From: Planctomycetota bacterium | GTDB lineage: Bacteria; Planctomycetota; UBA1135; UBA2386 | Assembly: GCA_965228735.1 (NCBI GenBank) | Contig: OZ245838.1 | Coordinates: 2,144,001 to 2,208,000 of the forward strand | Length of the DNA stretch: 64,000 nt | Reading direction: 5' to 3' | In this document: in pieces, positions 1 through 64,000 of the stretch | How the letters are laid out: each line of letters begins with the position of its first letter | Numbering within the stretch: position 1 is the stretch's first letter | Notes under the pieces: generated by a model | Told to the model about the DNA's origin: nothing | The model's input: the letters and a program-made list of their open reading frames with translations, nothing else | Databases searched by the model: none | Program-made: the position numbers and the translations under genes

Positions 1-1
1 G

Positions 2-1153
2 GAAGCGCTCGAACGTCTGTCGCAGTTCTCGGACGCCGAGCTCGGCGGACGACCCCGCCCGACAGCAGCAGAGCTACGGCAGTTCTTCGAGCGGGCCGCG
101 ACCCGGGCGGCTCGGGGCGGGATGGTCTTGCAAGCCCACGCGCCGCTCGACAAGCCAGTCGTGCTGGAGGGCATTCGGCCCGGGGCCTACCTGATCGCGG
201 TCGAGATGGGCAATCATTGGGATTCACCAGTGATCCTCGGCGAAGCCCCCACCACGGTTCAGGCCGGAAGCACGCAGTACGCAACCGTCACGGTGAAGCC
301 TCCGCCCGCGCGCACGACCGTACCGCTGGCCGGAACGTTCTTCCTGCCACCGGCCTGGAACGAGCCGCACCTCAGCCTGCAGTTCGAACCGATGGACCTC
401 GCCGGCAAGACCTCACGCGACGAGCGCGACCTCGACCTCTCGGACATGAAGCCCGTTCCCGGAAAGCCCGGCCTCTACCGCTGGGACGCCGGCCTCGTCG
501 TGGCGGGCCGCTACGAGGTGACGTGCTACACGCTGGACCTGCAGTGGGTCGTCGACACCGGGCCGCGCGGCAACCGTTCGGCCGCGATCGCAGTCGGCGA
601 ACCCGTGGACGCGACCGCGCGGGTTCTCGAGGAAACGACGGGACGGTGGGTCGAGAACGTGGACCTGCTCTGGAACGGTGAACGCCCCAACGGCGTCATG
701 GGCGGCTCCCTCGCCCACGCAGAGTGGAACGCGGAGACGAAGACCTACGAACTTCGCGTCCCGGCTGGCCGGATCGAGTTGCACGTCCACTCGAAAGAAT
801 ACTCGACCGTCGGCCAGTTCACGTTCGACGTGCGCCCCCACAACCGCGAGCTCGTCGTTCGGGTTCGGCGCACCTGCGGCGTCGAGCTCTTTCTCAAGCA
901 CGGCGAATCGACAATACCGTGGCACGAGGCCTCGCAGTTCGCCCTGAGCATCGAAAGCCTCGACGGCAACAACGCGGGCTCCGGTACGGGCAGCATGGAC
1001 GACCACGGGATGTATCTCGTCGTTCGCAACCCCGGGTCGTACCGCGTCAACGTGCCCGATCAGCCGGGCTACGAACCGGTTCCCCCGTTCGAGATCTACA
1101 TCGGCGCCGGCCAGTTCGTGAAGCACGACGTGCAGCTCGTGCCGCGTCGTTGA
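2..1153 (+). CDS. Hypothetical beta-rich protein (carboxypeptidase-regulatory/Ig-like repeats), 5'-truncated by the window edge
   Basis: The frame of ORF 122..1153 is open back to position 2. Beta-sandwich-like motifs (PGxYxI, VPAGRIELHV, PGSYRVNVP). Confidence 0.6.
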   Translation, partial: EALERLSQFSDAELGGRPRPTAAELRQFFERAATRAARGGMVLQAHAPLDKPVVLEGIRPGAYLIAVEMGNHWDSPVILGEAPTTVQAGSTQYATVTVKPPPARTTVPLAGTFFLPPAWNEPHLSLQFEPMDLAGKTSRDERDLDLSDMKPVPGKPGLYRWDAGLVVAGRYEVTCYTLDLQWVVDTGPRGNRSAAIAVGEPVDATARVLEETTGRWVENVDLLWNGERPNGVMGGSLAHAEWNAETKTYELRVPAGRIELHVHSKEYSTVGQFTFDVRPHNRELVVRVRRTCGVELFLKHGESTIPWHEASQFALSIESLDGNNAGSGTGSMDDHGMYLVVRNPGSYRVNVPDQPGYEPVPPFEIYIGAGQFVKHDVQLVPRR

Positions 1154-1265
1154 ACGCCGCGGCGAAGGTAATCGCAACCGCGAGAGTGATCGCTGCCCCG
1201 GGCCTCCAACCTCCGGGACACGGTCGTCTCGCGCATCGTTCCAACCTCCGCTACCCTGATGGGCG

Positions 1266-2603
1266 ATGAAGCTCGAGACTCTCGCCCCGTCGGCCCTGCT
1301 GCTCCTGATCAGCGCGCACGCGACCGCTCAGACCGGTTGGAACGACATCACGACCCAGCCTCATCCGGATTGGATGTCGAGCACGTGCTATGACTCGACT
1401 CGGCAGTCCCTCGTCGTATTCCGGCACTTCGGCGGCGCGATGACCGTCTCCGAGTTTGACGGTGCCGGTTGGACGATCACGCCAGCAGTCGGCTACCCAT
1501 CGATCGCTTCGCTCGCGGGCGGTTGGGCGGGCTACGACCCGACGAACGATTCGTTCTTGCTGACGATGACCGATCCCAGCTTCCAAACCCAAACCGTCAC
1601 CTGGGACCGCAGCACATGGACGCTGCGCGCCGTGAGTTCGTTCCCGCCGACGCTATTCGGCCTGGTGTGGCACAGCGGCCGCGAGAGTTTCATTGCACTC
1701 TCGCTGGCGAATCTCGGCTCCAGCAACTCGTCGTTGCGACTCGTCGAATGGAATGGAGCAGGCTGGGCGTTCCTTACGGCCCGCACAGCACCCGTGACAA
1801 GCGCAGCTCTCGCGTACGACGACAGCCTCGATGAACTGGTCGTTCTGGCGATCAACGGCAGCCAGAGCTCGACGTTTCGCGTCGACCTCGCGACTTCGGC
1901 ATGGCAACAGGTCACCCACCCGCCCCTGGGAACCCCTCACCTCGCCCTGGCCACCGACCAGGCGAACGGACGATTGTTCGGCTTGGCGAGCAACCGCACG
2001 ACGTTGGAGTTCACGGGATCCGGCTGGGAGCGCCACGCGCACGGCACTGCGCCGCCATCCAACTCCGGATTCGGCTACACGTTCGTCCACTTCCCGCCGC
2101 TGAATGGGTTCGTCCTGGTGCAAAATCAACCGAACCAACTCGAGCGATGCGGCAGCTATCTGTACCGGCCGGCCGAGCACGTGGCTCCGAAGTTCGGTCT
2201 CCATCACCCTGGTTGCAGCACCATGGCGACGCCGTCCATCGACCTCGCTGCAGGCTCTCCACTCCTCGGTCAGAGCTTCGACCTTCGTGTCGGCGGGCTC
2301 TCGCCAACGAGTTCGCGCGTGTTCCTGACCAGCGGCTTCCGTGACGACCTGCACCAGGGCGGCCCGCTGCCTTTCGAGATGAGTGGGCTCGGTCTGCCGG
2401 GCTGTTTCCTCAACGTCGAGTGCCGAATCACCGATTCGACAGCTGCGCACGCCGGCTCGGCGACCTTCCAGGTACTGTTGCCGCTCGACCTCGACTTCAT
2501 CGGTTTGCGGTTCTTCTACCAAGCCCTCGTCATCGATCCGCAGCTCTCGAACGCGCTCGGCGCGATCGTCACTGACTCGATGACAGGTACCGTGGGTTGG
2601 TAG
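1266..2603 (+). CDS. Secreted Kelch/beta-propeller-like protein with a conserved C-terminal domain
   Basis: Signal peptide (..SAHATAQ), repeated 'YD..' and 'W(D/N)G..W' motifs, C-terminal GLPGC...FFYQA..DP...NALG module. Confidence 0.7.
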   Translation: MKLETLAPSALLLLISAHATAQTGWNDITTQPHPDWMSSTCYDSTRQSLVVFRHFGGAMTVSEFDGAGWTITPAVGYPSIASLAGGWAGYDPTNDSFLLTMTDPSFQTQTVTWDRSTWTLRAVSSFPPTLFGLVWHSGRESFIALSLANLGSSNSSLRLVEWNGAGWAFLTARTAPVTSAALAYDDSLDELVVLAINGSQSSTFRVDLATSAWQQVTHPPLGTPHLALATDQANGRLFGLASNRTTLEFTGSGWERHAHGTAPPSNSGFGYTFVHFPPLNGFVLVQNQPNQLERCGSYLYRPAEHVAPKFGLHHPGCSTMATPSIDLAAGSPLLGQSFDLRVGGLSPTSSRVFLTSGFRDDLHQGGPLPFEMSGLGLPGCFLNVECRITDSTAAHAGSATFQVLLPLDLDFIGLRFFYQALVIDPQLSNALGAIVTDSMTGTVGW

Positions 2604-2623
2604 CGGAGAGCCGCCGCCACCGG

Positions 2624-3073
2624 CTAGAACGGGATGTCGCCGTAGTCGACGTCGCCGCCGCCCTCGCCGCCGGCCGCGGCCTCGGACGCGCCGCCGCTGC
2701 TGCGCGCGCGACCACCGCCGCCACCCCCACCGCTGCCGCGCTGGCCACCGCCGCCGACGAACTGGAAGTTCTCGACGACGACTTCGAGCTTGCTGCGCTT
2801 GCCGCCTTCCTGACTCTCCCAGGTCGAGTACTCGAGCCGGCCTTCGACGAAGAGCTGGCTGCCCTTGCCGACGTACTGCGCCAGGACTTCAGCCTGTCGA
2901 CCCCACGCCGTCATGTCGACGAAGCACGTCGACTCCTTCTGCTCGCCATTCGCCGACCACTTGCGATTCACGGCCATGCCGAATTTGGCCAGCGCCATGC
3001 CGCTCTGGGTGTGCCGCATTTCGATGTCGCGGGTCAGATTGCCCAGCAGGATCACCTTGTTGAAGTTCGCCAT
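2624..3073 (-). CDS. ssb: Single-stranded DNA-binding protein
   Basis: MANFNKVILLGNLTRD...KGSQLFVEGRL, Gly-rich linker and acidic tip ending DIPF. ATG at 3073. Confidence 0.97.
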   Translation of the reverse strand: MANFNKVILLGNLTRDIEMRHTQSGMALAKFGMAVNRKWSANGEQKESTCFVDMTAWGRQAEVLAQYVGKGSQLFVEGRLEYSTWESQEGGKRSKLEVVVENFQFVGGGGQRGSGGGGGGGRARSSGGASEAAAGGEGGGDVDYGDIPF

Positions 3074-3181
3074 CGTTGTTCGCTCTCGAGAGGGTTTCAG
3101 ACCAAAGCGTGATCGTAGAGCAGGGCCGCTTCGGATCCAACGAACTGGTGCGGGACCGCGCCCCGGGCTACGCTGGCGCCC

Positions 3182-3520
3182 GTGACGGCTCCGCAGCAAG
3201 ACCGTCGTCGCGCGCCCCGCGCGCTCGGCGACTTTCCGATTCGCTTCTCCGAGGACCCCGACGCCGCGCCAGCCCAGCTGCGCGACATCTCGGAGATCGG
3301 CCTGGCCTGCCGGTCGCCGCGCGAATTGCCCGAACTCACGCAGATCAAGCTCGAGTTCCAGCTGCCCGGAGCGACGCAGGTCCACCGCATCACGGGCGCG
3401 ATCGTGCGCTGCGACCCGCTCGAGGACGGGGCGTTCGACGTCGCGGTGTTCTTCACGGACATCCAGACCGAGACGCGGGCCTCGCTGTCGAACTTCGTCC
3501 GCAAGAGCAAGCCCGCCTGA
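3182..3520 (+). CDS. PilZ domain protein (c-di-GMP binding)
   Basis: RRRAPR (RxxxR) and DISEIG (DxSxxG) motifs; 112 aa. Confidence 0.85.
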   Translation: MTAPQQDRRRAPRALGDFPIRFSEDPDAAPAQLRDISEIGLACRSPRELPELTQIKLEFQLPGATQVHRITGAIVRCDPLEDGAFDVAVFFTDIQTETRASLSNFVRKSKPA

Positions 3521-3654
3521 GCCGACCGCCCGCGGGCACCACGCGACCACCCCCCGAGCTGATGCCTTGCGTGTGGTCGGACACCCGCAAGTCGTTGCCT
3601 GCACCGCGGTCGCGGGCACGGGTCCGTCTCGACCGCAGCCCCGCCACGGCAAGC

Positions 3655-3703
3655 GCGCGGCCCGGCGACACCTGGGCGCGGCCCGGCGGCACCTGGGCGC
3701 GGC
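3655..3703. repeat. 21-bp tandem repeat (about 2.3 copies)
   Basis: gcgcggcccggcgacacctgg / gcgcggcccggcggcacctgg / partial third copy, between convergent genes. Confidence 0.7.
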
Positions 3704-3730
3704 GGGCCCCGGAGAACCACACTCATGACA

Positions 3731-4594
3731 TCAGTTCCGGCGTTGCGCGAGCAGCGTTCGGTCGATGCCGGCCGCATCGGCCCGCAGTTCCACTCCTTCG
3801 AGCTCCGCCGCACCGGCGAGCAGCGCGAGTGCCGGGGCGCTCGCCCCCACGCCGGTCTCGAGCACGACCGCGCCGCCGGGCCGCAGGTGCTGCGGCAGCC
3901 CCGCGATGATGGCGCGATAGCAGCTCAGCACGTCGCCGCTCTGCGTGAACAGCGCGAGCGGCGGTTCGTGCGCCCGCACGTCGGCGGCGAGCCCGTCCGC
4001 GGCGTCGGGATCGATATAGGGCGGGTTGCTGACGACGAGGTCGAACTGCGCTGTCGGCGTGACCGGCTCCCACCACGAGCCGCGCAGGAACTCCACCCGG
4101 TCGGACACGCCGTGACGCTCCGCGTTGGCGCGCGCGATCGCGAGCGCGTTCTCGCTCACGTCGACCGCGGTGACGTGCAGGTCGGGACGTTCGATCGCGA
4201 GCGCGAGCGCAATCGCCCCGCTGCCCGTGCCGAGATCGATGCAGCGCCCGCCCTGCGGTGCGTGTTCGAGCGCGAGGTCGACGAGGTCCTCGGTCTCGGG
4301 CCGCGGCACGAGGACGGCCTTGCTGACCGCGAGCTCGTGGCCGCGGAACGACCAGCTGCCGAGCAGGTGCGCGACGGGCTCACCGTCACCGCGCCGCCGC
4401 AACAAATCGCGCATGCGGCCGCGTTCGTCGTCGTCGAGCGGCCGATCGTGCGCGAGGTAGAGGTCGAGCCGGCTCAGTCCGAGCACGTGACCGAGCAGCA
4501 ACTCGGCGGAGCGCTGCGGTGCCTCCGCGCCGCGCTGCTGCAGCCACTCCGCGGCACCGCGGAGCACGCTGACGACGGTGTGGGACGGCGTCAT
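3731..4594 (-). CDS. prmC: Release factor glutamine methyltransferase
   Basis: GEPVAHLLG, VLVPRPETE, DLGTGSGAIA and SNPPY motifs; downstream of prfA. Confidence 0.95.
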   Translation of the reverse strand: MTPSHTVVSVLRGAAEWLQQRGAEAPQRSAELLLGHVLGLSRLDLYLAHDRPLDDDERGRMRDLLRRRGDGEPVAHLLGSWSFRGHELAVSKAVLVPRPETEDLVDLALEHAPQGGRCIDLGTGSGAIALALAIERPDLHVTAVDVSENALAIARANAERHGVSDRVEFLRGSWWEPVTPTAQFDLVVSNPPYIDPDAADGLAADVRAHEPPLALFTQSGDVLSCYRAIIAGLPQHLRPGGAVVLETGVGASAPALALLAGAAELEGVELRADAAGIDRTLLAQRRN

Positions 4595-4626
4595 GATCCG
4601 ATCATGCGCCAACCGCGCCGGCGGGA

Positions 4627-5376
4627 CTACTTGCCCTTGCCGGCGCCCTTGCCGGCGTCGCCACCCTTGGACTGACGACGCTTCTCGGCCGCGGCGGCCA
4701 TCTTGGCCTGCTTGAGCTCCTTGTTCTTCTTCGCGCCGCCCATGACGCCGCCGATGAAGCCGAGCTCGGCGAGGACCGCGCCGAGAAACACGAAGAACAC
4801 GCCCGGGCCGAGCAGACGCCAGAAGTTGCTGACGCGCACCCCGGACTCCTCGTCCTTCGCGAGGACGCCGCCGAGGTCGCCGAAGAAGTCACCCCAGGTC
4901 GCCGGGAACGGGAACTCGCCGCCGATGTAGCCGCGCGCGAACGCGAGGTCGTAGGCCTTCTGCGGATCGAAGCCCGTCATCGTGAGGATCGTCCCGATCA
5001 GCGGAATGAAGCACAGCAGCAGCCACAGGATGCTGGAGCCGCCCGAGCGGTTGGTGTTGATGGCCGCCCACCACGTGCGGATCATCCCGATCGCGAGCAC
5101 GAGGTAGACCGCGCCGCCGATCGTCTGGTAGCCCGCCGCGCCGAAGTTGGCGTCGAACGGCATCAGCGTGCCGATCAGCATGAGGATGCCGGCCCAGAGG
5201 AACCTGTAGTACGACTTGTCCCGGCAGAAGGGGTTCATCGCCGGAGCGGGCAGGCCGGAACGCATCGCCTGCATCATCGCTTCGTCCGACGTCATGCCTA
5301 CCGGCGCGGGCGCTGCGCCCGCATCCAGGGGCTCGAGCGGCTCGAGAGTGGCGAGATCACCAGGGGTCTGGCTCAT
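4627..5376 (-). CDS. Hypothetical membrane protein (about 4 TM)
   Basis: Hydrophobic segments, basic C-terminal tail, host-like codon usage. Confidence 0.75.
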   Translation of the reverse strand: MSQTPGDLATLEPLEPLDAGAAPAPVGMTSDEAMMQAMRSGLPAPAMNPFCRDKSYYRFLWAGILMLIGTLMPFDANFGAAGYQTIGGAVYLVLAIGMIRTWWAAINTNRSGGSSILWLLLCFIPLIGTILTMTGFDPQKAYDLAFARGYIGGEFPFPATWGDFFGDLGGVLAKDEESGVRVSNFWRLLGPGVFFVFLGAVLAELGFIGGVMGGAKKNKELKQAKMAAAAEKRRQSKGGDAGKGAGKGK

Positions 5377-5559
5377 GTTCGTTCGATCGATTCGTGAGGG
5401 GGTCGAGAAGGAGGCGCGGCATCTTCGCGGACGGGCCCGCCGGAGTCACCAACGAAAGAGCCGAATGGCAGGTTCGGCGGGCGCCGGCGCTTTCCGGCGC
5501 CTCCCACGGGGCTGGCGGCCTGGCCCACAGGACCGTCACCAGCCGCGGGATCCGCGGGC

Positions 5560-6633
5560 TCAGAGTCCGGCGATCGCCCGCTCGCGGCGGTCGTGGAGCA
5601 GCAGCTCGATCACGGGCTCGAGCCGGCCCTCGAGCACCTGGGCGAGCGCGAAGTTCTTGTTCACCCGGTGATCCGTGAGTCGATCCTGCGGGAAGTTGTA
5701 GGTCCGGATCCGGTCGCTGCGATCGCCCGAGCCGACCTGCTCCTTGCGCTCGGCCGCGCGTGCGGCCTCCGCCTGCCGCCGCTGCCGCTCGTAGATCCGC
5801 GAGCGCAGCATCGTCATCGCCTTCGCCCGGTTCTTGATCTGACTGCGCTCCTCCTGGCACGTCACGACGGTGCCCGTCGGGATGTGCGTGATCCGAACGG
5901 CCGAGTCGGTCTTGTTGACGTGCTGGCCGCCGGCGCCCGAGCTGCGGTAGGTGTCGATGCGCAGATCGCCGGTGTCGATGTGCACCTCGACCTCCTCGAC
6001 CTCGGGCAGCACCGCGACCGTGCACGCCGACGTGTGCACGCGCCCGCGCGCCTCGGTTTCGGGCACGCGTTGCACGCGGTGCCCGCCGGACTCGAACTGC
6101 ATCTCGTGGAAGACGTTCGTGCCCTTGAGCTGGAAGAACACCTCCTTGAAGCCGCCCTTCTCCGACGGCGTGCTGTCGAGCGGCTGGAACGACCAGCCGC
6201 GGCGGGCCGCGAAACGCTGGTAGACCCCGACGAGATCGCGCACGAACAGCGCGGCCTCGTCGCCGCCCGTCCCGGCGCGGATCTCGACGATGCAGTCGCG
6301 GCTGTCGTCGCCCTGCCCAGCGAGCAGCATGTCGAGCAGCTCGTCGGCCTCCCGCTGCGCCTTCTGCTCGAGCTCGGGCAGCTCGCTGCGCGCGAGGTCG
6401 GCGAGGTCCTTGTCCTCACCGTCCAGCAAGGACCGGTGCTCCTCGATCTCCTCGACGAGGCGTTGATGGCTCTGGTAACGATCGACCGCGATCGCGGACT
6501 TGCCGAGTTCACGCTGGAGCTTCGCGAGCTCCTCGTGCGGCGTGTCGGGGTTGGCAGAACGGGCGGTGAGTTCGGCGACCCGCGCCACCATGGCGTCGAG
6601 GCGCTGACGCACGCGCGGGCGCAGGTAACTCAT
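5560..6633 (-). CDS. prfA: Peptide chain release factor 1
   Basis: GAGGQHVNKTDSA, PET motif in HRVQRVPETE, IRTYNFPQ. Confidence 0.97.
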   Translation of the reverse strand: MSYLRPRVRQRLDAMVARVAELTARSANPDTPHEELAKLQRELGKSAIAVDRYQSHQRLVEEIEEHRSLLDGEDKDLADLARSELPELEQKAQREADELLDMLLAGQGDDSRDCIVEIRAGTGGDEAALFVRDLVGVYQRFAARRGWSFQPLDSTPSEKGGFKEVFFQLKGTNVFHEMQFESGGHRVQRVPETEARGRVHTSACTVAVLPEVEEVEVHIDTGDLRIDTYRSSGAGGQHVNKTDSAVRITHIPTGTVVTCQEERSQIKNRAKAMTMLRSRIYERQRRQAEAARAAERKEQVGSGDRSDRIRTYNFPQDRLTDHRVNKNFALAQVLEGRLEPVIELLLHDRRERAIAGL

Positions 6634-6724
6634 GCGCGGGATCTCGCGAGCGGAACGGCGGCAGGGTCAACGATCACGCCGCACCCGAACGAGGCCGCAT
6701 GATCGAACGGAGCGCGCGCCGCGG

Positions 6725-6937
6725 CTACGAGGTCGCCTTCTTCTTGCCGTAGCGCTTCAGGAAGCGATCGACGCGGCCGGCCGAGTCGACGAACTTGGCC
6801 GCGCCCGTGTAGAACGGGTGGCAAGCCGAGCAGATATCGGTGCGGATCTCGCTCTTGATCGAACGCGTCTCGAACGTGTTGCCGCAGGCGCAGCTGACCT
6901 TGCACACGACGTATTTGGGGTGGATCTCGGCTTTCAT
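6725..6937 (-). CDS. rpmE: 50S ribosomal protein L31 (Zn-binding type)
   Basis: [30 protein letters not shown]. Confidence 0.97.
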
Positions 6938-7041
6938 GGTGGGCACCCGCGCGGGCCGGAACCGGCCCAACGCGGCGGAGCATCCTAGGCAGCTGCGGGC
7001 CATTATCAAGAGGCGCCGTGATCGGCGCCCGCGGCGGCGCC

Positions 7042-7539
7042 CTACCGCACCCAGGCCAGCAGGTTCTCGAGGCGCCGCTGCTCGACCCGGAAGTCGATCG
7101 TGACGAACCGATCCGCCCGGATCGGCCGTTCGGGGATCAGCGCGCCGAGGATCTCCGCGAGGGTCGCCCGGGCCCGCGAATCCAGGTGCGCGAACTCCGG
7201 GGTCGGCAGCAGGATCACGGCCGTGCAGACCGCCATCTCGGGCCCCTCGGGCCGCGGGGACGGGCGCCGCAGCGCGTAGCTGCCGTCGCGGAACACCTGG
7301 ATCACGGGCGCCGCGTCGGGCGGGACCGCGGCGCGCTGCGAGCCGAGCAGGACCGAGCCGGCGACGGCCGTGAGCCGAACGGGCGGCGGCAGCGGCGGCT
7401 CGGCGAACCGGCGCGGGCGGACCGCGGCGACGCTAGCATCGACTTCGTGCACGGCGAGGTCGAGCACCACCACCGCGGCGACCGCGGCCACGAGCGTGAG
7501 CCCGATCCGCGCCGCCATCGACCGCGGCCACACCGTCAT
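7042..7539 (-). CDS. Hypothetical membrane-anchored protein
   Basis: ATG overlaps the maf stop codon (ATGA); N-terminal hydrophobic helix. Confidence 0.6.
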
Positions 7540-8150
7540 GACCGGGTCGCGGCCAGGAGCCGCCGAACGGCCTCGACGTGCAGCCCGACGACCGCGTCGA
7601 ACGGGCCGTCGACGAGGGTGAGGAAGCCCTGCTCTTCGTCCTGGATGCCGTAGCCCCCCGCCTTGCCCTGCCACTGCCCGGACTCGAGGTAGCGCTCGAG
7701 CTCCGCCGGACTCGGCTGGCGGCACCGCACGGTCGCGGTCGCGACCTCGGTCCGCGGTTCACGATCCGATCCCCCCGGGACCAGGCAGTGGCCGGTGTGG
7801 ACCCGGTGGTCCCGACCGGCGAGCGTGAGCAGCATCGCGCGCGCGGCGTCCCGATCCTTCGGCTTGCCGAGCTCGCGACCGTCGAGATCGACGACCGTGT
7901 CGACCCCGAGCACCGGCACGCCGCCCATCGCATCACGCGTCACGATCGGCGCATCACCGGCCTTGCGCCGGGCCCGCGCGAGCGCGAGCTGGCGCGGGTC
8001 GGCGGCCTCGCCGGCGACGTGTTCCACCCCGGGCTCGCACAGCGCGAACGTGAAGCCGGCCTGCTCGAGCAGCTGACGCCGGCGGGGCGAGGTGGAGGCA
8101 AGGTGGAGGTCCACGCGCTCGATCCTCGCGCGCGAGCCGAGTGACCGCAA
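7536..8150 (-). CDS. maf: Maf family nucleotide pyrophosphatase (start may be GTG at 8114)
   Basis: LASTSPRRRQLL, GVDTVV, LGKP, KAGGYGIQ. Confidence 0.93.
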   Translation of the reverse strand: MRSLGSRARIERVDLHLASTSPRRRQLLEQAGFTFALCEPGVEHVAGEAADPRQLALARARRKAGDAPIVTRDAMGGVPVLGVDTVVDLDGRELGKPKDRDAARAMLLTLAGRDHRVHTGHCLVPGGSDREPRTEVATATVRCRQPSPAELERYLESGQWQGKAGGYGIQDEEQGFLTLVDGPFDAVVGLHVEAVRRLLAATRS

Positions 8151-8241
8151 GGAACGTTCGGCCCGCCGACCTCGCCTGCGCGGCCCGACGACCGGGTCGG
8201 GGCGCGACCAGGCGGCGGGGTCGGAGCGCGATTCGGCGCGC

Positions 8242-9021
8242 TCAGCGGCGCCGCTTCGGAATCTTCGGCGGCGGCGCGAGGCGGATCAGCAGGCACGCCG
8301 GCGAGAGTTCGTGGGTCAGGTTGGGCTTGCCGCCCGTCCCGTGCTTGCCGACGTCGAGCGGCAGGTGGCCGAACGGCTTCACGAGGGCGCGCACGTGCGC
8401 GAAGAAGTCGTTCGCCGCCTTGTTCTTCGGGTCGATGCCGAGGCGCTGCTGGGCGCGCAGCGTCGACTTCTCGGAGAAGCAGACCTCTTCGACCGTGAGC
8501 AGGTGCGTGAGGAAGCCGACGACCTCGTCGGGCATCCCGGGCACGCGCTGGAAGAACATGTTGCGGTCGCTGATCGCGGCCTGCCGCATGAAGTCGAGGG
8601 TGATGCCGTTCTGGTCGGCGTAGACCTGCGAGATCATGTCGCGCACCGCCAGGCAGCGATCGAACAGGTTCGGGATCTCGAGGTCGCTGAGCATCGCCTC
8701 GACCTCGTAGGCCTCGGTGACGCGGAACTCGTTGCGGTCGACGAAGCTCTCGTCGATCCGGCGCCGCACTTCCTGGCCGTAGCCGCACGGCAGCCCCTGG
8801 GCGAACGCGATGTGAACGGCGGCGTCCACGAGGTCGAGCAGCTCCGGCTCCTCGGGCGGCGTCAACGTCGCGAGCACCTTCTCGAACTCGGCGAGCGTCG
8901 ACTTGAACGTCGCCGGGCTGGCGGTGATCGGCTCGCGCGGATCCGGCGGCGGCGCCGGCTCCTTCGGCTTGGCCTTCGCCTTGGCGCTGCTCTTGGTCTT
9001 CTTCTTCGACTTGGCGGGCAC
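8242..9021 (-). CDS. Hypothetical protein with divergent endonuclease III/HhH-GPD-like fold
   Basis: FVDRNEFRVT segment resembles planctomycete Nth-like proteins; Lys-rich N-terminus. No 4Fe-4S Cys cluster seen. Confidence 0.5.
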   Translation of the reverse strand: MPAKSKKKTKSSAKAKAKPKEPAPPPDPREPITASPATFKSTLAEFEKVLATLTPPEEPELLDLVDAAVHIAFAQGLPCGYGQEVRRRIDESFVDRNEFRVTEAYEVEAMLSDLEIPNLFDRCLAVRDMISQVYADQNGITLDFMRQAAISDRNMFFQRVPGMPDEVVGFLTHLLTVEEVCFSEKSTLRAQQRLGIDPKNKAANDFFAHVRALVKPFGHLPLDVGKHGTGGKPNLTHELSPACLLIRLAPPPKIPKRRR

Positions 9022-9178
9022 GTGGTCTCTCTGGTCCGTCGCGCGGCGCGCAGGCGCGTTGCGGGGTCGCGAACGTCGAATCACTGGGCGGCCCGGACGA
9101 ACTCAGCGAGCGATCGGCGCTCGATGAGCCGGCGGGGCGCGATCCGAACCGGAGCAGCTCGGCGAGCTGCCCCCGCTC

Positions 9179-9559
9179 TCAGCTCTCGCCGCCGCCCTCG
9201 GCCTCGGCCGCGGCCGGCTTGGCCTTGGGCTTGCGCACCTTCTTCTTCGGCGGCGTCCAGGCCTTCGGCTTGGCCTTGCTCTTCTTGCGGACCCGCTTCT
9301 TCGGCGTCGGCAGCTCGATGCCGTGCTTCTCGCACAGCTGGCCCACTGTCGGCGACGGCTTCGCGCCGACCGAGAGCCAATAGCTGATGCGCTCGGCGTT
9401 GAGCTTGACCTGTTCGCCGGCGCGCGGCATCAGCGGCAGGTAGTAGCCCACCGACTCGATGATCCGACCATCGCGGGGGCAGCGGGGGTCGGCCGCCACG
9501 ACGCGATACGTCGGGTGGTTCAGGCGTCCAAAGCGTTTGAGGCGAAGCGTGACTGCCAA
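9179..9559 (-). CDS. rpsP: 30S ribosomal protein S16
   Basis: MAVTLRLKRFGR..YRVVAAD..RDGR..WLSVGA; follows ffh. TTG start. Confidence 0.97.
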   Translation of the reverse strand: MAVTLRLKRFGRLNHPTYRVVAADPRCPRDGRIIESVGYYLPLMPRAGEQVKLNAERISYWLSVGAKPSPTVGQLCEKHGIELPTPKKRVRKKSKAKPKAWTPPKKKVRKPKAKPAAAEAEGGGES

Positions 9560-9736
9560 GGGAACGGGTCTCCGAAGGGTCTAGGCCGCGAAAAGGGGCC
9601 GAGTAGGTAACCAGAACGGGCCAAGCGTTGCCAGTGGTTTTTGCGACCGTTCCGCGGGCCAGCGACCCCACGGGGCCGCGAATCGTCCCGGGCACCAACG
9701 CCCCGAGTCCGCCCGCCGCGCGCCGACCGTCCCGGC

Positions 9737-11269
9737 CTAACGCCGCCGCCGGCCGCCGCCGAAGCCGCCGCGCCCCTTGCCCTTGCCCTTGCCGCGCCCG
9801 CCCATGCCGCCGAGCCCGCCGAGCCCGCCCATGCCGCCGAGGCCGCCGCCGAGCCCGCCAGCGCCGAGACCCCCACCCCCCATGCCGCCGCCGAGGCCAC
9901 CGAGCCCGCCCAGGCCGCCGCCGGCGCCGCCAGGGCCGCCGCCGCCCATCATCTCGTCGAGCCCGGGCGGCAGACCGCCGCCCTTGCCGAGCTTCTTCAT
10001 GAGGTCCTGCATCGTCTTGAACTGCTTGATCAGTCCGTGCACGGCCTCGAGCGGGTTGCCCGAGCCCTGCGCGATGCGGCGCCGCCGCTGCACGTCGATG
10101 ATCTCCGGCTTGCGGCGCTCCCGCACCGTCATCGAGTGGATCATCGCCTCGATGCGCTTGAAGTGCGCGTCGTCGAAGTCGACCTGCTTCAGCATCGAGC
10201 CCACGCCCGGCAGCATGCCGAGCACCTTCTTCAGCGGGCCCATCTTGCGGATCATGTTGAGCTGCGCGATGAAGTCCTCGAAGTTGAAGCGCCCTTTCTG
10301 CAGCTTCCGCGCCTGCTTCTCGGCCTCCTTCTCGTCGATGACCGACTGCGCCTTCTCGACGAGGCCGACGACGTCGCCCATCCCGAGGATGCGACCGGCC
10401 ATCCGGCCGGGATCGAACTCCTCGAACTCGTCGACCTTCTCACCGACACCGGCGAACAGGATCGGCCGGCCGGTGATCTTGACGATCGACAAGGCGGCGC
10501 CGCCGCGCGAGTCGCCGTCGACCTTGGTCATGATCAGACCGTGCAGCGGCAGTCGCGCGTGGAACTCCTTCGCCGAGTTCACCGCGTCCTGACCGAGCAT
10601 CGCGTCGCACACGAGCAGCGCGCCGTGCGGCTTGCACTTTTCGTGCACCTCCTGCAGCTCGCTCATCAGCGCGTCGTCGACGTGCAGACGACCCGCGGTA
10701 TCGAGAATGACGACGTCGTGGCCGTGCGCCTTCGCGTAGTCGACGCCGCGCTTGCACACGTCGGGCGGGCGTTGATCCGTCGGCTCGGCGTGCACCGCGA
10801 TGCCGATCTGCTGGCCGAGCGTCTGCAGCTGCTCGACGGCCGCGGGCCGCTGCAGGTCGGCCGCGACGAGCAGCGGCTTCTTCTTCTTGGTCTGCTGCAG
10901 CCACTTGGCGAGCTTGGCGCACGTCGTCGTCTTGCCGCTGCCCTGCAGGCCGCACATCATGAGCACGAGCGGGCCCTGATCGGCGACGGGCAGCCCGACC
11001 TGCTGGCCCCCGAGCAGGTCCGTCAGCGCGTCGTGGACGCACTTGATGAACTGGTCACCGGGATCGACCGACTCGAGCACCTTCTGCCCGAGGACGCGCT
11101 CGCGGACGTCTTTGACGAAGTCCTTGCTGACCTGGAAGTTGACGTCGGCCTCGAGCAGGGCCTGCCGCACCGCCCGGATGCCGTCGTCGACGTTGGCCGC
11201 GGTGAGGGTCTTCTGACCGACGATCGAGCGGTAGGCGGAGCCGAGCGCGTTCGCGAGCGAATCGAACAT
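9737..11269 (-). CDS. ffh: Signal recognition particle protein
   Basis: GLQGSGKTTT, DTAGRLH, TKVDGDSRGGAALS, M domain, Gly-rich tail. Confidence 0.97.
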   Translation of the reverse strand: MFDSLANALGSAYRSIVGQKTLTAANVDDGIRAVRQALLEADVNFQVSKDFVKDVRERVLGQKVLESVDPGDQFIKCVHDALTDLLGGQQVGLPVADQGPLVLMMCGLQGSGKTTTCAKLAKWLQQTKKKKPLLVAADLQRPAAVEQLQTLGQQIGIAVHAEPTDQRPPDVCKRGVDYAKAHGHDVVILDTAGRLHVDDALMSELQEVHEKCKPHGALLVCDAMLGQDAVNSAKEFHARLPLHGLIMTKVDGDSRGGAALSIVKITGRPILFAGVGEKVDEFEEFDPGRMAGRILGMGDVVGLVEKAQSVIDEKEAEKQARKLQKGRFNFEDFIAQLNMIRKMGPLKKVLGMLPGVGSMLKQVDFDDAHFKRIEAMIHSMTVRERRKPEIIDVQRRRRIAQGSGNPLEAVHGLIKQFKTMQDLMKKLGKGGGLPPGLDEMMGGGGPGGAGGGLGGLGGLGGGMGGGGLGAGGLGGGLGGMGGLGGLGGMGGRGKGKGKGRGGFGGGRRRR

Positions 11270-11514
11270 TGCGGGCAGGATGTTGGGGCCGATGGTCGGG
11301 GTCAAGCCAGCGTTGCGGCAACCGCCAGACTCGCGACCATGACGCCGCCGGGCGCGGCCGATAGACTGGTTGAACTACGGCCCGAGCGCGGCCTATCCAC
11401 CGGAATAGGCGGCACCTACAGCCGTCCAATTCCGCGTTCCGGCAGTCCCGGGTCGGCCCCGAAACCGGGCACCCGATTCGGTCACCTGGACCGGAACTTG
11501 CAACGAGGTAAGCC

Positions 11515-12210
11515 ATGACCACCTTCCGCACCGCTCCCGCGATTCTCCTCGGCCTGCTGGCCGCGTGCGCAACCCCTTCCCCGGGTGACGGTTACGCCCA
11601 CAGCCTCGAGCTCGAGCTGTATGACCTGCAAACCAGTCAGCGGGTGTTTCGGGAACAGAACACCGTGCCTCAGGTCTTCAATTTCGAAGGCCACGGCCGC
11701 GTGACGGTGCGTGAGATCACGCTCGACGGGTTCCCGGGCAACACCTACCTGCGCTGCCGCTTCCACTACGAGAACCGCACGAAGAAGCCCGTGGTCCAGA
11801 GCTGGGTGATGCTCGACGTGCTCAACCCGAAGGGTGAGCTCGTGTCGAGCCAGGCAACCGTGTGCATCGTCCCCCACCCGATGCCGATCGGTCGCGGTGA
11901 GTTCGTCATGGACGAGCTGCGCACGCGCACCTACGGCGCCCACCTCGAAGAGGGCTGGGCCTGGCGCATCCGCTGCGTCGCGGAGCTGCAGGAGCCCGTC
12001 GAGCCGCTCGACCCGCCCGCGGACATGGGCGGCTGGCCGGTGTTCGACCCGATCATCATCAAGAACCGCGGCCAGAACGACTACGTGTTCGACGACTACT
12101 ACGACCAGTACCGCTGGCCGGCGCCCTACCGCGGCCCGGGCTACGGCCGCTACCTGCGCGACGGGCAGGGCTACCGCGTGCCCGGCGGCGGCGACCGCAA
12201 CTTCCGCTGA
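11515..12210 (+). CDS. Hypothetical lipoprotein
   Basis: Lipobox LLAAC; RBS gagg upstream. Confidence 0.75.
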   Translation: MTTFRTAPAILLGLLAACATPSPGDGYAHSLELELYDLQTSQRVFREQNTVPQVFNFEGHGRVTVREITLDGFPGNTYLRCRFHYENRTKKPVVQSWVMLDVLNPKGELVSSQATVCIVPHPMPIGRGEFVMDELRTRTYGAHLEEGWAWRIRCVAELQEPVEPLDPPADMGGWPVFDPIIIKNRGQNDYVFDDYYDQYRWPAPYRGPGYGRYLRDGQGYRVPGGGDRNFR

Positions 12211-12325
12211 GCCGGCAGCGCCGCTCTCCCCCCGCCCACCCCTTTGCCGCCGCTGCGCCGCCGCAGCGGGGGACGCGCGATGCTGCGGCATTCGGCGTCA
12301 ACTGGCCGGCGTCGACCGACCGGCG

Positions 12326-12871
12326 TCAGCCGCCGGTGAGCCAGCCCCAGACCGTTCGGGCCCCGGTCACGAACACGACGCCGAAGCCGACGAGCAGGAT
12401 CGCGACGATCACGAACGTGAACAGGCAGCCGAACCAACTGCCCTCGGGCGCGCGCGCGGCCGCGCCGCGCAGCCGCTCGTCGACGTCGCTGGCGGTCACG
12501 CCGTGGGTTTCGAGATCGCGCCGCACGCGCTCCGGATAGTCGGCGAACGGCACCTGCGCGCGGGCCTTCAAGGACTGCAGCAGCTTGCCCGGCTTGGTCG
12601 TCGAATCGACGAACTGGCGGATCGCAGCGTCGACGTCCGGCTCGCCGCGCACACCGCTCCAGAACAGCGCGCGACCGGCGCGCTTCGAAAACCCCGCGCC
12701 GAGCCACAACCGCCCGAGCCGTTCGAGCGCCCACGGCGTGTAGGCGTGCGTGTCGATCCAACTCTCGAGCAGTTCGACCGCGCGCCCGACGTCACCGCTC
12801 TCGACGGCGTCGTCGACCCGGCTCTGCCATTCCGCGGGAACCGGTTTCAGATCGTTGCCGGACCTGGCCAT
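12326..12871 (-). CDS. Hypothetical protein with C-terminal TM helix
   Basis: 181-aa ORF co-directional with the upstream peptidase; hydrophobic C-terminus. Confidence 0.65.
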   Translation of the reverse strand: MARSGNDLKPVPAEWQSRVDDAVESGDVGRAVELLESWIDTHAYTPWALERLGRLWLGAGFSKRAGRALFWSGVRGEPDVDAAIRQFVDSTTKPGKLLQSLKARAQVPFADYPERVRRDLETHGVTASDVDERLRGAAARAPEGSWFGCLFTFVIVAILLVGFGVVFVTGARTVWGWLTGG

Positions 12872-12895
12872 CGCGCTGTTCGACCAGCTCCAGGG

Positions 12896-14302
12896 TCAGC
12901 GCCCGCGCCGGCGCCGCTTGCTGCTCTCGAGCATCGCCTTGCCGGCCTCGTTCCACTGCGGCGGCGTTTCGCGGTCGGCGAGATCGCGCACGAACGCCGC
13001 GAGACCGCGGATGATCTGCGTCATGTGCGGGATGTCCAGCTTGCCGATCTCGTCCGAGGGCTTGTGGTAGTCGGCGTGCAGCGACCCGGCGCTGATCGAG
13101 TGCGCGACGATGCCGTGCTGCACGAACGGGTAGTTGTCGCTCGCGCGGAACAGCTGGCGCGCCATGCGGAACTCGGTGATCTCGACGCCGGCCGCGGGCA
13201 TCACCGCCGCGGCGATCGTCGCGAAGTCGCTGAACTCCGCACCGGTGATCCAGGCGTGGTTCTGCTTGCCCTCCTCGGGACGCCCGATCATCTCGATGTT
13301 GACGTTCGCGACGATCTGCTCGCGCGGCACGGGCGGCCGCTCGCAGAACGCGCGCGAACCACGCAGCCCCTTCTCCTCGGCCGAGAAACACACGAACAGG
13401 ATGCTGCGCTGCGGCGCCGGCATCTTCGCGAGCGCCTCGGCGAGCAACACGACGGCGGTCGTGCCCGTCGCGTTGTCGTCGGCGCCGTTGTAGATCGAAT
13501 CGCCGGCGGCCGCGGTGCCGACGCCGACGTGGTCGTAGTGCGCGCTGACGACGACGAACTCCGCGCTCTTCGTCGTGCCGGGCAGCAGACCGACGACGTT
13601 GCGCAGCGGGATCTCGGTGGCCTCGGCGAGCGGCGCCGTCCACGTCGCGGCCCACCCCGGCTCGGCGCCGCCGGGTTGGTGCGCGGGCAGGATGCCGTCG
13701 CGGACGACGAAGATCGGCCGCGACGCGCGCCGGCGCTGCGTCAGCATCGATCGCTTGCCCGCCGACTGGACCCAGTACGGATGGTCCTCGGGCACCTCGA
13801 GGATGATCGGCCGGCGCGCGGAGTTGGCGCGCAGCAGCTGGCGCAGCACGGGGTCGCCGATCTTGGCCACGGTCGCCGGCTCCTCGTCGCCGCCCTTCAC
13901 GTCCGCAGGGCGATACAGGCGCACGTCCTGGTCCGGCACGAGCTCGAACTCGACCTTCTTCTCGCCTTCCTTGCGCCCGATCGTGACCGTGATCGCGGTC
14001 GAGTCGAGGCGGACGCCCGGCAGCGTGTAGTCGTGCGCCCATGCTGCGCCCGGCACCGCCTTCAGGCCGGCCTCCTGGAACCGCTCGGTGAGCCAGTCGG
14101 CGGCGGCCTCGAGCTCGGGGCTCGGCGTGTCGCGACCGCGCCGTTCGTCGGCCGCGAGCCACGTGACGACTTCGCGCACGCGCTCCTCGGTCACGACGCG
14201 TTCGACGCTGGTCGTCTTGCCAGGGTCCTGCGCCGGCAGGGCGGCGGCGATGGCGGCGGTGGCGAGCACCGCGAACGGAGTGTGGCGAGCGAGGTCCGTC
14301 AT
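12896..14302 (-). CDS. M28 family metallopeptidase, secreted
   Basis: SAHYDH, NGADDNATG, AEEKGL, SDNYPF, YHKPSD; signal peptide. Confidence 0.93.
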   Translation of the reverse strand: MTDLARHTPFAVLATAAIAAALPAQDPGKTTSVERVVTEERVREVVTWLAADERRGRDTPSPELEAAADWLTERFQEAGLKAVPGAAWAHDYTLPGVRLDSTAITVTIGRKEGEKKVEFELVPDQDVRLYRPADVKGGDEEPATVAKIGDPVLRQLLRANSARRPIILEVPEDHPYWVQSAGKRSMLTQRRRASRPIFVVRDGILPAHQPGGAEPGWAATWTAPLAEATEIPLRNVVGLLPGTTKSAEFVVVSAHYDHVGVGTAAAGDSIYNGADDNATGTTAVVLLAEALAKMPAPQRSILFVCFSAEEKGLRGSRAFCERPPVPREQIVANVNIEMIGRPEEGKQNHAWITGAEFSDFATIAAAVMPAAGVEITEFRMARQLFRASDNYPFVQHGIVAHSISAGSLHADYHKPSDEIGKLDIPHMTQIIRGLAAFVRDLADRETPPQWNEAGKAMLESSKRRRRGR

Positions 14303-15126
14303 GAGAGGAGAGCGTTGAGGCTGCCGCTGCGGTAGCCGAAGACGTCGAGCGCGACGAAGGTATAGCCGACGGCCTGCAGGTCCCGGCCGACCGCTTCGCG
14401 TAGTTCGAACGCGCGCGGCAGTTCGTCACCCGCGACCTCGACTCGCGCCAGGCGGTCGTGGTGCCGCACGCGGAACTGCCGGAAGCCGCGCGCCTTGAGC
14501 GCGGCCTCCGCGCGTTCGACGCGGTCGAGGATCGTGCGGTCGATCGCGATCCCGTACGGCACGCGCGAGGACAGGCACGCGAAGCTCGGTTTGTCCGCGG
14601 TGCGCAGGCCGTGCTCGCGGCTGTAGCGCCGCACGTCGTCCTTGCCCATGCCGGCGTCGAGCAGGGGTGCCTGCACGCCGTGCTCGCTGGCCGCGCGCTG
14701 CCCGGGCCGGTGGTCGCCGAGGTCGTCGGTGATCGCGCCGTAGACGACGATCCAGGTCGCCGGCGCGATCGCCGCGCGCTGCTCCGCGACCTTGACGAAC
14801 AGTTCCTTCTTGCAGTGATAGCACCGGTCGCCCGCGTTCTCGCGATAGCCGGCCCGCGCCAGCTCGTCCGTCGGCAACACGACGTGCCGCACCGACAGCT
14901 CGCGCGCGAGCTCCGCCGCTTCCTGCAACTCCGCGCGCGGCAGCGACGGCGAGTCCGCGGTCACCGCGACGACCCGATCCCCGAGCACGGCGGCCGCGGC
15001 ATGCAGCAACGCGGTCGAGTCCACGCCCCCGGAGAACGCCACGACCGCGCCATCGAGCGCCGCGAGCTGCGCCCGCAGCGCGGCGACCTTCTCGACGAAC
15101 GGCAACGAACTCGCGGCAACCGACAT
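14299..15126 (-). CDS. larE: ATP-dependent sacrificial sulfur transferase, LarE family
   Basis: PP-loop AFSGGVDST, RCYHCK, DHRPG, CLSSRVPYG, RVRHH, GYRSGSLN. Confidence 0.9.
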   Translation of the reverse strand: MSVAASSLPFVEKVAALRAQLAALDGAVVAFSGGVDSTALLHAAAAVLGDRVVAVTADSPSLPRAELQEAAELARELSVRHVVLPTDELARAGYRENAGDRCYHCKKELFVKVAEQRAAIAPATWIVVYGAITDDLGDHRPGQRAASEHGVQAPLLDAGMGKDDVRRYSREHGLRTADKPSFACLSSRVPYGIAIDRTILDRVERAEAALKARGFRQFRVRHHDRLARVEVAGDELPRAFELREAVGRDLQAVGYTFVALDVFGYRSGSLNALLS

Positions 15127-15145
15127 GCCCCAGTCTTACCCCAGA

Positions 15146-15260
15146 TGGCGGTACCGAACCCGGTTCAAATCCGCCACCACCCCGCGACCACAAACCGCTA
15201 CCAGAACCCGCATCGACCGGCCCGGCAAGTGGCGGATTCGAACCGGGTTCGGTACGGCCA
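15146..15260. repeat. REP-doublet (REPIN-like) element A: 32-bp inverted arms, 51-nt spacer
   Basis: tggcggtaccgaacccggttcaaatccgccac (15146-15177) matches the reverse complement of 15229-15260 at 30/32. Each arm is itself a hairpin. Confidence 0.85.
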
Positions 15261-15268
15261 CGCCGGGG

Positions 15269-16237
15269 TCAGCTGCCGGGGCTGCAGCGGATCTCGTCGT
15301 CGGGGGTGAAGATCGAACGGGCGCGGACCTTGCCGTCCGGAACGTGAGCGCCGGGGAAGAGCAGGCAGTCGGTGAGGTGGACGTCCTTGCCGATGCGCGC
15401 ACCCTGCATCGCGATGCAGTTCTGCAGCGTGCTGTCGCCGGCCGTCTGCACGTCGTCGCCGATGTAGTTGCCGCTCGGATGACCGGCCTGGGCGAGCAGG
15501 CGCAGGTTCAGGTCGAGCAGATCGGCCGGGTAGCTCACGTTCATGTCGTCCATGACGACCTCGGCCGCTTCGACCGGATACCCGTCGTCGAGGAAGATCT
15601 GGATCGAGTCCGTGATCTCGTACTCGTTCCGCATCGCGGTGCGCGGCGTGCGGCGAACCGCGTCGAAGAACGACAGGTCGAACAGATAGATGCCGCAGCC
15701 CTTGAGATCGGTGCGCGGATGCCGCGGCTTCTCGATGACGCGCTGCACGACGTTGCGTTCGTCCGTGAGCACGACGAAGTTGCGCTTGATCAACTCGCGA
15801 TCCGGCTCGCGCTTGCACGCGAGCACGCCGCCGAGCTCCGCGGTGCGAAAGCGCTCCACCATCGACGCGACGTTCTCGGTCGCGAAGAAGATGTCGCCGA
15901 GGAACAGGAAGAACGGGCGGTCGACGTGGGCCTCGAGCCGGGACACCGCGTGCGCGATGCCGAGCGTCTCCTCCTGCTCGACGTAGCTGATCTGCACCCC
16001 CCAGCGGCTGCCGTCGCCGAGCGCGCGCACGACCTCGTGCCCGAGGTGGCCGATCACGACGACGACGCGGCGGATGCCGAGCCCGGCCATCATCTCCAGC
16101 TGATAGCTCACCAGCGGCTTGCCGAGCACCGGCAGGATCGGCTTGGGCCAATGCTCGGAGAACGGCCGCATGCGCGTGCCCTTGCCCGCGGCAAGGACCA
16201 CGCCCATGAACTCACCGCTGTCGCCGCCGGCGCTCAC
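15269..16237 (-). CDS. Sugar-phosphate nucleotidyltransferase (RmlA-like)
   Basis: LAAGKGTRMRP..PKP, YVEQEETLGIAHA, LGD, EKP, EYEITD. Confidence 0.9.
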   Translation of the reverse strand: MSAGGDSGEFMGVVLAAGKGTRMRPFSEHWPKPILPVLGKPLVSYQLEMMAGLGIRRVVVVIGHLGHEVVRALGDGSRWGVQISYVEQEETLGIAHAVSRLEAHVDRPFFLFLGDIFFATENVASMVERFRTAELGGVLACKREPDRELIKRNFVVLTDERNVVQRVIEKPRHPRTDLKGCGIYLFDLSFFDAVRRTPRTAMRNEYEITDSIQIFLDDGYPVEAAEVVMDDMNVSYPADLLDLNLRLLAQAGHPSGNYIGDDVQTAGDSTLQNCIAMQGARIGKDVHLTDCLLFPGAHVPDGKVRARSIFTPDDEIRCSPGS

Positions 16238-18477
16238 TGCTGCGGCGTGGTCGCCAGCAGCGCGACGTCCTGGAAGATGTTGCGCACCAGCGAGACACGG
16301 TTCGTGACGAGGCTCGCGATCAGCAGGTCGCGGCGGCCGTCGCCGTCCATGTCCTGCAGGTCGGCATCGGACGCGCCGAGCGTGCCCGGGAAGCGCGACA
16401 CGAGCGGGAAGCCGCCGTTGCCGTCACCGACGAGCACGCGGAAGTCACCGCTCTGCAGCGAGGTCACGAGCACGTCGGTGATGCCGTCACCGCTCAGATC
16501 GTCCGCGAGCAGCGCCGTCGGCGTCTGGCCGGCCGGGAAGCTCACACCATCGAAGCCCGCTGCGCTGCCGTAGAGGATCGAGACCGTGCCGTCCGCGCCG
16601 TTGCTGACGACGAGGTCGGCGACCGAGTCGCGGTTGAAGTCGCCGGTGATGAGGTAGTTGGGCGACTGGCCCACCGGCACCGAGAGCGCCTGGGCGAAAT
16701 CACCGGCGCCGTCGTTCGAGAGCACCGTGATGTCGGCCATGTCCGTGCGCGACACCGCGAGGTCGACGACACCGTCCCCGGTGAAGTCGGCGGCGACGAG
16801 ATCCGTCGGCTGACCGCCCAAGGCCACCGTCCGTTCGTTGCCGAACGCGAACGGCGCGCCGAGCCCGTCGACGATGTGCACCGCACCGCCGCTGTAGTTG
16901 CAGACCGCGATGTCGAGCTGGTCGTCGTTGTTGAAGTCGGCACTCGTGACGCCGAACGGCAGGTTCGACGCCGGAATCGCGACGACGAGACCCGGCAGCA
17001 CGGTGAACGCGTAGTTGCCCGGGGTCGAGTCGTTGCGCAGCACCTTCACGCCCGTCGCGACCGATGCGAGCACGTCCAGGCGACCGTCACGATCGAGGTC
17101 GACCGTCTCGATCTGCAGCACCGCCGCGCCGACGTCGACCATCAGCGCGGGCACGAGTGCGCCCTTCGCGTTGCGTTCGAGGATGCTGATCTGCGTGTCG
17201 GTGTAGCCGCCGACGGCCACCTCGACGTCGCCGTCGCCATCGACATCGGCCGCCCCGAGGAACGACGCGCGGGTGATGCCGGCGTCGTAGCTGCGGGCAC
17301 CGAGGACGCGGCCATCGGGCGCGCCGAGCCACAGGTTGACGCGGTCCCCGAGGCCACTGAGCGCCATGAGGTCGTTCACGCCGTTCTGGTCGACGTCACC
17401 GACGAACGGCCGCAGCGGCAGGCCGGTCGCATCGAGTTGCTCGAACTCGTTGAGCACGCCGCCCGGCTGCTGCGGGATCACGACGATGCTCGCGTTGGAT
17501 TCCTGGCACGCGATCACGTCCTGCAGACCGTCACCCGTGACGTCGCCGATCGTGCAGAGCGTCGGCGGCGCGGTGAGCTGGACCGCGATGCGCGTGACCG
17601 GCACGACGCCGCCGTTGGCCGACCCGTAGTCGATGCCCGTGACGACGACGATCTGACCCGTGTTGGCGGCCGACAGCGCGATGTCGTTGAAGCCGTCACC
17701 CGTGACGTCGCCGATCGCCGCGGCCCGCGGCCGACCCGGGATGTCGAACTCGTAGGTGCCCTGCACCTGGCCGACCGACATCACGTAGACGACGACGCGC
17801 GAGTTGGCCGTGTCCGTGACCACGAGGTCCGGCACGCTGTCGCGCGAGACGTCGCCGACCGCGAGGTTGAACGCCACCCCACCACCGGGCAGCGCGGGTG
17901 CCGGCCCGATGGCGAACAGCCCGGTGCCGCCGTTCAGGAACGTCACGATCTCGGGTGCCGTCTGCCGCGTCGCGACGATGTCGTTGTCGCCATCGTTGTC
18001 GATGTCGGCCGCGACCACCGCGAGCGCGTCGGAGCCGACGACGAGCGAGGTGAACGCCGTGAACGTGCCCGAGCCGTCGTTGAGGTAGACATCGGCCGTC
18101 TGGTTGCCCGCCCGCATCACGACGAGGTCGCGATCCAGGTCGCCGTCGAAGTCCGCGCCATCCATCCAGATCGGCGCGCCGTCGATCTGCAGCAGCTGCC
18201 CGTCGTCGTAGGTCGTGCCGTTGCCGATCAGGATCTTCAGTTCACCCGTCAGGCTCACGACGGCCATGTCGAGGATGTTGTCGCCGTTGAGGTCCGCGAC
18301 GTGATAGTCGGCGTGCGCACCCGTGCCGGTGTTGATCTCGAGCCGGGTCTCGAACAGCGGGACGCCCGCGGTGGCGGACGGTGACGCACCCGAATGACGG
18401 GCGCAACCGGTGCCGAGGGCGAGCAGCGGCAGCAGGGCGAGACCGGGGAGAAGCTTGGGAAAGCTGTGGATATTCAT
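16234..18477 (-). CDS. FG-GAP/VCBS repeat lipoprotein
   Basis: More than 10 'D(F/L/V)xGDGxxDL' repeats; lipobox-like LGTGC. Confidence 0.9.
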   Translation of the reverse strand: MNIHSFPKLLPGLALLPLLALGTGCARHSGASPSATAGVPLFETRLEINTGTGAHADYHVADLNGDNILDMAVVSLTGELKILIGNGTTYDDGQLLQIDGAPIWMDGADFDGDLDRDLVVMRAGNQTADVYLNDGSGTFTAFTSLVVGSDALAVVAADIDNDGDNDIVATRQTAPEIVTFLNGGTGLFAIGPAPALPGGGVAFNLAVGDVSRDSVPDLVVTDTANSRVVVYVMSVGQVQGTYEFDIPGRPRAAAIGDVTGDGFNDIALSAANTGQIVVVTGIDYGSANGGVVPVTRIAVQLTAPPTLCTIGDVTGDGLQDVIACQESNASIVVIPQQPGGVLNEFEQLDATGLPLRPFVGDVDQNGVNDLMALSGLGDRVNLWLGAPDGRVLGARSYDAGITRASFLGAADVDGDGDVEVAVGGYTDTQISILERNAKGALVPALMVDVGAAVLQIETVDLDRDGRLDVLASVATGVKVLRNDSTPGNYAFTVLPGLVVAIPASNLPFGVTSADFNNDDQLDIAVCNYSGGAVHIVDGLGAPFAFGNERTVALGGQPTDLVAADFTGDGVVDLAVSRTDMADITVLSNDGAGDFAQALSVPVGQSPNYLITGDFNRDSVADLVVSNGADGTVSILYGSAAGFDGVSFPAGQTPTALLADDLSGDGITDVLVTSLQSGDFRVLVGDGNGGFPLVSRFPGTLGASDADLQDMDGDGRRDLLIASLVTNRVSLVRNIFQDVALLATTPQQ

Positions 18478-18604
18478 TTGGGGAGATCGAGCGCGGCCGC
18501 TGGTTGGAGCGACCTAGCGAAGCGTATCACCCCTGCAACCTGCCCCCGGCCGTAATGTTGCGCAATCTTCCGAAAACCCGGTGGCACCGAAGGTTGCGAC
18601 GACA

Positions 18605-19174
18605 CTACGAGCCGGGGCCGCCATCTTCGGGCCGCAAGTAGCTTACGGCGCGCTGCACGTAGTGCGACGCCCGCCAGCGCTGCCCCGCCATCTCGTCCTC
18701 CGTAACCTCACGCACGACCTTGCCCGGCATGCCGAGCACGACGGACCGCGGTGGGATGACGGCGTCCTCCTTGATCAGGGCGCCGGCCCCGATGATCGAG
18801 TACTCGCCGATGCGGGCGCCGCCGAGCACGATGCTGCCCATCCCGATCAGCGCGTAGTCGCCGATCTCGACGCCGTGCACGATCGCCGAGTGGCCGATCG
18901 TCACGCCCTTGCCGATCCGCATCGGCGCGCCGACGTCGATGTGCACGCACGTGTTGTCCTGCACGTTCGTGTCGTCGCCGATCTCGATCCAGGCATCATC
19001 GCCGCGGATCGTCACGCCGAACCAGATGCCCACGTTCTTGCCGAGCCGCACGTCGCCGACCACCGTCGCGTTGTCGGCGATCATCGCGTCGCCGCGCCTG
19101 GTGAAGCGGCCGACCATGTCGGGATGAACGAGGAACTCGCGGGACTCGGGGTTGCCGGTGTAGTCGGGGCTCAT
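18605..19174 (-). CDS. Gamma carbonic anhydrase family hexapeptide-repeat protein
   Basis: VVGDVRLG, IRGD, NVQDNTCVH, TIGHSAIVHG; ATGA coupling to the upstream gene. Confidence 0.92.
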   Translation of the reverse strand: MSPDYTGNPESREFLVHPDMVGRFTRRGDAMIADNATVVGDVRLGKNVGIWFGVTIRGDDAWIEIGDDTNVQDNTCVHIDVGAPMRIGKGVTIGHSAIVHGVEIGDYALIGMGSIVLGGARIGEYSIIGAGALIKEDAVIPPRSVVLGMPGKVVREVTEDEMAGQRWRASHYVQRAVSYLRPEDGGPGS

Positions 19175-19827
19175 GCGGGATACATCCAGTCGAGGGTCTC
19201 GGGGAACAGCACCGCGACCGTGACCGTGATGCCGTTGTGCAGCGCGTGCGCGAGCATCGCCGGCAACAGCGCGTCGTGCCGCGCGCGCAGGTAGCCGAAC
19301 AGCAGCGACAGCACGCCGACCGGGAACGCGTACTCGAGGCCGTGCACGAGCCCGAAGACGGTCGCGGTCAGCAGATGCGTCCACACCTTCGGCAGGTACG
19401 CGGCGAATCCGGCGAACAGGTAACCGCGGAACAGGATCTCCTCCCAGATCGGCGCGATGACGACGATCACGATGAGCCTCACGGCGAAGCCATCGGTCGA
19501 GCTACCGCCGTCCGCGAGCCCCTGCAGCTCCGGCTGCGGCGCCACCGGGAACCCGACCGCGTGCATGATGTGCAGGTAGCCGAGTGCGATACCCAACCAC
19601 GCGATGAAGAACGGCGGGTAGACCAGCAGCACGCCGCGCCACGCCATCGGCGCGTAGCCGACCCGCGGCGGCCAGACCGAAGCCAGCAGCCCGAACAGCA
19701 CGAGGCCCGCGAGCAGATCGACGGTTGCCGCGATCACGTAGACGGCCGCGGCGGCGAGCACCTGCAGCGCGGGCCGCGGCGGCGGGGTCGCCGTGGCCGG
19801 GCCGGGAGCAGCGCTCGGGTCGCTCAT
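19171..19827 (-). CDS. CPBP (CAAX/Abi) intramembrane metalloprotease
   Basis: [22 protein letters not shown]. Confidence 0.92.
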
Positions 19828-20612
19828 TCGCCCGCGATCACGCCGCTCGTCGGCGACGACGCGCTCGCGTAGAGCCGCCGATCGATGCGACCGGCGAGGA
19901 ACGCGTCGCGACCGGCCTCGGCCGCCGCCTTCATCGCGCGCGCCATGCGGACCGGGTCCTTCGCGAGCGCGACGCCGGTGTTGAGCAGCACACCCGCCGC
20001 GCCGAGTTCGAACGCGACGGTCACGTCACTCGCGGTGCCGACGCCCGCGTCGACGATCACCGGCACGCTCGCGCGCTCGAGGATGATGCGGATGTTGTTG
20101 GGGTTGAGGATGCCCTGGCCGCTGCCGATCGGCGCGCCGGCCGGCATGACCGCGGTGACGCCCGTGTCCTCGAGGCGCTTCGCGAGCACGGGGTCGTCGC
20201 TCGTGTAGCAGAGCACCGTGAAGTCCTCGTTCACGAGCGTCTTCGCGGCCTCGAGCGTGCCGACGGGATCGGGCAGCAGCGTCTGCGGATCGCCGAGGAC
20301 CTCGAGCTTGACGAGGTCCCCCATGCCGAGTTCGCGACCGAGGCGCGCCGCGCGCACCGCGTGGTCCGCATCGAAGCAGCCCGCGGTGTTGGGCAGCAGC
20401 ACGTACTTCTCGCGCGGCAGGTAATCGAGCAGCGTCTTGCCCTCGGGCACGCCGATCTGCATCCGGCGCACCGCGACCGTCACGCATTGCGTGCCCGAGA
20501 CCTCGAGGGCCTGCACCATCGAGTCCATCGAGGGGTACTTGCCGGTGCCGAGGAACAGGCGGGATTCGAACGTGTGCTGGCCCAGGACCAGCGGCTTGTC
20601 GACGAGCGTCAC
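19824..20612 (-). CDS. thiG: Thiazole synthase
   Basis: [41 protein letters not shown] start assumed. Confidence 0.96.
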
Positions 20613-20688
20613 GGGAACGATCGTGCAAGAACGGGCGATGCCAGGCAAGGCTGCCCACGCGCCGCATCGTTGACGTATGGTCCGGGCC

Positions 20689-22419
20689 ATGCACTTGCCT
20701 CGCCCGATGCTCTCGACCGTCCTGGCCCTCGCCGGCCTCGGCGGCGCCCCGGCGTTCGCCCAGGAGGTCCTGCTCCCGGTCCAGGACCTGCTCTGCGATT
20801 CGACGATCCGACCGGGCTACCTCGACCACATCGGCGACGAGTACCACCGCCCGAGCCGGCTCTTCGCGGGCGAGACCCAGCTCGGCGGCCGGCCGTTGAA
20901 CTGGGACGACGAGCGCGTCGAACGCCGCGGCTCCGGCTATTTCACCGAGTCGCAACTGCAGGACATCCTCGGCGCGGTCGGGATCGCCGGCGGCGCGCGC
21001 ATCTGGAACGGCGCGCTCGTCGTGACCGAGGGCGACGCCGAGCAGGCCCGCGAACGGCTCGCCCAGCTGCGCCGCGCGCTGCCGCCGCTGCTCGCGGTGC
21101 ACGCCCGGCTGGTCGAAACGAAGAACGGCAAGGTTCGCGTGCGCTTCGAACGCCACGCCGAGCTCGTTCCCGGCCGCGTGAACGTACTCAGCGATCTGCG
21201 CGAGCGCACCGCCGTGCTGGACTTCGACGTCGAGATCGCGCAGGCGTCGATGATCTCCAACCCGATGCACCGCGAGGTCCGCTCCGGCACGATGCTCGCG
21301 ATCCGGCCGCAGCTCACGCCGAGTGCGGAGTGGGGCCTGCTCGAGGTGATCGCGCGCTGCGCCGACGACGATCCGAGCTCGAAGATCGAGACCGGGCACC
21401 ACAGCGTGGGTCCGATCGACCGCGTGCCGCTGCAGATCGCCGAGGCCGGGCGGGTCGTGCTCGCCCGCCCCGGCAAGACGACGGTGCACCGCTGGTCGTC
21501 ACAGCAAGGCGCGTTCGAGCTCGCGCTCACCGTGAGCTGGCAGCTGCGCCCGCCGGTCCGCGTCGGCGGCCAGGACTTCGGCGTCTTCTCCGTGCGCGGT
21601 GGACTGCCGGGCTTTCGCAGCGTGCGGGTCGACGCGCGGAACTTCGAATCGCTGTTCAACCCCGACGACGACGACGACCCGTGGTCTCTGATCGAGGACA
21701 TCGCCGGCGCCGAGGCGCAGTGGCTGTCGGAGCCCGATCTCGAGGAGGCGCCGTTCGCCGAACGCTACGTTGCGGTCGGGCGCGCGCACTGGGCGGCGGG
21801 CGCTGCGGTCATGCGCTGGTTCGAGTCCAAGACGGCCGGGCCGGTCGTGACGATTCGTTGTCTCGAGGTGCCCGCCGGCACCGCGGTCGATGCGGCGCTG
21901 GCAGAGGCGCCGCCGGCCGGCGTCCACGAGGTCGCGAGCGCGACCATGAGTCAGGTCGACGGCACGTGGAGCACGAGCGCGGTGCGCCGCGATCGCACGG
22001 TGCTCTACGACTGGGACTGCGAGGTCGCGAACGCGTCGCGCATTCCGGATCCGAAGTGTCGGCGCATGGACGACGGCGCGGTGTTCAACGTGCGCCGCTT
22101 CGGCGATCGCTTCGAGGTCGAGATCGACCTCTCGCGCGAGCTCGATGCGGGGTTGAAGGAGCTCACGCTCGGCGCCGCGGTCGCCGCGCCGCCCACCGTG
22201 CAGGTTTCCGCGCACAACAACAGCGTGCAGCAGTCGAGCTCGCCGGCCGTGCAGCTGCCGGCCGACCAGGTGATCGTCGAGCAGCCGCTGTTCGCGCAGC
22301 TGCCCGTGCGCTTCGGTCGCACCGTCGCGGCCGGGCAGCGCGCGACGTGGCGCGCGTCGGCGAACGAACTGCTCGGTGACGGGCGTGAGTTGCTCGTCGT
22401 GCTGGAGCGCGAGAAGTAG
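20689..22419 (+). CDS. Secreted protein with two secretin-like repeats (paralogue 1)
   Basis: Signal peptide (PAFAQ); [11 protein letters not shown] and [12 protein letters not shown] motifs. Confidence 0.65.
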
Positions 22420-22547
22420 CGATCGGCACGGGCTTTGCGGCTGCGGAGGGTGGCCGCTGGTGCGTTCCAACCGCCGGTCGTCGTGACCACGACGGCGGTT
22501 CGGACCTGACGCCGACCGAGCTGTCCGTTCCAAGACCCCACAAGCCC

Positions 22548-24248
22548 ATGACCCGACTCAGGTTCGCCCCGTTCTTCGTTGCCGCTCTGAGCCTTCCCAT
22601 CGCGTTCGTGAACGCACAGAAGGTGCTGCCCGTGCACGACCTGCTCTACGAGGAGGTGGCTCGCGATCGATACATCGAGCAGGTGCGGCCCGGGGAATGG
22701 CGCTCCTGGCCGCCGCGGTGCTTCGTCGGCGAGAACCGGCTCGGCGGGATGCGGATGGAGAACGAGTCGTGCTTCCCCGACCGTCACGCCCGCGGCCACT
22801 TCACGAGGGAGCAGCTCGGCGAGCTGCTCGAGCGCCTCGGCTTCGACGCCGACGTGCGTTTCCTCGGCAACAGCCTCATCGTTCCCCAGGGCGCTGCCGA
22901 GTCCTGTCAGACGCTGCTGAACGAACTCCGTGCCGCTCTGCCACCCGTCGTCACCGCGGAGGTGCGCCTCACGCAAGTGATCGACGGCAAGCCTGACGTT
23001 CGACTGCAGCGGACCGTCCGCCTGGACCCCGGCCGACTGCACGTGATCGGCAGCTCGTCGAAACGCGATGCCGTCGTCGAGTACGACGTCGAAATCGCGC
23101 AGGGAGCGGCGGCCGCCAACCCGAGGGTGATCGAGGTGCGGAGCGGCGCGATGCTCGCGATCCGACCGCAGCTCGCGCCGTCCGGCGAGTGGGGTGTGTT
23201 CGAGATCGTCGCGCGCTGCGCGGACGATCCCGGCCTGCCGGCGATCGCCACGGGCCACGCCGGCACCGGCGACATCGATCGCGCCGGCGTGCAGATCGGC
23301 GAGGTCGGTCGCATCGTCCGGATCCGGCCGGGCGCGACCTCGGTGCAGCGCTGGTCCGGCCCGGGCGGCGAGTTCGAACTGCAGATGACGTGCCAATGGC
23401 AGCTGCCCAAGCCCGTTCGACCCGGCGGTCGCGACCTTGCGATCTTCTCGATGCGGGGCGAGCTGCCGGGGTTTCGCAGCGCGGCAACGAGGCTCGATAC
23501 GGACAACGGCTGGCGCGAGGACGAGAACGTCTGGGGCGACATGAGTGAGCTCGCCGCGAGCGACGCGACGTGGATCGCCGAGCCGGACAGCGACACGGAT
23601 GCGCAGCGCTTCATCGCGAGCGGCACGGCGAGCGTCGCGGCCGGCGCGGCGATCGCGGGCTGGTTCGAGTCGCTGACGGCCGGTCCGGTGCTCGACGTGC
23701 AGTGCTTCGACGTCGCTACCACCCCCGGCGCGGGCTCCGACGATCAGGGCATTCCGGCCGACGCCAAGCCGCTCGGCCGCGCGCAGTATTCGCAGGTCAA
23801 CGGCACGTGGAGCGCGATGACCGTGCGCCGAGTCCAGAGCTACCTGCACGATTGGGACGTCGAGATCGCGCAGTCCGCGCGCATTCCCGATCCCAAGATC
23901 CGCCGACTGTCGACCGGGCTCGTGCTCAACATGCGGCGCCTCGGCAACCAGCTCGAGCTCGACGGCGAGATCAGCCGCCTCGTCGACCTGCACGAAACGA
24001 CGCGACAGCTCAACCAGCCCGTGTTCTCACCCGGCGCTTCGACGAGCATCAACAGCGGCACGAACGACCGCCCCGCCATCGGCCTGCTCGCCGACACCGT
24101 CCGCATCGAACGCCCCGAGGTCCGCACCGCGCCGATGCAGGCCAGCCTCGAGCTCGTTCCCGGCGGCACCGTGACCTGGCGCACTGCCGCCCCCGAACTC
24201 CTCGGCCCGGGCCGCGACCTGCTCGTCGTGATCATGACGCCGCAGTGA
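22548..24248 (+). CDS. Secreted protein with two secretin-like repeats (paralogue 2)
   Basis: Collinear with the previous gene; EYDVEIAQ..ANP and DWDVEIAQ..IPDP motifs. Confidence 0.65.
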   Translation: MTRLRFAPFFVAALSLPIAFVNAQKVLPVHDLLYEEVARDRYIEQVRPGEWRSWPPRCFVGENRLGGMRMENESCFPDRHARGHFTREQLGELLERLGFDADVRFLGNSLIVPQGAAESCQTLLNELRAALPPVVTAEVRLTQVIDGKPDVRLQRTVRLDPGRLHVIGSSSKRDAVVEYDVEIAQGAAAANPRVIEVRSGAMLAIRPQLAPSGEWGVFEIVARCADDPGLPAIATGHAGTGDIDRAGVQIGEVGRIVRIRPGATSVQRWSGPGGEFELQMTCQWQLPKPVRPGGRDLAIFSMRGELPGFRSAATRLDTDNGWREDENVWGDMSELAASDATWIAEPDSDTDAQRFIASGTASVAAGAAIAGWFESLTAGPVLDVQCFDVATTPGAGSDDQGIPADAKPLGRAQYSQVNGTWSAMTVRRVQSYLHDWDVEIAQSARIPDPKIRRLSTGLVLNMRRLGNQLELDGEISRLVDLHETTRQLNQPVFSPGASTSINSGTNDRPAIGLLADTVRIERPEVRTAPMQASLELVPGGTVTWRTAAPELLGPGRDLLVVIMTPQ

Positions 24249-24251
24249 CCC

Positions 24252-24330
24252 CGTACGGTACCTGGTTCGAACTGCCGACTTCCCGCGCCTGCGGCGCGGG
24301 AAGTCGGCAGTTCGAACCAGGTACCGTACG
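24252..24330. repeat. Perfect palindrome with 38-bp arms and a TGC loop (REP-like)
   Basis: cgtacggtacctggttcgaactgccgacttcccgcgcc-tgc-exact reverse complement. Confidence 0.9.
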
Positions 24331-24345
24331 CCGTAGGCTTCCGCG

Positions 24346-25638
24346 ATGCGGATCCTGCTTCTGAGTCACGGCCTGCCGCCCGACAGTGTGGGCGGCGTGC
24401 AGCAGCACGTCGTCGGGTTGGCCGATGCCCTCGTGCAGGCCGGACACGACGTGCACGTGCTCGCGCGCAGCAACCTGCCGGGGACAGCACAGGGTGAACG
24501 CGTCGCGGCGACCGCCGACGAGATCGCGGCGAGCGGTGCCCGCGGTGCCCATGTCACGTGGTGTGCGTATCGCTGGGAGAACTGTGACTCGATCGCGGCG
24601 ATGTACGAGTGCGAGCCGATGGCCGCGGCCGTGCGCGCGTTCGTCGAAGAACGGGCGGCGGCCGGCGAGACGTTCGACGTCGCGCACGTGCACCACCTCA
24701 CGGGCCTGTCGACCGACAGCGTCCGCGCGATCCGTGACGCGGGCGTGCCCGTGGTGCTCACGCTGCACGACTACTGGCTGTTCTGCCCGCGTGGCCAGAT
24801 GTTCCACGTCGACTCCGAGCGCTGCGACCGCGCCGAGGTCGAGCGCTGCGCGGACTGCCTGCAGCGCACGTTCTCGGGTTGGTTCAACGAGACCAACCGC
24901 ACGCAGAACGTCGAGAACCTGCACGCCCGCGCCCGCGCCGTGATGCTCACGGCCGACCGCCTCGTCGTGCCGTCGCCGCGCGCGATCGCGCCGTTCGCCG
25001 ACCTCGGCATCCCGGGCGAACAATTCGAGATCGTCGAGAACGGCGTCGACACGGGCAACCTGCACGCGCTGCCGCCGCCGGTGCCGCACGACGGGCCGCT
25101 GCGCCTCGGCTACCTCGGCACGCTGATGGCGAGCAAGGGCCTGCACGTGGTGCTCGACGCGCTGCAGCGGCTGCCGCAGGGCACGGCGACGCTCACGATC
25201 CACGGCAACGCGGTCCCCTACCACGGCGACGAGACCTATCTCAATCGCTGCTTCCAGCGCCTGCAGCCCGGCAGCGGCGTCTCCTACCACGGCCCCTACG
25301 GCCTCGACGCCTTGCCGCGGCTCTTCGCCGAGATCGACGTGCTCGTCGCACCCGCACTGTGGCACGAGGCGTTCGGCCTCACGGTCCGCGAAGCGCTCGC
25401 GGCGGGCCGCCCGGTGCTGGTGAGCGAGATCGGCGGCCTGCAGGACGCGGTCGACGACGGCGAGCAGGGCTACGTGCTGCCGCCGGGCGACGTGCCGGCC
25501 TGGGCCACCGCGATCGAACGCCTGGCGAACGACCGCGACCTCGTGGCGACGCTCGCGTCCGGCGCGCGCGAACGGGCGCGTTCGTTCGCCGAGATGGCCG
25601 CCGAGCTGGTCGCGATCTACGGCGAAGTCCGAGGCTGA
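24346..25638 (+). CDS. Glycosyltransferase family 4
   Basis: GGVQQHV, VLTLHDYW, ENGVD, KG, EAFGLTVREA. Confidence 0.92.
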   Translation: MRILLLSHGLPPDSVGGVQQHVVGLADALVQAGHDVHVLARSNLPGTAQGERVAATADEIAASGARGAHVTWCAYRWENCDSIAAMYECEPMAAAVRAFVEERAAAGETFDVAHVHHLTGLSTDSVRAIRDAGVPVVLTLHDYWLFCPRGQMFHVDSERCDRAEVERCADCLQRTFSGWFNETNRTQNVENLHARARAVMLTADRLVVPSPRAIAPFADLGIPGEQFEIVENGVDTGNLHALPPPVPHDGPLRLGYLGTLMASKGLHVVLDALQRLPQGTATLTIHGNAVPYHGDETYLNRCFQRLQPGSGVSYHGPYGLDALPRLFAEIDVLVAPALWHEAFGLTVREALAAGRPVLVSEIGGLQDAVDDGEQGYVLPPGDVPAWATAIERLANDRDLVATLASGARERARSFAEMAAELVAIYGEVRG

Positions 25639-25785
25639 CGAGCCACGTTTAAGTACGGTGGAGCGAACTTGATTCGGAACCCCTGAATTCCTAGTCTCTT
25701 CGCCCCAAATCACCGACCATCCCGGTCGGCACGAGCGGCGGCGGCGAGATGCCGCAGCCGTCGGGACCATTGCGTCAGGAAATCG

Positions 25786-27102
25786 ATGACGGACACCGTA
25801 CCCGAAGAATCCCCCAGCTCGATCGACCCCACGGCACTGCTCAGCGGCGAGATGACTCCGCCGCGTCTCGAGGAGTTCAAGACCGCGGTCTTCCAGAACG
25901 TGAACACGGTCGAGAGCCTGCGTGACTGGCTCGGCAGCCCGATGGCGCGCGGCACGAGCCGCGGCTTCGCCGTGTGGGCGCTCGGCCGTCACAACGAGGC
26001 GGTCGAACTGCTGGCGGGCGAGAAGAGCAATTCTGCCGCGGCGCTGTGCCTGGCGACGAGCCACGCCGCGCTCGGCGATCTCGATGCAGTCGAGGCCGTC
26101 CTGCCCAACCGCAAGACCGACGCCGCGCAGGCGCTGGCGTGGCTGCGCGCGCTCGACCAGGCCGCGGACGGCGAACGCCTCGCGAGCGAACTCGAGGCGC
26201 TGAAGGCGCACCTCGGTGAGCCGGATCAGAAGTACTTCACGGGCCGCGTGCACGAGCTCAACCACGAGAACGAGGCCGCGATCGCGTGCTACGACGACGT
26301 GCTCGCGCTCGACGAGAGCCACAAGCACGCGCTGTTCCGCCTCGCGGTCAACGTCGATCTGCGCGGCGAGGACGAGGAGGCGCGCGAGCTCTACGAGCGC
26401 GCGCTCATGGCGCCGCCCGTCAACGTCGCGTGCGTGATGAACCTCGGCATCCTCTACGAGGACATCGGCAACTACCGCCGCGCGATGCAGTGCTTCGACC
26501 TCGCGTTGCAGGCCGACCCCGAGAACGCGCGCGCGCGCCTCTACCGTCGTGACGCAGCCGCCGCGCTCAACATGTACTACGACGAGGACCAGGAGCGCCG
26601 CGACGACAAGCGCAACAAGCTCCTGCGGACCCCGATCAACGACTTCGAGCTGTCGGTGCGGTCGCGCAACTGCCTCGCGAAGATGAGCATCCGCACGCTC
26701 GGTGACCTCGTGAAGAAGACCGAGGCCGAGCTGCTGAGCTACAAGAACTTCGGCGAGACGTCGCTCAACGAGATCAAGGAGATCCTCAAGAACAAGGGCC
26801 TCCGCCTCGGCATGACGGCCGACGAACTCATGAACCGCGATCTCGGTGTCGAGGACGCGCCGGCCGTTGCGCCGGAAGAGGCCCCGGACCCGAACAGCCC
26901 CGACCCGACGCGCCGCCCGATCACGGAGCTCGACCTGTCGGTTCGCAGCCGCCGCATCGTCGATCTGCTCAAGATCCGCACGATCGGCGACCTGTCGAAC
27001 AAGACGGAGGCCGAACTCCTCGCGTGCCCGAACTTCGGCCAGACCTCGCTGAACGAGATCAAGACGAAGCTCGACGAGTTCGGCCTCAGCCTCCGCGGCT
27101 GA
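25786..27102 (+). CDS. TPR protein with two RNA polymerase alpha C-terminal domains
   Basis: TPR helices followed by FELSVRSRNCL..KNFGETSLNEIK and LDLSVRSRRIV..PNFGQTSLNEIK; no alpha-NTD. Confidence 0.88.
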   Translation: MTDTVPEESPSSIDPTALLSGEMTPPRLEEFKTAVFQNVNTVESLRDWLGSPMARGTSRGFAVWALGRHNEAVELLAGEKSNSAAALCLATSHAALGDLDAVEAVLPNRKTDAAQALAWLRALDQAADGERLASELEALKAHLGEPDQKYFTGRVHELNHENEAAIACYDDVLALDESHKHALFRLAVNVDLRGEDEEARELYERALMAPPVNVACVMNLGILYEDIGNYRRAMQCFDLALQADPENARARLYRRDAAAALNMYYDEDQERRDDKRNKLLRTPINDFELSVRSRNCLAKMSIRTLGDLVKKTEAELLSYKNFGETSLNEIKEILKNKGLRLGMTADELMNRDLGVEDAPAVAPEEAPDPNSPDPTRRPITELDLSVRSRRIVDLLKIRTIGDLSNKTEAELLACPNFGQTSLNEIKTKLDEFGLSLRG

Positions 27103-27141
27103 GTTCCAACTCTGCGGGCCGAAGGTGGCGGTACCGAACCC

Positions 27142-29133
27142 TTGCGCCAGGCGAAGCCTGGACGGGAGAAATCATGACCTGACAGGAATGAGAACCCCGT
27201 ATTGGAGTCCCGCGGGTGACGAAACCCGCCCGGCGAAGGCTAGCCACCAGCCGGAAGCGAGTCTTGCGTGGCGACCGGGTAACCGCCGCTGCGAAGCGTA
27301 GACAGCGAGGATGTGGGCGGCGCGACTGAGCCCCGAAAGTACCGACAGCGAGAGAGCCGACGTGGTGGGTTCATCGGAAGGCAACATGGAAGGGCCGCAA
27401 CCGGCTTGGCCCGGAAGTCTCTCCGGGGTCCTGAGAACGACCGCACGCATCCATCGGACTCCCCAGGAACCTGGGATCCCCTCGATTGGTCCGATCGTCA
27501 ACTCCGGCTGGGGCCCGGAAACCAACTCTCCAGGGCCGCGACGTCGTGTCCGCGTCGGTGCCGTCAAGGAATCCGGACACACGGCCGGTACCGCCGAGCG
27601 AAGGAAACGAAGCGACGCGGGACGCCAACGAGGGAGTCGGAGTGCGTCATAGTACCAAAGAGTCCGGGGAACCCGCCCCACGGGGACCCGGCGGAGGGAA
27701 GGGCGTCACCGGCGACAAGGAACCGCTGGACGGACCGACCACGGAGACGACGGGCTCCGAGCAGGTCTCCACGAAACTCCGGCGGGTAGCGGAGCTGGCG
27801 AGGCAGCGACCAGACCTGGTCCTGACCACACTGGCACACCACATGGACATCGCGCTTCTGCGGGAGGCGTATCGCCGCACGCAGAAGTCCAAAGCTCCTG
27901 GTGTCGACGGCGTCACGGCTCGCGACTACGAGCAGGATCTCGAGGGCAACCTCGCGGACCTGCACGAACGCGCGAAGTCAGGGCGCTATCGCGCACCACC
28001 GGTCCGGCGCGTGCACATCCCGAAAGGGAAGGGTGGCACGCGTCCAATCGGAGTGCCGACGCTGGAGGACAAGGTCTTGCAGCGGGCGGTGACGCAAGTG
28101 ATGGAGGCGGTATATGAGCAGGACTTCTTGGACTGCTCGCACGGCTTCCGTCCCGGTCGCTCGCCGCACACGGCACTGGAATCGCTTTGGAAGCATGCGA
28201 TGTCGATGGGTGGCGGCTGGCTGTTGGAAGTCGACATCCAAGGTTTCTTCGACAACCTGGAGCCGACCCATCTGCGAGCGATCCTCGACCAGCGGGTGCG
28301 CGACGGAGTGTTCCGTCGACTGATCGACAAGTGGCTGAAGGCGGGGGTGCAGGAGGACGGTGCGCTGCATCGCTCTCGCAAAGGCACCCCACAAGGAGGC
28401 GTGATTTCGCCGCTGCTGGCGAACATCTATTTGCACGCAGTGCTGGACCGTTGGTTTGTCGAGGAAGTCAAGCCGAGGCTTGCCGGTCGCGCGGAGTTGG
28501 TCCGCTATGCGGACGACTTCGTGATCCTGTTTGCCGTCGAAGCCGATGCACGTGCGATGTCGTCGATCCTGGCCCAAAGGCTCGGGCGCTTCGGCCTCAC
28601 ACTGCATCCGGACAAGACCCGGTTAGTCCGCTTCCAACCGCCCGAAGACGGCGCGGCGGGGAGCGGCACTTTCGACTTCCTGGGCTTCACCCATCACTGG
28701 TCACGCTCCCGGCGCGGCCGATGGACCGTGCAGCGGCGCACCACACGACACGTCGTGACCCGTACCCTGACTGGGCTACGGGATTGGTGCCGTCGCAATC
28801 GGCACGACAAGGTCCGCGTCCAGTACTCCACCCTGTGCTCGAAGCTACGGGGGCACTACCTCTACTTCGGCGTGACCGGCAACTCTGCTGCGTTACGTCG
28901 CGTATGGTACGAGGCCCGTCGCATCTGGCATCGGTGGCTGAGCCGGCGCTCGCGGGCGGCCTACATGTCGTGGGCCCGCTTCGAGCAACTGCTGCGTGCA
29001 TACCCGCTTCCTCCGCCCCGGCTGACCCGGTCGGTCTACGCAGCGAGCCCTTGTCGCTGACGAGCCGGATGCGTTAGCCGCGCACGTCCGGATCTGTGGG
29101 AGCCCTGGGGGGAGACCCCCAGGGCCACCCGGC
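27142..29133 (+). mobile_element. Group II intron (IIB-like, EBS1+EBS2), full length
   Basis: 5' TTGCG; EBS2 gtaccg 27339-27344; EBS1 gggttc 27367-27372; domain V gagccggatgcg..cacgtccggatc near 29063-29094; domain VI ending acccggc at 29133. Removing the intron reconstitutes a REP arm. Confidence 0.93.
27726..29060 (+). CDS. ltrA: Group II intron reverse transcriptase/maturase without endonuclease domain (start uncertain; frame open from 27486)
   Basis: APGVDG, RRVHIPK, RPIGVPTLED, GFRPGRS, GTPQGGVISPLLANIYL, RYADDF, FDFLGF, X domain LRGHYLYFG. Confidence 0.93.
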   Translation: MDGPTTETTGSEQVSTKLRRVAELARQRPDLVLTTLAHHMDIALLREAYRRTQKSKAPGVDGVTARDYEQDLEGNLADLHERAKSGRYRAPPVRRVHIPKGKGGTRPIGVPTLEDKVLQRAVTQVMEAVYEQDFLDCSHGFRPGRSPHTALESLWKHAMSMGGGWLLEVDIQGFFDNLEPTHLRAILDQRVRDGVFRRLIDKWLKAGVQEDGALHRSRKGTPQGGVISPLLANIYLHAVLDRWFVEEVKPRLAGRAELVRYADDFVILFAVEADARAMSSILAQRLGRFGLTLHPDKTRLVRFQPPEDGAAGSGTFDFLGFTHHWSRSRRGRWTVQRRTTRHVVTRTLTGLRDWCRRNRHDKVRVQYSTLCSKLRGHYLYFGVTGNSAALRRVWYEARRIWHRWLSRRSRAAYMSWARFEQLLRAYPLPPPRLTRSVYAASPCR

Positions 29134-29233
29134 GTTTCAACTCCGCCACCGCTGCGCCGGCGGGGGCGCGCTTCTGAACCGGGCTTGCGCGGGCTCGCGG
29201 ATGGCGGATTCGAAACGGGTTCGGTACCGCCAC
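29134..29233. repeat. Remainder of REPIN-like element B (left arm begins at 27125 and is split by the intron)
   Basis: 27125-27141 joined to 29134-29148 equals the reverse complement of 29202-29233 with 2 mismatches; 51-nt spacer as in element A. Confidence 0.88.
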
Positions 29234-29252
29234 ACGGGCTAGACTGCGGGTG

Positions 29253-29843
29253 ATGTACGACCATCTGCACGGCGAGATCGTCGAGAAGCACGCCTCGACC
29301 GCCGTCGTGCGGTGCGCGGGGGTCGGCTACCTCGTCCGCGTCTCGCTGTCGACGTCGGCCGAGCTGCGGATCGGCGAGACGCAGCAGGTCTACACGATCC
29401 TGCACGTCGTCGACGGGACGCCGTCGTTGCTCGGGTTCTCGACGACCGCCGAACGCGAGCTCGCGCGCCGCATCCTCGGCGTCAGCGGGGTCGGGCCGTC
29501 GATCGCCCTCGCGCTGCTGAGCGTCTACGCGCCGCGGGAACTCGCGGGCACGATCGCGCAGAACGACGCGGCGGCGCTGAAGCGCGTGAAGGGCGTCGGC
29601 CAGAAGACCGCGGAGCGCCTCTGCCTCGAGCTGCGCGAGGTCATGGACAAGCTCGACCTCGGCGTCGCGGCAACGGAGCCGACGACGGTGCTGCCGAGCC
29701 AGAGCGCAGAGGACGCCGTCGCGGCGCTCGTCACGCTCGGCTACGCGGAGAAGGACGCGCGCAACAAGGTGCAGAGGGTGCGCGGCAAGAGCGTGGACGA
29801 GGTCGACACGGAGACCCTCGTGAAGACCGTCCTGCAGATGTAA
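29253..29843 (+). CDS. ruvA: Holliday junction branch migration protein RuvA
   Basis: GVGY, LLGF, VSGVGPSIAL, VKGVGQKTAERLCLEL, ALVTLGY. Confidence 0.95.
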   Translation: MYDHLHGEIVEKHASTAVVRCAGVGYLVRVSLSTSAELRIGETQQVYTILHVVDGTPSLLGFSTTAERELARRILGVSGVGPSIALALLSVYAPRELAGTIAQNDAAALKRVKGVGQKTAERLCLELREVMDKLDLGVAATEPTTVLPSQSAEDAVAALVTLGYAEKDARNKVQRVRGKSVDEVDTETLVKTVLQM

Positions 29844-29882
29844 CGAGCCACCCTGCCCGCGCCGCCGCGTTACGATCGCGGC

Positions 29883-30959
29883 ATGCGAGTCCCCCATGTC
29901 GCCATCGCCTTCGCGGCGACCCTGCCGTTCGCCGATGCCGCCGCGGCCCAGTCGCCGTGGCAGTTCCTGCAGAAGAAGTACGACAAGGACGGCGACTCGG
30001 CGGTGACACCCGCGGAGTACGACCGCGGCGCCGATCGCTTCGCCAAACTCGACCGCAACGCGGACGGCAGGATCACGGCCAGCGACTTCGAGAAGGAAGC
30101 CGACGGCGGCCCACCGAGGGGCTACATGCTGCGACTGTGGAGTCAGCTCGGGCGCACCGCCGACCTGAACCACGACGGCCAGGTGCCGCCCGCCGAGTGG
30201 CGCACGTTCGTCGGCGGACTCCCGACCGGCGACGACGGCGTGCTCGGCAAGACGGCGCTGCCGTTCTTGCAGAACACGCAGGGGATCGCCCGTCGCGCGC
30301 CGCGTATGTTCGACGCCGACAAGGACGGCGACCTCACGCCGGACGACCTCGACGCGTTGTTCGGCCGGCTCGACGTGAACGGCGACGGCACGCTGCAGCG
30401 CGCCGAACTCGGCACGCATCCGATCGTCGGCGAGCTGGCGCCCGACTTCGAACTGCCGCTCCTGTCCGACACGAAGACGAAGGTGCGCCTGTCGAGCTTC
30501 CGCGGCAAGCAACCGGTCGGGCTGATCTTCGGCTCCTATACCTGACCCCCGTTCCGCAGCTCGGCCGGTCGGCTGAGGCAGACGCATCGACGGTTCGGCA
30601 AAGATGCCGCGATCTTCGTCGTCTACGTCAAGGAAGCGCATGCGCTCGACAGCGACTGGCCGATGGAGTTCGGCAACATCGAGGACCCGACCAACCTCGC
30701 GGAGCGCGCGGCCGTCGCGAGTACGTGCATGGCCGATCTCGAGCTGCCGATGCCCGCCCTCATCGACGAGCTCGACGACGAGATCGCGACCACGTATGGC
30801 GCCCTGCCCGATCGGCTCTACGTAATCGGCAAGGACGGCAGGGTGACCTATGCCGGTGGCCAGGGGCCGTTCCTGTTCGACCCGGGCGCGTTCGACCGCG
30901 CGCTGGCGCGGGCCGTTGCGGCCAACGAGAAGACGGTCAGCGAGCGAAGGGACCGTTGA
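29883..30959 (+). CDS. EF-hand + iodothyronine deiodinase-like selenoprotein (Sec at TGA 30543-30545)
   Basis: Reading through the TGA gives LIFGSYT-U-PPF...VYVKEAH..DW...YGALPDRLYVI, joining ORFs 29883..30545 and 30663..30959 in one frame. Confidence 0.9.
30556..30579 (+). promoter_or_regulatory. Bacterial SECIS-like hairpin
   Basis: ctcggcc-GGTC-ggctgag 7-bp stem (one G-U pair); loop begins 21 nt after the UGA. Confidence 0.75.
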
Positions 30960-31010
30960 TCGCGCGGGACGATCGGCAAGCGGCCGGCGACCCGGTATCC
31001 TCGTCCGGCC

Positions 31011-32513
31011 ATGCCACTTCTTCGCACCTGCACTCTCGCCACCTCGCTGGCCGCTCTCCTCACCGTTCCCGCCACCGCCCAGGGTGACGAGTGCAGCAAC
31101 GCGCTGCCCGTCACCGTCGGCACGTACGGCCCGTTCGACTCCACGAGCGCGACGACGTCGCAGCCGGCGTGGGGCTGCGCCTCCGGCGGCAACGACCTCT
31201 GGTTCGTCGCGCTCGCGAACGCCAACGGCTCGGCGACGTTCGACACGTGCGGCAGCGGCTTCGACACGTGCATCGAGGTCTTCGACGGCACGGCCGGCTG
31301 CACCAACCTGACGAGCATCGCGTGCAACGACGACTCGTGCGGCACGCGCTCGAGCGCGACCGTTGCGGTCACGGCGGGTCAGCAGCTCTACGTTCGCGTC
31401 GGGGGCTGGAACAGCCGCGCCGGCGCGTTCGTCCTCAACGTCAGCGGCGACATCGGCCCGGAGACGAGCCTCGCGACCGCCCTGGACTACGGCGCCGGCT
31501 GCTACCAGGAACGCGCCACGTTCTACGAGCACATCAACGACCCGGCGAACTTCGACCTGTCGATGTCGTCGTTCACGATGCTGGCCACGGGCACGGGCGG
31601 CTACACGGTCATCGCGGGTATCGCGCCGTTCGTGCAGCCGACGCCGAACGCCGTCAACCTCGGCATGGGCGACGACACGCAGTCGACGCAGACGCTGACG
31701 ACGCCGTTCCCGCACGCGGGCACGACGCTCTCGTCGCTGGTCGTCTACTCCAACGGCTTCGTCGCGACGGGTTCGAGCAACGCGACGCTCGGCACGATCG
31801 TCACCAACAACTTCTTCGACGAGCCCGACGCCGCGTGGCGCAACTGGCACGACTACGATCCGTCGACCGGCGGCCAGGTCACCTTCGAGGAGATCGGCAC
31901 GACGGCCTACTTCACGTGGACCGACGTCCCGGACTGGAACGTGCCGGGCAGCATGAGCACGTTCCAGTTCCAGTTCGACTCGGCGACGGGGAACGTGACC
32001 TACGCGTTCGAGCAGATGAGCCTCACGGGCAGCGGCGGCGGCGGCAACGGCCACATCGTCGGCTACTCGCCGGGCGGCATCTCGCTGCGCCCGGCCGAGC
32101 TCGACCTCAGCACGGCGCTGCTCGCCTCGATCTCGGTCGACGCCGCCGACGGTCAGGAGCTCACGCTGTCCGCCGACGCGCGGCCGCTGCTCGGCTCGTC
32201 GATCAACGTCGTGACGCTCGACGTGCCGGCCACGGCGGCGCTCGGCGTGCAGATCTTCGGCCTCAACCAGGTCAACCCGGGGACGGACCTCGCGGCGTTC
32301 GGCATGGCCGGCTGCCGGCAGTACCTGAGCACGGACGCGAGCGGCATCCTCGTCCCGGTCGGCGGCACCGCGTCGTGGCCCGTGAACACCCCGACGTCCG
32401 CCACGTTCGCCGGCGTCGCGATCTTCGCGCAGTCGCTGATGCTGGTTCCGGGCGTCAACCCGTTCGGCGCCCTCACGAGCAACGGCGTCACGCTGCGCTT
32501 CGACGTCAATTAG
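31011..32513 (+). CDS. Secreted protein with Cys-containing N-terminal domain and conserved C-terminal module
   Basis: Signal peptide (PATAQ); DECSNA, FDT..V..G..C....ACNDDSCG; C-terminal FGMAGC...FAQS...NPFG..SNG. Confidence 0.8.
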   Translation: MPLLRTCTLATSLAALLTVPATAQGDECSNALPVTVGTYGPFDSTSATTSQPAWGCASGGNDLWFVALANANGSATFDTCGSGFDTCIEVFDGTAGCTNLTSIACNDDSCGTRSSATVAVTAGQQLYVRVGGWNSRAGAFVLNVSGDIGPETSLATALDYGAGCYQERATFYEHINDPANFDLSMSSFTMLATGTGGYTVIAGIAPFVQPTPNAVNLGMGDDTQSTQTLTTPFPHAGTTLSSLVVYSNGFVATGSSNATLGTIVTNNFFDEPDAAWRNWHDYDPSTGGQVTFEEIGTTAYFTWTDVPDWNVPGSMSTFQFQFDSATGNVTYAFEQMSLTGSGGGGNGHIVGYSPGGISLRPAELDLSTALLASISVDAADGQELTLSADARPLLGSSINVVTLDVPATAALGVQIFGLNQVNPGTDLAAFGMAGCRQYLSTDASGILVPVGGTASWPVNTPTSATFAGVAIFAQSLMLVPGVNPFGALTSNGVTLRFDVN

Positions 32514-32525
32514 CCGGCTTCGCTG

Positions 32526-32586
32526 GCTAGTTGGGTACGGTGCCTCGTTGGGTACGGTGCCTGGTCGGGCACCGTACCCAACTAGC
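32526..32586. repeat. 19-bp perfect inverted repeat with an extra internal direct copy (REP-like / bidirectional terminator)
   Basis: gctagttgggtacggtgcc (32526-32544) ... ggcaccgtacccaactagc (32568-32586); second gttgggtacggtgcct at 32547. Confidence 0.8.
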
Positions 32587-32596
32587 GTGATCCTGG

Positions 32597-34432
32597 TCAG
32601 CGAAGCGGGCTGTCGGCGACGCGCGGCGCCCGGTGCTTCTGCAGCAGCACGAGGATCAGCTGCACGTCGGGCTGGCGCACGCCGGGCACGCGTGACGCCT
32701 CGCCGAGCGTGAGCGGGCGGCGCTGCTGCAATCGTTCGCGTGACTCCGCGCTGAGTCCGGGCACCGCCGCGTAGTCGAAGTCGGCCGGGATGCGCCTGTG
32801 CTCCATGCGCTGCAGCCGCTCGACCTCGAGCCGCTGCCGCGCGATGTAGCCCTCGTACTTCACCTCGGCTTCGAGCTCGCTCCGTTCCGCCGCCGTGAGG
32901 TGCAGCGCGCTGCTCGCGGCACTGCGTTGGATCACGAAATCGACCGTGACCTCGGGCCGACGCAACCACTCGGTCAGCGTCTTGCCGTCGTGCCGCACGG
33001 TGTCGCAGAGCTTGCGCGCCGCCCGGATGCGGCCTTCTTTCAGGCGCACCTGATCGGCGAACGCCGTCTCGACGAGACCGAGCCGCTCCGCCAGCGGCAG
33101 CAGGCGCCGATCCGCATTGTCGCTGCGCAGGAGCAGGCGAAACTCGGCGCGGCTCGTGAACATGCGGTACGGCTCGCTCGGGTTGACGCGGCACAGATCG
33201 TCGATCATCACGCCGAGGTAGCCGGTCGCACGATCGATCACGACGGCGTCCTCCCCCCGTGCGAACCGCGCCGCGTTGACGCCCGCGACGAGTCCCTGCC
33301 CCGCGGCTTCCTCGTAGCCGCTCGTGCCGTTGATCTGCCCGGCTGCGAACAGCCCCGCGAGCGTCGCCACCTGCAGGTCACCGCGGATCTGATCGGTGAC
33401 GATGTAGTCGTACTCGACCGCATAGCCCGGCCGGACGATCTCGACCTCCTCGAGCCCCGGGATCGTGCGCAGGAACTGCCGCTGCACGGCTTCCGGCAGG
33501 CTCGTGCTGATGCCGTTGGGGTAGACCTCGGGCGAGTCGCTGCCTTCGGGCTCGAGGAAGATCAGGTGCTTGGGCTTGTCCGCGAAGCGCACGACCTTGT
33601 CCTCGACGCTGGGGCAGTAGCGCGGCCCGCTGCCCTGGATCCGCCCGCGGAACATCGGCGAGGTGTGCGCGTGCTCGCTGATGATCGCGTGCGTCCGTTC
33701 GTTGGTGTAGGTCAGCCAGCACGGCACCTGCTCGACGTCGAGCCGTTCGGTGCGGAACGAGAACGGCTGGGGCGGGTCGTCGCCGAGCTGCTCCTCGAGC
33801 GCCGACACGTCGATCGTGTCGCGGTGCAGCCGCGGCGGCGTGCCCGTCTTGTGCCGCCCGAGCCGCAGGCCGAACGACCGCAGTGACTCGCTGATCCGCG
33901 ACGCCGCGCCCTCGCCGTGACGGCCACCTGCCGCCTCCCATTCACCCGCGAAGAGCCGGCCGCCGAGGAACGTCCCGGTCGTGAGCACGACGGCGGGCGC
34001 GTGCAGCTCGGTGCCGTCGGCGAGCTCGACGCCGCGCACGCGGTCCCCGTTCGCGAGCACGCGCACGGCTTCGCCGGCCACGACCTCGAGCCCGGGCCGG
34101 GCGAGCACGCGCGCGACCATCTCGCGGTTGTAGGCCGCCCGATCACACTGCGCGCGCGGCGACCGCACGGCCGGTCCCTTGCTCGTGTTGAGCATGCGGA
34201 ACTGGATGCCCGTGCTGTCCGTGCAGAGCGCCATCTCGCCGCCGAGCGCGTCGACCTCGCGCACGAGCTGTCCCTTCGCGAGGCCGCCGATCGCGGGGTT
34301 GCAGGACATTCGCCCGATGGCCTCGGGATCGAGGACGACCATCGCCGTCCGGCGGCCGAGCCGGGCGGCGGCACTCGCCGCCTCCACGCCCGCATGGCCG
34401 CCGCCGATCACGATCACGTCGAAGTCCCGCAC
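32597..34432 (-). CDS. mnmG: tRNA uridine-5-carboxymethylaminomethyl modification enzyme
   Basis: GGGHAGVEAA, MSCNPAIGG, KTGTPPR, GPRYCPSVEDK, AGQINGTSGYEEAA. Confidence 0.97.
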   Translation of the reverse strand: MRDFDVIVIGGGHAGVEAASAAARLGRRTAMVVLDPEAIGRMSCNPAIGGLAKGQLVREVDALGGEMALCTDSTGIQFRMLNTSKGPAVRSPRAQCDRAAYNREMVARVLARPGLEVVAGEAVRVLANGDRVRGVELADGTELHAPAVVLTTGTFLGGRLFAGEWEAAGGRHGEGAASRISESLRSFGLRLGRHKTGTPPRLHRDTIDVSALEEQLGDDPPQPFSFRTERLDVEQVPCWLTYTNERTHAIISEHAHTSPMFRGRIQGSGPRYCPSVEDKVVRFADKPKHLIFLEPEGSDSPEVYPNGISTSLPEAVQRQFLRTIPGLEEVEIVRPGYAVEYDYIVTDQIRGDLQVATLAGLFAAGQINGTSGYEEAAGQGLVAGVNAARFARGEDAVVIDRATGYLGVMIDDLCRVNPSEPYRMFTSRAEFRLLLRSDNADRRLLPLAERLGLVETAFADQVRLKEGRIRAARKLCDTVRHDGKTLTEWLRRPEVTVDFVIQRSAASSALHLTAAERSELEAEVKYEGYIARQRLEVERLQRMEHRRIPADFDYAAVPGLSAESRERLQQRRPLTLGEASRVPGVRQPDVQLILVLLQKHRAPRVADSPLR

Positions 34433-34677
34433 GCGGGCACGATCCGCGGGCGGGCGGGTCGACGCAAGGGCCGTCCGTCAGCCCAGGACCGGTGTCGAAC
34501 GGGCGTAGATCGCGCGCAGCAGCAGGCGATGGCGCAGCACGTAGTTCCACATACCCGTCTCATCGGCAAATCGCCGCTGGCAGCTTCAGCCCGCGCGACT
34601 GCCGGCGCGCCGCGCGTTCGGCGACCCGGTGGCGCGGCCGAGGCCCCGATTGCATTCGGAGCCGACCACCACCTACG

Positions 34678-36003
34678 ATGCCGTTGATGCGCGTCCCGCA
34701 CCTGCTGCTCGCGGCCGTCCTGACCCTGCCACTCGCGACCCCTCTGGTGGCCCAGGTCTCGCTCGCCGAACTCCCCGACCTCGCCCGCGCGCGCGCCGAA
34801 CGCGCCCGCCCGGCGGCCATCGCCGCGCTCGAGCCGTTCCTCCCGGACCTCAAGCTGTCGTATCGCAGCAGCTACAAGTTCATGGACGGGGTCATCGAGA
34901 AGGTCGCCGAACTCGGCGACAGCGTCGTGCCGCTCCTGCTCGAAATGCTCGAGCCGAAGCAGAACAGCGAGGCGGCCCGCAACCTCGCCGGCAACGCGCG
35001 CCGCGTCCTCGAGAAGATGGACCCGTCGTCGTTCGTCGACGCGCTCGCCGAGCTGCTCAAGAGCCGCTACGAGACGACGCGGCGCGAGGCGATCCGCCTG
35101 CTCGGCCTGGCGCGCACACCGCAGGCCGCGCGCCTGCTCGTCGATCTGCTGCAGAACACCGCCGGCGAGAACCGTGTGCTCGTGCTGCAGTCGCTCGCGC
35201 GCCACGGCACCAAGGCCGGCGCGTCCTACGCGGTCCAGCTGCTCGGGAACAAGGACTCGGACCTGCGCGCGAACGTCCTCGACTACCTCGCGGCCGCGCG
35301 CGCGGGCTCGGTCTCCGACCTCGTCGCGGACGCGCTCAGCGTCGAGCGCGACGACCGCCTGCTGATGCGCTACATCCACTACTTCGGCCGCGCCGTGCGC
35401 CAGAACGACCGCGCTGCCCGCGCGCTGCTCGGCCTGCTCGGCGAACGCGTCGACTGGCAGGACACCCGGCAGATCGTGCGCGCGCTCGCGAAGGTCGCGC
35501 CAACGGAGCACGAACCCACCGTTCGCCGCCTGCTCGAGCTCATCGAGGACGAGAAGGACAACTCGCTCGCCGTCGAGACCGCGGTCACCCTGCGCGCGCT
35601 CGGCGAACGCGCCGGCGTGACGAAGGTGAAGCGCAACCTCGACGACCAGCTGCGCCGGCCGGCGCGCCGCCGCGAGACCGCGCTCTACCAGCAGCGCGCC
35701 AACCTGCTGTTCGCGATCGGCGACTTCAGCGAAGCGGCCGACGACTACGAGAAGATCATCGAGTACAGCGGTGGCGTGTCGATGACGCGCATGGCCTACA
35801 TCGGGCTGATGCGCTGCGAGGCGCACCGCGGACGCCACCGCGATCTCGTCAAGGTGATCCGCGACTCGGGGTTCACCGTCGCCGAGATCGAAGCCCTCGC
35901 GATCGACGACGAGGTGATGCGCGAGGCTCTCGAGCACGACCGCGTGAAGCGGGCGCTCGACAAGATCCGCGAAGAACGTGCGCCGAAGCTGCCGAAGAAA
36001 TAG
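34678..36003 (+). CDS. Secreted HEAT/TPR repeat protein
   Basis: Signal peptide (PLVAQ), HEAT-like helices, C-terminal TPR. Confidence 0.75.
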   Translation: MPLMRVPHLLLAAVLTLPLATPLVAQVSLAELPDLARARAERARPAAIAALEPFLPDLKLSYRSSYKFMDGVIEKVAELGDSVVPLLLEMLEPKQNSEAARNLAGNARRVLEKMDPSSFVDALAELLKSRYETTRREAIRLLGLARTPQAARLLVDLLQNTAGENRVLVLQSLARHGTKAGASYAVQLLGNKDSDLRANVLDYLAAARAGSVSDLVADALSVERDDRLLMRYIHYFGRAVRQNDRAARALLGLLGERVDWQDTRQIVRALAKVAPTEHEPTVRRLLELIEDEKDNSLAVETAVTLRALGERAGVTKVKRNLDDQLRRPARRRETALYQQRANLLFAIGDFSEAADDYEKIIEYSGGVSMTRMAYIGLMRCEAHRGRHRDLVKVIRDSGFTVAEIEALAIDDEVMREALEHDRVKRALDKIREERAPKLPKK

Positions 36004-36013
36004 CTTGGGCCGC

Positions 36014-36631
36014 ATGGCGCGCGTTCTGCCCCTCACCCTCGCCGCCCTCGCCGCCCTCGGCGCGACCGCCGGCTGCGCCGGCGCACCGTCGGAGCAGGAA
36101 CGCACGGCCGCCCAGCGCGCCGGCCTGCCCGCGCCGGATCCCGCGGCGGAACGGATCGGCCGCGCGTTCGCCTACGCCCGCACCGGCGACACCGCCGCGA
36201 TGAAGCAGGCCCTGACGCCGGACTTCGACGTCGACGTCCGCAACGACCGCGGGGACACGCTGCTGATCCTCGCGAGCTACGCCGATCACACCGAGACGGC
36301 GCTGCTCTTGCTCGAGCGCGGCGCGGGCGCGGACGAGCGCAGCGCGGACGGCATGTCCGCCCTCACGGCCGCGGCGTTCCGCGGCAACCTGGTGCTGATG
36401 CGCGCCCTGCTCGACCGCGGCGTGGCGCTCGATCCCCGCGGCAATTCGGGACGTACGCCGTTGCTCTGGGCCGCGTTCGGCGGCAGCGACGCGGCCGTCG
36501 ATCTGCTGCTGGAGCGCGGGGCCGCGATCACCGCGCGCGACAGGAACGGGCAGGGCGCGGCCGAGCTCGCAGCCGCGCAGGGCCACACGGCGCTCGCGGA
36601 ACGGCTCGCGAAGCTCGCGGCGGGCCGCTGA
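36014..36631 (+). CDS. Ankyrin repeat lipoprotein
   Basis: GDTLLILAS, GMSALTAAA, GRTPLLWAA repeats; TAGC lipobox. Confidence 0.88.
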   Translation: MARVLPLTLAALAALGATAGCAGAPSEQERTAAQRAGLPAPDPAAERIGRAFAYARTGDTAAMKQALTPDFDVDVRNDRGDTLLILASYADHTETALLLLERGAGADERSADGMSALTAAAFRGNLVLMRALLDRGVALDPRGNSGRTPLLWAAFGGSDAAVDLLLERGAAITARDRNGQGAAELAAAQGHTALAERLAKLAAGR

Positions 36632-36767
36632 CCGCGAGCGGGACCCGACCTCGAGCAGTTCGCCGGCGCGGATGCCCCGCATCGCTGTTGACCGGGCCCG
36701 GCGGCGCCGCGATGATGCTGCGCCGAATTCAACGCCCGCTCGCCCAGCCGCAACCAGCGATCACCCA

Positions 36768-38075
36768 ATGTCGACCATGGAAGTCCAGGTAGCCGAGACC
36801 GGCCCCTGCAGCCGTTCTCTGACGATCACGGTCCCTCAGAAGCTCGTCGACGAGCACCTCGACGAGGTGTTCGCCTCGGCGCAGGAGCAGGTCCAGATCA
36901 AGGGCTTCCGTCCCGGCAAGGTGCCGAAGGCGATGATCGAGAAGCGGTTCGGCGACAGCATCCGCAAGGAGGCCAAGGACCAGCTGCTCAACCGGTACTT
37001 CGGGCAGGCGTGCCAGGAGAACGAGATCCAGCCGATCGGCAACATCCAGATCGACGACATCGAGAAGCTCGAGGTCAAGCGCGGCACGGCGCTCGAGTTC
37101 GTGGCCCGCATCGACGTGCGCCCGACGATCGAGCTCGGTGACCTGACGGGCATCGAGGTCGAGGCCTACGAGCCGGCGGCGACCGACGAGGACATCGACA
37201 AGGCGCTCGAGCAGATCGCGCACGAGAAGCGCAAGATGCAGGTCACCGACGAGGCCGCGATCGATGGCGACTTCCTCAAGGCGGACCTCACGTTCCTCGA
37301 CGAGGACGGCAAGACGGTGCGTGAGCGCAAGGGTGCGCAGCTGCAGACGCGGCGCCCGATCAACGGCTGCGACGAGGAGGCCTACACCAAGGCGGTGCTC
37401 GGGCTGACCGTCGGCAAGGCCGCGGAGATCGACCTGACCTTCCCCGAGAACTTCGAGGTCGAAGAGGTCCGCGGCAAGAGCGGCAAGGTCAAGCTCGTGG
37501 TCGAGGAGATCAAGCGCGTCACGCCCGCGCCGATCGACGACGAGCTCGCCAAGGGTCTGGAGTTCGAGACGCTCGCGGACCTGCGCCAGGATCTCGGCGA
37601 GCGCATCAGCGCCGAGAAGGAGCGGGCCGGCAAGCAACGCCAGGAGGAGCAGGCGATCGACCACCTCATGAGCCAGCACCAGTTCGAGCTGCCGCCGTCG
37701 ATGGTCGAGCAACAGGAGCAGGCCGCCCTCGCGGGCCTCGAGCAGCGCCTGCGCGAATCCGGTACGCCCGAAGACCAGATCCCGGCCCAGGTCGAGGCCC
37801 AGAAGGGCGACGCCCGGAAGGAGGCGGAACGCCGGGTCCGGATGTTCTTCCTGATCGACGCCGTCGGCAAACAGCAGGGCCTGCAGGTCACCGAAGAGGA
37901 CGCGCTCGCCGAGATCGGGCAGATCGCGGCGGCCAACAACGTGACCCCGGCGCAAGTTCGGCAACATCTCGAGGAGAACAACCGCCTCGGTGAGCTGGAG
38001 TTGGCGCTCCTCGAGCGCAAGGTGCGCGATTTCCTCAGAGAAAACGCCAAAGCCGTCGATAAGAAGGGCAGTTGA
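36768..38075 (+). CDS. tig: Trigger factor
   Basis: GFRPGKVP signature; precedes clpP-clpX. Confidence 0.95.
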   Translation: MSTMEVQVAETGPCSRSLTITVPQKLVDEHLDEVFASAQEQVQIKGFRPGKVPKAMIEKRFGDSIRKEAKDQLLNRYFGQACQENEIQPIGNIQIDDIEKLEVKRGTALEFVARIDVRPTIELGDLTGIEVEAYEPAATDEDIDKALEQIAHEKRKMQVTDEAAIDGDFLKADLTFLDEDGKTVRERKGAQLQTRRPINGCDEEAYTKAVLGLTVGKAAEIDLTFPENFEVEEVRGKSGKVKLVVEEIKRVTPAPIDDELAKGLEFETLADLRQDLGERISAEKERAGKQRQEEQAIDHLMSQHQFELPPSMVEQQEQAALAGLEQRLRESGTPEDQIPAQVEAQKGDARKEAERRVRMFFLIDAVGKQQGLQVTEEDALAEIGQIAAANNVTPAQVRQHLEENNRLGELELALLERKVRDFLRENAKAVDKKGS

Positions 38076-38196
38076 TCGAACTGTCGGCGTTGCCTATCTG
38101 ATCTGACACCGCGAGGCGTCGGGCCGGGCAGGTCGCCGGGCCGGACGTTGGTCGTCGGGTCGGCGGTAGCCGGCAGGCATCGGACGAGAGACGCGC

Positions 38197-38796
38197 ATGA
38201 GCATCGCCAACGACTACATCATCCCCTTCGTCATCGAGAAGACCGGCCGCGGCGAACGTCAATACGACATCTACAGCCGGCTGCTCGAGGACCGCATCGT
38301 CTTCATCGGTTCGCCGATCGACGACGGCGTCGCCAACGCGGTGATCGCCCAGCTGCTGTTCCTCCAGAAGGAGAACAAGAACCAGGACATCAACCTGTTC
38401 TTGAACAGCCCGGGCGGGAGCGTGACCGCCGGCCTCGCGATCTACGACACGATCCAGTTCGTGCAGTGCCCGGTCGCGACCTACTGCATCGGTCAGGCCG
38501 CGTCGATGGGCGCGCTGCTGCTGGCCGCCGGCACGAAGGGCAAGCGGCACGCCCTGCCGCACTCGCGCATCATGATCCACCAGCCGTGGGGCGGCGTCGG
38601 CGGCACCGCGATCGACATCGAGATCCAGGCCGACGAGATCCTGCGCCTGAAGCAGACGCTGACGCAGATCCTCGCGACGCACACGGGCAAGGACGTGGCG
38701 CAGATCGAGCACGACAGCGACCGCGACTTCTTCATGGGTTCGGAGGAGGCCAAGGACTACGGCCTCATCGACGAGATCGTTCAGACCGCTAAGTAG
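38197..38796 (+). CDS. clpP: ATP-dependent Clp protease proteolytic subunit
   Basis: [32 protein letters not shown]. Confidence 0.97.
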
Positions 38797-38849
38797 GCCG
38801 GCCGCGAAGTAGGCCGGCCGCTAAGTAGGCCGGCCGCCAAGTAGCGGCC
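38786..38849. repeat. 16-bp tandem repeat x4 beginning in the clpP stop region
   Basis: ccgcNaagtaggccgg units at 38786, 38802, 38818 and 38834 (last degenerate). Confidence 0.85.
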
Positions 38850-39002
38850 GCCGCAACCCCAACCGCCGCACCGCGCCAGCGCCGGCGGTGGGCGGCACCA
38901 TCTTCCGTGGAATGGGGAGGGGCGCCGCGCCGCGGACGTTGGTAGACTGTGGCGGCACCGGGGGGCTATGACCTCGCCGGTCCGTGGACTAGGACTCAAG
39001 AC

Positions 39003-40299
<1,297 letters not shown>

Positions 40300-40307
<8 letters not shown>

Positions 40308-41475
40308 TACGCCGGTTACCGATACGCCCGAGTCCGATGCGCCGGGTTTCGATACACCGGGATCCGATACACCGGGATCCGGCACGCCGGGATCGGATCG
40401 ACCCGAGGAATCCAGCCCGTCGAAACAGGCGCCCGCCGCGGCAGGATCCGCGCTCACCGACCTGTCCGACGAAGCGCTGCAGGCGCTCGTTGCGGAGCAC
40501 GGCGGCAAGCCGTTCCAGGCGCGCCAGATCGCCCACTGGCTCTACAAGCACGGCGCGGATTCGTTCGACGGGCTGAAGAACGTGCCGCAGCGGTTGCGCG
40601 ATGCGCTCGCCGCGACCCACACGGTTCGTTCGACGACGATCCAGCGGTCCGAACGCGCCGCGGACGGCACCGAGAAGCTGCTCATCGGGCTCGCGGACGA
40701 CGACGCCGTCGAGTGCGTGATCATTCCCGAGGGCGAGCGCACGACGCTGTGCGTCTCCACCCAGGTCGGGTGCCCGGTCGGCTGCATCTTCTGCGCATCC
40801 GGCCTCGGCGGCGTCCGCCGCAACCTGACCGCGGGCGAGATCACCGAGCAGGTGCTGCACGCGCGTTCGCGGCTCGCGGACGACCAGCGGCTCACCAACC
40901 TCGTCGTCATGGGCATGGGTGAGCCGATGCTCAACCTCGAGGGCCTGCTGCCGGCCCTGGCGCGCATCCACGACGGCGACGGCATCGCCATGGGCGCGCG
41001 CCGCATCACGGTCAGCACGTCGGGCTACCCTCGCCAGATGGAGCGCTTCGCCGCGGCCGACCCGTCCTACAACCTCGCGGTCTCGCTGCACGCCGCGGAT
41101 GACGCGCTGCGCCGCGAACTCGTTCCGACCGCGAGTCACCCCGTCAGCGACATCGTCACGGCCGCGCACCGCTACTTCGGACAGAAGGGCCGCGAGGTGA
41201 CCTACGAGGTCGTCCTGCTCGATGGCCGCAACGACCGCCCCGAGGACGCCGAAGAGATGGTCCGCGTGCTCGAACAGCTGCCGTGCACCGTCAACCTGAT
41301 CGCGTGGAACGAGGTCGACGAGATCCGCGAGAACGTCGGCCTGCGACGCCCGCGTGAAGCGCGCGTCGACGCGTTCGCCGACGCGCTGCGACGCGGCGGG
41401 CTCAACGTCACGGTGCGCCGCCAGCGCGGCGCGGACAAGTCGGCCGCGTGCGGTCAGCTGCGCCTGCGGCGCTGA
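40300..41475 (+). CDS. rlmN: 23S rRNA/tRNA adenine-C2 methyltransferase (radical SAM)
   Basis: [34 protein letters not shown]. Confidence 0.94.
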
Positions 41476-41499
41476 CCGCCACGGGCGGCCGCGATCGAT

Positions 41500-42939
41500 T
41501 CAGCGGATCTTGCTCTTCTGCGGGGCCTTCTTCAGGTCACCCTGCTGGAACTCGCCCTGCTGCTGCTTGCCCTTCTGGAGTTCGGGCCGTCGCGACTCCG
41601 AACGGCCGCCATCGACCTCGACGCGACCCGAATCGACGTTGTCGATCGGCGGCGCGTCGTGGTGCTTCTTGACCGTCCCGCGCATCTCCCGGCCGCGACG
41701 CACCCACGCGACCTCGACGACGTCACCCTTCGGGATCGCGCGCAGGCTGCGCCGCACGTCGGCCGGCGAACCGATCGGCGTATCGCCGATCGCGGTGATG
41801 ATGTCGTTGGCCTGCAGGCCGAGTTCGTCGGCGAGCGTGTCGGACTGCACGTCCTGGACCATCAGCCCGACGCCGTCCTCGAGGCCGAGGTAGCGGCGCA
41901 GCGCGACCGGCAGCTCGTCGCGGATCCGGATGCCGAGCCGTTCTCCATCACCGGGCGGCGCCACCTGACCCCGGGGATCACTGATACCGGGCGGGTTGCG
42001 CCACGGCTGCTGGCCGTTGCCGAACGGGTTCACGCCGCGGAACGGATCGACCTGCGCGAACGGATCATCGAGGTCGATCGACGGCGCCCGAAAGCTGCGG
42101 AACGTGAACGGCTGGCCGCCACCGAACAGCAGCCCGTTGTTCTTCAGGACGTCGGGATACTGGGTCTTGAACGTCTCGAGATCGGGCGCCTCGTAGACCT
42201 TGGTCTCGACCTCGCCGTCCTCGTTCTGCTCCTTGACCTCGACGCGCACGCCGTCGGGCCCGACCTGCATGTTCATGCCCTGCGACAGACCCTGCAGGCC
42301 CTGCATCCGACCCTGCAGGTCCTGCAGGTCGCGGAACTGCTGATCGATGTCGCGGAAGAAGTTGTCGTGGAAGAAGCGCCGCTGCGGCACGTCGATGCCG
42401 AAGTCGCGCTCGAGGCGCTGGAACATGTCCTCGAACTGCGTGCGGACGTCGGGCCCGCGCCCGGATGCCCACGGCCAGCTCGGCAAGCCGCCGATCTCGC
42501 CGCGAGTGCGGATCCGGTCGGGACCGGCCTGCCCTGGGCGGCGTTCCTCGGCGCCGCGGACCGGGTCCTGACCGCTCCCCTCGACCGGGTCCTGCGCCCG
42601 CCGCTCGGCCGACTCGATCTGCCGCACGAGGCGCTTGCTGCGCCACTGGATCTCGGCATCACCCGAATCCTGCGCGGCCTTGCGCAGCGTCTCGAGCGCG
42701 TCGGGGCCGATCTCGCGAAGCGCCTGCTCCGCGGCGACGCGGCGCTTGTAGCTGGCCGCGCCGAGGTCGCGGATCCAGCTCGCCACGGACCGGCTCCCGG
42801 TCTCGCTCTCGGCGGCGCCACCGGCACGTTCGGTACGTTCCTCCTTCTGTTGTTCTTGCTGCTGCGCGATGAGATGCCCCGCAGGCGCAATCCCGCCCAC
42901 GACGGCACCGAAGAGCAATCCAAAGGGTTTCCATTCCAT
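41500..42939 (-). CDS. Exported PDZ-domain protein with N-terminal HEAT-like helices
   Basis: RLGI..GLMVQDV...ADELGLQANDII PDZ; no protease triad visible. Confidence 0.8.
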   Translation of the reverse strand: MEWKPFGLLFGAVVGGIAPAGHLIAQQQEQQKEERTERAGGAAESETGSRSVASWIRDLGAASYKRRVAAEQALREIGPDALETLRKAAQDSGDAEIQWRSKRLVRQIESAERRAQDPVEGSGQDPVRGAEERRPGQAGPDRIRTRGEIGGLPSWPWASGRGPDVRTQFEDMFQRLERDFGIDVPQRRFFHDNFFRDIDQQFRDLQDLQGRMQGLQGLSQGMNMQVGPDGVRVEVKEQNEDGEVETKVYEAPDLETFKTQYPDVLKNNGLLFGGGQPFTFRSFRAPSIDLDDPFAQVDPFRGVNPFGNGQQPWRNPPGISDPRGQVAPPGDGERLGIRIRDELPVALRRYLGLEDGVGLMVQDVQSDTLADELGLQANDIITAIGDTPIGSPADVRRSLRAIPKGDVVEVAWVRRGREMRGTVKKHHDAPPIDNVDSGRVEVDGGRSESRRPELQKGKQQQGEFQQGDLKKAPQKSKIR

Positions 42940-43017
42940 GCCGCGCACTACGAACGAAAGCGCGGAGGACTCCGAAATCGAAGCGCTGGAACGCGCCCCC
43001 TCGACCGGTTGCAGCGG

Positions 43018-43833
43018 CTACCTGTCGCCGCCCGAACCGCGCCCCGTCGGGACCTGCGGCGCCCCTTCGGGCCCACCTGCCGGCTCGCTGGCGGGCCCAC
43101 CACCTGCGGACTCGGGTTCGGACTCGGCGCCAGGGCGCGACTCCGCCGGGAACTCCGGCTGGTCGACACCGGGCGGCGGCATCGGCGGTTCGAGTGGGTC
43201 GGGTGGACCGTCGAACCCCTCGAGGCTGCGCAGCTGCCAGCGCCCCATCATGCCGGAGCCGGCGGGCGCCTCGACCTCGAGCTCGTTGCTCCAGCGCTCG
43301 GTCTGCCCGAGCGGCCGCATCGTGGCCCGCGGGCCGGCCCACGGCACGGCCAGATCGCCACGGCTGCCGCCAGCATTGCCATTCGGCTCCCCACCCGCGG
43401 CCCCGGTTGCGAACGGGATCGGGTCGCGGTCGAGCAGCGAACTCGCGGCCGGCTCGCTGACGCTCCACCACCCGAGCCAGAACAGCAGCCCCGCGGCCGC
43501 GGCCCACAGCACGCGCGCCGCCATCGGCAACTGGCCACCCAGACCCAATCCGCGGCCCCAGCGCCCACGACGCGGCTGCGACGCGACCCGTTCGACGGCC
43601 GCCACCGTGTCCTCGTGCAGCCGCGTGAACATCGCCTCGTCGACGCCGGGCAAGGACTCGTCAGCCAACCCGACGAGCGCCTTGCGCGCCTGCTGCAGAC
43701 CGGCGGCCTCGCGCCGACACGGCAGGCAACGCGCCAGGTGATCCGCGACCACGTGCGCTTCGTCGCGACCGAGTTCGCCGCCGACGAACCAGGTCAGCCG
43801 TTCGCCGACCCAATCACACGAGGGCGACGTCAT
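43018..43833 (-). CDS. Zinc-finger (zf-HC2) anti-sigma factor
   Basis: HLARCLPC (HxxxCxxC) plus TM helix; ATGA-coupled to the sigma gene. Confidence 0.88.
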   Translation of the reverse strand: MTSPSCDWVGERLTWFVGGELGRDEAHVVADHLARCLPCRREAAGLQQARKALVGLADESLPGVDEAMFTRLHEDTVAAVERVASQPRRGRWGRGLGLGGQLPMAARVLWAAAAGLLFWLGWWSVSEPAASSLLDRDPIPFATGAAGGEPNGNAGGSRGDLAVPWAGPRATMRPLGQTERWSNELEVEAPAGSGMMGRWQLRSLEGFDGPPDPLEPPMPPPGVDQPEFPAESRPGAESEPESAGGGPASEPAGGPEGAPQVPTGRGSGGDR

Positions 43834-44564
43834 GCCTGCTCCTCCGCACCGGCCGCGCCGTCGTCGACTGCGGGCCCGCGATTCTCACCGCGCTCGACGA
43901 CCCGCTCCCAGAGCTCGCGAAAGTGGATGCGGCCGCGGTGCAATCGCCAGCGGGCGGTCGCGTGCGTGACCTTGAGGATCGGCGCGATCTCGCGGCAGCT
44001 CAGGCCGTGGATGTCGCGCAGCACGAGCACGGCGCGGAACTTGGTATCGAGTCGATCGAGCACCTGCCAGACGAGGCCGTCGCGCTCGCGCGCCTCGAGC
44101 TGACTCGGGCCATCGTGCTCGCGTTCGTCGACGAGCATCGGCAGGTGATCCTCGAGATCGCGGCCGCGCGCGCTCTTGCGCTTGCGCAGGCTGTCGATCG
44201 CGAGGTTCATCACGATGCGGTAGAACCAGGTGTAGAAGCTGCGCGACCAGTCGTAGCGGTCGAGGGACCGGAACAGCCGGACGAATGCCTCCTGCGCGAC
44301 GTCGCGGGCATCCTCGACGCGGCCGAGCACGTGGTAGGCGATCCAGAACGCGCGCTTCTGGTAGCGGGCGACGAGGGCCGAGAACGGGTCGTCCTGGCCG
44401 GCGAGTGCCCGCCGCACGAGCTCGGCGTCGGAGATCTCGGCTGCGGCCGCGAGCGTCGCGACCTCGCGCGGCAACCCGCTCGGCAACTCCGGGGCGTGGT
44501 CCCGGAGCGACCGCAGGCGGCCGGCCGTGCCGGCCGAGGCCGTGTTCGCCGAGCTGTGTGGCAT
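43830..44564 (-). CDS. ECF RNA polymerase sigma factor
   Basis: DARDVAQEAF, FYTWFYRIVMN, GLSCREIA..RLHRGR. Confidence 0.93.
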   Translation of the reverse strand: MPHSSANTASAGTAGRLRSLRDHAPELPSGLPREVATLAAAAEISDAELVRRALAGQDDPFSALVARYQKRAFWIAYHVLGRVEDARDVAQEAFVRLFRSLDRYDWSRSFYTWFYRIVMNLAIDSLRKRKSARGRDLEDHLPMLVDEREHDGPSQLEARERDGLVWQVLDRLDTKFRAVLVLRDIHGLSCREIAPILKVTHATARWRLHRGRIHFRELWERVVERGENRGPAVDDGAAGAEEQA

Positions 44565-44679
44565 CGACAGCACCATACGGGCCGGCTGGCGGTCCTGCGA
44601 GTCGCGGCCGTGGCGGGAATATCGCCCGGGCACCCCGATCCGGCCGCGGTCGGACGGGAGCCGCGAGCGGGCCGCGCCC

Positions 44680-45675
44680 CTACTTCGACTTTCGCTTCTT
44701 GTGCGGATCGCCCATGCCGCGGAACTTGCGGTAGCGCTGCTCGAGCAGCTCCTCGGAACTCAGCTGCGCCAGCTCGTTCAACCAGGCCACGATCTGCTTC
44801 TTCACTGTCGCGACCGTCGCCTTGGGATCGCGGTGCGCGCCGCCCAGCGGCTCGTCGAGCACCTTGTCGACGAGCCCGAGGCGCAGCAGATCCGGGCCCG
44901 TGAGCTTGAGGGCCTCGGCCGCCTCGGGCGCCTTCTCGCCGCTCTTCCACAGGATCGCAGCGCAGCCCTCGGGCGAGATCACCGAGTAGTAGCTGTTCTC
45001 GAGCATGCCGACGCGGTCGCCCACGCCGATGCCGAGCGCGCCGCCGGACCCGCCCTCGCCGATGACGAGGCAGATGATCGGCACGGGCAGTTCGAACATC
45101 TCGAGGATGTTGGTCGCGATCGCCGCGGCCTGGCCGCGCTCCTCCGCGCCGATGCCGGGATACGCGCCGGGCGTATTGATGAACGACACGATCGGCAGCT
45201 TCATCTTCACCGCGAGCCGCATCTTCTGCAGCGCCTTGCGGTAGCCCTCGGGGTGCGCGCAGCCGAAGTTGGACGCGAGCCGGTCCTTCACCGTCTTGCC
45301 CTTGCGGTGGCCGACGAGCAGGAAGCGGATGCCGTCCATCGACGCGAGCCCCGTGATGATCGCGCCGTCGTCGCCGTAGACCCGATCGCCGTGCAGCTCC
45401 ACGAAGTCGTCGCACATCAACTGGATGTAATCCGACGTCAACGGCCGGTCGCTGTGACGCGCGACGTTCACGCGCTCCCAGGGCGACAGCTGGTCGTAGA
45501 CCTCGGCGGTCTGCTTCGCGAGCCGCGCCTCGAGCGCGTCGATCTCGTCGGACAGGTCGAGGTGCGAGTCCTTGCTCAGGCCGCGCAGCTCGTCGATCCG
45601 AGCCTGCAGATCCTTGAGCGGCCGCTCGAACGCGAGACCATCGTGGGCCGCGGGCTTGGCGGAGGGCTGGGTCAT
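44680..45675 (-). CDS. accA: Acetyl-CoA carboxylase carboxyltransferase alpha subunit
   Basis: ELHGDR, PEGYRKA, TPGAYPG, GEGGSGGALG, SVISPEGCA. Confidence 0.97.
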   Translation of the reverse strand: MTQPSAKPAAHDGLAFERPLKDLQARIDELRGLSKDSHLDLSDEIDALEARLAKQTAEVYDQLSPWERVNVARHSDRPLTSDYIQLMCDDFVELHGDRVYGDDGAIITGLASMDGIRFLLVGHRKGKTVKDRLASNFGCAHPEGYRKALQKMRLAVKMKLPIVSFINTPGAYPGIGAEERGQAAAIATNILEMFELPVPIICLVIGEGGSGGALGIGVGDRVGMLENSYYSVISPEGCAAILWKSGEKAPEAAEALKLTGPDLLRLGLVDKVLDEPLGGAHRDPKATVATVKKQIVAWLNELAQLSSEELLEQRYRKFRGMGDPHKKRKSK

Positions 45676-45886
45676 AGCGGCGCGACTCTACGGATTGGCA
45701 CCCCGGAGTCAGACCGAAAAGCGGTCCTGACCCGATCCCGGCCCGCGGCTCCACCGAACGGGCCAGGGGGCCGATCCGGCGAGTCGGGCCCGGCCCTGGT
45801 AGACTCGGTGGCATGGCACCGTCACCCCCGGGCGGCGCCGTCGCCAGTCGAGGGGCCCCGATCGAGGTCCCCCGGGAAGGACTGCC

Positions 45887-47479
45887 ATGCACTCCACGAT
45901 GTTCTCCGTGACCGCGATGCTCGCGTTCACGTTCGCCGTCCACGACGCCGCCGCGCAGGCGACGTCATGCCCCCCGGCCGTCTACTTCGGGTTCCACCAG
46001 GAACGCGTCGGAGCCGTCCTCGTCAGCGAGGGCAGCGAAGCCCTGTTCGGCCACGGCAACGGCTGGAACTGCGGGTTCTTCGCGCGCCACCGCGACGACT
46101 ACTGGCGCCGCACGACGCTCATGGGCGGCGTGGGCCCGAACTACGGGACGGCCGGTGCCAGCGCCGCGTTCGAGAACGGCGTCGTGCTGCTCGGCGATCC
46201 GCAGGAGTACTCGATGCCGGGCTTCTGGCAGCAGTCGCCGAACGGCTCCGCGATCATCTACGAACGCGTCAACGGCACGTGGACCCGGACCGCGCAGTTC
46301 TACCCGCAGAACCCCGTGCCCGGCGCCTCGGGCTACGCCTACTACGTCGCGCTCGAGGACGACGGCACGCGCGCGGTCGTCGCGGCGAGCCGCACGAACG
46401 CGGGCGGCACGATCTACGTCTACCACAAGCAACCGTCGGGCTGGGCGCTCGAGCAGACCATCGACGGCAACTCGCTCACGCCACCCGCCGTGCTCGACGG
46501 CCCGGTCGCGCTGACCCAGGGCCACCTGTTCCTCGCATCGCGCACGAGCTACTTCCCGGCGCCGGGGCCCGGCGAGGTGCGCGTGCTCACGCGGCAGAGC
46601 GGCACGTGGACGGAGGTCGCCACGCTCGCGCCGCCGCAGCTGTCCCCGACCGCGCGTTTCGGGGTGTCGATGGCCACCGACAGCGGCCACGCCGTGATCG
46701 CGTCCGTCGTCCAGCCGTACCCGAACTCGACCGCGCAGGGCATCGTGTTCGAGTACGACACGAGCCTGCCAAACTGGACGACCCAACCGACCGTGATCTC
46801 GCTGCCGACGAGCAGCACGACGACGCTGTTCGGACGGTCACTCGACCTCGACGGCGACCGCCTCGCGATCGGCGCGCGCGACGAGGCCTTCGTCTACGAA
46901 CGCGGGCCGACCAGTTGGCAGCGGACCGTGCGGGTCGTGCCACCGCCGACCGGCTTCAGTTCGCAGTTCGGCCAGGCGGTCGCGCTGTTTCCCGACGGTC
47001 TGCTCGTCGGCGATCCCACGCACGACGACGACCCGTGGCAGTACCCGGACAACCCCGGCGGCGTGCACGCGTTCGACCTCACGGACTACGGCCGGGAGTT
47101 CCAGGGTTGCGGCCGCGGTGTCGCGATCGAATGGGGCGGCACGCTGACGATGCGCGTCCGCTGGCCGCAGCAGGCGAACAACAGCTACCAGGTGTTCGGC
47201 TCGTTCACCGGCTTCGGGCCGACCGTCGTCCACGGCGTGCCGATCCCGCTCACGCAGGACCTCTACACGAGCGTGCTGATCGCCAACCCATCATTCATCA
47301 CGGGCGGCACCGGCATGCTCAACCAATGGGGCGCGGCCAACCTGACGTGGAACGTCCCGCAGGGCCTGCCGGCCTCGCTCGACGGCGCGCAGTTCCATCA
47401 CGCCATCGTCGCGTGGGACAGCAACGGCACGCTCGCCGCGAGCAACGCGATCACGAGCGAGCTCGTGAAGATCTACTGA
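45887..47479 (+). CDS. Secreted FG-GAP-like beta-propeller protein
   Basis: Signal peptide; FGVSMA, FGRSLDLDGDRLAIGA and FGQAVAL repeats. Confidence 0.8.
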   Translation: MHSTMFSVTAMLAFTFAVHDAAAQATSCPPAVYFGFHQERVGAVLVSEGSEALFGHGNGWNCGFFARHRDDYWRRTTLMGGVGPNYGTAGASAAFENGVVLLGDPQEYSMPGFWQQSPNGSAIIYERVNGTWTRTAQFYPQNPVPGASGYAYYVALEDDGTRAVVAASRTNAGGTIYVYHKQPSGWALEQTIDGNSLTPPAVLDGPVALTQGHLFLASRTSYFPAPGPGEVRVLTRQSGTWTEVATLAPPQLSPTARFGVSMATDSGHAVIASVVQPYPNSTAQGIVFEYDTSLPNWTTQPTVISLPTSSTTTLFGRSLDLDGDRLAIGARDEAFVYERGPTSWQRTVRVVPPPTGFSSQFGQAVALFPDGLLVGDPTHDDDPWQYPDNPGGVHAFDLTDYGREFQGCGRGVAIEWGGTLTMRVRWPQQANNSYQVFGSFTGFGPTVVHGVPIPLTQDLYTSVLIANPSFITGGTGMLNQWGAANLTWNVPQGLPASLDGAQFHHAIVAWDSNGTLAASNAITSELVKIY

Positions 47480-47507
47480 GTGAACATACGGAACCCGGTA
47501 TGTTCAC
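47480..47507. terminator. Hairpin between convergent genes
   Basis: gtgaacatac ... gtatgttcac, 10-bp stem. Confidence 0.6.
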
Positions 47508-48856
47508 AGGCCGTACTCCTTGATCTTGCGATAGAGCGTCCGTTCGCTGACGCCCATCGACCTGGCGGCCTTCTGCCGGTTGCCGTTCGTGAGTTCGAGC
47601 GCGACGCGGATGTGGTTGCGTTCGACCTCCTGCCAGGTGCGGCCCGCGAGGAACTGCCACGCGTCGCTGTCCGACGGCATCGGCGCCGAGACCTCGGGCG
47701 GCAGGTCGGCGCGCGTCAGGATGTTGCCCTTGGCGCGGACGACCATCGACTCGACCGCGTTGCGCAGCTCACGCACGTTGCCGGGCCAGTCGTACTGCAT
47801 GAGCGCGACGAGGGCATCGCGGTCGATCGACTCGACGTCCTTGCCGTGCAGCTCGCTGAAGTGGCCGAGGAAATGCTCGACGAGCAGGCGGATGTCCGAC
47901 CGCCGCTCGCTGAGCGGCGGCAGCTCGATCGTCACGACCTTGAGGCGGAAGTAGAGGTCCTGGCGGAACTGGCCGTCCGCCACCTTCTGCTGCAGATCGG
48001 CGTTGGTCGCGGCGAGCACGCGCACGTCGACGGGCCGCAGCCGGTTGTCCCCGAGCCGTGAGATCGCGCGTTCTTCGAGCACGCGCAGCAGCTTGACCTG
48101 CGTCGACATCGGCATGTCGCCGACCTCGTCGAGCAGCAGCGTGCCGCCGTCGGCGTACTCGAACTTGCCCTCGCGGTCCGCGACGGCCCCCGTGAACGCG
48201 CCCTTGATGTGCCCGAACAGCTCGCTCTCGATCGTGCCCTCCGACATGCCGCCGCAGTTGATCGCGACGAACGGGCGCTTGCTGCGCGGCGACAGCGTGT
48301 GGATCGCGCGCGCGACGAGCTCCTTGCCCGTGCCGGAGCTGCCGAGGATCAGCACGGACGCCGCGGTGCCGGCGATCTGCCGCACGAGCGCGAGCACGCG
48401 CTGCATGCGCGGGTCCTGACCGACGATGCCGTCGATGCCGAACGTGCGTTCGACCTGACCCTTGAGGTCGTCGTACGCGACGTCCTTACCGTGATCCTCG
48501 AGCGACCGCTTGACCTTGGCGCGCAGCTCGCCGAGGTCGACGGGCTTCTCGACGTAGTAGGTCGCGCCCTGCTCCATCGCCTGCACGGCGACGTCGCGCG
48601 AGCCGTGCCCGGTCAGCATCACGACGCGGCAGTTGGCATAGTTCTGCTTCGCGGCGTCGAGCACCTGGAAGCCGTCGGTGCCCTGCATCTTGAGATCGGT
48701 GACGACGACCGCGAAGCGCCGCGCCGCGAGCAGCTCGACGGCCTCGTCACCACTGCTGGCGGTCGTGATCTGAACGGGCAGCACCTCGAGGGCCGCCTCG
48801 AGGGATTCGCGCAGGGCGTCGTCGTCGTCGACGATGAGGATCGGATCGGTCGTCAT
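47504..48856 (-). CDS. Sigma-54-dependent response regulator (NtrC/AtoC family)
   Basis: REC domain (VDDD, TDLKM), [22 protein letters not shown], Fis-type HTH. Confidence 0.95.
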
Positions 48857-48870
48857 GCGGTGGGCATCGA

Positions 48871-48930
48871 GCGGGAGCCAGTCTTGCGTGAGTCGATCAT
48901 GCGTGAGTCGATCATTCGTGAGCCGATTTA
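48871..48930. repeat. 15-bp tandem repeat x4 (two exact copies)
   Basis: gcgtgagtcgatcat at 48886 and 48901, with degenerate flanking copies. Confidence 0.75.
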
Positions 48931-49683
48931 TGAGTGGGTTCGGGGCAGCGCCATCGTGAACTGCGTGCCCTTGCCGACTTCGGATTCCATGGTCAGTTCG
49001 CCGCCGTGCTCGGCGACGACACGGCGAACGGTCGCGAGTCCGAGACCGGTGCCCGCCTTCTTCGTGCTGACGTAGGGTTCGAACACGCGGTCCTTGACGT
49101 CGTCGGGGATGCCGGCACCGGTGTCCGTGACCTGGATGAGCACGTTGCCGACCGACCCATCGTCGGCCGGCGGGCGAACGGACCTGGTCGCGATCATCAC
49201 CTCGCCGCCGCTCGGCGTCGCGTCGCGCGCATTGCGCACGAGATTGACGATCGCGGCCCGCAGCAGCTTCCAGTCGACGTCCACCTGACCGACGTCACTG
49301 CCCGGATAGAACCGCAACGAGACCCCGGCCTCGGCCATCTCGGGCTGGTGGAACTCGACGATCTCGCGCACGCGCGCGTTGAGGTCGACGGCGACGAACT
49401 CCGGCACCGGCGCGCGCGCGAAGCTGAGGAACTCCTCGAGGATCGTCTGCAGCCGCTGCACCTCGGCGTGCACGGTCGCGAGCCGCTTGTGCGTGCGCTT
49501 CTCGCGCGCGCCCTCGGCCTCGGTGAACTCCTCGAGCACGAGCTGCAGGTTGAGCCCGATCGTGCTCAACGGGTTGCGCACCTCGTGCGCAAAGCCGGCG
49601 AGGAGCGTGCCGAGCTGCGCGAGGCGCTCGAGCCGGATCCGGTCGGCGCGCTGAGTGCGAGTTTGCTGCCCGTTCGAAGGCAT
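48928..49683 (-). CDS. Histidine kinase core (HisKA + HATPase, no sensor domain)
   Basis: [26 protein letters not shown]. Confidence 0.92.
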
Positions 49684-49762
49684 GATCCATCGAGGATAGT
49701 CGGCCGGCGCCGCAGAATCCTCGCGCTTCTGACCGCCAGCGGTTCCTGGTAAGGTCGGCGCA

Positions 49763-50875
49763 ATGCCTTGCGAACGCCGGCCCCTCGCAGAGGCCGACGC
49801 TGCGGACTCGATCGCGCAGCTCGTCGCCGAAACCGCCGAACGGCTGCGCCGCGGCGAACTCTGCGCGTTGCCGACCGAGACGGTCTACGGCCTCGCCGTG
49901 CTGCCGAGCCACGCGGACGCCGTCGCCCGTGCGCGGGCGATGAAGGGCCGGGCCCAGAGCCACCCGTTCACCTACCACATCGCGGCCATGGCGGACCTGC
50001 ACCGCCTCGCCGCGAACCCGAGCGCCCGCATCCGCCGGCTCACCGAACGCTACTGGCCGGGTCCGCTGACCGTCGTGCTGCCGGCGCGATCGGGCGAGGC
50101 CGACGCGACGGTCGGGCTGCGCCTGCCGGCCCACGCGTTCACCCAACAGGTCATCGCCGCGTGCGGCGAGCCGCTCTGGCTCAGCAGCATCAACGAGACC
50201 GGCAAGGAACCGCTCGTCGACCCCGACGCGATCGCCGCGCAGTTCGGCGAGCACCTGGACCTGCTGATCGACGACGGTCCGTCGCCGCTCGGCAACGCGT
50301 CGACGGTCGTGCGCGACCTCGGCGACCACCTCGAAGTCCTGCGGGCCGGCATCCTCGATCACGATCAGGTGCTGCACACGGCGGCCGAGCTCACGCTGTT
50401 CGTCTGCACCGGCAACACGTGCCGTTCGCCGCTCGCGGAGGCCCTCGCGCGCGACCTCACCGCGCGGACCCTTGGCATCGAACCAACGGAAGTCCTCGCG
50501 CGCGGCCACGCCTTCCTGAGTGCCGGCACGGCGACGCACCCGGGCATGCCCGCGAGCGAAGGCAGCGTCGCGGCCGGTCAAGAGATCGGCCTCGACCTGT
50601 CGCACCACCAGAGCCGGTTCGTCGACGGCGAACTCGTGCGGGCCGCGACCAGGATCTACTGCCTCAGCGACAGCCACCGCCGCGCGCTGCTCGCCGAGTT
50701 TCCGAACGCTGGCGGCCCAAACGCTGGCGGTAAGGTCCAGCTGCTGCGTCCCGACCAGCTCGACATCCAGGACCCGTTCGGCGGTCCGATCGAGGTCTAC
50801 CGCAAGGCCCGTGACGAGATCCGCGCCGCGGTCGGCGCGCGCCTGCCGGACTGGCTCGGCCAGCGCGACACGTAG
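49763..50875 (+). CDS. TsaC/Sua5 threonylcarbamoyl-AMP synthase fused to an LMW (arginine-type) phosphatase
   Basis: LPTETVYGL, KGR, YWPGPLT, then FVCTGNTCRSP and IQDPFGG. Confidence 0.9.
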   Translation: MPCERRPLAEADAADSIAQLVAETAERLRRGELCALPTETVYGLAVLPSHADAVARARAMKGRAQSHPFTYHIAAMADLHRLAANPSARIRRLTERYWPGPLTVVLPARSGEADATVGLRLPAHAFTQQVIAACGEPLWLSSINETGKEPLVDPDAIAAQFGEHLDLLIDDGPSPLGNASTVVRDLGDHLEVLRAGILDHDQVLHTAAELTLFVCTGNTCRSPLAEALARDLTARTLGIEPTEVLARGHAFLSAGTATHPGMPASEGSVAAGQEIGLDLSHHQSRFVDGELVRAATRIYCLSDSHRRALLAEFPNAGGPNAGGKVQLLRPDQLDIQDPFGGPIEVYRKARDEIRAAVGARLPDWLGQRDT

Positions 50876-50882
50876 CGCCCAC

Positions 50883-50922
50883 CCTGACGCGCCGCGGACC
50901 GCGCGCCGCGGACCGCGTCAGG
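50883..50922. terminator. Hairpin between convergent genes
   Basis: cctgacgcg ... cgcgtcagg, overlapping the lpxD stop. Confidence 0.5.
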
Positions 50923-51931
50923 AACCCTTCTTCTGCGCGGCCCAGTCGGCTCGCATCTCGGGCAGATCGGCCAGCGCGCGGTGCACGCGCAGGAACAGCT
51001 TCTTCTCGACCGGCGGATAGCCGATGTACTCGCCCGCACGCCGGATGCTGCTCAACGCGCTCGTGCCGCCGCCGAGCATCACGTTGTCGGCGATCTTGAG
51101 ATGATCGCCACACGCCGCGCGCCCGCCCCACAGGTTGTTCTTCCCGACCGTCGTGCTGCCCGCGACCATCGCGCCGGCCGCCATCAGCGTGTTGCTGCCG
51201 ATCCGCACGTTGTGCGCGATGTGGCAGTGGTTGTCGAATTTGCAGCCGTCCTCGATGACCGTGTCGTTGATCGCGCCGCGGTCGACGATCGTGTTGGAGC
51301 CGAACTCGACGTCGTTGCCCACCCGGACCCCGCCGAGCTGCGGGACCTTGTGCCACGTGCCGCCCTCGGACTTGTAGCCGAACCCGTCGCTGCCGATCAC
51401 GGCGCCGCTGTGCACGAACACGCGATCCCCGAACGTCACGCGATCGTAGATCGTGACTCCGGGATAGAGCACGCAGTCGCGCCCGAGCGTCACGCCGTCA
51501 CCGATCGTCACGTTCGCGCGGATGACCGACCCAGCGCCGATGCGACTGCGGCCGATCACGGCGTGCGGCCCGACGACGACCGGCGCCTCGAGCACCGCCT
51601 CGTCGTGCACGACGGCCGTCGGGTGCACGTCGTGCTCGACGGCCTTCGGCATCGGGTGGAAGTGCCGGGCCACGACGACGAACGCGTGGTCGACGTCGGC
51701 CACGATGACCTGTTGCGCGGGCGTCTCGAGCTCGCACGTCGTGAGCAGCGCGCCGATCGCGGTATCGCGCGCGGCGGCGGCGTAGTCGGGATCGCGTGGG
51801 TCGCGGACGAACCCGACGAGCTCGGGGCCGGCGTTCCGCAGATCGCCGAGCCCGCGAATCACCAGGTCGCCATCACCCACACAGCGGCCACCGACCATCT
51901 CGGTGAGCGCGCGAACAGTCAGCTCGGTCAT
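50918..51931 (-). CDS. lpxD: UDP-3-O-acylglucosamine N-acyltransferase
   Basis: IGSDGFGY, KVPQLGGV, VDRGA..DT, IAHNV, hexapeptide repeats. Confidence 0.94.
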   Translation of the reverse strand: MTELTVRALTEMVGGRCVGDGDLVIRGLGDLRNAGPELVGFVRDPRDPDYAAAARDTAIGALLTTCELETPAQQVIVADVDHAFVVVARHFHPMPKAVEHDVHPTAVVHDEAVLEAPVVVGPHAVIGRSRIGAGSVIRANVTIGDGVTLGRDCVLYPGVTIYDRVTFGDRVFVHSGAVIGSDGFGYKSEGGTWHKVPQLGGVRVGNDVEFGSNTIVDRGAINDTVIEDGCKFDNHCHIAHNVRIGSNTLMAAGAMVAGSTTVGKNNLWGGRAACGDHLKIADNVMLGGGTSALSSIRRAGEYIGYPPVEKKLFLRVHRALADLPEMRADWAAQKKGS

Positions 51932-54423
51932 GGCGCGCGATTATGCATCGAGCGCAGACGCTCCGCCGCGATGAACCGCTTTCCCCGCGGCCATTTCGCG
52001 TCGAATTCGATCGCGCCGGCCGCGGTCACGAACAGCGCCTCGCCCGCGGTGCGCCGGACGGATTCGGCGTCGTCGAGCAGCAGATCGGCCAGGGTCGCGA
52101 TCGCGAGCCCGTCCTGCCGCCCCGTCAACGCGCCCGCGAGGTCCGCGCGATCGGTCAGCGCCCGTTCACGCAGCGCCCGCAGCGCGCGCGGCATCGCGAG
52201 ATCGCGGCGCCACAGCGCGAGCAGTTCGCGTTCGCCGGCCCGCGGCGCAACGGCGCGGCCGGCCATCGCCAGCACGAGCGGGTCGGCCAGCTCGCGCAGC
52301 GCTTCCGCGGCGAGCGGCTCGAGCGGCCCGCGCCGCAACGCGGCCACGAGCACCCGCGCGCAGGCCGTCGGGAACCGACTGCGCAGCGCGATCGCGAGCG
52401 GCCCGCGCCCGACGCACAGTTCGCGAAGCCGCTCTGGCGGCGGCAGGAACGCGAAGTCCGCGAGGTGGCCGACGCGCCGCTGCGGCAGCGGCAGGTCGCC
52501 GAGCAGCGCCGGCCGACCGGCGTGGAACGTCGGGTCGATCGCGAACGCCGTCAGGCTCGCCTGATGCGGGTCGCGCAGCGCCCGACCGTTCTCGTCCGGC
52601 AACGCGAGCGCCGCCTGCAGCGCGGCCGAGCGCGCGCCGGTCGGCAGGAAGGCGAGCGCGGCACGACGCACCCGTTCGCGCTCTGGCGCCGTCGCGTCGG
52701 CCAGCCGCAGCTGGCGCTCGAACGCCCGCATCCGTGAAGCGAGATCGCTGCTCCACAACAGCAGCGACGACGCCTGACCGGTCAACGCCGGCGCCGGCTC
52801 GAGGCAGTCGTGCAGCACGCGCAACGTCGCGCGCCGTTCGGTCGCGGGCTGCGCGCCCCTCTCATCGTCCGAGCCGCCGGACTCGACGACCGGCGGCGGC
52901 CAGGCGGCGGCCACCCGATCGACCGCGACCGTCCCGAGCCACGCCCGCTGCACATCGCTGCCGCTGCCGAGTCGGGCGAGGTGCGCCTGCCAGCACGCGT
53001 CGTCCGACCAACCCTGCAGGTCGTTCGCCCGCGAGAAGGCCGGCCGGCGCGCCGCGCTCAGCAGCACGCCACAATCGCCGATCGCGAGCACGCCGTTCCA
53101 TGGGTGCACGGCCGCCGCCGCGCCGAACAACAGCCGCAGCCGCGCCGGCGGCGTGCGATCGAGCGCGAACGGCTGCAGAACGACGCCGTTCCCCGCGACG
53201 CGACGCAACTCGCGCTGCGCCTCGAGCGAGCACTGCCAGGGCAGCGCCCCACCACGGCCGGGGTCCGCGCCGAGATCGTCGCCCAACACGATGAACTGCC
53301 GCGAATCGGCGGGCAGTCGGCGCAAGGTCGGCAGGGCGCCGGCCAGCCGCGACCGAGGCAGCCAGCCGAGCAGCCGCGCCGAGCTCGCACCGCTGCCGTC
53401 GAGACCCGTCCCGGACCAATCCACCGGTTGCCGCCGCGCACCACGACCGGCGCCGCTCGCGCCGCGCTCGAGCGCCGGCGGCGCGACCGCACCGGCCGTC
53501 AGCAGCCGCGGCAACAACGGCAACAGCTGCGTTCGCGCATGCACGATCTCCACCGCAGGCAGCCCGGCGCGTTCGAACGCAGCGGGCAGGCGCCCGAGCC
53601 CGACACCGAGCGCGAGGATGCGGTCACCCGGCCGCGCGAGCGAGGCCGTCGTCGTCGCGAGCACCGCGGAACGCGGCCGCTCCGGCCCCTCGGCGGCGAC
53701 GAGCTCGCCGCGCTGCCACAGCTGCAGTTCTTGCGTTCCCGGGTCGTAGGCCGCGACCGTATCCCCCGCGCTCGCGAGCGCGACCAGCCCGGCCGATACC
53801 TTCGGCGGCGGCTCGATCGCGAGCGCGACCGCGATACCGAGCCCACCGGCCAGGAGCGCCAACCCGCCGTCGAGGACCCGACCCGCGCCGCCACGACCGC
53901 CGAGCAGGATCGCGATCGGCGGCGCCAGCAGCAGCCCCGCGGCCCGCGCCGGGAACGGCAGCAGGCGCGTGCAGAGCGGCCCCGCCGCGACCACCACCAC
54001 CGCCCCGACCGCGGCCGCGAGCACCGCGAGCCAGCCACGCGCCGGCGCGACGTGACCGAGGGCGAGACCCAGGGTGACCGCGATCCACGCCACCGGCAGC
54101 CGGTCGCCGACAGTCAGCAGACCGGCCCCCTGCAGCACCGCCAGCGCGAACGCGGCGACGGCCACGACCAGCCCGAGCCGCGCGGCCGACCACGCGAGCC
54201 GGCGCGCCAGCAGGCCGAAGCACGCTCCGCCCGCGGCGAGCCCCGCCAGCAGGACGACTTCGGCGCGCGGCGCGGCATCCAGACCGAGACCCGCCGCCCG
54301 CAGACTCGGCAGCCCGCACCACGCGATCGCCGCGAGCGCCCCGGACCAGACGCCGGCCCAGACGGCGCCGGCCATGGAGTTGGTGTTCGGTGTCATCGGG
54401 CGAGAGGACATCGCGGGCACCAT
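51928..54423 (-). CDS. Multi-TM membrane protein with a degenerate spermidine-synthase-like domain
   Basis: About 7 hydrophobic segments, then RILALGVGLG (Rossmann-like) and a helical C-terminus; ATGA-coupled to lpxD. Start uncertain. Confidence 0.55.
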   Translation of the reverse strand: MVPAMSSRPMTPNTNSMAGAVWAGVWSGALAAIAWCGLPSLRAAGLGLDAAPRAEVVLLAGLAAGGACFGLLARRLAWSAARLGLVVAVAAFALAVLQGAGLLTVGDRLPVAWIAVTLGLALGHVAPARGWLAVLAAAVGAVVVVAAGPLCTRLLPFPARAAGLLLAPPIAILLGGRGGAGRVLDGGLALLAGGLGIAVALAIEPPPKVSAGLVALASAGDTVAAYDPGTQELQLWQRGELVAAEGPERPRSAVLATTTASLARPGDRILALGVGLGRLPAAFERAGLPAVEIVHARTQLLPLLPRLLTAGAVAPPALERGASGAGRGARRQPVDWSGTGLDGSGASSARLLGWLPRSRLAGALPTLRRLPADSRQFIVLGDDLGADPGRGGALPWQCSLEAQRELRRVAGNGVVLQPFALDRTPPARLRLLFGAAAAVHPWNGVLAIGDCGVLLSAARRPAFSRANDLQGWSDDACWQAHLARLGSGSDVQRAWLGTVAVDRVAAAWPPPVVESGGSDDERGAQPATERRATLRVLHDCLEPAPALTGQASSLLLWSSDLASRMRAFERQLRLADATAPERERVRRAALAFLPTGARSAALQAALALPDENGRALRDPHQASLTAFAIDPTFHAGRPALLGDLPLPQRRVGHLADFAFLPPPERLRELCVGRGPLAIALRSRFPTACARVLVAALRRGPLEPLAAEALRELADPLVLAMAGRAVAPRAGERELLALWRRDLAMPRALRALRERALTDRADLAGALTGRQDGLAIATLADLLLDDAESVRRTAGEALFVTAAGAIEFDAKWPRGKRFIAAERLRSMHNRAP

Positions 54424-54437
54424 AGCCCCCCGAGGGA

Positions 54438-54590
54438 CTGATGGCTTGGGTGTGGATGCGTCGGCGTAACGCGTTGCAGCCACTCGGCGAAGGCACGATC
54501 CGAGCACCGCCACGGTCCCCTTCATACAACTCGTTCAATAAAAATGCGTTACGACGCTCGACTCAACCAAGTCCACACCCAAGCCAGCAG
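54438..54590. other. 153-nt intergenic rod-like inverted-repeat element (candidate ncRNA or MITE)
   Basis: ctgatggcttgggtgtgga pairs with tccacacccaagccagcag (18/19); inner gcgtc..gtaacgc pairs with gcgttacgacgc. Confidence 0.6.
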
Positions 54591-54659
54591 CCTGTTGGGG
54601 AAGGGTTGGGGAATCCGGGCGGGTCGGATCCGGGAGCGTAGAGCGAGCGTGAGGAACCG

Positions 54660-55130
54660 CTAGCGGGGCTGGGCCTGCAGCTCGGCCAGCGTCGCCACTG
54701 CGGTCTCGGCATCGGTGCACCGCAACAGGCGATCGCGCACCTCGGCTCGGGAGAGCAGCTTGGCGATCTCCGCGAGCGTCTTGATGTGCATCAGCTTCTT
54801 GCTGCGCGGGATGATCAGGCCGATCACGATCGTGGCGGGCGCGCCGTCGAGGGTCTCGAACGGGATCCCGACCGAGTTGAGGCCGAGCACGGCGACGAGA
54901 TCGTCGAGACCGTCGAGCGCGGCGTGCGGGATCGCGATGCCGTTCTCCATGCCCGTGGTCATGCTGCGCTCACGGAGCACGAGCGCCTCCTCGACGGCGG
55001 GCGCGAACGACTCCGGATAGCGGCCGGCGCGGACCGGGACCTTGGCGATCTGGGCCAGGGCCTCCCACTTGTCGGTCGCCTGCAGCGGCACTTCGACCAG
55101 TTCAGGCGTGATCAAATCGGAGAGTTTCAT
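54660..55130 (-). CDS. PTS EIIA (fructose/nitrogen-type) domain protein
   Basis: RERSMTTGMENGIAIPHA, GIPFETLDG. Confidence 0.92.
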   Translation of the reverse strand: MKLSDLITPELVEVPLQATDKWEALAQIAKVPVRAGRYPESFAPAVEEALVLRERSMTTGMENGIAIPHAALDGLDDLVAVLGLNSVGIPFETLDGAPATIVIGLIIPRSKKLMHIKTLAEIAKLLSRAEVRDRLLRCTDAETAVATLAELQAQPR

Positions 55131-55324
55131 TCGCGAAATGGCCGTTCCGCGGCGCGTGGTCGAGCCACGGCCCATCCAACCACGCGACGCGTACGGTGCA
55201 AACGGAAAGTCGGAAACCAGGACTTCCGGCTTCCTTGCATCACTTGGGCGAAATAAAAACCGCGCGCGGCCGGTCGTAGGTCGTCGACCCGACTTCGCAT
55301 CCGGCCAGCAACGAGCCAGACACA

Positions 55325-57724
55325 ATGACGGAATTCGCAACGCTTCCTGCCGCCATCCCGCCCGCCGCGGCCCGCTTGAACGGCACCCGGTGGCTTCCGG
55401 CCCTGCTGGTGCTGCTCACGGTGGTCCTCGCGGCGGCTCCGCTCGCCGCCCAGAACGACCCGCCCGGGGGCAACCAGGGCGCTGGCCAGGACCCGGGCGG
55501 CCAGCCGCTGATGGAGGTCGACGGCGACACCATCGTGGTCTCGATGAGCGAGAGCTCCGGGCTCGAGTTGCCGGAGTTCGTCAAGTGGGCCCAGGTCGTC
55601 ACCAAGCGCGTCTTCACGTTCAACGAGAACGAGATGATGAACCAGGCACAGGGCGGCAGCCGCGTGACGTTCCTCGGCAGCCTGCGGTTCAAGCGCGCCA
55701 CGTTCGACAAGGACTTCTTCTCGTTCTTCCAGACGATGCTCTACATCAAGGGCTTCGCCATCGTCCCCCGCGGCGAAGGCGATCTCGAGATCCTGGAGAT
55801 CATCTCGACGAACGGGCCGCGCATCCGCGAGGTCACGAACGGCGCGCGCTACGTCACGCCGGACGAGCTGGAGGAATACAAGAACCAGACGGGCGTGCCG
55901 ATCTTCACGACGGTCCAGCTCAAGCACATCAACGCGACGATCGTCAACAACGCGCTGCGCCCGTTCTTCGCGAGCACCGGGTCGCCGCAGGGCGGCGGTG
56001 GCGTGACGATCGGCAACGTCGGCAACCAGACGGCGATGTTGCTGCAGGGCTACGGCCCACAGGTCTACGCCGCGGTCAAGCTGCTCGACCTCGCCGACCA
56101 GCCGGTGGACGCCCCCAACCTCGTCGTGCAGGTCGTGCCGCTGCAGCACGCCGCCCCCGAGGAGATCGAGCCGATCCTCAGCGAGGTGCTCGAGAGCCGC
56201 AACCGCATCCGGGCGCAGGTCCTCGCCGAGAACCGGCAGGGTGGCGCGGGTGCCGCGGCGACCAACAGCCAGCCGCAGCTGAAGATCGTCGTGAACAGTT
56301 CGCAGAAGTCGCTCGTGCTGAGCGGCATCGCGGACCACGTGAACGAGGCGTTGAGCCTGATCGCGCAGCTCGACAACCCGAGCCAGATCATCGAGGGCAC
56401 GGCGAGCGTCATCTACCTCAAGAACGTGCTCGCCGAGGACCTCCGGCAGACCCTCAACCAGTTCATGCAGGAGGACAACAACGCCGAACAGCAGGCCCAG
56501 GCCCAGCAGGCCGGCAGCACGCCGAGCCGGCGCACCCGGCGGACGGTCATCCAGGCCCACGACGAGAGCAACAGCCTGCTGATCTCGGCGGCCCCGACGA
56601 AGTATCAGCAGATCCGCGCGCTGATCGACAGCCTCGACGTGCGCCAGCCGCAGGTGCTCATCGAGTGCGCGCTCGTCGAGCTCACGACGGGCGACCTCGA
56701 CCGCTTCGGTGTCGAACTCGGCCTGCTCGACCTGCCCAACGGCTCCAACGACTACGAGCGCGGCTTCGGCTTCACGGACTTCGGTCAGGCGGTGTTCCAG
56801 GACACCGACGACGACGGCCTGCCGGACACGCGCCTGCCCGACTTCGACAACATCGCGCAGGGCCTCACGGGCGGTATCATCAGCGGCCAGGACTTCGCGG
56901 TCCCGATCCTGATCAACGCGCTCGCGACCGACGACTCGGCCAACATCCTGTCGCTGCCGAGCGTCCTCGTGAACAACAACGAGGCCGCGGTCGTCACGAC
57001 GGAGGAAGAGCGTCCGACGCTGGAGAACAACGTCGGCACGGCGACGACGACGACCGGCACGGGTGCGCCGCGTAACGCGGGTATCACGCTCGAGATCTCC
57101 CCGACGATCTCGCCCAACCGCTACCTGCGACTCAACATCAGCCTCGAGGTGTCGCGCTTCGTCGGCGCGTTCGATCCGAGCTCCGCGACCGGTGGCGGTA
57201 TCGTGCTGCGCCGCTCGATCCGCACGCAGGTGACGATGCCGACGGAGTCGACGATGATCATCGGCGGCGTCATCGAGGACAGCGAGTCGAGCAACGAGGG
57301 CGGCATCCCGTTCCTCAAGGACATCCCGATCCTCGGCTACCTGTTCAAGAGCATCGAGAGCGAGTCGAGCAAGACCAACCTCTACTTCTTCGTCACGCCG
57401 ACGATCCTCGACGAGGACGACTTCCAGGACCTCTGGCATCTGAGTCTGCAGAAGAAGCTCGAGGCCCAGAACTACATCGGTGAACGCCGCCTGCGGATCA
57501 TCGACAAGCGCTGGACCGGCTCGGCCGGCGACCAGGCGCGCCGCCTCGAGGACGAGGGCGCGACGGTCGAGGATCTCGACGCCCAGGGCGGCTTCGAGAT
57601 GCCGCTCTACGATCGTGGCATGACGCCCGCCAACTCGCCGCTCGCCCCGGGCTCGCCACAGCCGGGCCCGGCCGTGCCGCAAACCCAGAGCGGTGGCAAC
57701 CAGGGCGCCGGGAACCAGAAATGA
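55325..57724 (+). CDS. gspD: Type II secretion system secretin
   Basis: N-domain repeats, LDVRQPQVLIE, NILSLPS, GITLEISP, GIPFLKDIPILGYLF. Confidence 0.92.
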   Translation: MTEFATLPAAIPPAAARLNGTRWLPALLVLLTVVLAAAPLAAQNDPPGGNQGAGQDPGGQPLMEVDGDTIVVSMSESSGLELPEFVKWAQVVTKRVFTFNENEMMNQAQGGSRVTFLGSLRFKRATFDKDFFSFFQTMLYIKGFAIVPRGEGDLEILEIISTNGPRIREVTNGARYVTPDELEEYKNQTGVPIFTTVQLKHINATIVNNALRPFFASTGSPQGGGGVTIGNVGNQTAMLLQGYGPQVYAAVKLLDLADQPVDAPNLVVQVVPLQHAAPEEIEPILSEVLESRNRIRAQVLAENRQGGAGAAATNSQPQLKIVVNSSQKSLVLSGIADHVNEALSLIAQLDNPSQIIEGTASVIYLKNVLAEDLRQTLNQFMQEDNNAEQQAQAQQAGSTPSRRTRRTVIQAHDESNSLLISAAPTKYQQIRALIDSLDVRQPQVLIECALVELTTGDLDRFGVELGLLDLPNGSNDYERGFGFTDFGQAVFQDTDDDGLPDTRLPDFDNIAQGLTGGIISGQDFAVPILINALATDDSANILSLPSVLVNNNEAAVVTTEEERPTLENNVGTATTTTGTGAPRNAGITLEISPTISPNRYLRLNISLEVSRFVGAFDPSSATGGGIVLRRSIRTQVTMPTESTMIIGGVIEDSESSNEGGIPFLKDIPILGYLFKSIESESSKTNLYFFVTPTILDEDDFQDLWHLSLQKKLEAQNYIGERRLRIIDKRWTGSAGDQARRLEDEGATVEDLDAQGGFEMPLYDRGMTPANSPLAPGSPQPGPAVPQTQSGGNQGAGNQK

Positions 57725-59469
57725 CCGAGACCCCCGTCAACCCGAGTTTCATCAGCGCCGGTTCCAACGACCGCATCCGCGAGGGCTTCCTCCGGCGTGC
57801 GGGTCTGAGCCAGGCGCAGATCAACGAGGCGCTGAATGCCGAGCGTGAGACCGGCCAGCAGCTCGATCAGATCCTGATCGGCAAGAACCTCCTCGCCGAG
57901 ACACCGTGCCTCGAGCTGTTCTCGGAGTTCCTCGGACTCGAGTTCCGAAAGAGCCTCGACGGCGCCCAGGTGCCGGGCGACTTCATCCAGAACGTGCCGG
58001 TTCAGTTCGCCCGCACGCACGGCCTCGTCGCGATCGAGGACGTCGGCGCGGTCGTCAAGGTCGCGACCAACCGGCCGCTCGAGGTCCAGCCGATGGACGA
58101 CCTCGCGACGATGATGGGCCGCGAGGTCGAGGCCGTCCTGACGACGCGCAGCGAGGTCGCCAACCTCATCAACCGCGCCTACCGCCACAAGGCGGACGGC
58201 GTCGACGAGGCGCTGCAGGACGTCAAGGACACGGACATCATCAGCATCGCCGAGAACATCCAGGAGTCGGAAGACCTCCTCGATGCCAACAAGGCGCCGG
58301 TCATCAAGCTGGTGAACATGCTGCTGTTCCAGGCGCTCAAGCTGCGCGCCTCGGACATCCACCTGCAGCCCTACGTCGACCGCGTGCAGGTGCGCATGCG
58401 CATCGACGGCGTGCTCTACGACATGGAGTCCATCCCGAAGCGCGCGCAGGAGGCGATCGTCTCGCGCGTCAAGGTCATGGGCAAGATGGACATCGCCGAG
58501 CGCCGCCTGCCGCAGGACGGACGCGCGGCGATTCGCATCGGCGACGGCGACGTCGACGTTCGCATCAGCACCGTGCCGGTCGCGGGCGGCGAGCGCATCG
58601 TCTTCCGAATCCTCGACAAGACGAGCAAGGTCTACTCGCTGGATCAGATCGGCCTCGAGCCGGACGAGTACCGCACGATCTCGCGGTACATCAACTACTC
58701 GCACGGCATCATCTTCGTCACCGGCCCGACGGGTTCGGGCAAGACGACGACGCTGTATGCGTGCCTCGACGAGATCAACGCGCCCGACCTCAACATCCTG
58801 ACGATCGAGGACCCCGTCGAGTACAACCTCGACGGCATCAGTCAGGTGCAGGTGAACACGAAGAAGGGCCTGACGTTCGCCGCGGGCCTGCGCTCGTTCC
58901 TGCGTCAGGATCCGGACGTGATGATGGTCGGTGAGGTGCGCGACGCCGAGACCGCCGACATCGCGATCCGCGCGGCGCTCACGGGCCACCTCGTGTTCTC
59001 GACGGTGCACACGAACGACTCCGCGTCGACGGTCACGCGCCTCATCGACATCGGCCTCGAGCCTTACCTCGTGTCGTCGTCGCTGCTGCTCGTGATCGCG
59101 CAGCGCCTGCTGCGCACGATCTGCCCCAACTGTCGCGAGCCGGTCGATCCGGATCAGAAGCAGCTGCACATGCTCGAGGATCTCAAGCTCACGCCCGACA
59201 ACTTCGACGGCGGCAAGCTGCTGGTCGGCAAGGGCTGCGACGAGTGCTTCAACTCGGGCTTCGCGGGCCGCACGGCGATCTACGAGGTCATGCCGATCGA
59301 CACCGTGATCCAGAACCAGATCGTCGAGAAGTCGACGGCCAGCGCGATCAAGCGCGGCGCGATCGAGCGCGGCCTCAACACGTTGCGCATGAACGGCGTG
59401 AAGAAGCTGCTGCAGGGCCACACGACCCCCGAGGAAGTCGTGCGCGTCACGCAGCTCGACGTAGTCTAG
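57721..59469 (+). CDS. gspE: Type II secretion ATPase (GspE/PilB family)
   Basis: [38 protein letters not shown], CxxC pairs. Confidence 0.95.
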   Translation: MTETPVNPSFISAGSNDRIREGFLRRAGLSQAQINEALNAERETGQQLDQILIGKNLLAETPCLELFSEFLGLEFRKSLDGAQVPGDFIQNVPVQFARTHGLVAIEDVGAVVKVATNRPLEVQPMDDLATMMGREVEAVLTTRSEVANLINRAYRHKADGVDEALQDVKDTDIISIAENIQESEDLLDANKAPVIKLVNMLLFQALKLRASDIHLQPYVDRVQVRMRIDGVLYDMESIPKRAQEAIVSRVKVMGKMDIAERRLPQDGRAAIRIGDGDVDVRISTVPVAGGERIVFRILDKTSKVYSLDQIGLEPDEYRTISRYINYSHGIIFVTGPTGSGKTTTLYACLDEINAPDLNILTIEDPVEYNLDGISQVQVNTKKGLTFAAGLRSFLRQDPDVMMVGEVRDAETADIAIRAALTGHLVFSTVHTNDSASTVTRLIDIGLEPYLVSSSLLLVIAQRLLRTICPNCREPVDPDQKQLHMLEDLKLTPDNFDGGKLLVGKGCDECFNSGFAGRTAIYEVMPIDTVIQNQIVEKSTASAIKRGAIERGLNTLRMNGVKKLLQGHTTPEEVVRVTQLDVV

Positions 59470-59537
59470 CAGCCCCTTCGTTCGCCTGACCGCCTCCGCC
59501 TGACTCTGCGCCCGACAGCCGTCCGCTTCGCCACCTG

Positions 59538-60764
59538 ATGCCGATCTTCGAATACAAAGCGATCGACTCCGCCAACAAGGTGAAGCGCGGCATCATCGAT
59601 GCCGACACCGCGCGTGATGCCCGGCAGCGCCTGAAGAAGGACTCGCTGTTCGTCACGGACATCAAGGAGTCCCGCAAGAAGCGCAAGTCGGCCGTCGCGA
59701 TCAAGGGTGTCACGGGCGTCGACGCGCCGAACAAGATGCGGCTCGAGCAGATCGGCGCCGTGACGCGCCAGATGGCGTCGCTCCTGCAGGCCGGCATCCC
59801 GCTCGCCGAGGCGCTGCGGATGATCATCGAGCAGGCACCCGACAAGAAGATCGAGAGCACGTTCCGCGACATCCGCGAGAAGGTGACGCAGGGCATGACG
59901 CTCGGCGACGCCGTGCTGCAGCACCCGGCCTACTTCACGCCGCTGTATTCCAACATGGTCAAGGCCGGCGAGTCCTCGGGCGCGCTCGACAAGGTGCTCG
60001 TTCGGCTCAGCCAGTTCCTGCAGGCCCAGACCCGCCTCAAGAACAAGGTCGGCGCCGCGCTGATCTACCCGTCGATCATGGTCATCGTCGGCGTCATCGT
60101 CGTCGCGATCCTCATGGTCGCCGTCGTCCCGCGCGTGACCCAGCTCATCAAGGGCCGCGGCCAGGACCTGCCGCTGCCGACGCAGATCCTGATCTCGACC
60201 TCCGACTTCCTCGTCAACCAGTGGCTCACGGTCATCGTGGCGCTGCTGCTGCTGACGATCGGCTTCCAGCTGTTCATCAACAGCGACAAGGGCCGACTCG
60301 TGTGGGACCGCTTCAAGCTGCGCGTGCCGGTCTTCGGCGACCTGATGCGCAAGCAGGCGATGGCGCGCTTCTCGATCACGCTCGCGACGCTGCTGCGCTC
60401 GGGCGTGCCCGCGCTGCAGGCGATCAACGTCACGAAGAACGTCCTCGACAACAAGGTCCTGAAGAACGCGCTGCAGGAGGTCCACGACCGCGTCGTCGAG
60501 GGCACCGACCTCGCGACCCCGATGAAGATGTCGGGCGCGTTCCCCCCCACGGTCTCCTACATGGTGGGCGTCGGCGAACAGGCCGGCAACCTCGAGGAGA
60601 TGCTCGAACGCATCTCGGCGAGCTACGACGAAGAGGTCGAGCTCGCGACGCAGAAGCTGACGTCGGTGCTGGAGCCGCTGATCATCGTCGCGCTGGCAGT
60701 CGTCGTCGCGGGCATCGTGGTGGCGATCGTCATGCCGCTGCTGCAGCTCCAACGGACCGGCTGA
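59538..60764 (+). CDS. gspF: Type II secretion inner-membrane platform protein
   Basis: AGIPL, AGESSG, ALIYP, SGVP, GEQAGNL, LEP. Confidence 0.95.
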   Translation: MPIFEYKAIDSANKVKRGIIDADTARDARQRLKKDSLFVTDIKESRKKRKSAVAIKGVTGVDAPNKMRLEQIGAVTRQMASLLQAGIPLAEALRMIIEQAPDKKIESTFRDIREKVTQGMTLGDAVLQHPAYFTPLYSNMVKAGESSGALDKVLVRLSQFLQAQTRLKNKVGAALIYPSIMVIVGVIVVAILMVAVVPRVTQLIKGRGQDLPLPTQILISTSDFLVNQWLTVIVALLLLTIGFQLFINSDKGRLVWDRFKLRVPVFGDLMRKQAMARFSITLATLLRSGVPALQAINVTKNVLDNKVLKNALQEVHDRVVEGTDLATPMKMSGAFPPTVSYMVGVGEQAGNLEEMLERISASYDEEVELATQKLTSVLEPLIIVALAVVVAGIVVAIVMPLLQLQRTG

Positions 60765-60820
60765 TTGCGCGGTCCTGCGGACCGCGCAAGCAGCCGGTCC
60801 GTTGGAGCTGCAGCAGCGGC
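60734..60820. repeat. Fold-back with 42-nt arms that copies the gspF 3' end; possible terminator
   Basis: 41/42 paired positions, TGC loop, followed by cttt. Confidence 0.85.
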
Positions 60821-61001
60821 CTTTGTCGTCGGTTCTCGGCGAACGCCGGGAACGGCGAGGACGCCAACTGGCGCCGGCACGAACCGACGGGGAAAGCTTG
60901 GGTGCTGCGCACCCTTGCTTTCGGGGCGCGGATCGCCGGGGCGAAGCCTACTGCGGGGTTCGTGCCCGGCGTACGGTACGCGGTTCGGGGTGCCGGGCTT
61001 A

Positions 61002-62246
61002 CTAGTTCTCGCTCGCCTCCAGGCGGCGGTGGTAGCCGCGGGAGACGTTGTAGCTGCCGAAGCCCTTGCGGAGCGCGTTGAGGACGTCTTCGTCGTAGGA
61101 GATCGTGGAGTAGTCGGCGGAGCCCTGGACCGTCATGTTGCCGGTGCAGACCAGGGCGCCGCGGATGTCCGACGGGGCGCGCATGGTGAAGTTGCCGTCG
61201 ACGTACACGAAACCGGAGAACGTCGATCCGCTGCCCGGGGAGATCATGGTGTTGCCTACGCAGACCACGATCCCGTAGCCGAGGAGCGGAGTCGAACTGT
61301 CGAACTGGATGTTGTTGTCCTCGACGACGATCAGAGCGCCGTCGGGAACCGGGCTCGGGAAGTCGTTCATGTCGGTGACGACGTGGGATGCGAGCGCCTT
61401 GAGTTCCGACAACGACATGCTGAACACGGTCTCGTAGCTGTCGTCATAGGTCGTCGCGGTCGACGCGAGGGCCGGGGTTCCGGTCACGCGAGGCGGGCTC
61501 GATGAACCCGTCGAGGGCGTCCCCGAAGCTGCGGGGTAGTAGATGCCCGCGGCCGTGCCGCCGCCGATGATGCGGCCCTTCGTGTTGATGTGGCAGTTGT
61601 TCCCGTCGCTGACGTTCACGGCAGACTGACCCGGGAGCTGCAGGATCAACCGTTGCACCTCCATGTCGAGCAGCTGGCTCGCGATGACCCGGTTGGGCTG
61701 CACGTCGAAGTCGACGTTCGGATCGAGGCGCTCGTAGATGTAGCCCATGCACGTGATGCGCCAGGCTGCGCCCGTGCCGCTCGCCGAGCGCTCGTCGGAG
61801 ATCTCCTCGCACTGCCACTGCACGCGCTTGGCAGCGCGCGCCGTGTCCGGATCCGCAGCCCATTCCTTCCAAACCTCGTAGCGCGCCCAGATCTGACCGG
61901 CGACGGCGAACTCGCGGACGATCCCGATGTCCGGATCGTCCGTATCGAGGATCGGCGGGCTCGCGAGCAGGTCGAGCTGCGGCTCGAACGCGACGACCGG
62001 CTGCACGACCTGCCGGTTCAACCAGCTCCGCGCCTCCGTCAGACCGGATCGCGCGATCTGCATCGCCTGCGCATCACGCGCGAACACGAGCCGCGTCTTC
62101 TGCTTGTTGGAGTGCAGGATGATCGCGCCGGTCGTCACGATCCCCAGCACCACCACCGTGAAGATCAGCGCCATGATGAGCGCCGCCCCGCGCTCACCAT
62201 CCCGACCGACCCCGAACGCCCGCTCACATCGACTGTGCATTGCCAT
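61002..62246 (-). CDS. PilX-like minor (pseudo)pilin / pilus assembly protein
   Basis: ERG|AALIMALIFTVVVLGI prepilin-like N-terminus, ARSGL; C-terminal Gly-rich beta repeats. Confidence 0.75.
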   Translation of the reverse strand: MAMHSRCERAFGVGRDGERGAALIMALIFTVVVLGIVTTGAIILHSNKQKTRLVFARDAQAMQIARSGLTEARSWLNRQVVQPVVAFEPQLDLLASPPILDTDDPDIGIVREFAVAGQIWARYEVWKEWAADPDTARAAKRVQWQCEEISDERSASGTGAAWRITCMGYIYERLDPNVDFDVQPNRVIASQLLDMEVQRLILQLPGQSAVNVSDGNNCHINTKGRIIGGGTAAGIYYPAASGTPSTGSSSPPRVTGTPALASTATTYDDSYETVFSMSLSELKALASHVVTDMNDFPSPVPDGALIVVEDNNIQFDSSTPLLGYGIVVCVGNTMISPGSGSTFSGFVYVDGNFTMRAPSDIRGALVCTGNMTVQGSADYSTISYDEDVLNALRKGFGSYNVSRGYHRRLEASEN

Positions 62247-62418
62247 ATCGCGATACCGAGAGCCCACCCGAAAAGGCCGAGCCACCCTCAGATACGCCGG
62301 CTATCGACCACCCGGTACCGGGGCTTGAACCCCAACTCCTGCCGGTCTCGTCCGGAGACCGATCGCTGCTCGATTCTGCGACGCCGGGCTTGGGTAGGCA
62401 GGGGACGCGCACGATGCG

Positions 62419-63264
62419 TCACAGGATCTCGATCGCGGTGACCTCGGCCTTGTAGAACGGGAAGTAGTCCGGCGTGCCGAAGTGGTTGCCGCCCTCGACG
62501 CGGGTCGGGAGCCGGTAGCCGTCGACCTCCCGGAAGCGCGACGGGTAGCCGCCGAAGGGCTGCTCCCGCCAGCGTCGCTCCGCGTTCTCGTTGCTCCAGC
62601 GCGGAATCACCACTTCGATCGGCGCGCCGGCCTCGTCGACCGTGATGTCGACGGCCTGCTCGAGATTCCCGAGGCGGACCACGGCCCGCGCCGTGTCGTC
62701 GCTCACCGCCTCCCAGGCCACCCGCTCGCTCGGCAGCAAGCTGGCCGGAGCCCAGAACGCGGCCTCGCTGATCACCCGCCCGAACGCCGACCGACGATGA
62801 TCGGGCCCCTCGGCGCGCACCACGGGAACCAGCCCGAGCAGCCAGAACCGCGTCCACGAGCCGGTCGGCGTCACGCCGTCCGACCCGCCGAGCAGCCCGC
62901 TCTCCACCCGCCAGACCAACCCATCGGGCGGCGCCAGGACCTGCTCGGCGTGCATGCGCCGGTAGCCGGGCGAGTCCTTCGTCCCGAGTCCCAGCTCGCC
63001 CGTCATCTCGAGTCGCACGGCAGTGCGGATCGGCGCACCGGACCGGATCGTGAACGCGAAGTAGCGCCGCGCGGGCTCGGGCAACGCCGCGACCATTGCC
63101 GGCTCGAACACCCGCCCGTCGGCCGACGGAGCCGCCAGTGCCCGCCAGGCTGCTGCGTCCGCCCGCCGATCGAACTGACGCCAACAGACCAGAGCCACGA
63201 CAAGACCGAACCCCCCAACGAGCGCCATCCAGATCACTCTCGACCTCCACCTCGACCTAGCCAT
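62419..63264 (-). CDS. Conserved membrane-anchored hypothetical protein (DUF6544-like)
   Basis: LPEPARRYF, EAAFWAPASLLP, WEAV..TAR, FREVDGYRLPT. Confidence 0.75.
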   Translation of the reverse strand: MARSRWRSRVIWMALVGGFGLVVALVCWRQFDRRADAAAWRALAAPSADGRVFEPAMVAALPEPARRYFAFTIRSGAPIRTAVRLEMTGELGLGTKDSPGYRRMHAEQVLAPPDGLVWRVESGLLGGSDGVTPTGSWTRFWLLGLVPVVRAEGPDHRRSAFGRVISEAAFWAPASLLPSERVAWEAVSDDTARAVVRLGNLEQAVDITVDEAGAPIEVVIPRWSNENAERRWREQPFGGYPSRFREVDGYRLPTRVEGGNHFGTPDYFPFYKAEVTAIEIL

Positions 63265-63303
63265 ACGAGCAGCCCAACGATCCTACGGATGCCCCGCAAC
63301 CGG

Positions 63304-63365
63304 AGATGGTTGGGGTTGTGCCTAGATGGTCGGGGTTTGTGCCTAGATGGTCGGGGTTTGTGCCT
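63304..63365. repeat. 21-bp tandem repeat x3
   Basis: agatggtcggggtttgtgcct units; the first is 20 nt. Confidence 0.85.
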
Positions 63366-63500
63366 GGCACGCAAACCAACCGGCATGGCCGAGCTGCGAA
63401 GCAGCAATGGCCGCCTCCTGCCGTGACGCTCGTGTCGCCCAAAGGTCGAGCCGCGAAGCGGCAATACCCGCCCCGCCGAGACGGCTCCTTCCGTGAATCC

Positions 63501-63634
63501 AAGCTGGCCGCCGCGTAGCGGCACAGCCACCCCAAAGTTGGCAGCCGCGTAGCGGCGCAGCCACCCCGAAGTTGGCAGCCGCGTAGCGGCGCACCCACCC
63601 CAAAGTTGGCAGCCGCGTAGCGGCGCAGCCAACT
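63501..63634. repeat. 34-bp tandem repeat x4 with internal palindrome gccgc-gta-gcggc
   Basis: Units start at 63501, 63535, 63569 and 63603. Confidence 0.88.
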
Positions 63635-63710
63635 CCCCGCCGCGGCGTGCCGGCGCCAACGGGCCTCCCCGCGCGGCACCGGCCATCGCCGAGCCGCGAG
63701 CGAAGAACCA

Positions 63711-63770
63711 GAAGTATCGTGAGCTGCTTTTCCTCCTCCTCAGAGGAGGAAAAGCATCTCACGATACTTC
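63711..63770. repeat. Fold-back with 28-nt arms that copies the glutamine synthetase 3' end
   Basis: gaagtatcgtgagctgcttttcctcctc-ctca-gaggaggaaaagcatctcacgatacttc, 27/28 paired. Confidence 0.85.
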
Positions 63771-64000
63771 GGCAGGTGCCAATCGGCGTCGTCGACCATC
63801 GTCTCGATGACGTCCGCCTGGTCGCGCAGGGCGTCCACTGCGGAATGGACGCGATCGCGATAGACCTTGGCGTGGTCGTGTGCGCTGCCGTCGAACGCCT
63901 CGGCTGCCTCGAACTCGCCGCTGAGGGTCTCGACGCCCTCGATCAGGCTCTCGATGCAGCCAGTGAGCTGCTCGAGGCGGCGGCGCTGCGCCTTGACCTC
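63740..64000 (-). CDS. Glutamine synthetase type III, C-terminal fragment (not in the ORF track)
   Basis: Minus-strand translation ends ..DVIETMVDDADWHLPKYREMLFLL*, matching the GSIII C-terminal W(P)LPKYREMLF motif. Confidence 0.85.
   Translation of the reverse strand, partial: EVKAQRRRLEQLTGCIESLIEGVETLSGEFEAAEAFDGSAHDHAKVYRDRVHSAVDALRDQADVIETMVDDADWHLPKYREMLFLL

Follow-up and report, generated by a model that had tools for sequence, protein, structure and literature searches.

Does the TGA codon at 30543-30545 end a short EF-hand protein, or is it read as selenocysteine (Sec) within a longer, deiodinase-like enzyme, and what might such an enzyme do? In the window, by which we mean the whole stretch of 64,000 nucleotides analysed here, a single frame runs from the ATG at 29883 to a TGA at 30957-30959, and its sole internal stop is the TGA at 30543-30545, situated in the motif FGSYT-U-PPF. 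The original prediction had described two open reading frames (ORFs) that form one frame broken only by this codon, which was confirmed at these coordinates, and the two motifs it had placed after the TGA, namely VYVKEAH..DW and YGALPDRLYVI, were both found in the translation. Viewed with translation table 11, the same DNA displays a 220-aa ORF (29883-30545) and a separate downstream piece. In the protein collection, the product of the gene appears in this form, as entry P0002, a 220-residue protein annotated as "EF-hand" and ending in FGSYT; the split of the gene by standard annotation had thus been foreseen correctly.

The open frame alone is little proof of a gene that continues across the TGA, since long open frames are frequent in the GC-rich DNA of this region, where even the opposite strand carries an ORF of 1433 aa. 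What argues for one gene, and not two, is the match to PF00837 (T4_deiodinase), which covers residues 182-334 and crosses the TGA at residue 221. A whole-genome search with the protein also matched the gene with one in-frame TGA. Complete Sec machinery, the interchange of Cys and TGA among homologues, and a conserved and covarying SECIS-like hairpin all support the claim that this is a selenoprotein, and we are nearly certain that 29883-30959 is a real selenoprotein gene, with Sec predicted at U221. The features of the gene are collected in Table 1.

Table 1. Coordinates of the predicted selenoprotein gene and its features within the window.
Feature	Position	Strand	Basis or remark
Whole gene	29883..30959	+	358 codons and a terminal TGA; the single internal TGA is the predicted Sec codon, residue 221
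Signal-peptide-like N-terminus, about residues 1-22 (MRVPHVAIAFAATLPFADAAAA, followed by QS)	29883..29948	+	Hydropathy; putative cleavage site
EF-hand region, five 12-residue loops	29982..30407	+	Residues 34-45, 57-68, 94-105, 144-155 and 164-175
Deiodinase-like thioredoxin-fold domain, residues 182-334	30426..30884	+	Pfam, PDB sequence matches, Foldseek
Active-site and proton-relay residues S218, T220, U221, Y248, E251, H253	30534..30641	+	Dio3/Dio2 alignment
TGA, predicted Sec codon U221 in FGSYT-U-PPF	30543..30545	+	Cys/TGA column, 31/31 loci, four runs
SECIS-like hairpin CUCGGCC-GGUC-GGCUGAG	30560..30577	+	Fold, conservation and covariation in 31 loci
Cys282, candidate resolving cysteine	30726..30728	+	Conservation
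Arg311 in PDRLYVI	30813..30815	+	Arg in 84/84 Cys and 31/31 Sec forms; aligned to ERLYVI of Dio3

The predicted Sec codon, its decoding machinery and relatives of the gene

The genome consists of one contig of 7.19 Mb, on which tRNA-Sec, selA, selB and selD were detected, all four above their curated cut-offs. The tRNA-Sec scored 76.6 bits (cut-off 47), and ARAGORN assigns it the anticodon TCA; the profile scores were 454 bits for selA, 337 bits for selB and 367 bits for selD, and the selD gene carries one in-frame TGA of its own. A search for selA, selB, selC and selD, which had been suggested together with the original prediction, therefore revealed a full Sec machinery in the genome.

The interchange of Cys and TGA, a second check suggested at that time, was evident from the homologues. 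Among the 120 listed, the column of residue 221 holds Cys in 84, Ser in three, Trp in two (P0037 and P0050) and Leu in one, and the other 30, P0002 included, are short entries that stop at ...GSYT, exactly one residue before this column. When 401 genomes of the phylum were searched in six frames, 121 gave a match, and an in-frame TGA is present in all but eight of the phylum-sample matches listed, one of these eight comprising the EF-hand part only. EF-hand selenoproteins are accordingly found in about three in ten of the sampled genomes of the phylum (121/401). For closer comparison, 31 loci were used, consisting of the window gene, a paralogue from the same genome (G000:C1:2538524-2539495) and 29 loci from other genomes of the phylum. 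The TGA lies at the identical codon in all 31, within the context GS[YFHC]T-TGA-[PG][PN]F.

On one alternative reading, translation simply ends at this TGA. The locus would then be a pseudogene or a split gene, made up of a secreted EF-hand protein of 220 residues and a downstream remnant that is either decayed or expressed on its own. Gene callers do return this result, for P0002 (220 aa) and for 29 other such entries among the 120 listed, and the real terminator of the gene is a TGA as well. However, a stop at residue 221 would break off the thioredoxin fold behind the first of its core strands, inside the Pfam match (182-334), and the downstream part nevertheless keeps its invariant catalytic residues in 31/31 loci. 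The supposed break falls on the same codon in every one of these loci, with TGA seen in nearly all of the matches listed across the 121 genomes, and it is followed by a covarying hairpin in a genome whose Sec machinery is complete. We consider a true stop highly improbable.

The TGA could also be a sequencing or assembly error, a concern raised with the original prediction, or it could be read as an ordinary amino acid (e.g., Trp or Cys, by near-cognate suppression); column 221 does hold Trp in P0037 and P0050 and Ser in three homologues. As regards an error, four runs from four studies, representing near-identical strains and compared after a run flagged as the possible source had been left out, each yielded one gene-spanning contig that reproduces the TGA. 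These contigs revealed zero or one difference, none of them at 30543-30545, and the sole difference, an A>G at 29919, came from a single run; moreover, an error would have to recur in 31/31 loci. Against an ordinary residue speaks the fact that TGA terminates the window gene and many of its relatives, which means that the genetic code is standard, and the Trp entries P0037 and P0050 may themselves be gene calls made with TGA as Trp. Both possibilities can practically be neglected. The sequencing runs listed, none of them an RNA run, include some whose labels name coral, macroalgae, algae or an aquatic metagenome, with shares of 0.09-0.43 of the words.

A SECIS-like hairpin behind the TGA

A stem-loop with a GGUC loop 21 nt downstream of the TGA, as the original prediction had it, is present. 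Its stem of 7 bp pairs 30560-30566 with 30571-30577, enclosing the GGUC loop at 30567-30570, and the whole element lies inside the codons for S-A-G-R-L; the stem begins 14 nt and the loop 21 nt after the UGA. For bacterial SECIS elements, the literature gives 16-37 nt from the UGA to the apical loop (PMC10778597) and a small apical loop containing G (PMC1088965). Located directly 3' of the UGA, with a spacing of 21 nt and a small G-containing loop, the hairpin agrees with this description.

In the chance test on the single sequence, evidence for the hairpin was weak. The 68-nt stretch folded alone was no better than its shuffles (z +0.42), 125 of 200 of which folded at least as well, and the 22-nt hairpin alone (-12 kcal/mol, z -2.29) was moderately unusual, with 8/200 shuffles at least as good. 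Since the 68-nt fold of the single sequence was indistinguishable from that of shuffles, we relied on comparative evidence, which is decisive in showing that the features exceed chance. Across the 31 loci, pairing was found in 91.2% of cells, against 11-48% with the partner slid, and changes on both sides occur in five of the seven stem pairs (17 cells). The observed covariation score was reached by none of 500 shuffles, and RNAalifold independently gave the same helix.

Conservation of the encoded peptide points in the same direction. Residues 227-231, S-A-G-R-L, are held in 26, 30, 30, 29 and 31 of the 31 Sec forms, respectively, and the synonymous positions of their codons are near-invariant in these forms. 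The Cys forms (n = 84), in contrast, are variable at the hairpin peptide, the commonest version being REMPAV (18/84). This means that the constraint acts on the RNA, since SAGRL is kept in the Sec forms only, while the Cys forms, which need no SECIS, vary. A scan of 30400-30800 against Rfam, with E values up to 10, gave zero matches, and the hairpin is therefore one without a curated RNA family.

N-terminus, EF-hands and deiodinase-like domain

The protein starts with a basic stretch, followed by a hydrophobic one (maximum KD 2.02) and by AAAA-QS, and the AlphaFold2 model has a pLDDT of about 50 for residues 1-20. A basic-then-hydrophobic start is common to all 33 proteins inspected, including the window protein, and three of them have a lipobox-like Cys; for this reason, export is likely, as judged from hydropathy and homology. 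Behind this start, the Pfam families EF-hand_5 (59.4 bits), EF-hand_1 (52.1 bits), EF-hand_6 (48.6 bits) and EF-hand_7 (40.9 bits) all matched above their cut-offs. Applying the canonical criterion of a 12-residue loop with acidic ligands at positions 1, 3, 5 and 12, we found five loops, so that the signal peptide and the at least five EF-hand-like loops of the original prediction are recovered as a signal-peptide-like start and five loops.

Of the 30 other Sec-form loci, 27 likewise have EF-hand domains above the Pfam cut-off ahead of the TGA; the three exceptions are a locus with a sub-threshold match, one with a short N-terminus and one cut by the end of its contig. The paralogue in the same genome reveals the same EF-hand and deiodinase-like architecture. 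Matches to the NCBIfam models for Lanmodulin and XopAW reached 29 bits, where 135 and 120 would be required, and were set aside as generic EF-hand similarity. Because the protein would sit outside the cytoplasm, a structural role of Ca2+ seems more likely than a switch, and the EF-hands are most likely structural, permanently Ca2+-loaded parts. Compared with an enzyme regulated by Ca2+, which had been considered originally, Ca2+ as a structural element would be at least as likely.

The C-terminal part carries the deiodinase-like domain, and here the original prediction is upheld by Pfam, by sequence matches in the PDB and by the fold. PF00837 matched with 77.2 bits (cut-off 27, E 1.5e-21), and AhpC-TSA (39.1 bits, cut-off 26) and Redoxin (33.7 bits) were found as well. 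The sequence matches include mouse Dio3 (4TR3, E 1.6e-13) and Dio2 (9H48, E 1.8e-11). An AlphaFold2 model built on 64 sequences has a mean pLDDT of 91.1 and a pTM of 0.87, and the top two Foldseek matches of this model are again 4tr3 (E 2.1e-12, TM-score on target 0.76) and 9h48 (0.78). The next Foldseek matches are exported oxidoreductases of the ResA/DsbE/TlpA type and 1-Cys peroxiredoxins, with TM-scores on target of 0.71-0.87.

Such closeness to the deiodinases gives some weight to a reading in which the same selenoprotein carries out reductive dehalogenation, the activity that the original prediction had named next to that of a redox enzyme. Sec221 would then abstract the halogen (formally X+) from an extracellular iodo- or bromo-phenolic, the carbanion would take up a proton via the Ser/Thr/Tyr/Glu/His relay, and thiols would resolve the selenenyl halide. 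In its favour, Dio3 and Dio2 are the best matches in both sequence and structure, above any peroxiredoxin or ResA, and the score of PF00837 exceeds that of AhpC-TSA. The alignment to Dio3 and Dio2 runs through the Dio-specific insertion region with small gaps only. That the phylum strongly prefers Sec to Cys would also fit selenium-dependent chemistry. On account of the retained, deiodinase-specific EAH insertion, this reading stays alive, doubtful though we hold it to be, both in the reaction as such and in the cycle just outlined.

The residues around the active site speak on both sides. In Dio2, the proton relay around Sec is formed by Ser, Thr, Tyr, Glu and two His residues, as described in PMC11592359. 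Five of these six relay residues (S218, T220, Y248, E251 and H253) are present in the window protein at offsets identical to those of Dio; Y248, E251 and H253 are invariant in 84/84 Cys forms and 31/31 Sec forms, and S218 and T220 are invariant or nearly so in the same 84 and 31 sequences, all of which favours dehalogenation. On the other side, the second relay His (Dio2 His182) aligns to a Pro, and the "proximal" Cys of Dio is Tyr219 here, with the "distal" Cys aligning to a gap or to a non-Cys residue. The clamp that holds the carboxylate of the thyronine substrate (Dio3 Arg275, Dio2 Lys241) is likewise not conserved, being Gln327 in the window protein and Arg, Pro, Gln or Lys in its relatives.

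Two further positions may be relevant for the chemistry. Cysteine positions are restricted to 221 (Sec) and 282, and Cys282 is kept in 73/84 Cys forms and in 30/31 Sec forms, making it a candidate for the resolving cysteine; in the alignment, its position differs from that of the "distal" Cys in both Dio2 and Dio3. Arg311 is present throughout both forms, and we take it to correspond to the active-site Arg that is conserved in the peroxiredoxin/deiodinase core. Peroxiredoxins are characterised by the motif PxxxTxxC together with a conserved Arg. Set against PxxxTxxC, the window protein has Ser218 at the position of the Thr and Leu214 at that of the Pro, and the lack of this Pro counts against a reaction of the peroxiredoxin type.

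Relation to known systems and proposed function

Bacterial deiodinase-like selenoproteins were said to be known in the original prediction, and correctly so: together with their Cys homologues, they were described in 2005 from Sargasso Sea data, with "possibly a redox function" (Zhang, Fomenko and Gladyshev, Genome Biol 6:R37, PMC1088965). According to that paper, a thyroid hormone substrate is not expected in bacteria. The EF-hand fusion form was published in 2021 (Genomics Proteomics Bioinformatics 19:958, Figure 2B, PMC9402790), in a paper that also reports additional conserved Cys residues of unknown function in the family. A review from 2026 lists the family, in its available part without a function and without mention of EF-hands (PMC13188914). 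As far as these sources extend, the published family and the window gene have in common PF00837 with Sec or Cys and a SECIS right after the UGA, and we see no essential difference between them; the window gene is a further member. The GGUC loop that imposes SAGRL, the frequency of 121/401, the mapping of the relay and Cys282 are details added here, some of which may already be published.

Three other groups can be compared with the window protein. The NCBIfam family NF038285, "deiodinase_rel", has the same architecture of EF-hands and deiodinase domain and contains Cys-type members; for instance, P0021 and P0023, both Cys-type and with EF-hand Pfam domains, match it end to end with 492 and 538 bits. 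The window protein, in contrast, reaches 212.9 bits, below the cut-off of 250 bits, and matches positions 164-342 of 347; its EF-hand part fits poorly, and in place of the Cys of the named members it carries Sec. Animal Dio1-3 (PF00837; 4TR3, 9H48) share with it the FGS-x-T-U-PPF site, relay residues and a thioredoxin fold with a peroxiredoxin-like module. In the window protein, however, a signal-peptide-like start and EF-hands replace the N-terminal membrane anchor, and its SECIS is bacterial and in-frame, whereas that of Dio1-3 is situated in the 3'-UTR. ResA/TlpA/DsbE, Bcp and AhpE resemble it as exported thioredoxin-fold redox proteins, and AhpC-TSA and Redoxin lie above their cut-offs here; unlike these, it has no CxxC, a single Sec followed by PPF, and the EAH insertion, and identity amounts to 14-21%.

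Gene context gave no help for the function, since no conserved neighbour was found across 30 related loci, for which 79 flanking ORFs (flanks of about 1.5 kb) were compared with Pfam. A neighbouring fructosamine kinase recurs at three loci (L027, L042 and L046); since all three belong to family f14, and two of these to the one genus g90, this recurrence was attributed to kinship. That neighbours for dehalogenation or aromatic catabolism are not conserved in these flanks counts against a dehalogenase, as do the many natural Cys forms (84 among the 120 matches listed). In the literature searched, neither an assay of dehalogenation nor any other functional study of a bacterial deiodinase-like member was found. 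A still more specific form of this reading, in which the EF-hand selenoproteins act outside the cell on natural iodo- and bromo-phenolics, as reductive dehalogenases that depend on Ca2+, seems unlikely to us.

We favour, with moderate confidence, a single Sec-decoded gene for a 358-residue, likely exported enzyme of EF-hands and deiodinase-like domain, with a proposed cycle that uses peroxide first and is resolved by Cys282. Judging from the conserved parts, the hairpin at 30560-30577 would be the binding site of SelB loaded with Sec-tRNA(Sec), which would insert Sec at codon 221; if the insertion fails, translation would stop and leave an EF-hand fragment of 220 residues. The full-length protein would be exported, placing catalysis outside the cytoplasm, where the selenolate of Sec221 may attack an electrophilic atom of a small substrate. 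As such an atom, we rank the oxygen of a peroxide (or of a similar oxidant) first and the halogen of a halophenol second, because the peroxiredoxin-like core and Arg311 are kept, the Dio clamp is absent and Cys forms are many.

In this peroxide-first cycle, the leaving group would be protonated via the network of Ser218, Thr220, Tyr248, Glu251 and His253, common to the animal deiodinases. In the next step, the conserved Cys282 would act as the resolving residue, converting the oxidised selenium to a selenenyl-sulfide, which an extracytoplasmic thiol pathway fed by a membrane protein of the DsbD/CcdA type may reduce again. The genome contains one DsbD_TM gene, found with 90.2 bits.

Overall, the gene is a new and mis-annotated member of a published family, known since 2005 and, as the EF-hand fusion, since 2021. 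Seen more broadly, a common selenoprotein family is systematically truncated by gene callers, since, among the 120 homologues listed, the entry for the window gene and those for at least 29 relatives end before the TGA, and nearly all of the listed matches in 121 genomes carry it. The near-invariant GGUC hairpin, Cys282 and the retained deiodinase relay provide handles for a first biochemical test. Should the EF-hand selenoproteins turn out to be Ca2+-dependent dehalogenases after all, the thyroid hormone deiodinases would have counterparts, and possibly ancestors, among these bacterial proteins, and a selenium-dependent dehalogenase would for the first time be known from bacteria. A first biochemical test of the bacterial members would bear on the origin of the animal deiodinases.

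A second copy and the Sec/Cys column

A search of the genome uncovered a second gene for an EF-hand plus deiodinase-like selenoprotein (L022), which is 45% identical to the one in the window, carries a TGA codon at the matching position, and shares with it both the GGUC hairpin and the conserved Cys. Among the database homologues listed, the Sec/Cys column held a residue other than Cys in P0037, P0050, P0003, P0006, P0041, and P0043 (Trp in two, Ser in three, and Leu in one); the Trp entries may represent TGA called as Trp under another code by the gene caller.

Coordinates of the features described (G000:C1, the single contig of the window's own genome)
Feature	Position	Strand	Evidence
438-aa protein, TPR repeats and RNA polymerase alpha C-terminal domain	window 25786-27102	+	PF03118
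group II intron	window 27221-29060	+	
group-II-D1D4-6	window 27221-27439	+	Rfam RF02005, 123.5 bits
524-aa ORF, reverse-transcriptase domain	window 27486-29060	+	RVT_1, E 3e-32
500-aa ORF	window 31011-32513	+	ORF
selA and selD (L009, L018)	G000:C1:121367-123694		profile matches
second selenoprotein gene (L022)	G000:C1:2538524-2539495		genome search

Genes surrounding the selenoprotein gene

Immediately 3' of the selenoprotein gene, on the same strand, lies a 500-aa ORF with a signal-peptide-like start (MPLLRTCTLATSLAALLTVPATAQG), for which a Pfam search at E up to 1e-5 returned no match. Upstream, a group II intron is situated between the TPR gene and ruvA, its reverse-transcriptase ORF lying 3' of the RF02005 match. 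The TPR protein matches the RNA polymerase alpha C-terminal domain in two stretches (139.6 bits), and for a stand-alone protein such a domain combination is unusual.

A fructosamine-kinase-family gene adjoins the selenoprotein gene in three loci (L027, L042, and L046) and is absent beside it in the others; since all three belong to family f14, two of them to genus g90, this adjacency probably reflects kinship, not function.

Selenium genes of the genome

Neighbouring selA and selD genes were found in the window's genome, and since selD itself contains one in-frame TGA, its SelD is presumably Sec-containing.
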